From: an uncultured bacterium
GTDB lineage: Bacteria; Patescibacteriota; Minisyncoccia; Phycocordibacterales; GWA1-40-21
NCBI GenBank assembly: GCA_903868205.1
Contig: CAIPUJ010000062.1
Coordinates: 1-27,228 of the forward strand
Direction of reading: 5' to 3'
DNA: 27,228 nucleotides
Positions within the stretch are counted from its first letter, which is position 1. The number at the start of each line of letters is the position of its first letter. The notes beneath the pieces are model-generated. The model was not told where the DNA came from. It did not search any database and was given only the letters and a program-made list of their open reading frames with translations. Shown in pieces: positions 1 through 27,228 of this stretch. The position numbers were made by a program, and so were the translations under genes.

Positions 1-240
1 ACCGTCAGCAATGACAATTCTGTCATCTCTGCTAATATGTGTATGCATATATCCGTTTGGTTGTTGGGTTATTAACATCCCTAGCATACCAAGCGGATTT
101 ATGTTTTACGACCCGTGTTGCATTTCAGAGGAGAATTCAGCCCGCCCTCTTGCATTTTGTATCTACTCTGTGGTATTATATTACTAAGCCCGAAAGGGTG
201 GTTTTTTAAAGAAAAATAAGGAGCATCGCGACTATATTTT

Positions 241-536
241 TCTTTACCCCGTGAAATAACTTTTAGATTTATTATATATGTATTATACGTATGTATTACA
301 TTCAACCAAAGACAAGAAATTGTACGTTGGTTGTACAAAAAATCTAAAAGTAAGATTTGAGGATCATAATAATGGTAGGGTTGAGTCTACAATAGACCGA
401 CGTCCACTTAAATTAATTTATTACGAATCCTGTTTAAATAAAGTTGATGCATTGCATCGTGAACTTTATTTAAAGTCAGCTTATGGTAAAAAAGTTTATC
501 AAAAGTCGTCTCAAATCTTATTTCATGGGGTGAAGA
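241..536. mobile_element. Candidate inverted-repeat-bounded cassette carrying the GIY-YIG gene
   Basis: TCTTTACCCCGTGAAATAA (241-259) and TTATTTCATGGGGTGAAGA (518-536) are inverted repeats matching at 17/19 positions (both differences are G.T-type). They enclose the whole GIY-YIG reading frame; the right repeat contains its natural stop. Confidence 0.55.
278..533 (+). pseudogene. Small GIY-YIG nuclease family protein with a +1 frameshift in an A6 run (488-493)
   Basis: N-terminus has the motif pattern YTYVL...LYVGCT..L..R...H...REL.LK. Removing one A from 488-493 gives the family-like ending YGKKFIKSRLKSYFMG with stop TGA at 531-533. As written, the frame runs on into secE. Confidence 0.75.
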
Positions 537-571
537 TTTTGAAATTCGCTTCGCTCATAACAAAATCATTC

Positions 572-751
572 ATGTCAAAACTATCAAATTACATTTTGGA
601 AACAAAAGGAGAGTTAAAGCACGTAAGTTGGCCTACAAAAAAACAGACACTTATGTTTACTGCACTCGTAATAATTATTTCAATTGGAGTTGCTATTTCT
701 CTTGGTCTTTTTGACTATCTTTTTACAAGCATTTTAAAGATGTTTATATAA
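572..751 (+). CDS. secE: Preprotein translocase subunit SecE (59 aa, single transmembrane helix)
   Basis: ELKHVSWPT motif followed by a hydrophobic helix; directly upstream of nusG; ATG at 572 is residue 99 of the ORF-track 278..751 frame. Confidence 0.93.
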   Translation: MSKLSNYILETKGELKHVSWPTKKQTLMFTALVIIISIGVAISLGLFDYLFTSILKMFI

Positions 752-752
752 T

Positions 753-1298
753 ATGGCGAAACAAACTATAGAAGAGGGAAGACACTGGTATGCTATCCAC
801 ACTTATGCTGGATATGAAAATGCCGTTGCTAGAAATTTAAAACAAAGAATCGATTCTTTAAACATGAATGGAAAGATTTTTGATGTAGTTGTTCCTGTAG
901 AAAAGAAAATTAAAATAAAAGGAAACAAAAGAGTTGAAGAAGAAGAGAAGATATATCCTGGATACATTTTGGTAGATATGTTGGTAGACGATGAATCTTG
1001 GTTCGTTGTCAGAAACACTCCTAGAGTTACTGGTTTCGTCGGTGCTGGAGTATATCCTGTACCGCTTACTCCAAAAGAAGTAGAATTCTTCCTTGGTAAA
1101 ATGGGTGATCAGAAAGTAACTCATGATGTTGCTTTTGCAAAAGGGGAGGATGTAAAGATAGTAGACGGTCCTTTCAAAGATTTAGAAGGTAAGATAAGTG
1201 AGATAGATAGTGAGAAGGGTAAGGCAAGAGTTATGGTCCTTATGTTCGGTAGAGAGACTTCAGTCGAACTTGATCTTCTACAAATAAGAAAAGCTTAG
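753..1298 (+). CDS. nusG: Transcription termination/antitermination factor NusG
   Basis: WYAIHTYAGYE N-terminus, YPGYILV, RNTPRVTGFVG, KOW domain with DGPF and FGRETSVEL. Confidence 0.98.
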   Translation: MAKQTIEEGRHWYAIHTYAGYENAVARNLKQRIDSLNMNGKIFDVVVPVEKKIKIKGNKRVEEEEKIYPGYILVDMLVDDESWFVVRNTPRVTGFVGAGVYPVPLTPKEVEFFLGKMGDQKVTHDVAFAKGEDVKIVDGPFKDLEGKISEIDSEKGKARVMVLMFGRETSVELDLLQIRKA

Positions 1299-1361
1299 CT
1301 TTACTTTCAGTCCAATTTCTGATACTTTATTCAAGCCTCTCAATAACTAATTAATAAACAA

Positions 1362-1784
1362 ATGGCAAAGAAAATAACAAAAAAATTAAAACTTCAAATA
1401 GCTGCGGGTAAAGCTACTCCAGCTCCACCTATCGGTCCAGCTTTGGGTCAGGCAGGTATAAACATTGGTGATTTCGTCAACAAGTTTAATACAGCAACCA
1501 AAGACAAGATCGGAGATGTATTACCAGTAGTTATCACAGTTTATGAAGATAGATCTTATGATTTCATTCTTAAGACTCCTCCAACAGCTAGTATGATACT
1601 TAAGGCTCTTGGACAAGAAAAAGGTTCAGGTAAGCCAAATACAAAGAAAATTGGTTCAATCACAAAAGCTCAAGTAAAAGAAATCGCAGAAAAGAAGCTT
1701 GTAGATATGAATGCAAACGATATAGCTGGTGCAATGAAAATGGTAGAAGGTGCAGCTAGATCTATGGGGGTTGAAGTTAAATAA
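1362..1784 (+). CDS. rplK: 50S ribosomal protein L11
   Basis: [32 protein letters not shown] motifs; secE-nusG-rplK order. Confidence 0.98.
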
Positions 1785-1787
1785 AAG

Positions 1788-1814
1788 AAAAAACATGCGA
1801 TGAGCATGTTTTTT
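1788..1814 (+). terminator. Intrinsic terminator-like hairpin after rplK
   Basis: AAAAAACATGC-gatga-GCATGTTTTTT, 11-bp perfect stem ending in a T run, 3 nt after the rplK stop. Confidence 0.7.
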
Positions 1815-1816
1815 AA

Positions 1817-1983
1817 TTTTAACTTCAACCGGCCGGAGGCTGACGAGACGAGGTTGAAATTTGGGTAGGGACCCAAATGAAAAACCTTGAACGTTTTGTA
1901 CTAAAATGTGAAAGGTGTACTGCTCCTGTAAGGAGGGCCCAGGCAACTTTTCAGCAGAAAAGTATGCGTGGGTTGAAGTAAAA
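1817..1983. other. Multi-hairpin structured intergenic element (candidate ncRNA or repeat)
   Basis: Closing stem TTTTAACTTCAACC (1817-1830) / GGTTGAAGTAAAA (1971-1983). Internal hairpins at 1859-1878, 1884-1916, 1923-1935 and 1946-1963. Confidence 0.45.
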
Positions 1984-1986
1984 GGA

Positions 1987-2122
1987 TAAAGGCTCACTCG
2001 GCTTCTCTTTTTAAAAACACGATAAAAATACCGCCGTCGCGGTATTTTTTCTATACTCACAAAATTTCTTGCTAGAAATTTCGCTCCGTAATATTTTTAA
2101 AAAGTGAAACCTCGCTCGCTTA
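1987..2122 (+). repeat. Dispersed ~135-bp palindromic repeat, copy 1
   Basis: 131/136 identical to 27048-27183; diverged inverted copy at ~19014-19143. Outer CTTTTTAAAAA/TTTTTAAAAAG stem plus two internal hairpins. Confidence 0.95.
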
Positions 2123-2136
2123 TGGGCAGAGGGGAA

Positions 2137-2178
2137 AATGCAAAAGGCGGAATGCGAAAGTATTCCGCCTTTTGCATT
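2137..2178 (+). terminator. 19-bp hairpin with GAAA tetraloop (terminator-like)
   Basis: AATGCAAAAGGCGGAATGC-gaaa-GTATTCCGCCTTTTGCATT with one G.U pair, followed by a T-rich tract. Confidence 0.55.
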
Positions 2179-2235
2179 ATTTTTTTCTCCTTGTCTACTC
2201 TTTGCAAGAGCTACTAAAAGAGTAAAATTATATGT

Positions 2236-2730
2236 ATGGAAAATACTAAACATGTGAGACCAAGTTGGGATGAATATTTTATTCAGTTAACGGAACTTGT
2301 TGGTTCACGTGGCACTTGTGATCGCGGACGTTCTGGATCTGTGATTGTAAAAAACAAAAGAATTATTGCTACAGGATATGTCGGAGCGCCAGCTGGTTTA
2401 CCAAGTTGCGATGAGGTAGGGCACGAGATGCACACCGTCACTCAGGAAGATGGAACTGTTTCTAAACATTGTATTAGAACTGGTCACGCAGAACAAAATG
2501 CCATAAACAATGCAGCACGTATTGGTGTTGCCACAGAAGGTGCAACTTTATATTGCAAAATGACTCCTTGTTATAAGTGTGCTCAAAGTATTATTAATGC
2601 GGGTATTGTTAGGGTAGTGGCTCTTCAAGATTATCATGGTGGAGCAAGGAGCAAAGAGATTTTTAAAGAAACCGGAGTTGTTTTTGAATTATTGAAAGAA
2701 GAGATGACAACTTACGAGAATATGAAATAA
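2236..2730 (+). CDS. dCMP deaminase (ComEB/deoxycytidylate deaminase family)
   Basis: RPSWDEYF N-terminus; zinc-deaminase motifs HAEQNA and PCYKC; heads a thymidylate gene cluster. Confidence 0.9.
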   Translation: MENTKHVRPSWDEYFIQLTELVGSRGTCDRGRSGSVIVKNKRIIATGYVGAPAGLPSCDEVGHEMHTVTQEDGTVSKHCIRTGHAEQNAINNAARIGVATEGATLYCKMTPCYKCAQSIINAGIVRVVALQDYHGGARSKEIFKETGVVFELLKEEMTTYENMK

Positions 2731-2737
2731 AATATTT

Positions 2738-3292
2738 ATGAATAAGATTATTTTAGCTGTAGTTGGTTTGCCTGGATCTGGTAAGACAGAAGCAATAAAC
2801 TATCTCATGGAGAAATACAAATGGCCGAAAGCTTATTTCGGTGATGTTACTTTTGATGAAATGAAATTACGTGGTTTAGATATAAATGAAAAGAATGAAA
2901 GATTCGTGAGAGAAGATTTGAGGGCAAAATATGGCCAGCTTGTATATGCTCAAAAAGTTATTGAGAAAATTAAAAATATAAAAGAAGATACTAATGTTTT
3001 AGTTGAGAGTTTATATAGTTGGGATGAATATTTAGAATTCAAAAAAGAATTTGGGGATTCTTTTAAGGTACTGGCTATCTATTCTTCACCAGAAACTCGG
3101 ATCAAAAGACTTTCTAGTAGACCAGTTCGTCCGCTTTCTAGGGAAGAAGTTGAATCCAGAGATTATTCTCAGATAGAAAATCTTAAGCAGGCTGGGCCGA
3201 TAGCAAGGGCAGATTTTACAATAGTAAACGAGGGTGAAATGGGGGAATTGTGTAGCGAGATTGATAAAATTGTTTCAACTCTTATAAAATAA
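2738..3292 (+). CDS. P-loop nucleoside/nucleotide monophosphate kinase-fold protein (dephospho-CoA kinase/UPF0200-like)
   Basis: N-terminal Walker A GLPGSGKT; lid-like R..RL..R..R...RD motif; 184 aa. Confidence 0.75.
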   Translation: MNKIILAVVGLPGSGKTEAINYLMEKYKWPKAYFGDVTFDEMKLRGLDINEKNERFVREDLRAKYGQLVYAQKVIEKIKNIKEDTNVLVESLYSWDEYLEFKKEFGDSFKVLAIYSSPETRIKRLSSRPVRPLSREEVESRDYSQIENLKQAGPIARADFTIVNEGEMGELCSEIDKIVSTLIK

Positions 3293-3317
3293 TATAGCTT
3301 TCAAAAATACCTTTATC

Positions 3318-3345
3318 AGAAGCCACATAATAGTGGCTTCTTTTT
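3318..3345 (+). terminator. Intrinsic terminator
   Basis: AGAAGCCAC-ataata-GTGGCTTCT followed by TTTT. Confidence 0.75.
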
Positions 3346-3439
3346 GTACTCAACCAACTTTTTGCCATGTGGTCTATATTTAAATTAATCACTAGGGGCA
3401 ATATAATTAAAGTATTATTAATTTAATTATTAAATATCT

Positions 3440-4729
3440 ATGAAAGTATTTGTGTATGATGAATTTGGCCCACAAGACACCGCGATGATGCAGGCTCTTT
3501 ATTCAAGAAGCGCACTGAGTGTAGAAGAACATGTAGAAAAAGTAAGAGAAAGTGGTTCTGGCAAATTCATGGAAAGATTTTATGTTGGCTATGGTCATGC
3601 GAGTATTGCAGATTGTGGTAGTACAACTATTTTTATAGAAGGAGTTAGTATGCTCGTTGCGAAAGCTATTCAGGACTGGCCATTGTATTCTGGGCAAGAA
3701 ACCAGTTCAAGATATATTGATATGTCTAAACAGGAAATCATAGATCCTGTGGGAACAAAAGAATCTAAAAAGATTTTGAATGATTGGATGACTTTTTATA
3801 CAAAAAGTCAGGTTGCTGTGCAGGAGCACATAATGAAAAAATATCCTAAGAAACTAGAGGAAGATGAAAATATTTATTCTAAGGCAGTTAAGGCGAGGGC
3901 CTTTGATACTCTTCGCGGTTTTTTACCAGCCGGAGTTGCAACACAATTTTCTTGGCATACAAACTTAAGACAGGCTCATGATAAGTTGGTTTTTTTAAGA
4001 AAGCATCCGCTTAAAGAGGTGAGGGATGTTGCTGAAAAGATTTTTGTTGGACTTAAAGAAAAATATGCACAAAGTTTTAGTCATGTGGAGACAGACGAAC
4101 AAAATTCGTACTGGAAATTCATTGAAGATGATTACAATTATTATTTTAATAAAGATGCAAAACCTTTTTCGGCTAGGACTAATATAAATAAGAAGGAACT
4201 TACAAGGTATAAAGATATTTTTAAAAAAAGAGCTATTAAGACAGGTTTGCCACATTTCTTAAGTGAGCTTGGTAATATTACATTTGAATTTCTTTTAGAC
4301 TTCGGCTCCTTCAGAGATATCCAAAGACATAGAAATGGTGTTTGTAGGATGCCACTTCTTACAACGAAGTTTGGATTTAATGAATGGTATCTAAATGAAT
4401 TACCCGAAGATGTAAAAAAGGAAGCGACTAAGCTTATAAAAGATCAGACTAAATTAATAAATAAACTAAAGACAACTCAAGAAAACAAGCAATATTATTG
4501 TGCTATGGGTTTTAACGTGACCTGTAAAGTCTCGTATGGCTTACCAGCCGCTGCTTATGTTTCCGAGCTTCGTTCCGGTAGATTGGTGCATCCAACGCTT
4601 CGTAAGATAGCCCATAAGATGAGCATAGCACTTTCTAAAATGTTTCCTGATCTTAAATTACAATCAGACTTTAGTTTGGATGAGTGGAACATTAGAAGGG
4701 GGATGCAAGATATAAGTTCAAAAAAATAA
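3440..4729 (+). CDS. thyX: FAD-dependent thymidylate synthase ThyX, long (429 aa) form
   Basis: GHASIAD and QETSSRY in the N-terminal half; DFGSFRDIQRHR in the C-terminal half; flanked by tmk, glyA, dut and dCMP deaminase. Confidence 0.88.
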   Translation: MKVFVYDEFGPQDTAMMQALYSRSALSVEEHVEKVRESGSGKFMERFYVGYGHASIADCGSTTIFIEGVSMLVAKAIQDWPLYSGQETSSRYIDMSKQEIIDPVGTKESKKILNDWMTFYTKSQVAVQEHIMKKYPKKLEEDENIYSKAVKARAFDTLRGFLPAGVATQFSWHTNLRQAHDKLVFLRKHPLKEVRDVAEKIFVGLKEKYAQSFSHVETDEQNSYWKFIEDDYNYYFNKDAKPFSARTNINKKELTRYKDIFKKRAIKTGLPHFLSELGNITFEFLLDFGSFRDIQRHRNGVCRMPLLTTKFGFNEWYLNELPEDVKKEATKLIKDQTKLINKLKTTQENKQYYCAMGFNVTCKVSYGLPAAAYVSELRSGRLVHPTLRKIAHKMSIALSKMFPDLKLQSDFSLDEWNIRRGMQDISSKK

Positions 4730-4730
4730 T

Positions 4731-5399
4731 ATGAATAAAAAAGGAATTTTTATTGTAATAGAGGGAGGAGAGGGAACCGGTAAAGATGCCCAGATAGATT
4801 TGCTAAAGAAAGTTTATGAAGATAGAGATATAGTCTTTACTCGTGAGCCTGGCGGAACAGAAATAGGAGAAAAAATTAGAGAGTTATTACTTAGTAAGAC
4901 ATCCTCAAAAATGTCAGCAGAAACAGAGTTACTATTATTTTTGGGTGCAAGAGCTCAAATTGTCCGTGAGATAATTGCTCCTGCTTTGTGTGCTGGTAAA
5001 ATGGTCATATCTAACCGTTTCGGTCTTTCTACTGCCGCATATCAAATATATGGTAGAGAACGTCTGTATTATGAAAAGTTTTTGCAAGAAGTTAGTGACG
5101 TTGTTGTGCAGGCATCGATGCCAGATTTGTATATTTTAATTGATGTTGATCCAAAGATAGGACTAGCTCGTGTGGCTAGTAGAGCAAAAGAAAATGATAG
5201 ATTTGATGATGAGAAGATTTCTTTCCACTCTCGTGTAAGACAAGGTTATTTAGAGTCTGTGAAGAAAACAAAAAATTATGTCATAATTAATGGTGAAAAA
5301 AGCATAGAAGATATTCACAAGGAGATACTAGAGATAATTGAAGATGCTCAGAACAATATTATTGTGGATTCATCTGCAGTTTGTGCGATGGTTAATTAA
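4731..5399 (+). CDS. tmk: Thymidylate kinase
   Basis: FIVIEGGEGTGKD P-loop, TREPGGT, LLFLGAR, ISNRF...AYQ, DRFD.E motifs. Confidence 0.96.
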   Translation: MNKKGIFIVIEGGEGTGKDAQIDLLKKVYEDRDIVFTREPGGTEIGEKIRELLLSKTSSKMSAETELLLFLGARAQIVREIIAPALCAGKMVISNRFGLSTAAYQIYGRERLYYEKFLQEVSDVVVQASMPDLYILIDVDPKIGLARVASRAKENDRFDDEKISFHSRVRQGYLESVKKTKNYVIINGEKSIEDIHKEILEIIEDAQNNIIVDSSAVCAMVN

Positions 5400-5408
5400 T
5401 TGAAATTT

Positions 5409-6587
5409 ATGAAAGATAAACAAATAGAAAAGCTAATAAAAGCAGAAGAGGTAAGACAGAAGAAAACTATTTCTCTAATCGCTTCTGAAAATTATGTTTC
5501 TGAAGATGTTTTGAAAGCCCTTGGTTCAAAATTTACAAATAAATATTCAGAAGGATATCCAGGGAAAAGATATTACAAAGGACAAACTTTTACAGACAAA
5601 GTAGAGATACTCTGCAGAGAAAGAGCCTTAAAACTTTTTGGTCTTTCAAAAAATAATTGGGCTGTGAATGTTCAAGGGCTTTCTGGCTCTCCTGCGAATC
5701 TTGCGGTTTATCTTGCACTTGTACCTGTGGGAGGGAAGGTGATGGGTATGACACTTAGTCACGGAGGACATCTTACACATGGGCACAAAGTTTCTGCTAC
5801 AGGAAAAATTTGGAATCAAATACCTTACGGAGTAAATAAAGATACAGAAGTTATTGATTATGGAGAATTAAAAAAGATTGCGATAGAGAATAAACCAAAT
5901 ATGATAATTGCTGGTTTTACTGCATATCCAAGAGCAGTAGATTTTAAAAAGTTTAGAGAAATTGCAGATACTTGCGGAGCAATACTTATGGTAGATATGT
6001 CTCATTTTGCTGGACTTGTTGCGGGTAAAGCATATCCTTCACCATTTCCATATGCAGACGTCGTAACAACCACAGTGCATAAAACTTTACGTGGTCCAAG
6101 AAGTGCACTTATTTTTTCTAAGATAGATGAAAGAGAGTTTGATAAGAAAATAGATAAAGCAGTATTTCCAGGACTACAAGGTGGTCCACACATGAATCAG
6201 GTAGCCGCTGTAGCTGTGGCTTTGAAAGAGGCGAGTGCCCCTGCTTTTAAATCATATGCGAAACAGGTAATTAAAAATGCAAAAGTTCTTGCGGAAGAAT
6301 TAAAAAAGCTTGGTTGGAAAATCGTTTCTGGTGGTACCGATAGTCATCTTATTTTAGTCGATACCTGGATGGAAGGAAAAAGAATCAGTGGGGAAGAGGC
6401 AAGTAACAGACTCGAGAAAGATGGAATTATTGTAAATAAAAATACTATTCCAAATGAAACCAGAAGCCCTATGGATCCATCAGGAATACGTTTGGGTACT
6501 GCAGGAGAAACTACAAGAGGGTCTAAGGAACAAGATATGCTGGTGTTAGCCAAGAGAATTAACAAAGTTCTACAAAAAAATAATTAG
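5409..6587 (+). CDS. glyA: Serine hydroxymethyltransferase
   Basis: LIASENY, NKYSEGYPGKRYY, GGHLTHG, TTTVHKTLRGPR (PLP lysine), FPGLQGGP. ATG at 5409 preferred over TTG at 5400. Confidence 0.98.
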   Translation: MKDKQIEKLIKAEEVRQKKTISLIASENYVSEDVLKALGSKFTNKYSEGYPGKRYYKGQTFTDKVEILCRERALKLFGLSKNNWAVNVQGLSGSPANLAVYLALVPVGGKVMGMTLSHGGHLTHGHKVSATGKIWNQIPYGVNKDTEVIDYGELKKIAIENKPNMIIAGFTAYPRAVDFKKFREIADTCGAILMVDMSHFAGLVAGKAYPSPFPYADVVTTTVHKTLRGPRSALIFSKIDEREFDKKIDKAVFPGLQGGPHMNQVAAVAVALKEASAPAFKSYAKQVIKNAKVLAEELKKLGWKIVSGGTDSHLILVDTWMEGKRISGEEASNRLEKDGIIVNKNTIPNETRSPMDPSGIRLGTAGETTRGSKEQDMLVLAKRINKVLQKNN

Positions 6588-6601
6588 GGGCAAAAGAGAA
6601 A

Positions 6602-6671
6602 CCCGGTAGTGAATTTTGACCTTGTGCATAGCACGGCCCCAAAAATGGCGAGGTCAAAATCTACTACCGGG
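6602..6671. repeat. Y-shaped palindromic intergenic element with CCCG...CGGG ends
   Basis: CCCGGTAGT/ACTACCGGG (9 bp) and ATTTTGACCT/AGGTCAAAAT (10 bp) stems enclosing two short hairpins. Confidence 0.7.
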
Positions 6672-6723
6672 AAAGATATGATTAAACTTGCAAAGAGGAT
6701 TGATAAAATACTTAGAAAATAAA

Positions 6724-7146
6724 ATGCAATTAAAAATTAAAAAACTTACTGAAGATGCAATAATTCCGAAGTATGCAACAAATGATGATGCGGGAATGGA
6801 TCTTTTTGCTATAGAAAATGTCGAATTAGAACCAATGCAGAGAGTTCAGGTTGGTACAGGTATCGCCATGGAAATTCCAGAAGGACATGTCGGACTTATT
6901 TGGGATAAAAGTGGCCTGTCACATAAATTTGGTATTAAAACTTTAGGTGGGGTAGTAGATTCTGGATACAGAGGGGAAATAAAAATTGGTGTAATAAATC
7001 TTGGAAAAGAAAAATATATTTTTGAAAAAGGACACAAAGTCGCTCAGATGATAATTCAGAAAAAAGAAACTCCAGAAATAATTGAAGCAACAGAACTTAA
7101 TAATTCAGAAAGAGGGGAAGGGGGGTTTGGAAGCACAGGGAAATAG
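6724..7146 (+). CDS. dut: Trimeric dUTPase
   Basis: AGMDL, DKSGLS, GVVDSGYRGEI, KVAQMII, RGEGGFGSTG (motifs I-V). ATG at 6724 preferred over the ORF-track TTG at 6688. Confidence 0.97.
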   Translation: MQLKIKKLTEDAIIPKYATNDDAGMDLFAIENVELEPMQRVQVGTGIAMEIPEGHVGLIWDKSGLSHKFGIKTLGGVVDSGYRGEIKIGVINLGKEKYIFEKGHKVAQMIIQKKETPEIIEATELNNSERGEGGFGSTGK

Positions 7147-7163
7147 TTAGTAGAATTTAGTAC

Positions 7164-7192
7164 TTGCATAATGTATATACATAGTATATACT
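7164..7192 (+). promoter_or_regulatory. Sigma70-type promoter of the TA operon with overlapping operator palindromes
   Basis: TTGCAT (7164-7169), 17 nt, TATACT (7187-7192). Palindromes ATGTATATACAT (7171-7182) and AGTATATACT (7183-7192). Confidence 0.75.
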
Positions 7193-7198
7193 CATAAT

Positions 7199-7447
7199 AT
7201 GACTACTAAAATACAAAAATGGGGTAATAGTTATGGAATTCGTTTACCAAAGGGTTTATTAGATTCTGGCGTTTTTTCTCCAGGTGCTACTTTGGAGCTT
7301 AAAAAGAAGGGTAAAGAAATTGTATTAAAAGAAGTGAAAAGACCCAAGATGACTTTGAAAGAAGCATTGAAAGGCTTAACCAGAGATGATTTTGAGCCTG
7401 TAATTAACTGGGGACAAGATGTAGGTAATGAAAAAATATATGATTAA
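7199..7447 (+). CDS. mazE: AbrB/MazE/SpoVT-family antitoxin
   Basis: TKIQKWGNSYGIRLPK AbrB motif; C-terminal WG.DVGNE; overlaps the toxin gene. Confidence 0.9.
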   Translation: MTTKIQKWGNSYGIRLPKGLLDSGVFSPGATLELKKKGKEIVLKEVKRPKMTLKEALKGLTRDDFEPVINWGQDVGNEKIYD

Positions 7448-7772
7448 AACTCCAGAACGAGGGGATATAATCCTTTGTAATTTTAGCCCAACTTCTGGCC
7501 ATGAGCAGAGTGGTCTAAGACCAGCACTTGTTTTAAGTGGTAAAGATATAAATGATTTAAATCATATAATCACTATTTGTCCAATAACTAGTAATATTCG
7601 TAATAATTTTATGGAGGTTAGATTCGAGACTAAAAAAACAAAAGGAGTCGTGCTTACTTATCATTTGCGGTCTATTGATTACATCGCAAGGAAAGTCAAA
7701 ATAGTTGATAGAATTAGTGAAGAGAAATATGATGAGGTAGTAGGGAAAATAAAGTTAATTATAGAAGGATAA
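7428..7772 (+). CDS. mazF: PemK/MazF-family mRNA interferase toxin
   Basis: PERGDII..NFSPTSGHEQSGLRPALVLS, CPITS, LRSIDY.AR motifs. Start could also be ATG 7440. Confidence 0.92.
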   Translation: MKKYMIKTPERGDIILCNFSPTSGHEQSGLRPALVLSGKDINDLNHIITICPITSNIRNNFMEVRFETKKTKGVVLTYHLRSIDYIARKVKIVDRISEEKYDEVVGKIKLIIEG

Positions 7773-7773
7773 A

Positions 7774-9183
7774 ATGATTAAGAAAATTACTAAAAAGATA
7801 ATTAAAAAAACAGTATCTACAAAAGCAGAGCCTAGGGTTTCTAAGTCGGAAGCTCTTACTTATGATGTGATTGTCGTCGGAGGTGGCCCTGCTGGGCTCA
7901 TGGCTGCCGGTGTGGCCGCAAAAGACGGCGCAAAGGTGCTTGTTATAGAAAAGAATGAAGAGCTCGGCAAGAAGCTCCTTATATCAGGCGGAGGTAGATG
8001 CAATATTACAAACGCTAATCCAAATCACAGGGATTTTGTTTCCAAATATGGAAAGAAAGGGAATTTTCTTTTTACACCTTTTTCTATTTTTAGTGTAAAC
8101 GATTCAATCAAATTTTTTAATGATCTTGGACTAAAAACAAAAGTTGAGCCAGGTTTTAGAGTATTTCCAGAAAGTAATAATTCAATAGACGTATTAGAAA
8201 TTCTTGTAAGATATGCAAAAAATAATGGAGTTGAGTTTAAACTTTCTACTGAAGTGGATCATTTTGAAACGGACGGAGGCCTCATAAAGTCTGTTGTCTT
8301 AAAAAAAGGTTCACCCGAGAAAATTTTACCTGATGGAAAATCTGAGATTTTCCGTGCATTGGACAAAAAGTCCAATGCGTCAGGTAAAACTTTAACGGGC
8401 GAGGAAATAAAAGCAAAAAGTTTTGTTCTGGCTACTGGAGGCAAATCTCATCCAGAGACTGGTTCTACAGGAGATGGTTTCAAATGGCTTAAGGAAATAG
8501 GACACAAGGTAGCGGATTCTAATCCATCACTTGTACCAATAAAAATAAAAGAACTTTGGATAGGGGACTTTGCCGGGATTACATTGGAGAATGTAGGTAT
8601 TTCTGTATGGCAAGATTCAAAAAAGATTATAAATAAAAAAGGGAGAATACTTTTTACTCATGAAGGGGTTTCTGGTCCAACAATATTGAATATGAGTAAA
8701 GACATCGGAGATTTACTTCAGTATGGAGAGACAAAAATCGCAGTAGACTTTTTCCCTGGCATTGGATTAGACGAATTACATGAAAAGTTTAAAAAGCTTT
8801 TTGACTTACATAGTAATAAAAAGATAAAGAATCTCGTTGTGAATGAAGTCCCCGCAAAAATATTTTTAAAGATTTTAGGTTTACTTAAAATAGACGGAGA
8901 GATTTGGATGAATTCAATTATGAGAGAGGAGAGAGCGGCTATTATAGATAAATTAAAGAAATTTGAATTAAGGGTGAGCGGCCTTATGGGATATGACAAA
9001 GCAATCATCTCAAGTGGGGGATTAGATTTAGAAGAAGTAGATTTTAGAACAATGAAATCTAAACTTTTCGATAATCTTTTCTTTGTCGGAGATCTCTTAG
9101 ACTTTGATAGACCTTCTGGTGGCTTTAGTTTGCAATTATGTTGGACGACAGGTTACATAGCAGGGAAAAACTCAGCTAAATAA
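7774..9183 (+). CDS. HI0933/YhiN (BaiN-like) NAD(P)/FAD-dependent oxidoreductase with a ~30-aa insertion
   Basis: GGGPAG, KKLLISGGGRCNITN, LATGGKSHP..GSTGDG, LFTHEGVSGP, GGFSLQLCWTTG motifs. Confidence 0.93.
   Translation: MIKKITKKIIKKTVSTKAEPRVSKSEALTYDVIVVGGGPAGLMAAGVAAKDGAKVLVIEKNEELGKKLLISGGGRCNITNANPNHRDFVSKYGKKGNFLFTPFSIFSVNDSIKFFNDLGLKTKVEPGFRVFPESNNSIDVLEILVRYAKNNGVEFKLSTEVDHFETDGGLIKSVVLKKGSPEKILPDGKSEIFRALDKKSNASGKTLTGEEIKAKSFVLATGGKSHPETGSTGDGFKWLKEIGHKVADSNPSLVPIKIKELWIGDFAGITLENVGISVWQDSKKIINKKGRILFTHEGVSGPTILNMSKDIGDLLQYGETKIAVDFFPGIGLDELHEKFKKLFDLHSNKKIKNLVVNEVPAKIFLKILGLLKIDGEIWMNSIMREERAAIIDKLKKFELRVSGLMGYDKAIISSGGLDLEEVDFRTMKSKLFDNLFFVGDLLDFDRPSGGFSLQLCWTTGYIAGKNSAK
8311..8400. 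repeat. Palindromic element inserted in frame in the HI0933-family gene
   Basis: Three-way junction: TTTTACCTGA/TCAGGTAAAA (8324-8333/8380-8389), GGAAAATC-tga-GATTTTCC, GCATTGGAC-aaaaa-GTCCAATGC, with CCCG/CGGG termini. Encodes SPEKILPDGKSEIFRALDKKSNASGKTLTG. Confidence 0.8.
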
Positions 9184-9217
9184 AAAGATTTGGAGGCAAG
9201 GCCTCCAAATCTTTTTA
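9181..9217. terminator. Bidirectional terminator-like hairpin between convergent genes
   Basis: TAAAAAGATTTGGAGGC-aag-GCCTCCAAATCTTTTTA, 17-bp perfect stem. Confidence 0.75.
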
Positions 9218-9255
9218 AAAACACCGAAGTTCGCCATGGCGAACTTCGGTGTTTT
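9218..9255. repeat. 38-bp palindrome (REP-like), copy A
   Basis: AAAACACCGAAGTTCGCCATGGCGAACTTCGGTGTTTT is a perfect palindrome; related copy at 23171-23208. Confidence 0.85.
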
Positions 9256-9263
9256 ATTATTGT

Positions 9264-10193
9264 TTAGAATTTTGTAGGTATTCCTCTTTGTATCGGGTAT
9301 AGACTTTCATCTATTGTTCTTTGGAAACAAACTCTTCCTACACCGTGTTGCCAGTTTTCATTTTCTACACCATATTTATATGCAAAACTGTTAGTTTGTT
9401 CTGTGTTATTTTCAGATTTGAAATTAGCACAAAGCTCGAAACTATTTATCGCTAATTTTCTATACTCGTAACTTTGTTTCGTTTCCGGGTCTTTTGGGAT
9501 TGCGAAATTACTTATCGGATCTTTTAATACATCTAAAGTCGCGGGTACTTCACCTTTGTTTCGCCATTGTGTGTAGACAATTTGGCTTTGTATATTCATA
9601 AGGGCGCTTATTCTCTGCTCATCCATTCTTATAGCTCTTTGTTTAGCTGGTGAGCCAATAGTCATCATTCCGCCTATTACAGCTAAAATTACTACAGTAG
9701 ATACTGCATATGTAGATATCTTCATCTTTTTTGTAATTACTGTTGGATTTCTTTTTAAATCACTCAGACAAGATTTAAAAATTGTAATAGCTACAGTAAG
9801 TACAACTAGAACTTTTAATATAAACCTTGTTGTGAGGTCTTCTGCTCCAAGGAATCTATATACTAAAGTTACAAGGTCTACGGCAATAGCTAAACCAGAA
9901 ACGAAGAGCGTAAGAAAAATTAACCATTTTCTTACCCAGATATCTTTTTTCTCTGGAAAAGCTTTTAAATCTTTATTTACAATGAAGGTAATGTATATGA
10001 AAGCAGGGAAGAAGATTATGAGAGCAGCAAGGGAGCTTCTTATAGCACCCGCGAGTCCATACATCATATCTCCTGGTAGAGAAAAGTATTTATTTATTAT
10101 TTGGAACAGGAGAACAATGAAGCTAATAGAGCTAACATATAGTCCTATGAGGATACCTAAGTATAAGAAGAAGTCTTTTGCTGTGGTTTTCAT
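9264..10193 (-). CDS. Membrane protein, DUF5671-like N-terminal transmembrane domain plus pilin/pseudopilin-like C-terminal domain
   Basis: About five hydrophobic helices, then an amphipathic helix (QRAIRMDEQRISALMNIQSQI) and DPETKQSYEY...FELCANF. Family name recalled from similar CPR proteins, not searched. Confidence 0.65.
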   Translation of the reverse strand: MKTTAKDFFLYLGILIGLYVSSISFIVLLFQIINKYFSLPGDMMYGLAGAIRSSLAALIIFFPAFIYITFIVNKDLKAFPEKKDIWVRKWLIFLTLFVSGLAIAVDLVTLVYRFLGAEDLTTRFILKVLVVLTVAITIFKSCLSDLKRNPTVITKKMKISTYAVSTVVILAVIGGMMTIGSPAKQRAIRMDEQRISALMNIQSQIVYTQWRNKGEVPATLDVLKDPISNFAIPKDPETKQSYEYRKLAINSFELCANFKSENNTEQTNSFAYKYGVENENWQHGVGRVCFQRTIDESLYPIQRGIPTKF

Positions 10194-10257
10194 AATTTTG
10201 TTTAATTAACTATTAATATCTTAATTATACATTAAATTTTAGGTTTTAGGTGGGCTA

Positions 10258-10286
10258 TTGACAAAAAGACTCAAGGGGTGTATACT
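10258..10286 (+). promoter_or_regulatory. Near-consensus sigma70 promoter of the DGR target gene
   Basis: TTGACA (10258-10263), 17 nt, TATACT (10281-10286). Confidence 0.8.
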
Positions 10287-10318
10287 ACTAATATAGTTCT
10301 TTGATATAGATACTTTGT

Positions 10319-10370
10319 TTGGTTGTAGCCAAAAGGCCTTGTAAACATGAGGTTTTCTGGCTATGACCAA
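10319..10370 (+). promoter_or_regulatory. Long imperfect hairpin in the 5' leader of the DGR target gene
   Basis: TTGGTTGTAGCCA...AAGGCCTT-gtaaacat-GAGGTTTT...TGGCTATGACCAA, with several G.U pairs. Confidence 0.6.
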
Positions 10371-10422
10371 CACAGACGTTGATCAAGCAAATGGTAAAAA
10401 CCTAAAGAGAGGAAAAAGTACC

Positions 10423-11058
10423 ATGAGCGAACAAAAACAAGTAGGACAGTTACATGCGGTAGTTTTGCAAAATCTACCCGAAATGACAATTGAGCAGAGA
10501 CAGAAATGGATCAATGACCCGAAAGGAATGCAAGAATTTCTTTCTGGTTTGGTCGGTTCTAAATTCTCAGAGCATGATGGTGGAATTTATTTCACTGTCA
10601 CCTCAAATGGCTTCTCGGGTAAGGACTGGATTAAGCACTTCAACAAGAAGGGCGTGGAGATCGGCAATTATGCGAAACAGCTCCTTTTGTCCGAAGACTT
10701 CAAGCCAAGCAAAAAGGGCACTACTTCGCAAATCGTTGTCATCAAGGGAGAATTTTTCTCTGACAACGATCGTATCACGTCAAAGATTCGGGAGGAAGCC
10801 GATCGTCGTAATATGACCAAGCCGAATGCTGAAGTAGCGTGCCTCATTCGTGACTTGTTCACGGATGACGAGATTAAAGCGATGGGTCTTTCTTGGATTG
10901 TGACAATGCACGAACCCATCAAAGATTCTGACGGCGATCCTCACTTGCTCAGCACGAATCGGAACGGCAACAAGTCTTGGCTCAGCACGTACTACGGCCC
11001 GCCTGACCGCAGGTGGCATCGTGGGAGCGGTTTCGCCTTTGTTGCTCCGCAAGTATAA
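10423..11058 (+). CDS. DGR target (variable) protein, 211 aa; C-terminal VR, probably a C-type lectin-like fold
   Basis: C-terminal 42 codons match TR; ends W...GFAF-like. ATG 10423 has GAGAGGA 8 nt upstream and is preferred over ATG 10363, which lies inside the leader hairpin. Confidence 0.9.
   Translation: MSEQKQVGQLHAVVLQNLPEMTIEQRQKWINDPKGMQEFLSGLVGSKFSEHDGGIYFTVTSNGFSGKDWIKHFNKKGVEIGNYAKQLLLSEDFKPSKKGTTSQIVVIKGEFFSDNDRITSKIREEADRRNMTKPNAEVACLIRDLFTDDEIKAMGLSWIVTMHEPIKDSDGDPHLLSTNRNGNKSWLSTYYGPPDRRWHRGSGFAFVAPQV
10926..11050 (+). repeat. DGR variable repeat (VR)
   Basis: 125 bp, 114/125 identical to TR. Differences at 10942, 10967, 10985, 10997, 10999, 11000, 11008, 11009, 11017, 11024, 11027, each opposite a TR adenine. 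Confidence 0.98.
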
Positions 11059-11120
11059 GTACTCGGAACTTTGCCCCTCGGACCTCTTGGATCCTTTGGA
11101 CTTTGTCCTTCCGAAATACC

Positions 11121-11169
11121 CAGTCCACTTACTCAAACCATTTGGTGAGAGTGAGTGGGCTGTTTTTTT
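11121..11169 (+). terminator. Terminator-like hairpin downstream of the target gene
   Basis: CAGTCCACTTACTC (11121-11134) pairs with GAGTGAGTGGGCTG (11149-11162) using two G.U pairs; T7 tract follows. Confidence 0.75.
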
Positions 11170-11407
11170 GTGTTAAAATAAAGTTGGTAGTAGGTAAATA
11201 TGTGAGCGATCAAGATTTCTCACTACCGAATCCAGTATCCATACATCGGGATTATTTAAGATTAAGATTTTAGATAGAGTGGTGTGTGAAGACAATTCAA
11301 CAAAAATGAAGATACTTGGTACAGAATATTATAGTATTTCAAATACTGCATCAGATACAACCCTGAGAGTGCTCAAGGGGTGGTGGTAAAGAAAGTATTT
11401 TGTACAT

Positions 11408-11532
11408 TTCTGACGGCGATCCTAACTTGCTCAGCACGAATCGGAACGACAACAAGTCTTGGCTCAACACGTACTACGACAAGCCTGACAACAGGTGGAA
11501 TCGTGAGAACGGTTTCGCCTTTGTTGCTCCGC
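11408..11532 (+). ncRNA. DGR template repeat (TR)
   Basis: Non-coding copy of VR with 32 adenines, rich in AAC/AAT codons in the VR frame; the last 23 nt are adenine-free and identical to VR. Confidence 0.97.
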
Positions 11533-11546
11533 TAATTTTTTCATTT

Positions 11547-11568
11547 CTCTCCTACTTTGGTAGGAGAG
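11547..11568. other. Perfect hairpin 14 nt downstream of TR (spacer-region hairpin candidate)
   Basis: CTCTCCTAC-tttg-GTAGGAGAG, 9-bp stem; overlaps the avd stop codon on the minus strand. Confidence 0.7.
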
Positions 11569-11958
11569 TTTTGTTTTTAATTTGGTTATGCCAGCCTCCT
11601 AGCATTTTACCTATTTCATATAGCTTTTCTGAGATTTCGGCATATTTTTTATTATCTATCGATTTTATTTCCCATGCTATTTGCATAAGAATTTTTGCTG
11701 TATCTAGTTTCATTATTGCTCTTTTTATAAAAGGTAGTTTTTCTTCTGGTTTTAAAAAGCTAGCTATACTTATGTTTTCTATGACTTCAATAAATAGTGT
11801 ATCTATTTTTCCACCAAGGGAATATTTTGTCGTCTTTGGGAAGAGCGTTAAATATTGTTGCCAGACTTTATATAGGGAAATAAACTTTGATAAAATTGGT
11901 AAAACTGTCGGGGGGGGGGGGTATTATTAGTTTTGTGACTAGAAAAATTTGTGTTCAT
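11552..11958 (-). CDS. avd: Avd-like accessory protein (four-helix bundle), frameshifted at the G12 tract; not in the ORF track
   Basis: Minus-strand frame 11911->11552 translates PTVLPILSKFISLYKVWQQYLTLFPKTTKYSLGGKID...KLDTAKILMQIAWE...EIGKMLGGWHNQIKNKTLLPK*, with the Avd-like FPK..KYSLG and EIGKMLGGW motifs. The nearest ATG (11958) is in frame only with 10 or 13 G. Confidence 0.85.
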
Positions 11959-12933
11959 AAATACGATGATATCATTTCTGTCGAAAATTTACTCCTTGCG
12001 TGGAAAGAATTTTTAGTGGGTAAAACTAAAAAGACAGATGTACAAGAGTTTCAACTGAGACTTTCAGATAATATTTTTGATTTACAATATGATTTGAAAA
12101 ACAAGGTGTATTCACATAGCAAGTATTTTGCTTTTAAGGTGAATGACCCAAAACCGAGGGATATACATAAAGCCAGTGTGAGAGATAGATTACTTCACCA
12201 TGCTATTTATAGGATTTTATATCCTTTTTTCAATAATACTTTTATCGCCGATTCTTTTTCTTGCAGATTAGGGAAAGGGACTCACAGAGCAGTAAAAAGA
12301 TTGAATTATTTTTACGGAAAAGTCTCTAAGAATAATACGAAACAGGTTTGGGCTTTGAAATGTGATATAAGAAAGTTTTTTGACTCTATCAATCACGAAA
12401 TACTTTTGAGTATTTTAGACTCGTATATTGAGGATAAAGAAATTATGGAACTTTTAAGGAAAATAATATCTAGTTTTTATAAAAAAGAAGTTGGATGTGG
12501 TTTACCACTGGGGAATCTCACTTCACAACTTTTCGTAAATATTTATATGAATGTTTTTGATCAGTTTGTTAAGCATAAAATAAGGGCGAAGTACTATATA
12601 AGATATTCAGATGATTTTATTATTTTGTCAGATAACAAGAAGTGGCTTGAGGGTATTTTAATAGAGATAAATAGATTTCTCTCGGATAGATTAAAGTTAT
12701 CTTTACATCCAAATAAGGTTTATATCAAGACATTTTCTTCTGGTGTAGATTTTTTGGGCTGGATTAACTTTGCAGATTTTAAAATATTGAGAAAGAGTAC
12801 AAAAAAGAGAATGTTTAGGGGCCTTTTAGAAAAAGGATTTAAAAAAGAATCTGTACAATCTTATCTTGGGCTTTTGAGCCACGGGAATGAATATAAGACA
12901 AGAAGTAAAATCACGTCTTCTCTCATAGAATAA
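11887..12933 (+). CDS. DGR-class reverse transcriptase
   Basis: KPRDI...RDRLLHHA, SCRLGKGTH, LKCDIRKFFDSI, GLPLGNLTSQLF (DGR-type LGxxxSQ), RYSDD catalytic motif, GVDFLG. Start is either TTG 11887 or GTG 11935. Confidence 0.95.
   Translation: MIKLVKLSGGGGIISFVTRKICVHKYDDIISVENLLLAWKEFLVGKTKKTDVQEFQLRLSDNIFDLQYDLKNKVYSHSKYFAFKVNDPKPRDIHKASVRDRLLHHAIYRILYPFFNNTFIADSFSCRLGKGTHRAVKRLNYFYGKVSKNNTKQVWALKCDIRKFFDSINHEILLSILDSYIEDKEIMELLRKIISSFYKKEVGCGLPLGNLTSQLFVNIYMNVFDQFVKHKIRAKYYIRYSDDFIILSDNKKWLEGILIEINRFLSDRLKLSLHPNKVYIKTFSSGVDFLGWINFADFKILRKSTKKRMFRGLLEKGFKKESVQSYLGLLSHGNEYKTRSKITSSLIE
11910..11921. repeat. G12 homopolymer inside the avd/RT head-to-head overlap
   Basis: 12 consecutive G in an otherwise AT-rich sequence. 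Confidence 0.9.
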
Positions 12934-12955
12934 TTATGCTATTATTAATCCAAAT

Positions 12956-14686
12956 ATGATCAAAGAAATTTTAGAAAATTCAATAAAAATAGCCCTTTGG
13001 GAGCTTAAGATAGAAGAGGCCAAAATCCCTAAGATAAATCTAGAACACCCAGAAGATTCTTCTCGTGGTGATTATTCTACAAATATCGCCATGGTGCTTG
13101 CTAAGGCTGTAGCTCAAAATCCTAGAGAGTTGGCAGAAAAAATAGTTGCTGAAATAAATGATAATAAACCGAAGGAAATAAAAAATGTCGAAATGGCTGG
13201 CCCTGGCTTTATAAATTTCTTTTTGTCTGACTCCTTTTTTGCTGAACAAATAAAAAACATTTTAAAATCCGAAAAAACTTTTGGGAATAATAAAAAACTA
13301 AAAGGTCAGAAGACTGTTATCGAATATACTGATCCAAATCCTTTTAAAGAATTTCATATTGGGCACTTAATGAGTAATACAATAGGGGAAAGTGTCTCTA
13401 GAATTATTGAGGCGAACGGATCAAAGATCATTCGTGCTTGTTATCAAGGTGACGTCGGCCTTCATGTAGCGAAAACAATTTGGGGTGTACAGAAAATGAT
13501 TTCAGAAGACTCTAAAAACAAAAAAAAGTTTTTTGATATAAAACAGGGTTCTGCTTTGTGGGGTAAGACATATGCGGTAGGAGCGAAAGCGTATGAAGCG
13601 GATGAACAAGCTAAAAAAGAAGTTACGGAGATAAATAAAAAAGTTTATACGAAGTCTGATAAAGAAGTAAATAAGATCTATACAGCAGGTAGGAAAGCAT
13701 CTCTTAATGCTTTTGATAAGATGTATAAAATATTAGATACTAAATTTAATAATTTCTTTTTTGAAAGTCAGTCTACAAAATTTGGTACTGATATCGTATC
13801 AAACAATATTGATAATGGAATTTTTGAAAAGAGTAATGGTGCGGTGATTTTTAAAGGGGAGAATTATGGCCTACACACTAGAGTTTTTATAAACAGCGAA
13901 GGGCTTCCTACATATGAAGCAAAAGATCTTGGACTAGCAAAACTCAAAGACAATACTTTACATTATGATAAATCTATTATTGTCACGGCCAATGAACAGA
14001 GTGCATATTTTACGGTACTTTTGAAAGCTATGAGTTTAATCTTTCCAGATTTAGCAGAAAAAACAGAACACGTATCTCATGGTATGCTTCGTCTGCCTTC
14101 AGGGAAAATGTCTTCAAGAACAGGAGATGTAGTTTCTGCTACTTCTCTGCTTAAAGATATTGAAGATAAAGTAATAGAGAAAATGGTTGAGAGAGATATG
14201 ACCAAAAAAGAAAAAACAAAAGTTGCGGAGTGGATTTCTGTTGCATCTCTCAGATATTCAATACTCAAACAAATGACCGGTAAAGATATTGTTTTTGATT
14301 TTGATAAGTCGCTTTCTTTTGAAGGGGATTCTGGTCCTTACTTACAATATTCATATGCTAGAGCAAAATCTGTTTTGAGAAAAGCGGTGAAAGAAAGAAT
14401 AAAAATAAATTCTAAAAAAGTAGATGGTGAAGTTTCGGAAATAGAAAAAATACTGTATAGATTCCCAGAAATAGTAGAAAGAGCAGGTGAGGAATATGCA
14501 CCAAACTATATTGCTACATATTTAATACAGCTCTCATCTGCCTTTAATGGATATTATGCGAATAATAAAATTGTAGATAAAGAAGACAAAAATTCTGCAT
14601 ATAGACTCGCCATTACAAAAGTATTCACTATTGTTTTGAAGAATGGTTTGAAACTTTTGGGTATCTCTGCTCCAGAAAAGATGTAA
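12956..14686 (+). CDS. argS: Arginine--tRNA ligase
   Basis: GDYSTN, GPGFINF, EYTDPNPFKEFHIGH, KMSSRTG, GDSGPYLQYSYAR, APEKM C-terminus. Confidence 0.98.
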   Translation: MIKEILENSIKIALWELKIEEAKIPKINLEHPEDSSRGDYSTNIAMVLAKAVAQNPRELAEKIVAEINDNKPKEIKNVEMAGPGFINFFLSDSFFAEQIKNILKSEKTFGNNKKLKGQKTVIEYTDPNPFKEFHIGHLMSNTIGESVSRIIEANGSKIIRACYQGDVGLHVAKTIWGVQKMISEDSKNKKKFFDIKQGSALWGKTYAVGAKAYEADEQAKKEVTEINKKVYTKSDKEVNKIYTAGRKASLNAFDKMYKILDTKFNNFFFESQSTKFGTDIVSNNIDNGIFEKSNGAVIFKGENYGLHTRVFINSEGLPTYEAKDLGLAKLKDNTLHYDKSIIVTANEQSAYFTVLLKAMSLIFPDLAEKTEHVSHGMLRLPSGKMSSRTGDVVSATSLLKDIEDKVIEKMVERDMTKKEKTKVAEWISVASLRYSILKQMTGKDIVFDFDKSLSFEGDSGPYLQYSYARAKSVLRKAVKERIKINSKKVDGEVSEIEKILYRFPEIVERAGEEYAPNYIATYLIQLSSAFNGYYANNKIVDKEDKNSAYRLAITKVFTIVLKNGLKLLGISAPEKM

Positions 14687-14792
14687 ACTTTTTTGTTTTG
14701 ACAAAATAAATAAAAGGAGTTTAATACAATACAGATTCAGTTGTACGGGTTAAGGTGATCCGTGCATTTAAAATGGAAAGGTAGGTTAGGAA

Positions 14793-15077
14793 ATGTGTAG
14801 GACTCATAAAATGAGAAAACGTTGCCGTCTGACTAGTCATCGCCATGCGGCCCATCATGTTGATTTAAAACCTCAATCTGCAAGCAAAAAGGCTTTTAAG
14901 GAGGTTAAGCGTCGTATCATAAGGAGTTGTCATAAAGTTGAAGCTCGCATAAGGGGTTTCGAAATAAGAAAACATTCGCCGAATTATGGGGCTCTGGATA
15001 AGCTCTTTAAAAAAGCGGTATCTGTGAGTGTCGACGAAGGTGGGGAACTTTTGATAATAAATATCCCTCAATACTGA
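14793..15077 (+). CDS. Small basic hypothetical protein (94 aa)
   Basis: Open frame between a TTGACA (14698-14703) and a strong terminator; no recognised motif. Confidence 0.45.
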   Translation: MCRTHKMRKRCRLTSHRHAAHHVDLKPQSASKKAFKEVKRRIIRSCHKVEARIRGFEIRKHSPNYGALDKLFKKAVSVSVDEGGELLIINIPQY

Positions 15078-15088
15078 TTGAGTGTACG

Positions 15089-15115
15089 AACCCGGCTTAG
15101 GTAAGCCGGGTTTTT
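15089..15115 (+). terminator. Intrinsic terminator
   Basis: AACCCGGCTT-aggt-AAGCCGGGTT followed by TTT. Confidence 0.8.
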
Positions 15116-15153
15116 CTTTGCCTCTTTTTCTATTTCACTAAATTTGCTACAAT

Positions 15154-15426
15154 TCACCCATTAAAGTTTTTGCCAACGTTTTTGAAATGATGGTTGCTTA
15201 GATGGTCATACTTTTTAATGATATTACAGCTTAAAAGCAATTTCATATAAAAACAAAAACATTTCATTGGCAAAAATTTTGTTAGGGTGAACCCGTTAAA
15301 GTTTTTGCCAATGTTTATTAAAAATGTTATGTATATATTGCATAATATTGCCGTATTACTTATGTTATAATGAGTTTGCGTTGATTAACGATAAACAATT
15401 TTTGTTGGCAAAAATTTTGTTCGGGT
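15154..15426. repeat. Two abutting inverted-repeat-bounded units (137 and 136 bp) upstream of ileS
   Basis: Unit 1: TCACCCATTAAAGTTTTTGCCAA...TTGGCAAAAATTTTGTTAGGGTGA (15154-15290). Unit 2: ACCCGTTAAAGTTTTTGCCAA...TTGGCAAAAATTTTGTTCGGGT (15291-15426). The interiors (90 and 93 bp) differ. Confidence 0.85.
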
Positions 15427-15445
15427 AAACTAAATAAAAAAATAT

Positions 15446-18400
15446 ATGGATACACCCAAAAAGAGTAAAAATGCTGAAAGAGAAGAAGAATTATTAAAAT
15501 TTTGGCAGGAGAATAAAATTTTTGAAAAGACTTTAACGAAAGATTCACCAAAAGGTGAGTATGTCTTTTATGACGGACCTCCTTTTGCTACTGGTTTACC
15601 GCACTTCGGGCATATTCTTGCTGGAACAATGAAAGATTTTGTGGGCAGATATAAAACAATGAGAGGATACCATGTTCCAAGAAGATGGGGTTGGGATTGT
15701 CACGGTCTTCCTGTAGAAAATATTGTTCAAGATGAGATTGGTTTGAAATCAAAAAAAGATATTGAAGATTTTGGTTTAGAAAAATTCAATGATACCGCAA
15801 GAAGCAAAGTTTTTACATATGTAGATGATTGGAAAAAGATTGTTCCAAGAATGGGCCGTTTTGTAGATATGGAGAATGACTACAAGACGCTAAATCCGAG
15901 CTATACAGAAAGTGTTTGGTGGGCCTTTAAAAAATTACAGGATAAAGGATTGATTTACGAAGGTTTTAAATCAATGCATCTTTGTCCACAGTGTGGAACG
16001 ACTCTTTCAAACTTTGAGGTAGGGCAGGGATATAAAGATATTACTGATATTTCAGTAACAGCTAAATTTGAATTGATAGATGAGCCAGGAACATTTTTCC
16101 TTGCATGGACAACAACCCCTTGGACTCTTCCTGGTAACGTGGCTTTAGCTATAAATTCTGAAATTGATTATGTTAAAATTGTTGAAGTAGCGAAAACTAC
16201 TATTGGTGAATCTAATGGCAGATATGATTTACCAAGTGGAGAAAAATATATTTTAGCCAAGGCAATTTTTGCAAAAGAATCTCAGAAACTTACACCAGAT
16301 GGATCATCAGAAGTATACATCTATAACAATAAAAATTATAAAATATTAGAAACTTTTATTGGAGAAAAAATAGTTGGTAAATCATACAAACCACTTTTTG
16401 ATTATTACAATAACGACAAACTTAAAAACAGAGAAAATGGTTTTAAGGTATATTCTGCAAGTTTTGTAACTACTGAAGATGGTACTGGTATTGTGCATAT
16501 TGCACCGGCTTTTGGAGAAGACGATATGAATCTTGGAAAAGAAAAGAAACTTCCTTTTATCCAACATGTAAATATGGCTGGAGAATTTACTCCAGAAGTT
16601 TTTGACTTTGCAGGACAAAAAGTAAAACCAAAAGACGATCACCAGAAAGCAGATATTGATGTTATTAAATTTTTAGCAGGTAAAAATTCTCTATATGCAA
16701 AAGAAAAATTTACTCACTCATATCCTCATTGTTGGAGATGTGATACACCACTCCTAAACTACGCGACAAGCTCTTGGTTTGTTGAGGTTACAAAAATAAA
16801 AAATGATCTTATAGAAGCAAATAATAAAATCGGATGGGTACCGAAAGAAATAGGAGAGGGAAGATTTGGTAAGTGGCTTGAGAATGTTCGTGACTGGTCT
16901 ATTTCTCGTTCTAGATTCTGGGGCGCTCCTTTACCTGTGTGGAGATGTGAAAAATGTAAGGGTAATCATTTTGTGGGTTCAATAGAAGATATTAAAAAAC
17001 AAACAACAAGAAATAATAAATTCTTGGTTGTTCGTCATGGCGAAGCAGAAAGTAATGTTCTAGGTATTTTAAGTTCAAATCCAAAAGTAAATCATTCTCT
17101 TACACAAAATGGTAAAGATCAGGCTGTGGAAGCAGGGGACAAACTCAAAGATACAAAAGTAGATATTATTTATTGTTCTCCTTTTGTAAGAACAAAAGAA
17201 ACAGCAGAGCTTATTGCAAAACAGATTGGATATCCTGTGGAAAAAATAGTTTTTGATGAAAGACTTCATGAAATATATGTCGGTGTTCTTGATGGTAAAC
17301 CAGATGCAGAATATCAAGCATTCTTTGAATCAAGAGGTGCGAAGTTTTGGAAGACTCCAGAAGGAGGGGAGAACTATACTACTGTAAAAAACAGAATGAC
17401 TGATTTTCTTTATGATATAAATTCTAAAAATGAAGGTAAGAATATTTTAATTGTTTCCCACAATACACCTATCTGGCTTATGTTTGGTGGTGCTTCTGGT
17501 ATGACACCAGAGCAACTTATGGCGATGAGAGAAGCCGGTAAACCTTTTATTTATAACGCAGAAGTAAAAGAGCTTGAATTTGCAGCTATTCCTCACAATA
17601 GAAATTACGAATTAGATTTACACAGACCATTTATCGATGAGCTTATTTTGCCGTGTAAATGTGGTGGAGAAATGAAGCGCATCCCAGAAGTTTTTGATTG
17701 TTGGTTTGAATCAGGCTCAATGCCGTTTGCACAGTCTCATTATCCATTTGAGAATTTAGATAAATTTAATCCAGAAAAAGGTATTGGTTTCCCAGCAGAC
17801 TTTATCGCCGAAGGAGTAGATCAAACTAGAGGATGGTTTTATTCTATGCTTGTCCTTTCTGTTGCTTTGTTTGGTGAATCTTCTTATAAAAATGTTGTTG
17901 TAAATGGAATTGTTCTCGCTGAAGATGGGCAGAAGATGGCGAAGAGATTAAAAAATTATACTCCACCTATGGAGTTGGCAGATAAATTTAGCGCAGATGC
18001 AATGAGATATTACTTATTGTCTTCAAGTGTTATGAAAGCTGAAGATTTGAAATTCTCAGATGAAGGAGTAGATGAAGTCGTAAAAAAAGTAATTATGAGG
18101 CTTCAAAATGTTCATTCTTTCTACGAAATGTACGGAGGAAAAGATTTGAAAGAAAAAGTTGGAAATTCTCTCAATGTTTTGGATAAGTGGATTCTTGCAC
18201 GATTGAAAGAAACAGCAACACAGATGACAAAGTCTACAGAAAAATATGAGCTTGATAGAGCAACCTGGCCTATAGCTGACTTTATTGAAGATCTTTCCAC
18301 TTGGTTTCTAAGAAGATCAAGAGACAGATTCAAATCAGAAAATATTTCTGATAGAAATTTTGCTATAAATACAACAAAAGAAATTATTCTAAACGTTTCT

Positions 18401-19003
18401 AAACTTATCGCTCCATCAATGCCTTTTTTGGCTGAAGATTTGTATAAGAAAATTGGAGGAGAAAAAGAAAGCGTACATTTAGAAGCTTGGCCAGATGAAT
18501 TTGTAGGGGAACTTACAAAAGAAGAAGTCGAGACAATAGAAAATATGAAGGACGTCAGAAATGCTGTTTCTCTCGGGTTAGAATCTAGAGCAAAATCTGG
18601 AATTAAAGTCAGACAACCTTTAGCTAAAATACAAATTCAAAGTGAAAAGCTAAAAGGCAAACAGGAATACTTAGATTTGATTAAAGATGAAGTAAATGTG
18701 AAAGAAGCGATCACAGACAAAAGTATTTCTGAATTGGTAGTGCTTGATACAAATATTACTCCAGACTTAAAAGATGAAGGGGATATAAGAGATTTAATTA
18801 GAAGTATTCAAGAAGAAAGAAAGAATAAAAAACTAAGTCCAAATGATTTGATTGGACTTACTGTAGATACTAATGATATTGGCAAGAGTCTTGTAGAAAA
18901 GTTTAAAGATGAAATAGTTAGGGTTACAAATGTTAAGGATATTTCTTTCGGCCCAAACATTCAAGAAAACTCACCCGGTATTTTTATCAAGTTCTTAGTT
19001 TAG
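15446..19003 (+). CDS. ileS: Isoleucine--tRNA ligase, type 2, with an inserted histidine-phosphatase domain
   Basis: DGPPFATGLPHFGH, GWDCHGLP, WTTTPWTLPGN, EGVDQTRGWF, KMAKR; type-2-like C-terminus; RHG motif at residue 530. Confidence 0.96.
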   Translation: MDTPKKSKNAEREEELLKFWQENKIFEKTLTKDSPKGEYVFYDGPPFATGLPHFGHILAGTMKDFVGRYKTMRGYHVPRRWGWDCHGLPVENIVQDEIGLKSKKDIEDFGLEKFNDTARSKVFTYVDDWKKIVPRMGRFVDMENDYKTLNPSYTESVWWAFKKLQDKGLIYEGFKSMHLCPQCGTTLSNFEVGQGYKDITDISVTAKFELIDEPGTFFLAWTTTPWTLPGNVALAINSEIDYVKIVEVAKTTIGESNGRYDLPSGEKYILAKAIFAKESQKLTPDGSSEVYIYNNKNYKILETFIGEKIVGKSYKPLFDYYNNDKLKNRENGFKVYSASFVTTEDGTGIVHIAPAFGEDDMNLGKEKKLPFIQHVNMAGEFTPEVFDFAGQKVKPKDDHQKADIDVIKFLAGKNSLYAKEKFTHSYPHCWRCDTPLLNYATSSWFVEVTKIKNDLIEANNKIGWVPKEIGEGRFGKWLENVRDWSISRSRFWGAPLPVWRCEKCKGNHFVGSIEDIKKQTTRNNKFLVVRHGEAESNVLGILSSNPKVNHSLTQNGKDQAVEAGDKLKDTKVDIIYCSPFVRTKETAELIAKQIGYPVEKIVFDERLHEIYVGVLDGKPDAEYQAFFESRGAKFWKTPEGGENYTTVKNRMTDFLYDINSKNEGKNILIVSHNTPIWLMFGGASGMTPEQLMAMREAGKPFIYNAEVKELEFAAIPHNRNYELDLHRPFIDELILPCKCGGEMKRIPEVFDCWFESGSMPFAQSHYPFENLDKFNPEKGIGFPADFIAEGVDQTRGWFYSMLVLSVALFGESSYKNVVVNGIVLAEDGQKMAKRLKNYTPPMELADKFSADAMRYYLLSSSVMKAEDLKFSDEGVDEVVKKVIMRLQNVHSFYEMYGGKDLKEKVGNSLNVLDKWILARLKETATQMTKSTEKYELDRATWPIADFIEDLSTWFLRRSRDRFKSENISDRNFAINTTKEIILNVSKLIAPSMPFLAEDLYKKIGGEKESVHLEAWPDEFVGELTKEEVETIENMKDVRNAVSLGLESRAKSGIKVRQPLAKIQIQSEKLKGKQEYLDLIKDEVNVKEAITDKSISELVVLDTNITPDLKDEGDIRDLIRSIQEERKNKKLSPNDLIGLTVDTNDIGKSLVEKFKDEIVRVTNVKDISFGPNIQENSPGIFIKFLV

Positions 19004-19013
19004 TATCTTAACC

Positions 19014-19143
19014 TCTAAGCGAGTTTTTACTTTTTAAAAATATTACGGAGCAAAATTTCTAGCAAGAAATTTTGCGAGTATAGAAGAAATTTTTTGACGA
19101 AAAAATTTCTATCGTGTTTTTAAAAAGTAAAACTGAGCGACTT
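19014..19143 (-). repeat. Dispersed ~135-bp palindromic repeat, diverged inverted copy
   Basis: Reverse complement shares TTTTTAAAAACACGAT, CTATACTC, AAATTTCTTGCTAGAAATTT and GCTCCGTAATATTTTTAAAAAGT with 1987-2122. Confidence 0.9.
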
Positions 19144-19145
19144 TT

Positions 19146-19730
19146 ATGCATCACATTTATACAACCGAAGCTATTCTTATAAAAAGTGTCCCGATAGGGG
19201 AGGCTAATCGTCTTTACTTTTTACTCACCAAAGATCTTGGGCTTATCAGAGCTACTGCACAGAGTGTAAGATCTCCAAAATCAAAACTAAACGGACACCT
19301 CCAGGTTTTTTGTCTTGTAAAAATTTCTGTTGTAAAAGGTAAAGATATTTGGCGTATTACTAGTGTTGAATCTATATTACAAAATGGCCTTATTAGACAC
19401 GTTGGCAAACTTTCTGTTTTACACAATATTTCAAAACTTTTTCTTAGACTTGTTCATGGAGAAGAAAAGAACGAGGAGCTTTTTGAGTCTGTAAAATCAG
19501 CCTATATCATCTGTCGTGACGCTGATTTGTCTCATGAGGAGCTTAGACTTACAGAAATACTTACCGTTCTTAGAATGATGCATTTTCTAGGGTATATCAA
19601 AAAAACAGAAGGCCTTTCTTCTTTTGCAGAGGGTACAAATATTACTCCAGAAATTTTAGAAAATTTTAGTAAAAACAAAAAACAAGCGATTCTAGAAATC
19701 AACAATGCACTTAAGGAAACGCACTTGTAA
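19146..19730 (+). CDS. recO: DNA repair protein RecO
   Basis: N-terminal OB-fold pattern T.AI.IKS..IGEANR....LTKDLGLI.A.AQSVR...SKL; 194 aa. Confidence 0.85.
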   Translation: MHHIYTTEAILIKSVPIGEANRLYFLLTKDLGLIRATAQSVRSPKSKLNGHLQVFCLVKISVVKGKDIWRITSVESILQNGLIRHVGKLSVLHNISKLFLRLVHGEEKNEELFESVKSAYIICRDADLSHEELRLTEILTVLRMMHFLGYIKKTEGLSSFAEGTNITPEILENFSKNKKQAILEINNALKETHL

Positions 19731-19753
19731 TTATGGTATAATATTTGGACATT

Positions 19754-21675
19754 ATGTTTTATCCAAACGAAGAAGAAAAAAGAAATAAGCTTGAAGATAT
19801 AAAGAAGAGTCTTTATTCTCGTGACAATGCCTCCATGTCTTCTAAAAGGAGACACTCTTTAGGTTCAGATATTGTAAAAGCAAATACAGAATGGTCTGAA
19901 GATGATTTAAAAAAGGAGTCTGATTTTAAACTACCTTACAAAAATATTTTTCTTGTAGCTATTATCTTTTTTGTTTTTGCTATAGGTTTTGCTTCTTACA
20001 AATTTTTCATTTCCGGGAATATGATTTCTGGTGATAATGTAGATATTATTATTCGTGGACCAGTATCTATCGCTGGTGGGGAAGTATTGCCACTTGATGT
20101 TGAAGTAAAGAACAAAAACAATGTGGATTTGAAAGTTGTAGATCTTAAAATACTGTATCCAGATGGTACAAGAAGCCCAGAAGATCTTTCAGCGCCTCTC
20201 ATAAGATACAGTGACCTTTTAGGCGATATAAATACAGGCAAAAGTGTTAACGTCTATTAAAATCTGTTTTATTTGGTGAGGAAAATGTAAAAAAGGAGGT
20301 AAAATTTACCGTTGAGTATAGAGTCCCTGGTTCTAATGCTATTTTTTATAAAGAAAAAGTTTACACTGTTCTTATAAGTTCATCTCCTATCAATATGAAA
20401 GTCCTTGGGGTGGGCGAGATTAGCGCCAATCAAAAAACAGATTTTACTATTGAGATAGAATCAAATTCTTTGTCTGTAATTAATAATCTTATTTTAAAGG
20501 CGGATTATCCTTTTGGTTTTGATTATATTTCTGCCGCACCGAAACCAAGTTCTGTTGATAATAGTATTTGGACTATAGGTGATCTTGAACCTGGAGCGAA
20601 GAGGACGATTAAACTTTCTGGTTCTGTAAATGGACAAGATGGCGAAGAAAGAGTTTTTAAATTCACTGTTGGTACACCAGATAAGCTAGATGACAAGACA
20701 ATAAACACGGCTTTTTCAGTTTATACAGCCAATGTTTCAATTAAAAAACCTTTTCTTGGTGTTAATTTATTTATAAATGGAGATTCAGCTAAAGAAGTTG
20801 TTGTTAATAGTGGAAGTAAGATAAGTGCTGATTTATCATGGCAAAATAATTTGGTAAGTAATGTTTATGATGTATCGATAAAAGTTAAGCTCAGTGGTCC
20901 GATTTTGGATAAAACTACAGTTTATACCGAGCAAGGTTTTTATAATTCATCAGACAATACAATTACTTTTGATAAACAAAAAGATAAAGCTTTTGCTTTA
21001 GTAGAACCAGGGTATCAGGGTGAAACAGGTTTTGTTTTTTCATTGTTTGGTCCTCAGTCTCAGACCGGATTATCATTTAATAATCCAGAAGTTGGTATGG
21101 ATATAAGTGTCTTTGGTAATCGTGTAGAGGGAAGTGGGGTTTCTCAGGAACTTCTTTATTCAGCTTCTAAAAAGATAAAGGTTGCCTCAGTCCTCAGACT
21201 TACTTTTCGTGGTCTTAGGTCTCTTGGACCTTTTGCAAATACTGGCCCTGTGCCTCAAGTTGCCGAACAGGAAACTACATATACTGTTACATGGTCTGCT
21301 ACAAATTATATAAATGATGTAAACAATGCAAAGGTTGTCGCCGTTTTGCCGGCTTATGTTAAATGGAACGAACTTACAAGTCCTTCTATTGAAAAGCTTG
21401 ATTATAATTCTTCAACAAATGAGGTAACTTGGAATATCGGAGGAATAAAAGCAGGAACAGGATTAACTTATTATCCAAGAGAGGTTTCATTTAATCTTTC
21501 TTTTACACCAAGCTTAAGTCAGGTTGGCGAGGCACCAGAAATTTTGGGGCAAGCTACAATTACTGGTACAGATTCATTTACGAATACTGAGGTTGGTGAG
21601 ACAAAAGCCCATGTAACTACAGAGATTGTGACAGATCCAAATTATGAGCCTGGCAAGGGTAAAGTTTCCCAATAA
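19754..21675 (+). pseudogene. Large single-pass membrane protein with beta-rich Ig-like/DUF11-like repeats, split by a frameshift near 20251-20257
   Basis: The first frame (with a TM helix) stops at 20258-20260. The second frame is open from 20251 (KSVLFGEENVKKEVKFTVEYRVPGSNAIF...) through ATG 20395 to 21675. Adding one base joins them into ~640 aa. Confidence 0.75.
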
Positions 21676-21821
21676 TTTGCTAAAAATTTAATTTTAGCTA
21701 TTATTTGATTTATAAGTATTAAAAGCAAAGGCAAAGAGGATAAAATCTTTTCGAGGTCTCTCCTTAAGGAGGAGTCTGCGACGGGGAAAGGTGAGTCCTC
21801 GGGGAGCTAATAAAATCAATC

Positions 21822-23153
21822 ATGGCAAAACCAGAAAAAACAGTAGAACAGTTAAAAATGGAAAATATTATTTCTCTTTGTAAAAGAAGGGGGTTTATTT
21901 TTCAAGGATCTGAAATATACGGTGGACTAGCTGGTACTTGGGATTACGGACCACTCGGCGTCACTTTAAAAAATAATGTAAAAGACTATTGGTGGAAGAA
22001 ATTTGTTACTGATAGGGAAGATATGTATGGTATGGATGCGGCTATTCTTATGAATCAAAATGTTTGGAAAGCAACAGGACACGTTGGTGGTTTTTCTGAT
22101 CCGCTTTCTGAATGTAAAAAATGTAAAAAAAGATTTCGTACGGATCAACTTCCAGACAAAAAGAAGTGTCCAGATTGTGGCGGAGAAATGGGAGAAGAAA
22201 GACAGTTTAATATGCTTTTTAAGACAAATGTCGGTGCGATAGCAGACGATACTTCTGTATCATATTTGAGACCAGAAACCGCACAGGGTATGTTTGTAAA
22301 CTATAAAAATATTATAGACTCATTCCACCCTAAACTTCCTTTTGGTATGGCTCAGATAGGTAAGGCGTTTAGAAATGAAATCGCTCCTAGAGATTTTACA
22401 TTTAGATCAAGAGAGTTTGAGCAAATGGAAATAGAGTACCTTATAAAACCAGAGACTTGGAAAGAAATTTTTGAGCACTTTAGAACAGAAATGCTTGATT
22501 GGATAAAAGAAATTGGTCTTAAACAAGAAAATGTTTATGAGCACGAAATTCCAGACGAAGACAGAGCCTTCTATTCAAAGAGAACCATCGATTTCGAATT
22601 TGATTTTCCTTTTGGAAGAAATGAATTATATGGTTTGGCATACAGAACAGACTATGATTTAAGCAGGCATTCAAAGTCTAGTGGAATAGATTTAATATAC
22701 GTAGATGAAGAAACAAGAGAAAAGATTACTCCGCATTGTATTGAACCTTCTTTAGGGGTAGACAGGACAGTGTTGGCTATTCTTACTTCCGCTTACACAG
22801 AAGACGAACTCGGAGGAGAGAAGAGAACATATTTGAAATTTGTTCCTAAAATGGCCCCAGTAAAAATTGCAGTATTTCCACTTTTAAAAAATAAACCACA
22901 ACTCGTAGAAAAGGCAAGAGAGGTATATCAAAATCTTAAAAAAGAATTCGGTTTAGTAGAATTTGATGATAATGGAAATATTGGTAAGAGATATAGAAGA
23001 CAGGATGAAATAGGTACACCATATTGTGTGACAGTAGACTTCGATACTTTGGAGAAAGATAGTGCTGTAACTGTGAGAGACAGAGATACCGGTAAGCAGG
23101 AGAGAATAGAAGTTTCCAAACTTACAGATTATTTAAAAGAGAAACTATCATAA
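21822..23153 (+). CDS. glyS: Glycine--tRNA ligase, alpha2 (archaeal/eukaryote-like) type
   Basis: CKRRGFIFQGSEIYGG, YLRPETAQG, FRNEIAPR...FRSREFEQME, EPSLGVDR, GKRYRRQDEIGTP. Confidence 0.97.
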   Translation: MAKPEKTVEQLKMENIISLCKRRGFIFQGSEIYGGLAGTWDYGPLGVTLKNNVKDYWWKKFVTDREDMYGMDAAILMNQNVWKATGHVGGFSDPLSECKKCKKRFRTDQLPDKKKCPDCGGEMGEERQFNMLFKTNVGAIADDTSVSYLRPETAQGMFVNYKNIIDSFHPKLPFGMAQIGKAFRNEIAPRDFTFRSREFEQMEIEYLIKPETWKEIFEHFRTEMLDWIKEIGLKQENVYEHEIPDEDRAFYSKRTIDFEFDFPFGRNELYGLAYRTDYDLSRHSKSSGIDLIYVDEETREKITPHCIEPSLGVDRTVLAILTSAYTEDELGGEKRTYLKFVPKMAPVKIAVFPLLKNKPQLVEKAREVYQNLKKEFGLVEFDDNGNIGKRYRRQDEIGTPYCVTVDFDTLEKDSAVTVRDRDTGKQERIEVSKLTDYLKEKLS

Positions 23154-23170
23154 ATATCAAGAATGAAACA

Positions 23171-23208
23171 AAAATACCGAAATACGCCATGGCGTATCTC
23201 GGTATTTT
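23171..23208. repeat. 38-bp palindrome (REP-like), copy B
   Basis: AAAATACCGAAATACGCCATGGCGTATCTCGGTATTTT; 31/38 identical to 9218-9255. Confidence 0.8.
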
Positions 23209-23211
23209 TGT

Positions 23212-23240
23212 TTGACATATGCCTATAGTAATGTTAACGT
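23212..23240 (+). promoter_or_regulatory. Sigma70-type promoter candidate
   Basis: TTGACA (23212-23217), 17 nt, TAACGT (23235-23240) with an upstream TG. Confidence 0.55.
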
Positions 23241-23291
23241 CTTAAACGAACACGTCGTTCATTTGACTAGATTATACGTAAATAAAAGGAG

Positions 23292-23723
23292 ATGAGTATG
23301 CTGATAAGAGAAGTGGGGACTTTCTATGTATCTTTCCAAGCTGAGAACACTAATGGTTTCTGTTCACAGTCAGTTGATGGTGCTAGGATGCTGGTGGGGC
23401 AGTCTCTACTTGTATTACCAGACGGAACAATCATTGCTGCACCCCATAAGAATTTTAAGCTGCTGGCTGTTGATTGCAAAATTGACATGGCTCGCGGAAA
23501 GAATTCAGAATCTTTTTCAATGTTCAAAGAATTTATGGGAGTTGAAAACGGTTTCATTAGGTCTTCATCACTTGATCCTGTTCATGATTTCGAGTTGATC
23601 TTTACTAGTGAGAAGTTCGGGGAACAGAAATTGATCCTAAGTCCAGACGGATTACTTTGTGTGGAAAGTCTCTATAATTTTTCCAACGAAGTCGGTCCGA
23701 TGGATGAAGTGCCGATAAGCTGA
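23292..23723 (+). CDS. Hypothetical protein (143 aa; 141 aa from ATG 23298)
   Basis: Own promoter, AAGGAG 6 nt before ATG 23298, and own terminator; no recognised motif. Confidence 0.65.
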   Translation: MSMLIREVGTFYVSFQAENTNGFCSQSVDGARMLVGQSLLVLPDGTIIAAPHKNFKLLAVDCKIDMARGKNSESFSMFKEFMGVENGFIRSSSLDPVHDFELIFTSEKFGEQKLILSPDGLLCVESLYNFSNEVGPMDEVPIS

Positions 23724-23742
23724 AGATTTTTATCAGCCTTAG

Positions 23743-23771
23743 ATAGCCGTGAATTTCGCGGCTGTTTTTTT
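23743..23771 (+). terminator. Intrinsic terminator
   Basis: ATAGCCGTGA-att-TCGCGGCTGT hairpin followed by a T run. Confidence 0.75.
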
Positions 23772-23803
23772 ATGTATTTTTTTGCTATATTGAATAGATG
23801 AAT

Positions 23804-23921
23804 CCCGTTAGAGACCGCGGTCGCTTGTTTGATAATAACGAGGATTTATTTTTTGAATTAAGCTTATTAAAATAATAATTAGATAAGGGGTGGTAAAGAC
23901 CGCGACCTGTCTCTAAACGGG
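23804..23921. mobile_element. 118-bp MITE-like element with a 6-bp flanking duplication
   Basis: Termini CCCGTTAGAGAC / GTCTCTAAACGGG, inner CGCGGTC/GACCGCG; ATGAAT directly repeated at 23798-23803 and 23922-23927. Confidence 0.7.

Positions 23922-27228: not shown

Follow-up and report, generated by a model that had tools for sequence, protein, structure and literature searches.

Positions 8311 to 8400 of the window, the 27,228 nt stretch of DNA analysed here, are shown to be a small non-coding mobile element that inserted recently, and in frame, into an intact flavoprotein gene, at what is probably a surface turn of the protein. We consider it highly probable that the whole explanation holds, in which a mobile family of palindromic repeats with interchangeable centres has inserted in frame at this site, including the inferred mobilisation in trans by a GIY-YIG nuclease, the recognition of the fold and the tolerance of the loop. 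No published report of this repeat family was found. Beyond what a first-pass annotation of the same DNA had noticed, the GIY-YIG-encoding member with the same ends and the insertions lacking target site duplications are new here.

Protein-coding palindromes have long been regarded as a curiosity of Rickettsia. The repeats described here behave like Rickettsia palindromic elements (RPEs) in free-living, ultra-small bacteria with genomes of roughly 0.7 Mb, where they enter essential genes (two aminoacyl-tRNA synthetases, MurC, BipA and RNase H) and where their longer relatives replace native promoters directly before start codons. Because the sister genome lacks the family, gains of protein loops and of promoters are open to dating and to comparison one site at a time. 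How such elements move, a question of long standing, becomes directly testable through the minimal nuclease gene that shares their ends, for which a single 89 aa protein and defined filled and empty sites are available.

The insert, its host gene and the empty sites

The host gene (7774..9183, forward strand) is intact and encodes a 469 aa HI0933-like FAD flavoprotein, the homologues of which have the PF03486/PF22780 architecture amongst precomputed Pfam domains; the fold of the protein model is likewise HI0933-like, matching the structures 2i0z (Foldseek E = 1e-39), 4cnj, 2gqf and 3v76. The short-form element adds 90 nt, or 30 codons, at 8311..8400 on the forward strand, and is supported by the empty sites described below, a match of 107 bits to covariance model R1 and its fold (z = -10). 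Measured from inverted repeat to inverted repeat it extends to 8402, the terminal GA being the first two bases of a host Glu codon; hence a 92 nt element, the final RA of which overlaps the RA of the host, results in a net gain of exactly 90 nt. The protein around the insert reads ...IKSVVLKKG|SPEKILPDGKSEIFRALDKKSNASGKTLTG|EEIKAKSFVLATGG, and the open reading frame confirms the original observation of 30 extra in-frame residues without a stop codon. That proteins of this family normally have only a short turn here is also borne out, with just G-E at this position in 114 of the 120 best homologues. The region is present with zero mismatches in lake metagenome contigs from four runs of one study, two of these contigs crossing the entire insert, which excludes an artefact of assembly. 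AlphaFold2 models the insert as a loop of low confidence (pLDDT below 50 at residues 180-208) between the strands at 170-176 and 211-221, consistent with the surface loop that had been expected; neither solvent exposure nor the distance to the FAD was computed. It is inferred that the host enzyme would tolerate this loop, there being no RNA, protein or experimental data on either its translation or the function of the enzyme.

Insertion-free alleles in close relatives, which the first-pass annotation had proposed as a check, were found in both the sister genome (G009) and a syntenic contig (L021). The gene tree places G009 as sister, with 99% support; its copy of the host gene, which is 91% identical at the amino acid and 87% at the nucleotide level, lacks exactly the 90 nt (AAA AAT|AGA GAA GAG). 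All nine element sites compared are empty in G009, in which no family copy was detected even at E <= 1. None of these nine filled and empty pairs has a target duplication, and several of the sites have lost 4-10 target bases, implying a mechanism that is probably other than classical transposition. Each insertion point has a T before it and an A or G after it; neither a duplication of 1-4 nt at the target nor a TA, TNA or TTAA model accounts for every junction. Polymorphism for the insertion within the source population was considered and rejected: for this organism the lake metagenome contigs carry the filled allele alone, and the empty alleles among them, with their many mismatches, come from more distant relatives.

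Fold and intragenic copies

As DNA, the 90 nt insert folds at -29.5 kcal/mol against a mean of -7.6 for shuffled sequences (z = -10.35; 0 of 200 shuffles as good), whilst the values for the RNA and for the complementary strand are -42.8 (z = -8.3) and -47.7 respectively; this equal folding of both strands rules out the mRNA-sense strand as the specially structured one. The minimum-energy fold is a three-helix junction. Helix P1 joins the left terminal inverted repeat, which is common to all family members (8314..8334, forward strand), to the right (8379..8399, forward strand), through the pairs 8314-8317/8396-8399, 8320-8322/8391-8393 and 8324-8334/8379-8389 (4 + 3 + 11 bp, one being T.G); both arms are supported by fold and covariation, the left also by columns 18/77 and 19/76 of the alignment and by ends that recur in the long and GIY-YIG forms. 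The hairpin P2, GGAAAATC-TGA-GATTTTCC (8335..8353, forward strand), has 8 bp (8335-8342/8346-8353), again evident from both fold and covariation. P3, GCATTGGAC-AAAAA-GTCCAATGC (8356..8378, forward strand), has 9 bp (8356-8364/8370-8378) and is very variable in sequence among copies with its pairing constant, seven of the nine pairs having compensatory double changes across 20 copies. Two unpaired bases, GT (8354-8355), lie at the junction. Thus the three arms of the junction first proposed stand, but the suggested lengths of 10, 9 and 10 bp and the absence of unpaired bases were only approximate.

Across the element alignment, 95.5% of cells at paired positions are paired, as opposed to 23-50% in slid controls; double changes occur at 11 pairs, and the observed covariation score was reached by none of 500 shuffles. 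Changes in the stems alter the encoded residues, for instance from ALD/SNA to VLD/SNT. Judged from sequence, it is the fold that is selected or kept and not the peptide, the stems changing through compensatory pairs that alter amino acids. The outcome that would have refuted an insertion, orthologues retaining the residues whilst synonymous changes destroy the palindrome, is absent: the few insert-bearing orthologues retain the palindrome via compensatory double changes of this type. The conserved fold would reflect recognition by the machinery that moves the element, rather than a function of the peptide, although this is an inference. The motif CTGATG(A/G) is suggestive of a hammerhead or other ribozyme, but it lacks the GAAA core, its CTGA is paired with TCAG, and no match in Rfam reaches threshold.

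In-frame 90 nt copies are found in relatives within genes encoding RluD-like, Fpg, RnhA (in two genomes), BipA (in two genomes), LeuS, IleS and MurC proteins, and at a second HI0933 site, each being missing from the orthologue in this genome; three HI0933 sites are known to have an insert. A search for other in-frame copies, as had been recommended, reveals at least 14 in eight other housekeeping gene sites of sister genomes, and none in the proteins of this genome, bar a C-terminal replacement in PyrG. Frame +0 is open in every one of the 15 intragenic copies, of which 14 are 92 nt long; of the remaining copies just 11 of 58 are open, with lengths of 64-97 nt. Intragenic copies are found only where the host frame is kept and the element is read in its stop-free sense frame, and they appear to be translated as 30 additional, mostly hydrophilic residues, for which neither RNA nor protein data are available. 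All lie in one orientation, although the reverse frame is open in 12 of 14, a bias that the proposed model leaves unexplained. Nucleotide identity between elements is 87-97%, compared with 40-54% at third codon positions immediately downstream in the host gene, and copies in different genes are as alike as those at the same site.

These data bear on several alternative readings. The 30 residues might be an ancestral, lineage-specific loop, retained for the function of the enzyme and lost from the majority of relatives: an insert at exactly this site is found in seven HI0933 proteins of different clades, and the unusual GGGC end is common to all four copies at the site for which DNA is in hand (three distinct alleles). 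This shared end, and the filled site in distant orthologues, could reflect old common descent with precise losses, instead of repeated insertion. However, the loop is absent from most homologues and from the sister genome, the same sequence occurs in eight unrelated genes and in intergenic DNA, nucleotide pairing is conserved where amino acids are not, and the tree needs at least two to three events among genome representatives, counting site a alone, or, for the metagenome set with the inserts of every HI0933 site pooled, at least six; functional retention of an ancestral loop is already largely refuted, and seems very improbable. It is barely credible that the 90 nt is cut out of the RNA or protein as an intervening sequence of intron or intein type, or that it is an artefact of assembly. 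Strong structure would suit the former, and introns are known in the rRNA genes of Patescibacteria (PMC11270868), but no intron or ribozyme in Rfam matches, at 30 aa the insert is far below the size of an intein, and the same sequence in independent metagenome contigs contradicts an artefact. Moreover, the restriction of intragenic copies to frame-preserving, stop-free examples is a filter needed only if they are translated, which argues against removal. Finally, we think it improbable that the fold is a functional nucleic acid element under selection in place, whether as an mRNA structure slowing or regulating translation or as a binding site for a protein or nuclease. Compensatory changes even among same-site copies of orthologous genes, conservation far above that of neighbouring synonymous sites and the single orientation of intragenic copies all favour this; against it, the sister genome and many others do without the family, both strands fold equally well, no Rfam family matches, and the likeness of copies in different genes fits recent spread from structured master copies.

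The repeat family and its nuclease-encoding member

Members of the mobile family to which we attribute the insert are bounded by the ends TYACCC...GGGTRA, with the consensus 5'-TYACCCGAGAAAATTTT...AAAACTTTAACGGGTRA-3' forming the outer helix, and have terminal inverted repeats of 18-24 nt around one of three interchangeable centres. The short form, around 90 nt, has the two small hairpins of the three-helix junction; the long form, around 140 nt, has an AT-rich centre bearing a promoter and usually lies 0-17 nt upstream of a start codon; and a form of 299 nt has a gene for an 89 aa GIY-YIG nuclease as its centre. This 743 kb genome has about 25 long and five short copies, and about 73 short copies were found over the genomes of this Patescibacteria family, 24 of 53 of which are element-positive, as is only one of approximately 148 genomes from other families of the order. 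The whole repeat family is dispensable, being absent from the sister genome and 29 of the 53.

A tandem pair of long forms lies upstream of ileS in the window, the first 137 nt (15154..15290) and the second 140 nt (15289..15428) in length, both on the reverse strand. They have inserted directly past the final T of the native extended -10 box, TGCTACAAT (15145..15153, forward strand), which is followed in G009 by the ATG 22 nt later; the whole 276 nt pair is absent there, where only AAGTTT is found. In the second copy, an extended -10 box, TGTTATAAT (15363-15371), faces ileS, the ATG of which is at 15446. A nested hairpin was considered for the 140 nt form, but the inner motifs have the order A-B...A'-B', such that both pairings cannot nest and only the outer helix is consistent. 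A 1.5 kb candidate autonomous element was also discarded, the contig on which it lies (C100) being a fold-back assembly artefact.

Fourteen units of 299-300 nt, in nine genomes, have the family ends around the 89 aa open reading frame, which matches the Pfam GIY-YIG domain PF01541 (57.5 and 53.4 bits) over residues 2-71. Its 18 aa C-terminal tail is encoded by the inverted repeat, with the final residues and stop codon in the left end, and no DNA-binding domain is recognisable in what is a bare catalytic domain. Relative to G009, the unit in this genome (contig C115:2590-2888), with its open reading frame on the minus strand at 2593-2859, has inserted without any change to the target, cat|att becoming cat[299 nt]att; these units insert without target duplication, directly before start codons. 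This type of nuclease is present in 10 of the 24 element-positive genomes and none of the 29 element-negative genomes; as the unit is restricted to element-positive genomes and shares its ends with the family, the nuclease is the likely, but unproven, mobiliser, the evidence being circumstantial and the co-occurrence involving related, non-independent genomes. The short and long forms would, by inference, be non-autonomous derivatives moved in trans by this nuclease, through DNA breakage and copying repair rather than transposase chemistry. It is possible, although less likely than not, that the 299 nt unit is self-mobilising: by a break-and-copy route that duplicates no target it would move both itself and its gene-less 140 nt and 90 nt derivatives, which would land precisely at the boundary of leader and ATG or in frame in protein loops. 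We know of no DNA transposon with GIY-YIG chemistry, and such a unit would be far below the size of any autonomous insertion sequence known to us. If real, a GIY-YIG-driven class of mobile DNA would rewrite promoters and proteins in ultra-small bacteria. A GIY-YIG cassette in the window itself (241-536), also inserted relative to G009, was rejected as the parent: the inserted block (220-565) runs past the inverted repeats of the cassette, the closest homologues of which lack the family ends, making it a distant relative at most.

The elements might instead be classical MITEs, mobilised by a transposase, of the DDE or another kind, whose gene lies elsewhere, with the GIY-YIG gene merely another passenger in a cassette bounded by inverted repeats. 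They are below 300 bp, have no transposase gene in the 90 nt and approximately 140 nt forms, are dispersed in many copies with clear terminal inverted repeats, and have filled and empty sites; their centres are interchangeable, be they hairpins, promoter or gene, and 14 element-positive genomes lack the nuclease type. Yet the nine comparisons with G009 reveal no target site duplication, and no transposase bounded by family ends was found in this genome. The gene-bearing unit that shares the family ends encodes a GIY-YIG nuclease, the catalytic domain of which is absent from the 90 nt insert, and not a known transposase. Nor is a Y1 (RAYT-like) transposase supported as the mobiliser: such genes occur in 37 of the 53 family genomes without tracking the element outside genus g1, and there are no family ends near either Y1 gene of this genome (on contigs C99 and C31). 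A conventional MITE therefore remains conceivable, but unlikely.

Comparison with known repeat systems

REP/BIME sequences, with their RAYT (Y1) transposases, are structured extragenic repeats in small genomes. This genome also has RAYT-like genes, but that on C99 is flanked by an unrelated hairpin repeat, GTCAAGGTGGAGCCTTGAC. The Correia or NEMIS elements of Neisseria have inverted repeats of approximately 24 bp and two size classes, the longer being intergenic with promoter elements and the shorter open-framed and fused inside genes (PMC2229807). The inverted repeats, promoter-bearing long class and open-framed, intragenic short class of the present family are similar; however, Correia elements duplicate a TA target, as would fit a transposase, whereas the present elements give no duplication and often leave the target a few bases short.

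Free-standing and intron-borne GIY-YIG homing genes resemble the present family in having a selfish nuclease gene, patchy occupancy of the same site in orthologues, an element more conserved than its host and no target duplication, as break repair would give. Known homing enzymes, I-TevI and I-BmoI among them, carry a DNA-binding domain at the C-terminus and target a single cognate site (PMC3664794). The 89 aa protein, by contrast, is a bare catalytic domain, and its gene is bounded by inverted repeats, occupies many different sites and has gene-less miniature derivatives.

The closeness to RPEs suggested by the first-pass annotation is supported by in-frame copies in several unrelated conserved genes and by compensatory upkeep of the palindrome. 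RPEs are small palindromic repeats found in intergenic DNA and, in one stop-free frame, within many conserved protein genes (Ogata et al. 2000, as cited in PMC2229807 and PMC10969869), being read through as an additional, mostly hydrophilic peptide with their fold kept by compensatory changes (PMC2229807, PMC10969869). The present elements share this combination of intergenic and single-frame intragenic copies, apparent hydrophilic read-through and fold maintenance. They differ in being 90 nt three-helix junctions rather than long stem-loops of 105-150 nt, in their apparently recent activity, given their absence from the sister genome, in their link to a nuclease-encoding member with the same ends, and in their occurrence in a different host phylum, Patescibacteria, for which reason they are taken to be unrelated to RPEs, without comparison to RPE sequences. 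No autonomous partner of RPEs is known to us. Hence, by analogy, this family would appear to work like RPEs, without being filed as one of them.

A palindromic insert in the flavoprotein gene

The HI0933-like flavoprotein is encoded by a 469 aa ORF (window positions 7774..9183, + strand), lying between a MazE/PemK pair on one side and a DUF5671 gene on the other. Residues 181-210 (SPEKILPDGKSEIFRALDKKSNASGKTLTG; window 8311-8400) split the motif ...VLKKG / EEIKAKSFVLATGG, confirming the 30-residue, in-frame insertion into a conserved flavoprotein reported by the first-pass annotation. The DNA of this 90 nt insert is predicted to fold at -29.5 kcal/mol, compared with -7.6 +/- 2.1 for shuffled sequences (z = -10.35; 0 of 200 as good), and at -42.8 when treated as RNA; no Rfam family matches the window. 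The structure consists of an outer helix, P1 (4+3+11 bp), and two inner hairpins, P2 (8 bp) and P3 (9 bp), hence the three-way junction originally described is essentially right, except that two junction bases are unpaired rather than none. The surrounding genome, G000 (743 kb in 117 contigs, 34% G+C), is placed in the Patescibacteria/Paceibacteria by the database names of homologues. Metagenome contigs of lake water, derived from four runs within a single study, match the flavoprotein region with no mismatches, and two of these cover the entire insert.

In an AlphaFold2 model (mean pLDDT 78), the HI0933 fold is retained, with 2i0z, 4cnj, 2gqf and 3v76 the best PDB matches. Between strands 170-176 and 211-221, residues 180-208 are modelled with low confidence (pLDDT below 50) as a loop that includes one short helix. 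This region of the protein is tolerant of insertions, since in alignments the loop around 15 residues before the insert contains other in-frame repeat peptides in many orthologues (GGLSLRRSKATGKGETSG; ...LDSRLRGND...; ...DCFASLAKT...). Such peptides are translated from GC-rich palindromic repeats of other families, and the loop is a hot spot for repeat insertions.

Of the 120 best flavoprotein homologues, 114 have just G-E at the insertion point; the closest are 433-436 aa long, with identity of up to 85% by BLASTP and 91-92% in a gap-free alignment. Insertion-free alleles are also present in close relatives. Contig L021, identical in gene order, is unfilled at this point (AAT GGA|GAA GAG), as is the genome G009 (AAA AAT|AGA GAA GAG), the flavoprotein of which is the sister in the gene tree among same-family species-representative genomes (99% support; 91% aa and 87% nt identity). 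G009 has no element at any of the nine sites compared: the flavoprotein site, the tandem pair upstream of ileS (two elements), the 3' end of pyrG, a site upstream of recR, and two each on contigs C96 and C115. No real copy of the family was detected in G009 or four other genomes of the taxonomic family, even at E <= 1, the sole match at this threshold being in G007 (16.8 bits, E = 0.66). When searched with a covariance model built on the short form, 24 of the 53 genomes in the taxonomic family proved positive, representing five of its six genera, against only one of approximately 148 genomes from over 100 other families of the order. This patchy distribution, together with the nine empty sites, implies that the elements are dispensable and quickly gained or lost; the in-frame flavoprotein copy represents one recent insertion from a family that moves fast and is restricted to its lineage.

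Forms of the element and its in-frame copies

The terminal sequences of the insert are found repeatedly across G000 (5'-TYACCCGAGAAAATTTT...AAAACTTTAACGGGTRA-3'). Five copies are short forms of around 90-96 nt with the three-helix junction: that in the flavoprotein gene, one replacing the last codons and stop of pyrG, and three lying between genes, of which one occupies the rpoB-rpoC spacer. A further 25 or so are long forms of roughly 140 nt, having conserved ends and a variable AT-rich centre, often with an extended -10 box; in 18 of 23 cases an ORF (60 aa or longer) begins 0-17 nt past one end. Two long forms lie in tandem (window 15154-15428) just upstream of ileS, an arrangement also seen at contig C51:1958-2235 and in locus L191 (G003:C63:3100-4150), where five abutting family units, one encoding a GIY-YIG protein, have 2 nt junctions in common and resemble a small cassette array. 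At contig C96:20772-20912, a long form with its own -10 box lies exactly between a -10 box and an ATG, whilst the G009 counterpart has TATAAT followed 6 nt later by ATG, a leaderless-type start; such insertions hence turn leaderless genes into leadered ones.

Fifteen of the 73 distinct short copies in the family genomes run through long ORFs, all in one orientation and frame, encoding [SL]PEKIL[PT]DGKSKIFRALDKKSNAS[GV]KTL[TA]G. The interrupted genes encode an RluD-like pseudouridine synthase (G023), Fpg (G004), RNase HI (G003 and G011), a BipA-type GTPase (G003 and G020), LeuS (G003), IleS (G015), MurC (G003) and, at a second site, HI0933 (G006), the rest being at the HI0933 site noted previously. 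For each of these host genes, the G000 orthologue lacks the approximately 30 residues at exactly the insertion point. Selection against broken genes is visible in these copies: frame +0 is open in 15/15 and the length is 92 nt end to end in 14/15, whereas other short copies are open in 11/58 cases and range from 64 to 97 nt. The difference in open frames favours translation of the inserts over their removal. In 12 of 14 copies one of the reverse frames is open too, yet no reverse-oriented copy was seen among the 15 intragenic ones, a bias that is unexplained.

It is the fold of the element, not the peptide, that is conserved. When 20 short copies drawn from several genomes are aligned (94 columns), standard pairs fill 95.5% of the pair cells; sliding the partners by 1-3 columns lowers this to 23-50%. 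Both sides have changed in 11 pairs, giving a covariation score reached by none of 500 shuffles, and P3 covaries in seven of its nine pairs. In three other genomes, the copy at the flavoprotein site carries paired changes from GCATTGGAC/GTCCAATGC to GCATTAGAC/GTCTAATGC or GTATTGGAC/GTCCAATAC, and in P1 from ACCTGA/TCAGGT to GCCTGA/TCAGGC. These alter residues (e.g. A to V, A to T), the opposite of the outcome that would have refuted the first-pass annotation, namely orthologues keeping the 30 residues while losing the palindrome. Identity among these genomes is 87-97% in the element and 40-54% at third codon positions directly downstream, although the comparison is ungapped and indels in two sequences depress the lower figure.

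Within HI0933 proteins, the element occurs after residue 180 in seven cases, near the N-terminus in three and after residue 282 in two, with the bearers scattered over the protein tree. Pooling all sites across 120 metagenome homologues, at least ten changes are needed, at least six of them forced by well-supported branches; for site 180 alone, in 29 genome representatives, three are needed and at least two forced. At site 180, the element may have inserted repeatedly into a favoured position, homed from one orthologue to another, or descended from an old insertion with many precise losses; the first two require fewer events than the last. All four site-180 copies with DNA available, comprising three distinct alleles as two are from near-identical genomes, end in GGGC in place of the GGGT of the family consensus. 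In the G005 copy, both inner hairpins are flipped with respect to the outer arms, which recombination between inverted arms would explain.

Insertion junctions and a candidate nuclease partner

Filled and empty pairs with G009 place the insertion point between T and A (or G), with no target duplication. One insertion, on contig C115, is perfectly clean (cat|att to cat[TTACCC...GGGTGA]att); at other filled sites 4-10 target bases are missing. In-frame copies of 92 nt add only 90 nt because the RA closing the right end also serves as positions 1 and 2 of the following host codon. This pattern is more in keeping with repair of a break through short overlaps than with staggered cuts by a transposase.

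The clean insertion (C115:2590-2888) is a 299 nt unit with an 89 aa ORF, bounded by TTACCCGAGAAAATTTTTACTAAT...ATTAGTAAAAACTTTAACGGGTKA, and 13 further units of 299-300 nt with these ends are found in G003, G004, G005, G011, G013, G017, G023 and G027. The ORF encodes a GIY-YIG catalytic domain alone (PF01541, 57.5 bits, residues 2-71), with the left inverted repeat supplying the C-terminal residues of the protein (...ISKNFLG) and the stop codon; in 12 of the 14 units, only 0-2 nt separate the unit from a host ATG beyond it (GGGTAA|ATG). Nucleases of this type (at least 71% identity) are present in 10 of 24 element-positive genomes and none of 29 element-negative ones, a lead rather than a test, as related genomes are not independent. 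Based on this co-occurrence, the common ends and the catalytic domain, we infer that the 140 nt and 90 nt forms may be miniature derivatives of the 299 nt unit, with the nuclease their likely mobiliser.

A different GIY-YIG gene is contained in a 346 nt block (window 220-565) missing from G009; its reading frame continues without a stop into secE, giving a single 157 aa GIY-YIG-SecE frame in G000 (ORF 278-751). The inverted repeats of the block (TTACCCC.../...GGGGTGA) are only loosely like the family ends, and it reaches beyond them.

Other repeats and relationship to known elements

Several other features of G000 were observed. A GC-rich palindrome of another repeat family (GTCATTCCCGCGCAGGCGGGAATCC...; contig C63:3671-3785), missing from G009, adjoins the long form upstream of recR. 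Three copies of a separate repeat of approximately 125-148 nt, 83-93% alike and unrelated to the element family, are found at window 1978-2125, 19018-19140 and 27039-27186, two direct and one inverted. A 231 aa RAYT-like Y1 transposase gene (contig C99:2665-3357) has hairpins of a different repeat (GTCAAGGTGGAGCCTTGAC) on both flanks, resembling the classic REP/RAYT layout, here within a member of the Patescibacteria. The isoleucyl-tRNA synthetase (window 15446-19003; 1185 aa) has a histidine-phosphatase domain (PF00300, residues 527-694) within its catalytic domain. Contig C100 (5034 nt) is a perfect inverted duplication of itself with the same ORFs on both strands, most likely a fold-back assembly artefact.

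The original suggestion of a mobile element akin to Rickettsia palindromic elements is supported by the existence of a family, its in-frame hits and its conserved fold, to which the present analysis adds the range of essential genes hit in frame, the demonstration by comparison with a sister genome lacking any family copy, and the candidate nuclease. Our literature search found no report of such elements in Patescibacteria, or of inverted-repeat-bounded GIY-YIG mini-elements. The family behaves like Rickettsia palindromic elements and other intragenic MITEs (PMC2229807, PMC10969869), and its division into long and short forms resembles that of the 155 and 107 bp Correia elements. However, it differs from the known intragenic palindromes and MITEs in its host phylum, in a three-helix architecture in which P3 varies freely yet is always paired, in the absence of target duplication, and in having a nuclease-coding partner.

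Follow-up and report, generated by a model that had tools for sequence, protein, structure and literature searches.

The locus described here, in a window of 27,228 nucleotides from an uncultured bacterium of the Patescibacteriota, is very probably a chromosomal diversity-generating retroelement (DGR) of the B3 architecture typical of CPR bacteria, in which a target gene carrying the repeat VR and the template repeat TR lie on the forward strand and are followed by an avd gene on the reverse strand and a reverse transcriptase (RT) gene, again on the forward strand. The case is well supported, yet the element is an ordinary representative of the architecture that dominates this lineage and one more well-documented example of a class whose abundance in CPR bacteria was known before; its value is that of a clean reference case, combining a tiny genome, two DGR architectures and a large uncharacterised target family. 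The identification as a DGR had already been made in a preliminary description of this DNA, and it is supported by a bRT-like RT, a match of the antisense gene to bAvd, mismatches between the repeats that are confined to adenines, the placement of those adenines within codons and the concerted evolution of TR and VR. The features of the locus are collected in Table 1.

Table 1. Features of the DGR locus, with positions counted from the first letter of the window.
Feature	Position	Strand	Remarks
Promoter-like site of target gene	10258-10286	+	TTGACA, 17 nt, TATACT; 11/12 matches
DGR target gene	10363-11058	+	231 aa; ORF; alternative start ATG 10423
VR	10926-11050	+	codons 189-229 of the 231-codon target gene
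Post-VR stretch	11059-11115	+	loosely periodic CTTGG / CTTTG / CCTCGG motifs
Intrinsic terminator of target gene	11121-11169	+	14-bp stem then U7; -29.7 kcal/mol, z -6.6
Possible TR RNA promoter	11289-11316	+	AAGACA, 16 nt, GATACT; read from sequence
Structured RNA domain directly 5' of TR	11319-11405	+	long-range stem 11319-11330/11394-11405 enclosing two hairpins
TR	11408-11532	+	32 adenines; downstream copy of the repeat
Hairpin (9 bp) and T-run directly 3' of TR	11547-11578	+	terminator-like; overlaps avd stop codon
avd (accessory variability determinant)	11552-11923	-	frame open 11923-11555, stop 11554-11552
G12 tract	11910-11921		C12 on avd strand, giving Pro codons in avd frame
DGR reverse transcriptase	11935-12933	+	332 aa from GTG 11935; full length, intact

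The central evidence is a single direct repeat of 125 nt, VR and TR, which was found by a repeat search and confirmed by a separate count. The two copies differ at 11 positions, all 11 of them adenines in TR (six A>G and five A>C), an outcome that has a chance probability of 7e-8 given the density of adenines in TR; VR has thus undergone adenine mutagenesis in the past. These changes alter nine residues relative to the TR-encoded peptide (N194H, D202G, N208S, D212G, K213P, N216R, N219H, E221G and N222S), exactly the nine listed in the preliminary description, whose counts of adenine-only mismatches and of TR adenines, and whose adenine-free TR end equal to VR, were likewise reproduced on recounting. 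The adenines of TR occupy the first (14) or the second (18) position of their codons and never the third, eight TR codons are of the AAY type, and a stop codon can be reached by adenine mutation only from two AAG codons. When the target family is aligned, its hypervariable columns coincide with the adenine-containing codons of TR. The earlier remark that no adenine had changed to T holds for the 11 mismatches, but this absence is marginal (p = 0.05) when set against the mismatch spectrum of the clade at TR adenines (G 59%, T 24%, C 17%). The search for extra VR copies proposed at that stage was run across the genome and found no further copy of this TR or VR.

TR ends in 23 nt that are free of adenine (11510-11532), an IMH-like stretch that is the same in VR, and the two sequences part immediately after it. 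Because this stretch is shared, IMH and IMH* alone are unable to separate donor from recipient; according to the main text of PMC5758913, cases in which IMH is identical to IMH* are on record, and recognition is expected to reach further downstream. Directly downstream of VR lies a motif-rich stretch that is absent after TR, and a similar stretch is found 3' of VR in most related loci irrespective of the target family. Its periodicity is loose, since Tandem Repeats Finder gives it no score. We consider these motifs a candidate recipient-side recognition element that may mark the VR copy.

Judged by its sequence, the RT belongs to the DGR clade, being bRT-like and carrying the [I/L]GxxxSQ motif. 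In Pfam it matches RVT_1 (E 1.5e-26), and its best solved relative is 8ub7, a 328-aa RT that we take to be the Bordetella bRT, which aligns over residues 10-315, that is, full length, with an E value of 4.4e-42; group II intron and retron-type RTs are far weaker matches, at about 1e-19 to 1e-20. Both motifs reported previously were located in the RT, LGNLTSQ at 12508-12528 and YSDD at 12604-12615. GNLTSQ is common to 119 of the 120 nearest RT relatives, and the YSDD centre, which had been called uncommon, is indeed a minority motif but not rare in the clade, being present in 21 of those 120 RTs as against 93 with YADD. An RT start at TTG 11887, reading through the G tract, was ruled out, as the N-termini of homologs and the public gene call, which gives the same 332 aa, place the start at GTG 11935. 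The partner gene, avd, is an antisense open frame of 123 codons between TR and RT, the product of which (pI 9.64) matches Pfam bAvd with an E value of 3e-11 (44.1 bits, cutoff 40) and has DivGenRetAVD as its best NCBIfam family (E 2e-16), although with a score below the 80-bit cutoff of that model. Its frame is under strong purifying selection, with a dN/dS of 0.04 at a dS of 0.48 when compared with the related locus L007.

These data bear directly on whether the repeats could be an ordinary duplicated gene fragment that happens to lie beside an unrelated RT of the retron, group II intron or defence type. The RT does return scores against group II intron, retron and DRT models, which might lend this reading some colour, but all of them are far below the cutoffs, whereas the bRT-like 8ub7 is the best solved match by 20 orders of magnitude. 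Together with the adenine-only mismatch pattern, the Avd homolog in the locus and the recurrence of the same arrangement and the same adenine bias in about 60 related loci, this effectively refutes a duplicated fragment, the probability of which we regard as negligible.

The layout of the locus had been put forward as possibly novel, which was not borne out: the TR-(avd)-RT order with avd reversed corresponds to the B3 architecture already in the literature, which accounts for 90% of CPR DGRs according to PMC5758913, and an antisense avd in a B3-like layout is found in 68 of 68 usable related loci. A VR/TR pair is present in 60 of 61 related loci, with 994 of 1053 mismatches at TR adenines. 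Set beside the CPR B3 DGRs as presented in that main text (Wu et al., Nucleic Acids Res 2018, PMC5758913, which also cites the CPR DGR survey of Paul et al. 2017), the locus has the same order, orientation and Patescibacteria host, a likewise small target without recognised domains and with VR at its C-terminus, and an IMH identical to IMH*, a case mentioned there, such that no difference in kind is apparent from it. The same main text describes no G/C homopolymer at the 5' end of avd (the word 'homopolymer' occurs 0 times), no structured RNA 5' of TR and no hairpin with T-run after TR.

The target protein consists of a helical N-terminal part followed by a domain with a predicted C-type-lectin fold at about residues 66-231. 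Searches of Pfam and NCBIfam returned no family match for it, its more than 225 homologs are all hypothetical proteins from Patescibacteria, and the corresponding clusters of the ESM Atlas and AlphaFold DB hold unnamed CPR proteins only. The fold assignment draws on an AF2 model (pLDDT 85) and on a VIA-align search of the whole PDB, in which C-type-lectin and FGE folds dominate and EgtB, TvpA, Mtd and FGE-type structures come out on top at Z 5.4-6.5, the Foldseek comparison of the same model with the PDB giving only non-significant matches to langerin and snake lectins; a C-type-lectin fold is thus predicted for the C-terminal domain from a moderate structural match. In the model, residues 66-231 align with TvpA of Treponema denticola (2y3c; Z 5.7 over 143 residues) and with phage Mtd (1yu0; Z 5.4 over 113 residues), the variable residues in all three lying in the last ~40 residues. 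Sequence identity to these two proteins is only 7-13%, and in contrast to them the target has a different, helical N-terminal part and no Pfam FGE-sulfatase or DUF1566 match. The protein contains no hydrophobic segment (the highest 19-residue Kyte-Doolittle hydropathy is 0.63) and no evident secretion signal. For a large, uncharacterised Patescibacteria family with a predicted C-type-lectin fold, this leads one to ask what ligand a variable binder that apparently stays inside the cell would have in an episymbiont. Upstream of the target gene, L003, a syntenic relative, shares the block 10258-10370 with 93% conservation despite a different target gene downstream.

In the mechanism proposed here, TR would be transcribed, probably as a separate RNA of ~255 nt that starts from a promoter of its own, is structured in its 5' domain and ends in a hairpin with U-run; the RT, together with Avd, would copy TR into cDNA, misincorporating opposite adenines, and the cDNA would replace VR at the 3' end of the 231-aa target gene with its predicted C-type-lectin fold. 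Retrohoming of this kind could alter up to 22 codons, giving about 10^18.7 possible peptides. The evidence for the RNA itself is of several kinds. The candidate promoter falls below the threshold of the promoter scan, so that its assignment is tentative, and the block around GATACTTGGT is nearly invariant among 16 loci. RNAalifold, applied to 16 loci, supports 13 of 20 pairs of the 5' domain by compensatory changes, with which the single-sequence fold of 11319-11405 is consistent, and an Rfam scan of 10200-13000 at E<=1 returned no family. The hairpin after TR has a folding energy of -15.5 kcal/mol (z -5.3), and folding of individual sequences recovers such a hairpin in 21 of 27 related loci with differing stem sequences; RNAalifold recovers only 4 pairs 3' of TR, because MAFFT misaligned the variable stem. 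Taken together, these data suggest that TR is produced as a structured RNA of its own.

The locus can be compared with the DGR of Bordetella phage BPP-1 (bioRxiv 10.1101/2023.10.23.563531). The two systems have in common an RT with full-length homology (E 4e-42), an Avd homolog, adenine-specific transfer from TR to VR, an A-free 3' end of TR and a C-terminal VR on a target of C-type-lectin fold, although here that fold is predicted. BPP-1, however, is phage-borne rather than chromosomal and has the order mtd-avd-TR-brt, whereas avd here stands in antisense orientation between TR and RT; IMH here does not differ from IMH*, and the target is without an evident secretion signal. In BPP-1 a 140-nt spacer downstream of TR is required and is the source of the priming adenosine, while here TR is followed by only ~15 nt, the hairpin and the T-run, and has the conserved structure on its upstream side. 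The Bordetella system has no counterpart either of this structured RNA 5' of TR or of the homopolymer in the avd frame.

That homopolymer bears on the completeness of the DGR, which the preliminary description had called complete. All parts are indeed present, but at the assembled tract length avd is without an in-frame canonical start: as assembled, the first in-frame ATG, GTG or TTG is an internal ATG at 11713, and the sole near-cognate candidate is an ATT at 11896-11894. A minus-strand ATG at 11958-11956 would be in the avd frame with 13 or 10 G, but not with the 12 of the assembly. Tracts of G8-13 occupy this place in 53 of the 68 loci of the broader sample and in 26 of the 31 family loci, and all of them are crossed by an open avd frame.

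One explanation is that synthesis of Avd, and hence the whole DGR, is gated by this tract, with the window in an OFF state at 12 G and ON at 13 or 10. ATG 11958 would be brought into frame if slipped-strand events changed the length of the tract, if transcription slipped on the C-run or if +1 frameshifting occurred there. The tract is conserved in place, always within an open avd frame and always as CCC codons, yet the genomes have only ~33% G+C, and in six loci (L024, L029, L032, L034, L037 and L118) an avd start, ATG or TTG, stands just upstream of the tract and in frame, reading M-x-PPP, while in other loci the adjacent ATG is one base out of the avd frame. Loci L006 and L009, moreover, are identical over 3964 nt except for the tract, which has 12 G in one and 11 in the other. 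Near-identical loci from several samples speak for a stable tract instead, L118 and L119 having the same G9 despite 14 SNPs elsewhere and L120-L122 being identical throughout, G9 included. An in-frame TTG, GTG or ATG lies near the tract in 49 of 53 loci of the broad sample, in which Avd could therefore be made constitutively, and the tract may have its role on the RT strand instead, either as a 5' leader or, at 12 nt ahead of GTG 11935, as a G-run resembling a Shine-Dalgarno site. A scan of JGI metagenome contigs with exact flanks for other tract lengths gave no match, and none of the Logan contigs from four runs spans the tract. Gating of Avd in the window is accordingly a possible but doubtful explanation. 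The wider proposal, that a C8-13 tract acts as a stochastic or slippage gate on Avd in B3 CPR DGRs, OFF in the window, and that these elements combine it with a discrete TR RNA and a recognition domain 5' of the template, we consider unlikely. If it were true, the hypermutation machine would itself be switched by a hypermutable tract, and a TR recognition domain located 5', not 3' as in BPP-1, would imply a different priming geometry.

The absence of a start codon can also be read as a sign that this DGR has recently been silenced or is decaying, so that Avd is no longer made, retrohoming has stopped and VR is frozen. The conserved Avd core without an upstream in-frame ATG, GTG or TTG fits this reading, as does the degradation of machinery at the sister loci of the two closest relatives, where L003 has a stop in avd (TGG>TAG) and a +1 frameshift in the RT, and L007 an RT frameshift. 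Four lake samples from a single study share one VR sequence, as judged from assembled Logan contigs of 3-7x depth, and the window has the fewest VR/TR differences of the loci examined (11, against 12-25 elsewhere). The RT here, however, is full length and intact, and avd is open over 123 codons with the purifying selection noted above, measured against L007, which itself has no canonical start; a dN/dS so low at that dS implies that Avd was made throughout the divergence of the two. Non-adenine mismatches between VR and TR, of which L003 with its broken RT and avd has three, number 0 of 11 in the window, and the assembled length of G12, coming as it does from metagenome data of low coverage, may be wrong by one. 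We hold a silenced element to be improbable, and the DGR may be active at the present day.

Comparison with relatives that carry the same cassette extends this history. L013 and L020, from two other genomes, have orthologous cassettes. Counting non-adenine sites only, TR is separated from its ortholog in L013 by 12 differences and from that in L020 by 13, and at these sites each VR follows its own TR (12/12 and 13/13). This concerted evolution of TR and VR shows that retrohoming has operated in the lineage and that copying from TR to VR continued after the split from these relatives. Among close relatives with RTs that are 87-93% identical, three different target/TR cassettes occur, which points to a joint exchange of target and template while the scaffold around them is conserved.

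The DGR lies between a gene for a DUF5671 membrane protein on one side and the genes for arginyl- and isoleucyl-tRNA synthetase on the other, a neighbourhood that is syntenic in L003. The host genome, of 743 kb, contains two DGRs of different architecture. The second (contig C19, locus L127) has an RT with the motif IGNLTSQ, an Avd homolog and a VR/TR pair in which 17 of 18 mismatches are at TR adenines, but differs from that of the window in its co-oriented classical order target-avd-TR-RT and in having no G tract. Identity to the proteins of the DGR described here is only 35-42% for its RT and 28% for its Avd, and its target, unlike the one described here, is Lcl_C (DUF1566-type).

The element in this window is almost certainly a diversity-generating retroelement (DGR), but its chief interest lies less in that assignment than in a clade-wide homopolymer and in the architecture of its template region (TR) RNA. 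A repeat search of the window returned the TR and the variable region (VR) as the single long direct repeat of the region. Over 125 aligned nucleotides they differ at 11 positions, all of them adenines in TR and either G (six) or C (five) in VR, exactly as the preliminary description had it; with 32 adenines in TR, the probability of 11/11 mismatches falling on adenines by chance is 7e-8. Counting and translation also bear out the nine amino-acid changes, the 32 adenines and the adenine-free final 23 nt, identical in both copies, that were read from the sequence at the outset. The VR occupies the 3′-terminal part of the target ORF, in its reading frame, and every one of the 32 adenines of TR falls at a first or second codon position. 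Of the TR codons, eight are AAY and two are AAG, the latter being the sole possible source of stops, and the theoretical repertoire computed from TR is ~10^18.7 peptides.

The target matches no family in Pfam or NCBIfam, and its more than 225 homologs are all unnamed Patescibacteria proteins. In the family alignment, scaffold residues are invariant within the C-terminal 45 residues, while the columns that vary strongly correspond to adenine-templated codons. Foldseek alone gave no significant match to the AlphaFold model (pLDDT 85); against a representative PDB set, C-type-lectin and formylglycine-enzyme folds dominate the matches (Z 5.4-6.5), which include TvpA and Mtd, two DGR targets of solved structure. 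No hydrophobic segment was found in the target. The gene region (10350-11100) has a G+C content of 0.44-0.53, far above the 0.28-0.34 of the surroundings and the DGR machinery.

The reverse transcriptase (RT) ORF matches RVT_1 (E 1.5e-26), and its closest solved relative, matched over the full length (E 4.4e-42), is a 328-aa reverse transcriptase (entries 8ub7-8ube) that we take to be bRT of the Bordetella phage; retron-type and group II intron RTs follow at ~1e-19 to 1e-20. Both LGNLTSQ and YSDD are present as first described, although YSDD, while less common than YADD, is not rare: 21 of the 120 nearest relatives have it, against 93 with YADD (GNLTSQ in 119). The public gene call gives the same 332 residues from the GTG start, where the N-termini of homologs also align, and together these rule out a TTG at 11887 as the start.

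Features of the window DGR and of the second DGR of the same genome (contig C19, locus L127)
Feature	Location	Coordinates	Strand	Remark
Target ORF	window	10363-11058	+	
VR	window	10926-11050		125 nt
Post-VR motif stretch	window	11059-11115		~55 nt
Structured domain 5′ of TR	window	11319-11405		within 90 nt upstream of TR
TR	window	11408-11532	+	125 nt
Hairpin and T-run	window	11547-11578		9-bp stem
avd	window	11923-11552	-	open frame 11923-11555, 123 codons
Near-cognate ATT	window	11896-11894	-	sole near-cognate start for avd
G tract	window	11910-11921		between avd and RT genes
ATG near tract	window	11958-11956	-	in avd frame at 13 or 10 G only
RT	window	11935-12933	+	GTG start at 11935
Isoleucyl-tRNA synthetase ORF	window	15446-19003		1185 aa
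Second DGR	L127	1-2251		
VR of second target	L127	237-386		Lcl_C-type target, 5′-truncated
avd	L127	465-887	+	
TR	L127	944-1093		
RT	L127	1127-2251		IGNLTSQ, YVDD

The layout, for which the preliminary description had suggested novelty, is the published architecture B3, TR-(avd)-RT with avd reversed, which makes up 90% of the CPR set of Wu et al. (PMC5758913). A relative of the RT occurs in 30/53 genomes of the same family. A wider survey covered 80 loci of Patescibacteria species representatives; in all 68 that were usable, avd stands immediately 5′ of the RT and in the opposite orientation. The window DGR is thus typical of an architecture already described. A VR/TR pair was found in 60/61 Patescibacteria loci, with 994/1053 mismatches at template adenines. 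A genome search for additional VR copies, proposed at the outset, found no further copies of the window TR or VR. The genome does hold a second, independent DGR, on contig C19, in the classical co-oriented order; 17/18 of its VR/TR mismatches lie at template adenines, its RT and Avd are 35-42% and 28% identical to the window type, and no G tract was found in it.

Relatives of the element bear on how it has evolved. Two other genomes (loci L013 and L020) have orthologous cassettes (~69% DNA identity over target, TR, avd and RT) whose TRs differ from that of the window at 12 and 13 non-adenine sites, and at every one of these each genome's VR has the base of its own TR. Such concerted evolution, with within-genome differences confined to adenines, is what repeated TR-to-VR copying predicts, and retrohoming has operated in this lineage. 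In L003 and L007 the RT is 87-93% and avd ~94% identical to that of the window, and L003 is also syntenic with it, with the target promoter and the flanks of TR in common; yet each of the two has its own target gene and matching TR (L003, 2554-3582; L007, 1034-2091), unlike those at 10363-11532. Because each target type also recurs next to RTs of only ~60% identity, target and template appear to move jointly on a conserved scaffold.

Donor and recipient may be told apart by their flanks. Wu et al. mention identical 3′ stretches in TR and VR, with recognition expected to extend downstream (PMC5758913). A stretch rich in loosely periodic CTTGG, CTTTG and CCTCGG motifs follows VR but not TR, recurs 3′ of VR in related loci whatever the target family, and is succeeded by a strong computed terminator; we propose it as a candidate recipient mark. 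Upstream of TR, a long-range stem encloses two hairpins, with compensatory changes at 13/20 pairs across 16 loci and a single-sequence fold that agrees with the covariation model. A nearly invariant GATACTTGGT block, preceded by AAGACA, could be the promoter of a TR RNA. Fifteen nucleotides after TR stand a hairpin and T-run, found 3′ of TR in 21/27 loci with differing stem sequences. Structured domain, candidate promoter and hairpin together suggest a discrete TR RNA of ~255 nt, without read-through of antisense avd. No Rfam family fits the structured flanks. Bordetella phage BPP-1 has both its essential structured RNA and its priming adenosine 3′ of TR, within a spacer of 140 nt (10.1101/2023.10.23.563531), whereas the conserved structure here is upstream, so the priming geometry may differ.

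The G tract separates the divergent avd and RT genes. Across the loci compared (L003, L006, L007, L009-L037 and L038-L117), a run of G8-13 occupies the equivalent site in 26/31 family loci and 53/68 broader Patescibacteria B3 loci, which shows a conserved clade feature and not a peculiarity or assembly error of the window, although the exact length here could be off by one. Wherever the run occurs, the avd frame stays open through it and reads Pro-Pro-Pro, and the use of CCC alone in genomes of ~33% G+C suggests that the homopolymer as such is under selection. An in-frame ATG or TTG lies just upstream in L024, L029, L032, L034, L037 and L118 (M-x-PPP), some other loci have an ATG beside the tract one base out of the avd frame, and in the broad sample most have some in-frame start nearby. 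Between L006 and L009 the tract is the only difference in 3964 nt, while in two further sets of near-identical loci its length is constant. With such mixed data, slippage or a phase switch for Avd is possible but unproven.

The avd frame matches Pfam bAvd above cutoff, has DivGenRetAVD as its best NCBIfam family and encodes a basic protein (pI 9.64). The element, first called complete, does contain target, TR, avd and RT, but in the assembled sequence the conserved core of avd is preceded by no ATG, GTG or TTG in frame. The DGR may still be active, and that it is currently silent seems unlikely: both closest relatives are damaged (RT is frameshifted in L007 and in L003, in the latter by +1, and L003 also has a stop in avd), but the window RT is intact, no non-adenine VR/TR mismatches have accumulated, and avd shows a dN/dS of 0.04 at dS 0.48 against L007, itself without a canonical start, which speaks against a pseudogene. 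In the public runs with window DNA, available only as low-depth contigs, VR is identical across four lake samples, and none of these contigs crosses the G tract. Elsewhere in the window, the isoleucyl-tRNA synthetase ORF has an apparent inserted histidine-phosphatase domain, and His_Phos_1 is annotated inside its L003 ortholog.

Follow-up and report, generated by a model that had tools for sequence, protein, structure and literature searches.

A CPR-type DGR with a reverse-strand avd gene whose assembled reading frame is broken at a G/C homopolymer

Layout of the locus

The window, by which we mean the whole 27,228-nt stretch of DNA that was analysed, contains an ordinary CPR-type DGR with the published order of target gene with VR, TR, avd on the reverse strand and RT (Table 1). 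RT, TR and VR are all intact. All 11 mismatches between TR and VR fall at TR adenines, as is the signature of DGRs, and the RT translation, in addition to its RVT_1 match, contains the sequences LGNLTSQ and YSDD, corresponding to the [LI]GxxxSQ and YxDD motifs that mark DGR RTs. The GTG at which the RT starts (11935) occupies the position homologous to the ATG starts of its relatives. Searches of Pfam and NCBIfam with the target gene (10363-11058) gave no match.

Table 1. Positions of the features of the DGR in the window and of a second DGR on another contig of the same genome
Feature	Position	Strand	Basis or remark
DGR target gene (231-aa ORF)	10363..11058	+	ORF listing; VR at 3' end
VR	10926-11050	+	3' end of target gene; repeat match to TR
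TR, 125 nt, 32 adenines	11408..11532	+	91% identical to VR
9-bp stem with TTTG tetraloop (11547-11568) and T-run (11569-11578)	11547..11578	+	terminator-like match; 14 nt after TR; antisense to last avd codons
avd body, 123 codons + TAG (11552-11554)	11552..11923	-	profile, homologue and fold matches; no canonical start before 11713
RT promoter-like site	11896..11927	+	-35 TTGGTA 11896-11901, 20-nt spacer (8 nt + G12), -10 TATTAT 11922-11927, 7 nt, GTG 11935
G12 (+) / C12 (-) homopolymer	11910..11921		joins avd leader to body; most of the 20-nt RT promoter-like spacer
avd leader, ATG 11958-11956 + 34 nt to C tract	11922..11958	-	other frame than body; overlaps RT codons 1-8 head to head
DGR RT, 332 aa from GTG 11935	11935..12933	+	RVT_1, E 1.8e-26
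avd promoter-like extended -10, TG-n-TATCAT	11966..11974	-	inside RT codons D-D-I; 7 nt upstream of ATG 11958
Second DGR, contig C19 (L168)	VR 237-386 (target 3' end), avd-like ORF 465-887, TR 944-1093, RT 1127-2251	co-oriented	RT 35% identical to window RT

The arrangement TR-(avd)-RT, in which avd runs on the reverse strand, has been described as Architecture B3, which makes up 90% of the CPR DGRs in the set of Wu et al. 2018 (Nucleic Acids Res 46:11, PMC5758913). The coordinates of the locus give the same core order with the same reverse-strand avd. An earlier note on this DNA had proposed the order target(+), TR(+), avd(-), RT(+), and the coordinates bear this out; the layout is not new, since it is that of Architecture B3 as given by Wu et al. 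The note had also called for a survey of this orientation, and among the related loci gathered from genomes and metagenomes RT and avd stand head to head in 140 of 143 unique cases.

Contigs from lake-water runs placed over 11417-11532 show that the VR is not the same in all samples: the allele of run X1 has 9 mismatches to the TR, and the expected 11 are found in the window VR and in runs X2-X4. Within one study, the dominant VR allele therefore varies from sample to sample, which suggests that the DGR was active recently and hence that Avd works somewhere in the population. Upstream of the TR, the sequence is conserved between the locus (11300-11407) and its closest relative (L001:4680-4760, minus strand), and a short hairpin (about 11361-11378) with a G-rich GGGGTGGTGG-like motif after it lies in this upstream sequence, which may be a 5' leader of the TR RNA.

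Identity of the reverse-strand gene

The protein encoded by the minus-strand frame 11552-11923 is a complete Avd, which partners the DGR RT and folds as a four-helix bundle. A profile-HMM search for bAvd homology had been named beforehand as the check on the claim that an avd gene lies antisense between TR and RT, and it returned Pfam bAvd (PF22296) with E 3.4e-11 and 44 bits, above the cut-off of 40. The frame also matches NF033474 (DivGenRetAVD) at 63.6 bits (E 1.7e-17), which is under the equivalog cut-off of 80, with the alignment running from profile position 1 at residue 8 of the avd body. The 101 homologues, identical at up to 62% of positions, are mostly from Patescibacteria; in a 16-sequence alignment the avd body keeps 19 of the 19 invariant positions, and it has no internal stop. 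Its AlphaFold2 model (pLDDT 90) consists of helices 9-25, 30-55, 59-85 and 91-120, and is matched by Foldseek to Bordetella phage Avd (4DWL; TM 0.81/0.90, rmsd 1.5) as well as to Avd in the DGR RNP (8UB7; TM 0.8-0.9), 2GSC and 2RLD. PDB sequence searches with the Avd frame and with the 16-sequence profile retrieved no Avd entry, and the fold search alone found one. The frame is adjacent to the DGR RT (11935-12933) and to the TR (11408-11532). Profile matches, homologues and fold thus agree that an avd gene lies antisense between TR and RT.

The gene was also correctly said to be missing from the supplied ORF track. The ORF listing uses ATG, GTG and TTG as start codons, and avd escapes it because these starts yield just the last 53 codons, listed as a 53-aa ORF (11552-11713).

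A frame break at the homopolymer

What does not hold is the earlier view of 11552-11958 as one avd gene. The interval measures 407 nt, which is no multiple of three, and the ATG at 11958 is offset by 2 from the Avd body across the C12 run, as assembled. Read along the minus strand, the frame of the Avd body has TAA at 11926-11924, then TAC and then the C tract, and as assembled it contains no ATG, GTG or TTG upstream of 11713. Leader (37 nt), run (12) and linker (7) add up to 56, whereas a sum of 54 (C10) or 57 (C13) would put the two parts in frame. Leader and body frames can therefore be joined solely by a change of the tract to C13, giving an intact 135-codon gene from ATG 11958 to 11552, or to C10, giving one of 134 codons. 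With either length the N-terminus would resemble that of the homologues, with Met, about 12 residues, Thr-Pro-Pro-Pro and Leu-Pro-Ile/Val-Leu, and the leader peptide likewise resembles homologue N-termini of the form M..N/LNF.H...TPPP. The 5' overlap with RT that had been proposed for avd (11935-11958) consequently stands for the leader ATG and not for the open Avd frame as assembled, because leader and body frames meet solely through a change in the length of C12. The tract is the sole G/C run of at least 8 bases in the window, and there are 11 such runs in the 743-kb genome (34% GC).

The tract length of 12 comes from one assembly, and the contigs of three lake runs stop at the tract: record 8 of X2 ends at 11917, record 3 of X1 starts at 11937 and record 12 of X3 starts at 11957. 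None of the Logan contigs of four lake-water runs over 11300-12300 bridges it. The contig of run X2, which is maybe the assembly's own source sample, reads the A4 run beside the tract as in the window, so that the uncertainty is confined to the tract itself; the A4/T4 run (11902-11905), considered as a frameshift site, was rejected on the reading of the same contig. An exact-protein look-up of the neighbouring ArgS and a search of metagenome contigs for the exact flank pattern with a variable gap gave no match, and a look-up of the RT of the closest homologue gave one contig only.

Homopolymers of at least 10 bases are error-prone in short-read data. It is possible, if somewhat unlikely, that the run was miscounted in sequencing or assembly, and that the real tract has 13 (or 10) bases, so that avd is intact and nothing is off. 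Such a miscount would fit the absence of an independent contig across the tract, the homologue-like N-terminus read with C13, the Avd body that has kept all 19 invariant positions and no internal stop, and the VR differences between samples that suggest an active DGR. The opposite reading of the break, namely that avd is a fresh pseudogene and the DGR is dead, is very unlikely: decay would explain that the assembled frame has no usable start and that the promoter-like spacer of RT is 20 nt long, but not that a frame of 123 codons has stayed open in a genome of 34% GC with every invariant residue in place, nor that RT, TR and VR are intact and VR alleles vary between samples.

Tract length and frame in related loci

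Of 143 loci, 122 carry a C run of 6-14 bases at the 5' end of avd. In 61 of these 122 tract-bearing loci a canonical start lies in frame upstream of the run, so that half of the tract-bearing relatives in this sample are without one. Another 29 have a canonical start solely downstream of the run, mostly a TTG at the Leu of LPVL, and 32, the window included, have no canonical start in the Avd frame, their Avd bodies being open nonetheless. In the 29 relatives, translation of Avd could begin behind the tract at that TTG, so the frame need not matter everywhere.

Frame and tract length are coupled across species. Of 76 loci whose leader ATG occupies the homologous position, those with C9 are in frame in 15 of 21 cases, those with C10 are offset by +1 in 19 of 27, and those with C11 and C12 are offset by +2 in 5 of 9 and 3 of 3, respectively; +1 is the commonest out-of-frame state. 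As the offset tracks tract length, the loss of frame arises from the run itself and not from drift of the flanks. It was also considered whether the leader ATG has nothing to do with Avd, translation always starting behind the tract; this was rejected as a general rule, given that the offset follows tract length and that 32 loci have no start there. In the related loci L068, L084, L023 and L041, the C run in the avd 5' region is replaced by short tandem repeats of CCAG(C), AGCAATC or GA, which are another kind of slippage-prone sequence at the same spot.

These comparisons count against a miscount, as out-of-frame tracts are common over many independent assemblies and their offset follows their length. 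Moreover, independent assemblies with identical flanks agree on the length of the run, including an out-of-frame C10 that was found three times. Each of the four groups of loci with identical flanks has a single tract length, and no length polymorphism within a population was seen in this sample; one length per group argues against a run that is very unstable or randomly miscounted.

The many open Avd bodies without a start also bear on whether the 12-base allele is silent at all. Avd might still be made from it by recoding, either through slippage of RNA polymerase or through a tRNA-Pro frameshift on CCC-C, in which case the frame in the DNA would set no more than the yield. The 32 of 122 tract-bearing relatives that lack a canonical start in the Avd frame and yet have open bodies would be explained in this way, and every codon within the run is CCC in all frames. 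Efficient transcriptional slippage, however, is documented mainly for A/T runs. The commonest out-of-frame state, +1, is the direction in which tRNA-Pro is described to shift on CCC-C (PMC7577736, PMC4519876), whereas the window would need a shift of -1 or +2. Recoding at this locus is improbable.

Opposed promoter-like sites

On the RT strand, the tract fills most of the spacer of a promoter-like site; this and the other promoter and terminator calls are consensus matches. Five near-identical promoter-like sequences with a G tract on other contigs of the genome (tracts at C46:2047-2056, C98:8580-8589, C99:9483-9490, C103:1068-1076 and C103:2613-2622) read -35, 8 nt, G8-G10, one base, TATAAT, 7 nt and ATG, and a sixth (C101:7924-7931) is similar. 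The site before RT matches this geometry with TTGGTA, 8 nt, G12, TATTAT, 7 nt and GTG. The two G-tract promoters on C103 precede paralogous secreted proteins with an Lcl_C domain, which are candidate phase-variable surface proteins, and a third bAvd-like ORF (L167:1450-1809, 40.4 bits) lies between two of the G-tract promoters.

In the relatives, T, A and T are favoured at hexamer positions 1, 2 and 6 after the G run. A clear -10 following the tract was found in 35 loci, with an RT-frame start downstream in 33 of them and exactly 7 nt on in 21 of these 33, and the spacer lengths cluster at 17-19 nt. Only about 30% of the relatives have such a -10 immediately behind the run, so the reading of the tract as a promoter spacer leaves part of the family uncovered. 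In the genome as a whole, -10-like hexamers are most frequent at 6-9 nt before the first ATG of long ORFs (119 hits among 453 ORF starts versus a background of about 7 per offset), and SD-like motifs are rare. Leaderless mRNAs seem to be common in this organism, and a leaderless start is plausible for RT in view of the -10 peak and the rarity of SD-like motifs. RT seems to have a promoter of its own.

The earlier note had held that the avd promoter must lie inside RT. This is plausible, and a candidate extended -10 is indeed present at 11966-11974, 7 nt before the ATG at 11958. A TATNNT at the same offset is conserved in the relatives, and the gap of 7 nt is a common promoter-to-start spacing in the genome, so that a leaderless start is plausible for avd too. 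The avd ATG lies 23 nt inside RT (GTG 11935), and the promoter-like -10 of each gene is placed 7 nt upstream of its own start codon and inside the opposite gene. With presumed start sites 24 bp apart, interference between these face-to-face promoters would be a reasonable idea.

The stem-loop downstream of the TR

At its other end, avd runs through the hairpin that follows the TR, as had been claimed: its last codons cross 11547-11568 and its stop lies inside the 9-bp stem. Five of the nine pairs of this stem are G-C, and the stem is followed by TTTTGTTTTT, which gives it the form of a terminator. A hairpin with a T-run after the TR is found in 127 of 154 related loci and in 9 of 154 shuffled controls; the 89 canonical copies include 69 distinct stems, with covarying inner pairs, and in most loci the stem-loop overlaps the avd 3' end by 9-35 nt. 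Putative Avd-binding stem-loops just 3' of the TR have been reported by Handa et al. (bioRxiv 10.1101/2023.10.23.563531) in 207 of 278 Avd-bearing DGRs, those of CPR included, and are most often 9 bp long with tetraloops. The structure at 11547-11568 agrees with that description in its place just downstream of the TR, its stem of about 9 bp and its tetraloop, and it is a candidate for the Avd-binding stem-loop, the intrinsic terminator of the TR RNA, or both.

Conservation on the avd strand follows the same boundary. Over 161 avd genes, the choice of synonymous codons is free except at codons 117-121, which are the reverse complement of the 3' arm of the stem-loop and the U-run, and AAA CAA AAC is near-invariant on the avd strand, so that the U-run is conserved. 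Folding revealed no further conserved structure downstream of the stem-loop, with alignment folding of 31 loci giving the main stem-loop alone, and Rfam had no match over 10800-12200. With constraint confined to codons 117-121 and no structure found beyond, the functional RNA that overlaps avd seems to reach no further than the U-run.

This bears on the proposal that a transcript running from TR to RT is complementary to the avd mRNA over some 400 nt, with pairing or collision controlling Avd and RT. The strands are as that proposal describes them, and the RNA of the Bordetella phage DGR requires about 140 nt downstream of the TR, a stretch that here would be antisense to avd. Against it stand the conserved terminator-shaped stem-loop and U-run after the TR (127 of 154 loci), the promoter-like site of RT itself, the absence of extra synonymous constraint in avd beyond its last five codons and of conserved structure further downstream. 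With the U-run as the apparent limit of the functional RNA, and with what seems to be a separate promoter for RT, a sense/antisense duplex of 400 nt is not supported, and control by such a long co-transcript seems quite unlikely.

Proposed role of the tract

Taken together, we consider the locus to be, with fair probability, an ordinary CPR-type DGR of which this copy is caught in an off or low setting of a slippage-prone G/C tract. The C12 tract leaves avd out of frame with an RT spacer of 20 nt, and C10 would bring avd into frame with a spacer of 18 nt; it is on this account that the copy is read as off or low. An off length of the tract ranks as the likeliest explanation, followed by a miscount, and a lower probability is given to recoding, a long antisense co-transcript and decay.

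In this reading, the 3' end of avd, which is antisense to the conserved stem-loop and U-run, lies over what would close the TR RNA, the stem-loop sitting where the Avd-binding stem-loop sits in the Bordetella phage and having the shape of an intrinsic terminator. At their 5' ends, RT and avd meet head to head, each with its putative -10 inside the opposite gene and 7 nt before its own start. The tract between them links the leader ATG to the body on the avd strand, and on the RT strand it fills the spacer between the putative -35 and -10.

A bolder version of this idea, which we put forward tentatively and do not expect to be the likelier outcome, is that one G/C homopolymer sets the avd frame and the -35/-10 spacing of RT at once, that a single slippage moves both halves of the mutagenic complex together, and that the whole class of CPR DGRs would thus be a stochastically switchable mutator. 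In a shared switch of this kind, the loss of two bases would bring the 12-base copy to the length of 10, at which both genes would be 'on'.

As the layout is already published, its description in the earlier note matters little alone; the sole unusual feature at the locus is the homopolymer, and the proposed mechanism of antisense control is largely unsupported. For annotation, it is of use that avd of CPR is often missed or shortened by gene callers, since its leader is joined to its body by a homopolymer. If the length of the tract truly varies in cells, a second and simpler switch, itself mutational, would control mutagenesis by the DGR.

Comparison with known systems

The locus resembles Architecture B3 of Wu et al. 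2018 in order, in strands and in its CPR/Patescibacteria-like host, and the passages on B3 in that paper do not mention a head-to-head start-codon overlap, a G/C tract or frame breaks (PMC5758913). A description of the G/C tract was likewise not found in the DGR literature searched.

The DGR of BPP-1 (mtd-avd-TR-brt) has the same parts as the locus, the same Avd fold (TM 0.8-0.9) and adenine-specific differences between TR and VR, and its Avd-binding stem-loop, at Sp 3-33 directly after the TR, is at the place of the stem-loop described here. In contrast, avd of BPP-1 is co-oriented and upstream of the TR, with its 3' part within the DGR RNA, whereas avd at the locus is antisense and downstream of the TR, and the two Avd proteins share about 11-12% sequence identity. 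Folding and synonymous-site analysis of the locus and its relatives revealed no Sp-like conserved elements beyond the stem-loop. The genome itself holds a second DGR on contig C19 (L168:1-2309) that is co-oriented in a BPP-1-like order. Its TR and VR differ in 18 positions, 17 of them at TR adenines, and a second VR on contig C20 (231-379) has 21 of 22 mismatches at A. The second cassette contains no G/C run of at least 6 bases, and such a co-oriented, tract-free DGR in the same genome provides a natural contrast.

Face-to-face promoters that interfere with each other's transcription are known, for instance, from pR and pL of coliphage 186, which are convergent. At the locus, the promoter-like sites also face each other, with presumed starts 24 bp apart; here, the promoters are inferred from sequence, and the two products work together in one complex instead of being alternatives. 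The tract itself resembles the simple-sequence contingency loci, such as the tracts of Bordetella pertussis (PMC1891110) and the promoter and coding tracts of H. pylori sabA (PMC2715451). The G12 run at 11910-11921 is a long mononucleotide run both in a 5' coding region and in a promoter-like spacer, and it belongs to a family of G/C runs of 9-13 bases at the gene 5' end and between -35 and -10, in which the frame follows the length across relatives. It differs from those systems in that no length variation within a population was seen here, and in that a single tract would affect two opposed genes together.

What the first reader, a model, noticed from the sequence alone, without database searches (positions are those of the whole stretch)
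11910..11921. G12 tract could be a phase-variable ON/OFF switch for the DGR
With 12 G, the avd frame has an in-frame TAA (11926-11924) just upstream and no start codon, so Avd is OFF. With 10 or 13 G, ATG 11958 reads MNTNFSSHKTNNTPPP(P)TVLPIL... into the full gene, so Avd is ON. The same tract lies in the RT frame if RT starts at TTG 11887 (in frame at 12 G, out of frame at 10 or 13), but not if RT starts at GTG 11935. Avd is required for mutagenic retrohoming (established for BPP-1), so slippage would let only a subpopulation diversify. Caveat: homopolymer length is error-prone and two other single-base frameshifts occur in this window.
Basis: partly seen in the sequence, partly recalled or inferred. 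Interest (0 to 1): 0.75.

Follow-up and report, generated by a model that had tools for sequence, protein, structure and literature searches.

The report
Slippery G-run gating a DGR
A run of twelve G's breaks the reading frame of the helper gene (avd) of a targeted-mutation machine (a diversity-generating retroelement) in an ultra-small lake bacterium, and because about 95% of 160 related elements keep a slippage-prone repeat at this spot, it is most likely a built-in random on/off switch for self-directed hypermutation, although switching itself was not observed here.

Summary
G12 lies at 11910-11921 and is the longest G/C run in the 743-kb genome. At 12 G, avd (minus strand) has no usable start. 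ATG 11958 comes into frame at 10 or 13 G.

- 153 of 160 homologous Patescibacteria loci carry a simple repeat at this codon position (C6-C14, or units of 2, 4 or 7 nt, never 3n).
- The frame class follows run length.
- Only 30 of 88 scorable loci are in frame, yet all 58 out-of-frame loci keep an intact avd body.
- One near-identical set of three loci differs by one C (7, 7 and 6), which would change the frame.
- No MutS/MutL domain hit was found in the genome.

RT starts at GTG 11935, not TTG 11887, so the run is not in the RT frame. It lies in a promoter-like spacer of RT (TTGGTA-N20-TATTAT-N7-GTG). Five Lcl_C surface-protein genes in this genome have the same layout, so RT transcription may be gated too.

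Read-level tract lengths could not be obtained, because Logan contigs break at the run. G12 could therefore be miscounted. I found no paper describing this. This scan has noted the same switch before in at least 104 other genomes.

The parts
11910..11921 (.). G12 (+) / C12 (-) homopolymer. This is the proposed slipped-strand switch. It covers codons 13-16 of avd on the minus strand and lies 13 nt upstream of the RT start on the plus strand.
   Evidence: A homologous run or other simple repeat is present in 153 of 160 loci.
11552..11958 (-). avd (bAvd-like four-helix-bundle accessory protein). The head is 11958-11922 and the body is 11923-11552. They are out of frame at 12 C and in frame at 10 or 13 C.
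11956..11958 (-). Proposed avd start codon ATG. It is the reverse complement of the conserved RT His8 codon.
   Evidence: An ATG is at the homologous place in 89 of 127 loci, and the frame from it is open up to the run in 88 of 89.
11966..11974 (-). TG-A-TATCAT, an extended -10-like box 7 nt before ATG 11958. It predicts a leaderless avd mRNA.
   Evidence: Read from the sequence. TAnnnT is at this offset in 59 of 89 homologues. This is inferred; the transcription start was not mapped.
11924..11926 (-). In-frame TAA that closes the avd body frame just upstream of the run.
11935..12933 (+). DGR reverse transcriptase, starting at GTG 11935.
   Evidence: RVT_1 at 1.5e-26. Start position by homology.
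11922..11927 (+). TATTAT, a -10-like hexamer abutting the run, 7 nt before the RT start.
   Evidence: TAnnnT abuts the run in 45 of 137 loci, against 4.5% background. The RT start lies 13 nt after the run in 29 loci.
11896..11901 (+). TTGGTA, a -35-like hexamer (reverse complement of the Avd Leu-Pro codons). The spacer to TATTAT is 20 bp at G12, 18 bp at G10 and 17 bp at G9.
   Evidence: Weak: the hexamer is also constrained by the Avd coding sequence.
11408..11532 (+). Template repeat (TR).
10926..11050 (+). Variable repeat (VR) at the 3' end of the target gene.
10363..11058 (+). DGR target gene (231 aa, no Pfam hit).
11547..11568 (+). GC-rich hairpin plus T-run just after TR, overlapping the avd stop. 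It is terminator-like on the + strand. If it terminates the TR transcript, RT would need its own promoter.

Best explanation
The G/C run is a contingency-type simple sequence repeat built into the 5' coding end of avd in the Patescibacteria clade of DGRs, where avd is antisense and head-to-head with RT.

Proposed mechanism, step by step:
1. avd mRNA is probably leaderless and starts at ATG 11958.
2. The ribosome reads 12 codons and then enters the C-run.
3. At C10 or C13 it continues into the Avd four-helix bundle (ON). At C12, the assembled state, and also at C9 or C11, it terminates after a short peptide (OFF).
4. Replication slippage changes the run length by one or more bases at high frequency. 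The genome shows no MutS or MutL hit, which would favour this.
5. A population would therefore always hold a minority of cells in the other state.
6. The DGR reverse transcriptase of the Bordetella phage model needs Avd for cDNA synthesis, so only ON cells would diversify the target protein.

The same run also lies between a -35-like and a -10-like box of a probably leaderless RT promoter. The spacer is 20 bp at G12 and 18 bp at G10. G10 would therefore turn on both genes, and G12 would weaken or silence both.

Shown here: the sequence layout, family-wide conservation of the repeat, the link between run length and frame, and intact avd bodies in out-of-frame loci.

Inferred: slippage in this population, the transcription starts, dependence of this RT on Avd, and the effect on VR diversification.
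For: 1. The run is unique in the window and the longest in the genome, and long G/C runs are in excess genome-wide.
2. The Avd N-terminus in homologues is M-x(4-20)-T-PPP-xx-LPVL, with the two central prolines conserved in at least 90% of sequences. At the DNA level this is a pure C-run in 145 of 160 loci from different species. Length counts are 6:5, 7:14, 8:14, 9:37, 10:49, 11:19, 12:3, 13:3, 14:1.
3. Eight loci have other repeats at the same spot: (AG)7, (AG)11, (AG)15, (GA)6, (CA)8, (CA)12, (GCCA)10 and (AGCAATC)11. All have unit lengths not divisible by 3. These are not prone to homopolymer sequencing error.
4. With the avd start defined by homology, 30 of 88 loci are in frame, 38 are +1 and 20 are +2. 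Frame class follows run length: 14 of 20 C9 loci are ON, 22 of 32 C10 loci are +1, and 6 of 11 C11 loci are +2 (chi-square p 1.7e-5).
5. All 58 out-of-frame loci keep an avd body of at least 100 codons without stops and with full homology.
6. In near-identical loci (99.8% identical flanks) L013 and L099 have C7 (L013 was scored OFF). L106 has C6, the length that one search's frame analysis of L013 predicts to be in frame.
7. 8 of 10 loci from same-genus or same-order genomes have G9-G10.
8. No MutS_V or MutL domain hit was found in a genome that is 98% complete.
9. Five Lcl_C genes of this genome carry TTGCCA-N8-G(8-10)-C-TATAAT-N7-ATG. The DGR run has the same layout, TTGGTA-N8-G12-TATTAT-N7-GTG.
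10. The VR consensus is the same in the Logan contigs of runs X1, X2 and X4, at every mismatch position their contigs cover. All are from one study. This fits a mostly silent element, but the evidence is weak.
11. Requirement of Avd for cDNA synthesis is established knowledge from the BPP-1 system (PMC6182149).
Against: - No read-level length distribution exists for this organism. All Logan contigs of four runs end at or near the run, so G12 may be off by one or more bases, and heterogeneity is unproven.
- The in-frame share (34%) equals the random expectation of 1/3. A repeat whose length matters for something other than the avd frame would give the same figure.
- Four of five near-identical locus clusters show no length difference. 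For example, four loci from four different contig records all have C10.
- 59% of homologues have an in-frame TTG or GTG within 12 codons after the run that could serve as a run-independent start, although the window has none.
- The promoter boxes overlap coding sequence on the other strand, so their conservation is confounded.
- The loci are phylogenetically related, so the statistics overstate independence.
Confidence: 0.65

Rival explanations
1. Programmed recoding instead of, or on top of, DNA switching. The C-run would be a shifty site where tRNA-Pro slips (+1 at CCC-C, or -1 on C CCC CCC), or where RNA polymerase stutters. A low, steady amount of Avd would then be made whatever the DNA length, and the repeat would serve to throttle Avd rather than to switch it.
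For: - The commonest state in assemblies is C10, one base too many (22 of 32 such loci). This is the state that a +1 slip on CCC-C would correct.
- Poly-proline stretches stall ribosomes, and CCC-C is a known +1 site (established knowledge, not tested here).
- Out-of-frame loci keep intact avd bodies.
- Four near-identical loci from four different contig records all have the OFF length C10.
Against: - All three frame classes occur, including 34% in frame. A programmed frameshift normally fixes one out-of-frame arrangement.
- (AG)n, (CA)n, (GCCA)10 and (AGCAATC)11 at the same spot are classic DNA-slippage repeats and are not ribosomal slip sites.
- The window needs -1 or +2, not +1.
- No stimulatory structure was sought.
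Confidence: 0.12
2. The repeat is selected only as part of the RT promoter or 5' region (spacer length or a G-rich element). Its passage through the avd head would be incidental, with Avd made from another start, so the avd frame would not be the switch.
For: - TAnnnT abuts the run in 45 of 137 loci against 4.5% background, and the RT start lies 13 nt after the run in 29 loci.
- The inferred spacer peaks at 17-19 bp, and run length correlates negatively with the distance to the -35-like box (Spearman -0.38, p 0.002).
- Other genes of this genome have the same layout.
- The in-frame share equals chance.
Against: - In several same-genus loci the RT start is about 35 nt from the run, with its own -10-like box further downstream, while the run still follows an avd ATG directly.
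- The ORF from the homologous avd ATG is open up to the run in 88 of 89 loci.
- The window has no other start for Avd.
- Spacer statistics are confounded by the Avd codons on the other strand.
Confidence: 0.1
3. Assembly or sequencing artefact at this locus. The true length would be 10 or 13, and avd would simply be intact in this organism.
For: - Coverage in the public runs is low, about 3-7x.
- No contig spans the run.
- Long G-runs are error-prone.
- Only 3 of the 145 related C-run loci have a 12-base run.
Against: - Out-of-frame lengths are the majority in 88 independent assemblies.
- Four near-identical loci from four different contig records reproduce the same OFF length.
- Even if the count were wrong, that would change only the present state of the switch, not its existence.
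Confidence: 0.1
4. avd is a decaying pseudogene and the DGR is dead.
For: There is no start codon in the avd body frame. The VR consensus is the same in runs X1, X2 and X4 of one study, at the mismatch positions their contigs cover.
Against: - The avd body is intact here and in all 58 out-of-frame homologues.
- RT is intact.
- TR and VR differ only at adenines.
- The only lesion is the length of the repeat.
Confidence: 0.03

Closest known systems
Intragenic poly-G/C contingency genes of Campylobacter jejuni, Neisseria and Haemophilus (for example gonococcal pgtA poly-G, PMC2193922; C. jejuni SSR genes, PMC8437040)
   Same: A homopolymer of 8 or more G/C in the 5' coding part of a gene. A length change of one base shifts the frame. 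The genome background has no MutS/MutL hit, and the same genome holds several such tracts.
   Different: The gated gene is not a surface or modification enzyme. It is the accessory protein of a reverse-transcriptase-based hypermutation system. The host is an uncultivated Patescibacteria bacterium. Switching has not been observed.
Phase-variable promoters with a repeat in the -35/-10 spacer, or in overlapping divergent promoters (N. meningitidis porA and opc, B. pertussis fim, H. influenzae hifA/hifB (TA)n). These comparisons rest on my own knowledge.
   Same: The run lies between -35-like and -10-like hexamers of RT, so its length sets the spacer (20 bp at G12). One repeat is shared by two head-to-head genes, as at hifA/hifB.
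   Different: Here the same repeat would act on transcription for one gene (RT) and on translation for the other (avd). The promoter itself is inferred only.
Bordetella phage BPP-1 DGR (bRT, bAvd, TR/VR; PMC6182149, PMC7826257)
   Same: A DGR-type RT, a bAvd-family protein, and a TR/VR pair with adenine-only differences.
   Different: The gene order here is target-TR-(avd antisense)-RT, with head-to-head overlap of avd and RT by 24 nt. BPP-1 has co-oriented avd-TR-RT and, to my knowledge, no repeat in avd. A second, co-oriented DGR in this same genome (contig C19) also lacks the repeat.
Contingency loci in phage genomes (PMC12633550, seen by abstract only)
   Same: Polymerase-slippage repeats used as bet-hedging outside classical pathogens.
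   Different: Different genes and hosts, and no link to retroelements.

Membership tests
SSR contingency locus (slipped-strand phase variation) | A simple repeat long enough to be hypermutable (about 7 or more for G/C) | tested here: met
   G12. Homologues mostly have 9-11.
SSR contingency locus (slipped-strand phase variation) | The repeat is placed so that a length change alters expression (5' coding region or promoter), with a unit length not divisible by 3 | tested here: met
   The run is in codons 13-16 of avd, with ON at 10 or 13 and OFF at 12. Units in homologues are 1, 2, 4 and 7. Frame class follows length.
SSR contingency locus (slipped-strand phase variation) | Length polymorphism within a population or between near-identical strains | tested here: inconclusive
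   No contig spans the run in four runs. One near-identical cluster differs (C7 against C6), and four clusters do not.
SSR contingency locus (slipped-strand phase variation) | Reversible, heritable ON/OFF expression at high frequency | not testable with these tools
   Needs cultures, reporters or deep reads.
Diversity-generating retroelement | DGR-type RT, a TR/VR pair with adenine-specific differences, and an Avd-type accessory gene | tested here: met
   RVT_1 at 1.5e-26 and bAvd at 44 bits against a cut-off of 40. All 11 mismatches are at TR adenines.
Phase-variable promoter (repeat in the -35/-10 spacer) | The repeat lies between functional -35 and -10 elements of a mapped promoter | tested here: inconclusive
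   The layout is TTGGTA-N20-TATTAT-N7-GTG. A -10-like box abuts the run in 45 of 137 loci against 4.5% background. Five other genes of this genome have the same layout. There is no transcription start data, and the boxes overlap avd codons.
Programmed ribosomal frameshift / transcriptional slippage site | One fixed out-of-frame arrangement conserved across homologues | tested here: not met
   All three frame classes occur: 30 in frame, 38 at +1 and 20 at +2.

The most novel reading that the evidence does not exclude
One repeat would work as a two-gene lock on a hypermutation engine. Its length would set both the reading frame of avd (translation) and the spacer of a leaderless RT promoter on the other strand (transcription). 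Only one length (G10 here) would turn on both, so a random mutator switch governs a targeted mutator. This would be two-tier bet-hedging that is standard equipment of DGRs in Patescibacteria.
Probability: 0.3. Interest if true: 0.85.

Novelty: new variant of a known kind. Interest (0 to 1): 0.68.

Why it matters
DGRs are the most extreme natural protein diversifiers, and how cells restrain them is largely unknown. A hard-wired stochastic switch would explain how tiny symbiotic bacteria, which carry many DGRs, limit the cost of self-mutagenesis while keeping a minority of cells diversifying. It would also mean that avd genes annotated as frameshifted or missing in hundreds of genomes are switch states and not defects. 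This matters for DGR surveys and for estimates of how many DGRs are active. The idea is directly testable, because the run and the VR lie about 900 bp apart and a single long read can link switch state to VR diversity.

Tried and rejected
- Read-level test. The four best public runs are held only as Logan contigs. None spans the run, so no length distribution could be obtained.
- An exact-flank pattern scan of metagenome contigs for other copies of this locus gave 0 hits.
- An exact look-up of the neighbouring ArgS protein gave 0 contigs.
- Contigs carrying the truncated Avd homologues P0013 and P0068 were uninformative. The P0013 locus has no repeat at all and is identical in 8 samples, and only one P0068 contig had DNA.
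- My first ON/OFF tally, using any upstream in-frame ATG, overcounted ON because the conserved RT motif creates chance ATGs on the avd strand. I replaced it with a homology-defined start.
- I considered the G-run as a Shine-Dalgarno site for RT and dropped the idea. Its distance to the RT start ranges from 7 to over 40 nt, and (AG)n or (CA)n repeats replace it in some loci.
- RT start at TTG 11887 was rejected.
- The 2017 Nature Microbiology survey of CPR DGRs could not be read under the PMC id I recalled for it. Absence from the literature is therefore judged only from five full-text searches and two papers.
- I checked for broken genes elsewhere in the window, as a sign of assembly error. 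Of six ORFs scanned against Pfam, only a possible RecO split at 19730/19745 turned up, and I did not pursue it.

Full report
**1. What is in the sequence**

The window holds a complete diversity-generating retroelement (DGR). The parts are:
- the target gene at 10363-11058 (+), with the VR at 10926-11050;
- the TR at 11408-11532;
- an antisense avd;
- a reverse transcriptase (RVT_1, E 1.5e-26) ending at 12933.

All 11 TR/VR differences are at TR adenines.

The finding itself is exact. Twelve G's occupy 11910-11921. No other G or C run in the window exceeds 6. It is also the longest run in the 743-kb, 34% GC genome.

On the minus strand the Avd body (bAvd PF22296, 44 bits against a cut-off of 40) is open from 11923 to its stop at 11554-11552. 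It is preceded by an in-frame TAA at 11926-11924, and it holds no ATG, GTG or TTG until residue 71. ATG 11958 reads MNTNFSSHKTNNTPPP and then leaves the frame. With 10 or 13 C it joins ...TVLPIL.

**2. The repeat is a family feature, not an accident of this contig**

A protein search found about 100 Avd relatives, all bAvd-like. The few that carry a source name are from Patescibacteria (CPR). Their N-termini read M-x(4-20)-T-PPP-xx-LPVL, with the two central prolines conserved in at least 90% of sequences.

I fetched 80 loci from species-representative genomes and 80 from metagenomes.
- At the DNA level the proline motif is a pure C-run in 145 of 160 loci. Length counts are 6:5, 7:14, 8:14, 9:37, 10:49, 11:19, 12:3, 13:3, 14:1. 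This holds even though the own genome, at least, is AT-rich (34% GC).
- Eight more loci have a different simple repeat at the same place: (AG)7, (AG)11, (AG)15, (GA)6, (CA)8, (CA)12, (GCCA)10 and (AGCAATC)11.
- Every unit length (1, 2, 4, 7) is indivisible by three.
- Only 7 loci have no repeat.
- In a search of 40 related genomes (24 same-genus, 16 same-order), 8 of the 10 fetched homologous loci have G9-G10, at about 60% RT identity.

Replacement of one repeat type by another at a fixed position is hard to explain by protein-level selection for prolines or by homopolymer sequencing error. It is the usual signature of a contingency locus.

**3. The run decides the avd frame**

The avd start can be fixed by homology. 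It is the ATG that is the reverse complement of a conserved His codon near the RT N-terminus (His8 here, 11956-11958).
- It is present in 89 of 127 scorable loci.
- The frame from it is open up to the run in 88 of 89.
- Relative to the Avd body, 30 loci are in frame, 38 carry one extra base and 20 carry two.
- The class follows run length. C9 is mostly in frame (14 of 20), C10 mostly +1 (22 of 32) and C11 mostly +2 (6 of 11). Chi-square is 27.3, p 1.7e-5. The loci are related, so this p-value is optimistic.
- All 58 out-of-frame loci keep an Avd body of at least 100 codons without stops and with full-length homology. These are not decaying pseudogenes.
- The in-frame share (34%) equals the random expectation. 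The consensus state of a population is therefore not held ON.
- The window belongs to the "+2" class. G10 would give NNTPPPTVLPIL, the family-typical product.

**4. Direct evidence for length change is thin**

The four best public runs (lake water, one study) are held only as Logan contigs at about 3-7x depth. All contigs stop at or near the run, at 11917, 11937, 11957 and 11978, and none spans it. This is compatible with heterogeneity but does not show it. It also means that the count of 12 cannot be verified.

Among my 160 loci there are five clusters with near-identical flanks.
- Four clusters show the same length. In one of them, loci from four different contig records all have C10, an OFF length.
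- One cluster differs: C7 in L013 and L099, and C6 in L106, at 99.8% flank identity. L013 was scored OFF, and the frame analysis predicts that C6 would be in frame.

Other attempts to find more copies of this locus failed.

The VR consensus is the same as in the window, at every mismatch position the contigs cover, in runs X1, X2 and X4. This fits a mostly silent element but is weak evidence, because contigs hide minor variants and the samples belong to one study.

**5. Context that favours slippage**

The genome is 98% complete by marker genes. It gives no hit to the MutS_V or MutL (DNA_mis_repair) domains, while the same searches ring in 11 of 14 control genomes. It also has an excess of long G/C runs.

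Five of these runs (G8-G10 on contigs C46, C98, C99 and twice on C103) sit in a repeated layout, TTGCCA-N8-G(n)-C-TATAAT-N7-ATG. They lie in front of paralogous signal-peptide proteins, two of which were checked and match the Lcl_C (DUF1566) domain. This is a repeat in a -35/-10 spacer of a leaderless promoter. The organism therefore appears to use G-runs as switches elsewhere too.

**6. Relation to RT**

Homology settles this. In relatives the RT ATG follows the run, most often by exactly 13 nt (29 loci). In 36 of 132 an in-frame stop lies at or after the run. GTG 11935 is also 13 nt after the run.

Those 13 nt are TATTAT plus 7 nt. A TAnnnT hexamer abuts the run in 45 of 137 loci against 4.5% background. 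Upstream, the reverse complement of the Avd Leu-Pro codons gives a -35-like nTGG(C/T)A. The inferred spacer peaks at 17-19 bp (43 of 60 loci), and run length correlates negatively with the distance to that box (Spearman -0.38, p 0.002).

In the window the layout is TTGGTA-N8-G12-TATTAT-N7-GTG, which mirrors the Lcl_C promoters. The spacer is 20 bp at G12 and 18 bp at G10. The run may therefore also tune RT transcription.

I hold this as a secondary, unproven layer for two reasons. The boxes are confounded by avd codons on the other strand. In several same-genus loci the RT start lies about 35 nt from the run, while the run still follows an avd ATG directly.

On the avd strand, TG-A-TATCAT lies 7 nt before ATG 11958, and TAnnnT is at that offset in 59 of 89 loci. 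This suggests a leaderless avd mRNA, which would tie translation to that ATG and hence to the run.

**7. Rivals**

- **Recoding** (a +1 slip of tRNA-Pro on CCC-C, a -1 slip, or RNA polymerase stuttering) could give leaky Avd from OFF alleles. It would explain why C10 (+1) is the commonest state. It does not explain the di-, tetra- and heptanucleotide repeats, nor the presence of all three frame classes.
- **A purely RT-directed role** is possible but fits the same-genus loci poorly.
- **A downstream start for Avd** (an in-frame TTG or GTG within 12 codons) exists in 59% of loci but not in the window, and it is almost never ATG.
- **A miscount of the run** would change the present state, not the existence of the switch.

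**8. Known or new**

SSR phase variation and DGRs are each well known. Five full-text searches and look-ups in two DGR papers (a review and a survey) found nothing that links a repeat to avd or RT of a DGR. The 2017 CPR DGR survey could not be read.

Earlier notes of this scan report the same switch in at least 104 other genomes, including the promoter-spacer idea. They are AI notes, not independent evidence, but my own tests agree with them.

A second DGR in this genome (contig C19) has the classical co-oriented avd-TR-RT order and lacks any repeat. The repeat therefore goes with the head-to-head clade.

**Verdict**

Switching in this population, the true run length and the functional consequence remain to be shown.

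Noticed in passing
Own genome contigs C46:2047-2056, C98:8580-8589, C99:9483-9490, C103:1068-1076 and C103:2613-2622 (loci L161, L162): Five G8-G10 runs sit in a repeated layout, TTGCCA-N8-G(n)-C-TATAAT-N7-ATG. They lie upstream of paralogous signal-peptide proteins; two were scanned and match the Lcl_C (DUF1566) domain (one above, one below the Pfam cut-off). They look like phase-variable leaderless promoters of surface proteins, with spacers of 17-19 bp.
   Followed up: partly
Own genome contig C101:7924-7931 (L163): A G8 run lies between TTGACT and TATAAT, upstream of a secreted protein with tandem Cys-rich repeats and no Pfam hit. This is another candidate promoter switch.
   Followed up: no
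Own genome contig C19:1-2250, and C103:1852-2211 (L161:1053-1412): There is a second DGR with the classical co-oriented order: an Lcl_C-like target, avd, an AAC-rich TR and an RT 35% identical to the window's. It has no G/C run longer than 5 in the first 2.5 kb of the contig. A related bAvd-like gene lies between two Lcl_C paralogues on C103, so the poly-G-promoter Lcl_C genes may be targets of that DGR.
   Followed up: partly
Whole genome G000: No hit to the MutS_V or MutL (DNA_mis_repair) Pfam domains in a genome that is 98% complete by markers. The organism may lack mismatch repair.
   Followed up: partly
window 11547-11568: A 9-bp GC-rich hairpin followed by a T-run lies 15 nt after TR and overlaps the avd stop codon. 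It is terminator-like on the + strand and could end the TR transcript before RT.
   Followed up: no
window 19146-19730 and 19745-20260: RecO_N is found only in the first ORF. The adjacent second ORF has no Pfam hit. This could be a split recO or two separate genes.
   Followed up: no
Own genome contigs C28:2616-2623, C28:3890-3898, C74:3221-3228 and C74:6631-6640: Four further G/C runs of 8-10 lie in contexts without a clear gene. Their role is unknown.
   Followed up: no
L064 and L080 (homologous loci): (GCCA)10 and (AGCAATC)11 repeats replace the C-run in the avd head. L080 reads in frame through 11 heptamer units, as a 25-residue repetitive peptide.
   Followed up: partly

Follow-up and report, generated by a model that had tools for sequence, protein, structure and literature searches.

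The window analysed here, a stretch of 27,228 nucleotides, is contig C62 of a 743-kb metagenome-assembled genome (34% GC, 98% complete) of the Paceibacterota (Patescibacteria/CPR), and its host is an ultra-small lake bacterium. Directly upstream of ileS, at 15154-15429, the window carries two units of ~140 bp with unrelated interiors. IleS has hundreds of relatives in the Patescibacteria, the closest of which is 91% identical. The 5' limit of the ileS control region is the terminator of the upstream transcription unit. The array starts directly 3' of the last T of the host extended -10 box, where unit 1 opens with TCACCC at 15154, and unit 2 terminates with GGGTAA at 15423-15428. The features of the control region are collected in Table 1, together with the nuclease ORF of a longer relative on another contig.

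Table 1. Features of the ileS control region and the nuclease ORF of the longer relative (window coordinates unless a contig is named).
Feature	Position	Strand	Remarks
Intrinsic terminator of upstream transcription unit	15088..15113	+	11-bp GC-rich stem, then T run; kept at sister locus L031; context only
Host extended -10 box of ileS, TGcTACAAT (TGCTACAAT)	15145..15153	+	Same box in sister empty site
Unit 1, non-autonomous hairpin element, promoter-less subfamily	15154..15291	+	5' arm 15154-15184, 3' arm 15254-15291
Unit 2, non-autonomous hairpin element carrying a predicted promoter	15288..15429	+	5' arm 15288-15319, 3' arm 15390-15429
Internal extended -10 box of unit 2, TGtTATAAT (TGTTATAAT)	15363..15371	+	Faces ileS; ends 51 nt before terminal GGGT
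ileS, gene served by the array	15446..19003	+	1185 aa; ORF list, IleS relatives
GIY-YIG nuclease ORF of the longer relative	C115:2590-2859	-	89 aa; Pfam GIY-YIG 56.9 bits; no other domain

An initial annotation of this DNA had described two inverted-repeat-bounded units in tandem, and the sequence at 15140-15450 reads as it claimed with respect to the unit coordinates, the end motifs and both extended -10 boxes. It had also described the units as abutting without a gap and thereby creating a junction palindrome. The palindrome is present, its arms at 15265-15280 and 15298-15313 being 94% complementary, but the abutment is not exact: at the junction GGGTGAACCC (15285-15294) the four nucleotides TGAA (15288-15291) are common to both units, which therefore overlap. 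A repeat finder reported direct repeats in the window with periods of 135 and 138, and a 16-nt arm motif matched the window seven times with at most three mismatches, against 1.55 matches expected and with none of 100 shuffles reaching seven. The unit pair folds as two hairpins side by side. No ORF lies within the two units, and a scan of 14700-15700 against Rfam 15 matched no family, the best scores of 17-26 bits all being far under the thresholds.

Unit 1 scored 79.5 bits in the sense and 28.9 bits in the antisense orientation with an nhmmer profile of the family described below, and 106 bits with the covariance model R1. Its predicted fold has an energy of -37.5 kcal/mol (z -5.0 against shuffled sequence), its interior is closest to that of C32:2512-2651 (69%), and no internal TGnTAnnnT box was found in it. 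Unit 2 scored 82.7 bits with nhmmer and 110 bits with R1, folds at -44.4 kcal/mol (z -5.9 against shuffled sequence) and shares 90% identity in its interior with C51:2094-2238, which is the distal unit of another tandem. Metagenome contigs from two public lake runs (X1 and X3) span the promoter-unit 1-unit 2 and the unit 2-ileS joints with zero differences; since these contigs bridge the joints, the tandem is not an artefact of this assembly alone, although the runs may be the source sample. In two further runs (X2 and X4), one joint that goes back by 138 hints at a unit 2-unit 2 junction, seen in single low-depth contigs from one study.

The two units at ileS belong to a dispersed family. The genome contains ~36 full copies, 137-150 bp long and without an ORF, each beginning with TCACCC and ending with GGGTAA, between which two arms of ~35-45 nt pair around a variable core. 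In the aligned copies the 5' arm reads TTCACCC-R-TTAAAGTTTTTGCCAA-TGTTTGTT and leads into the variable core, which is often followed by TGTGATATAAT and then by AAGTCGAAACAAACA; the 3' arm reads ATTTTTA-TTGGCAAAAATTTT-CTA-GGGTAAAT. The 5'-arm motif matched the genome 48 times, compared with 8 times for a reversed control, and pairing of arms across the genome gave 44 pairs, mostly 117-127 nt apart from core to core. The nhmmer profile recovered 40 loci, ~34 of them full-length, with one orientation clearly better than the other (~90 versus 28 bits). The near-identical ends and unrelated interiors noted at ileS are a property of the whole family, in which arms are 86% and interiors 42% identical in pairwise comparisons. 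Some interiors are nevertheless close to one another (84% identity between the interiors of C32a and C111), and interiors are inherited within lineages, copied along with the arms. An arm subfamily with A-C in place of G-T was considered as a possible inverted core and rejected, as its interiors have the same orientation as those of the other copies.

Further tandems occur at C32, C51 and C86, and one other genome of the genus (G012) has stacks of at least three units. The initial annotation had regarded the units as discrete, mobile, hairpin-defined and arranged head to tail, a view that would be undermined by an invariant unit number in the ileS leader together with ends confined to it. Neither was observed. 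Unit number in the ileS leader varies, with no unit at all in a sister genome, and the ends recur at ~36 other places in the genome.

The placement of these copies is highly uniform. Every full copy lies sense to the next gene, and in most copies the terminal GGG stands 3-9 nt before the ATG; the commonest form is GGGTAAATG, and an ATG directly after GGGTAA is the most frequent arrangement. The same placement before an ATG is seen in nine or more other genomes of the genus. At the other end, among the 53 full copies of this genome and genome G022 together, 33 have a TAnnnT hexamer that ends 1-6 nt, and usually exactly 3 nt, before the CCC (background 15%), and 15 of these 33 abutting -10 hexamers are TGn-extended. 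Immediately 5' of the element stands a T in 52 of 57 copies. The genes served include murJ, rnc, recR, ftsX, pilM, murB, rpiB and ileS, genes for an RNase J-like protein, an exonuclease, a dksA-like product and a phosphoketolase, and a tRNA-Thr gene; the downstream genes are functionally unrelated.

Many copies also carry a -10 box of their own. An internal TGnTAnnnT box ends 48-54 nt before the terminal GGGT in 20 of 33 copies, and in the tandems at ileS and at C32 the unit proximal to the gene has this box while the distal unit lacks it. At ileS, transcription probably starts from the internal box of unit 2 and would give an mRNA whose leader, ~68 nt long, contains the 3' arm only. A -10 hexamer in the leaderless layout is found 4-9 nt upstream of ~20% of crude gene starts in both this genome and the sister genome, and a Shine-Dalgarno-like motif precedes only 8-10% of crude gene starts in the same two genomes. 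The 16S 3' end, from which the use of Shine-Dalgarno pairing could be judged, was not found in either assembly.

Comparison with the sister genome (G041, listed as G011 among the genomes of the genus, with its ileS at locus L031) provided direct views of the sites without the element. Its IleS is the 91% identical relative, and the whole genome was compared. It has no copy of the family. For nearly all insertions of our genome (~35 sites) the two flanks lie 4-16 nt apart in the sister, mostly in the leaderless layout TGnTATAAT-N6-ATG. The empty ileS site of the sister consists of TGCTACAAT, 22 nt and the ATG. The -10 box is the same in the window, where it precedes the array and where the last ~20 nt of the sister leader can still be recognised. 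At the cleanest junctions (C68:6646, C66:13082, C11:3185 and C115:2588), TCACCC...GGGT(AA) is inserted with no duplication of the target, and at others the original spacer has lost 2-7 nt or has had them replaced, with no direct repeat. No target-site duplication was found at the junctions compared, including the exact junction at C115. The 3-4 nt that flank the CCC...GGG core were considered as a duplication and rejected, as the left side reads TT[C/A/T]A and the right side a constant TAAA, which are imperfect inverted ends. Together, the occupied and empty sites show that the element enters short-leader or leaderless genes in the few bases that separate the -10 hexamer from the start codon, in one orientation and with no target duplication.

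The distribution in the genus is patchy. A covariance model built from the family alignment was run on 26 genomes of the genus, with matches on both strands counted, and detected the family in 16 of them, with 2 to 70 matches in carriers and none in the rest. With the arm motif, the family was absent from 16 other genera of the order that were sampled, three of which each gave a single chance-level match. Only ~5 of 30 sites, including rnc and ftsX, are common to our genome and the well-assembled G022, which otherwise has a plain promoter-ATG arrangement; at the rnc site, common to our genome, G015 and G022, only the arms have been conserved, not the interior. The few sites in common and the arms-only conservation at rnc point to a family that is old, still turning over and constrained in its arms. 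Loss of every copy in the sister lineage is a less likely alternative to gain in ours, and the pattern of presence and absence is comparative evidence that such elements move.

A parent for these short copies was found in the same genome. At C115:2588-2889, an element of 302 bp has the arms of the family (5' TTCACCCTGTAAAGTTTTTACTAA, 3' TTAGTAAAAATTTTTTAGGGTAA, the ACTAA/TTAGT variant) enclosing the ORF of an 89-aa, single-domain GIY-YIG nuclease. The stop codon of the nuclease is the TAA of GGGTAA and directly adjoins the ATG of the host gene (TAAATG). An exact empty site exists for this insertion: the sister has ACCAAT directly followed by ATG, whereas here TCACCC...GGGTAA stands between the same ACCAAT and ATG. 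The same layout, with a nuclease between the arms, was found in eight further copies in seven other genomes, and the arms of these copies show compensating changes (GCTAA/TTAGC, ACTAA/TTAGT). Four members of ~200 bp (C60:1870-2094, C86:190-406, C86:4742-4977 and C89:3919-4152) retain the beginning of this ORF and therefore look like deletion intermediates.

Orthologues of the nuclease with at least 70% identity are present in eight genomes (G000, which is this genome, G004, G007, G008, G010, G012, G017 and G022), all of which have 19-70 element matches, and none was found in the 10 element-free genomes of the genus. The chance that all eight would fall among the 16 carriers is ~0.008 if genomes are independent, which they are not. 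Copies without a close nuclease orthologue are found in G002 (~15 copies), G001, G014 and G006, although miniature copies can outlive their parent.

The nuclease itself resembles the Ssn family of hairpin-specific single-stranded-DNA nucleases. Members of this family (cd10448) are single-domain GIY-YIG proteins of ~94 aa that bind NTS/SRM, a hairpin-forming repeat that is directional (Chenal et al. 2025, PMC11893778). Our genome has four small GIY-YIG genes in addition to uvrC, and no small GIY-YIG gene was found in the sister genome. One of the four, at C66:11989-12270, is a canonical Ssn-type member with a flank that matches the NTS consensus at ~25 of 28 positions, and its protein is 35% identical to the C115 nuclease. 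The C115 nuclease is 49-55% identical to the products of two further small GIY-YIG genes that have end types of their own, one of which lies in the window at 241-536. Its closest solved structures are small UPF0213 GIY-YIG proteins, although the match is weak, and NCBIfam contains no specific family for it.

Based on these results, we consider it probable that the ileS units are tandem insertions of MITE- or REPIN-like miniatures of a ~300-bp parent element, which carries an Ssn-like GIY-YIG nuclease and targets promoters. Three other explanations for the units were weighed against this one.

The strongest of these, which we nevertheless regard as improbable, is that the units are host-selected cis-regulatory leaders, with a long sense-strand RNA hairpin that serves as an RNase III site or as a block to translation and that has spread among promoters and persisted through its tuning of expression, and that mobility is secondary or ancient. 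The conserved pairing of the arms counts in favour of the miniature-element explanation. We tested a model of three helices: an outer CACCC/GGGTG helix, a main helix of 14 bp and an inner helix of 8 bp. In the aligned copies, 92% of cells in the model were paired, compared with 35-59% when the partners were slid, and seven pairs had changed on both sides, a number that none of 500 shuffles reached; the compensatory changes include CCAA/TTGG to CTGA/TCAG and CACCC/GGGTG to CATCC/GGATG. Because the copies are related, these figures show that pairing has been kept in the family and are compatible with either RNA or single-stranded DNA as the folded form. In 32 of 33 copies the RNA of the sense strand folded more stably than that of the antisense strand (mean energies -34.7 versus -28.0 kcal/mol), a difference in keeping with a role as RNA. 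A G-U pair at columns 20/152, present in 28 of 33 copies, partly accounts for it, and given the common descent of the copies the asymmetry between strands may come from a founder.

A regulatory role would also fit the conservation of arms over interiors, the internal promoter kept at a fixed position and the copy that precedes the gene for RNase III itself. Because interiors decay but arms do not, even at the rnc site of three genomes, there may be host selection on the arms, and hence a host function rather than mere parasitism. On the other hand, the genes served have no functional theme, these genes are expressed in the sister species with no element in place, and no Rfam family matches. 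A transcript from the host -10 box would start after CACCC and would thus miss the outer stem. Furthermore, the nuclease-bearing members and the pattern of presence and absence require a mobile element in any case.

A second explanation, which we consider very unlikely, is that the units resemble REPINs or PATEs and are moved by a Y1 tyrosine transposase of the IS200/RAYT type, the GIY-YIG gene being a passenger. ORFs absent from the sister genome number 275; two Y1_Tnp genes of our genome (on C99 and C31) are both absent from the element-free sister, and within the genus 13 of the 16 carrier genomes have Y1_Tnp, as do 3 of the 10 element-free ones, which is a loose correlation. Oriented insertion 3' of a short motif with no target duplication is also typical of IS200/IS605 elements. 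However, the Y1 genes on C99 and C31 are flanked by unrelated GC-rich inverted repeats of their own, none of 12 Y1 loci examined in the genus is bracketed by arms of the family, and G002 and G010 have many copies and no Y1 gene. The gene that does lie between the arms, in eight genomes, is the GIY-YIG ORF. Searches of the genome with Pfam DDE_3 and DDE_Tnp_1 gave no match for a DDE transposase.

The third explanation, an integron-like miniature cassette array with attC-like folded sites, a tyrosine integrase and an attachment site behind the promoter, extends the likeness to a cassette array and to attC drawn in the initial annotation. It can account for a head-to-tail stack directly after a promoter, for the imperfect inverted ends with a conserved bubble in each unit and for a GTTAAAG motif near the 5' end, but it is scarcely credible given that the units have no ORF, that copies stand singly at ~30 different promoters rather than at one attI site, that the 3' end opposite GTTAAAG reads TTTTCTA in place of complementary RYYYAAC/GTTRRRY boxes (the columns are unpaired in the alignment), that the sole tyrosine recombinase of the genome lies on another contig (C52), and that these ends enclose the gene of a GIY-YIG nuclease and not that of an integrase.

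If the units are miniatures of the GIY-YIG parent, as we favour, the layout suggests how parent and miniatures might live within host promoters. The host -10 box, now followed by the 6 nt TCACCC, would place the transcription start at the purine after CCC, inside the element, and because of this spacing the element would be read from the captured promoter. In the parent, that promoter would express the nuclease, and since the stop codon of the nuclease overlaps the start codon of the host gene in TAAATG, translation of the two could be coupled. Most miniatures have the internal extended -10 box, ~50 nt from their 3' end, from which the host gene would again be transcribed. For ileS, the sequence predicts transcription probably from both the host promoter and the promoter of unit 2. 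The transcript from the host promoter would have a leader of ~290 nt with two long hairpins, and the ~68-nt leader from the unit 2 promoter would be largely unstructured.

With regard to mobilisation, we speculate that the folded arms are recognised in trans by the nuclease and cut by it as single-stranded DNA, and that the target is the single-stranded discriminator of open promoter complexes, from the -10 hexamer to +1. Attack on the single strand of an open complex would explain why the target is so narrow. The recognition of a folded structure, as had been proposed for the units at the outset, is plausible because the associated type of enzyme, the Ssn GIY-YIG nucleases, cuts only single-stranded hairpin DNA (PMC11893778). 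We tentatively propose that a single-domain GIY-YIG nuclease of the Ssn type could be the transposase of a new class of bacterial transposon, one that is recognised as a single folded strand, inserts without duplication into the melted -10/+1 region of leaderless promoters, uses the host promoter for its nuclease gene, returns translation to the host gene through TAAATG and, in its miniatures, provides a replacement promoter. This full mechanism is a possibility to which we attach considerably less confidence than to the origin of the ileS units themselves.

The genus offers a natural experiment, in which ~36 insertions can be set against a sister with none and in which exact empty sites, a parent, intermediates and miniatures are all available. 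The evidence shows where these elements land, namely in leaderless genes, within the 6 nt that separate the -10 box from the start codon, and a target this narrow suggests a mechanism that can be tested, which is attack on the single-stranded promoter bubble. The element may also be seen as a rewiring device, by which leaderless genes gain a long leader, a hairpin and a second (predicted) promoter, and this rewiring occurs in organisms with tiny genomes and few regulators. For annotation the family is relevant as well, since ~5% of the genes in this genome carry an insert in the control region. The ileS array is a candidate small instance of a promoter-targeting, GIY-YIG-associated family of hairpin transposons in CPR bacteria, and its full-length relative may represent a kind of bacterial transposon about which little is known.

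Among known systems, the closest comparison is with the Ssn nucleases. These cut only single-stranded DNA beside the hairpin, and repeats flank the Ssn genes in 42-71% of homologues, as in the NTS-ssnA-NTS arrangement of Neisseria meningitidis (PMC11893778). The layout is IS-like, although mobility has only been hypothesised, whereas a role in transformation has been shown (PMC11893778). As in that family, the protein described here is a GIY-YIG protein of ~90 aa without an extra domain, its gene is bracketed by inverted, hairpin-forming, directional repeats that are multiplied across the genome, and the presence of the nuclease accompanies a high number of repeats. In contrast to the Ssn arrangement, in which each flank forms a small hairpin of its own, the two flanks here pair with each other to form one long hairpin whose loop contains the nuclease gene. 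The arms have no sequence relationship to NTS, their repeats are 140-bp units with a predicted internal promoter, and insertion is specific to the interval between the -10 box and the ATG, with gains documented by ~35 empty sites. Searches of the literature on MITEs of CPR bacteria, leaderless promoters in Patescibacteria and later work on Ssn yielded nothing relevant beyond the paper on Ssn (PMC11893778).

Three further groups share part of the architecture. The REPIN/RAYT system and the PATEs derived from IS200/IS605 likewise have conserved inverted arms, a variable spacer and a hairpin. In these systems, too, the repeats bracket an enzyme gene that is present in one copy, the presumed substrate is a hairpin of single-stranded DNA, and insertion is oriented with no target duplication; the difference lies in the bracketed enzyme, which is here a GIY-YIG nuclease and not a Y1 HUH transposase. 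The Correia elements of Neisseria (CREE/NEMIS) are MITEs of ~100-150 bp with long inverted ends that very often lie next to genes, where they supply promoter elements and, when co-transcribed, form hairpins that RNase III is able to cut. They duplicate a TA target, are thought to be moved by a DDE transposase and insert in both orientations, and we know of no GIY-YIG-bearing parent for them. Our family is similar to them as a set of short, gene-adjacent, promoter-supplying elements with long inverted ends, but Correia elements also occur outside the stretch from the -10 box to the ATG and differ in their TA duplication and their two orientations. The attC sites of integrons are comparable in their imperfect inverted repeats of ~60-140 bp, their conserved unpaired bases, their tandem arrangement behind a promoter and their recognition as a folded single strand, which is inferred in our case. 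Here there is no cassette ORF, IntI or attI, the copies are dispersed and the ends are not R''/R' boxes.

Among the hallmarks of MITEs, the family displays dispersed short non-coding copies, presence/absence polymorphism and a longer coding parent, and lacks a target-site duplication. Correia elements, REPIN/RAYT and attC are functional analogues of the family, each failing at least one defining feature. What is new here is the link of the family to a nuclease-bearing parent, its empty sites and its genus-wide association with the nuclease.

Several pairs of nuclease and miniature element seem to coexist, all directed at -10 boxes, because the third type of ends listed below, found in another genome (L040), matches the ends that bracket a GIY-YIG gene elsewhere in the genome under study (G000). 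The palindromic element at 23804-23921 of the window, which differs from the family in the ileS leader, has ATGAAT on each side. In a different genome (L032), a relative of this element interrupts the -10 box of ileS, and the corresponding empty site was seen in L034. A second small GIY-YIG gene, at 241-536 of the window, is directly followed by the next gene. The outermost bases of its ends, TTYACCC, are similar to those of the ileS-leader family. The flank of the Ssn-type gene matches the Neisseria NTS consensus at ~25/28 positions, and the presence of such a gene with an NTS-like flank is notable for a CPR genome. Two Y1 transposase genes were also identified, neither of which is present in the sister genome G041; one of their GC-rich flanking repeats also occurs within the C99 ORF.

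Nuclease and transposase genes, palindromic elements and selected element copies (C-numbers, contigs; L-numbers, loci)
Feature	Position	Ends, flanks or setting
Second small GIY-YIG gene	window 241-536	ends of its own, inverted: TTTACCCCGTGAAATAA and complement
Different palindromic element	window 23804-23921	ends CCCGTTAGAG...CTCTAAACGGG; between TGcTATATT box and its gene
Relative of the preceding	L032:~2750-2830	inside ileS -10 box; duplication GATACAAT
Third end type	L040:~2900-3000	CCCCGTAGTAGATTTTGCC...; inside ileS -10 box in a further genome; TGCTA duplication
GIY-YIG gene	G000:C39:3447-3713	ends as in L040
Canonical Ssn-type GIY-YIG gene	G000:C66:11989-12270	flank TGTCATTCCCGTGAACACGGGAATCCAG
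Y1 (IS200/RAYT-like) transposase gene	G000:C99:2680-3360	own GC-rich inverted repeats
Y1 (IS200/RAYT-like) transposase gene	G000:C31:1280-1957	own GC-rich inverted repeats
Element copy	G000:C11:232-374 (L001)	31 nt 5' of tRNA-Thr gene, not a protein-coding gene
Element copies	G000:C100:1744-1887 and 3148-3291	inverted to each other, ~1.3 kb apart
Element copies before rnc	G000:C38:1915-2065; G022:C1:662179-662325; L207	three genomes of the genus

In single low-depth contigs from two public metagenome runs (X2 and X4), the 3' part of unit 2 is followed by a return to the unit junction, a step back of 138 at 15267-15404 of the window, which is the pattern expected from an allele that contains one more unit. 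The two C100 copies are identical, as are their flanks and the 120-aa dksA/traR-type zinc-finger genes downstream of them, and this pair represents an inverted duplication or else a fold-back introduced by assembly.

Across G000 and G041, crude calls of gene starts placed a TAnnnT hexamer 4-9 nt 5' of the ATG at ~20% of starts, with a peak at 6-7 nt, and a Shine-Dalgarno-like motif at only 8-10%. Most genes of this lineage seem to be initiated in the leaderless mode. Among individual element copies, those preceding rnc, the gene for RNase III, would place a long hairpin in its leader, an arrangement that recalls RNase III autoregulation.
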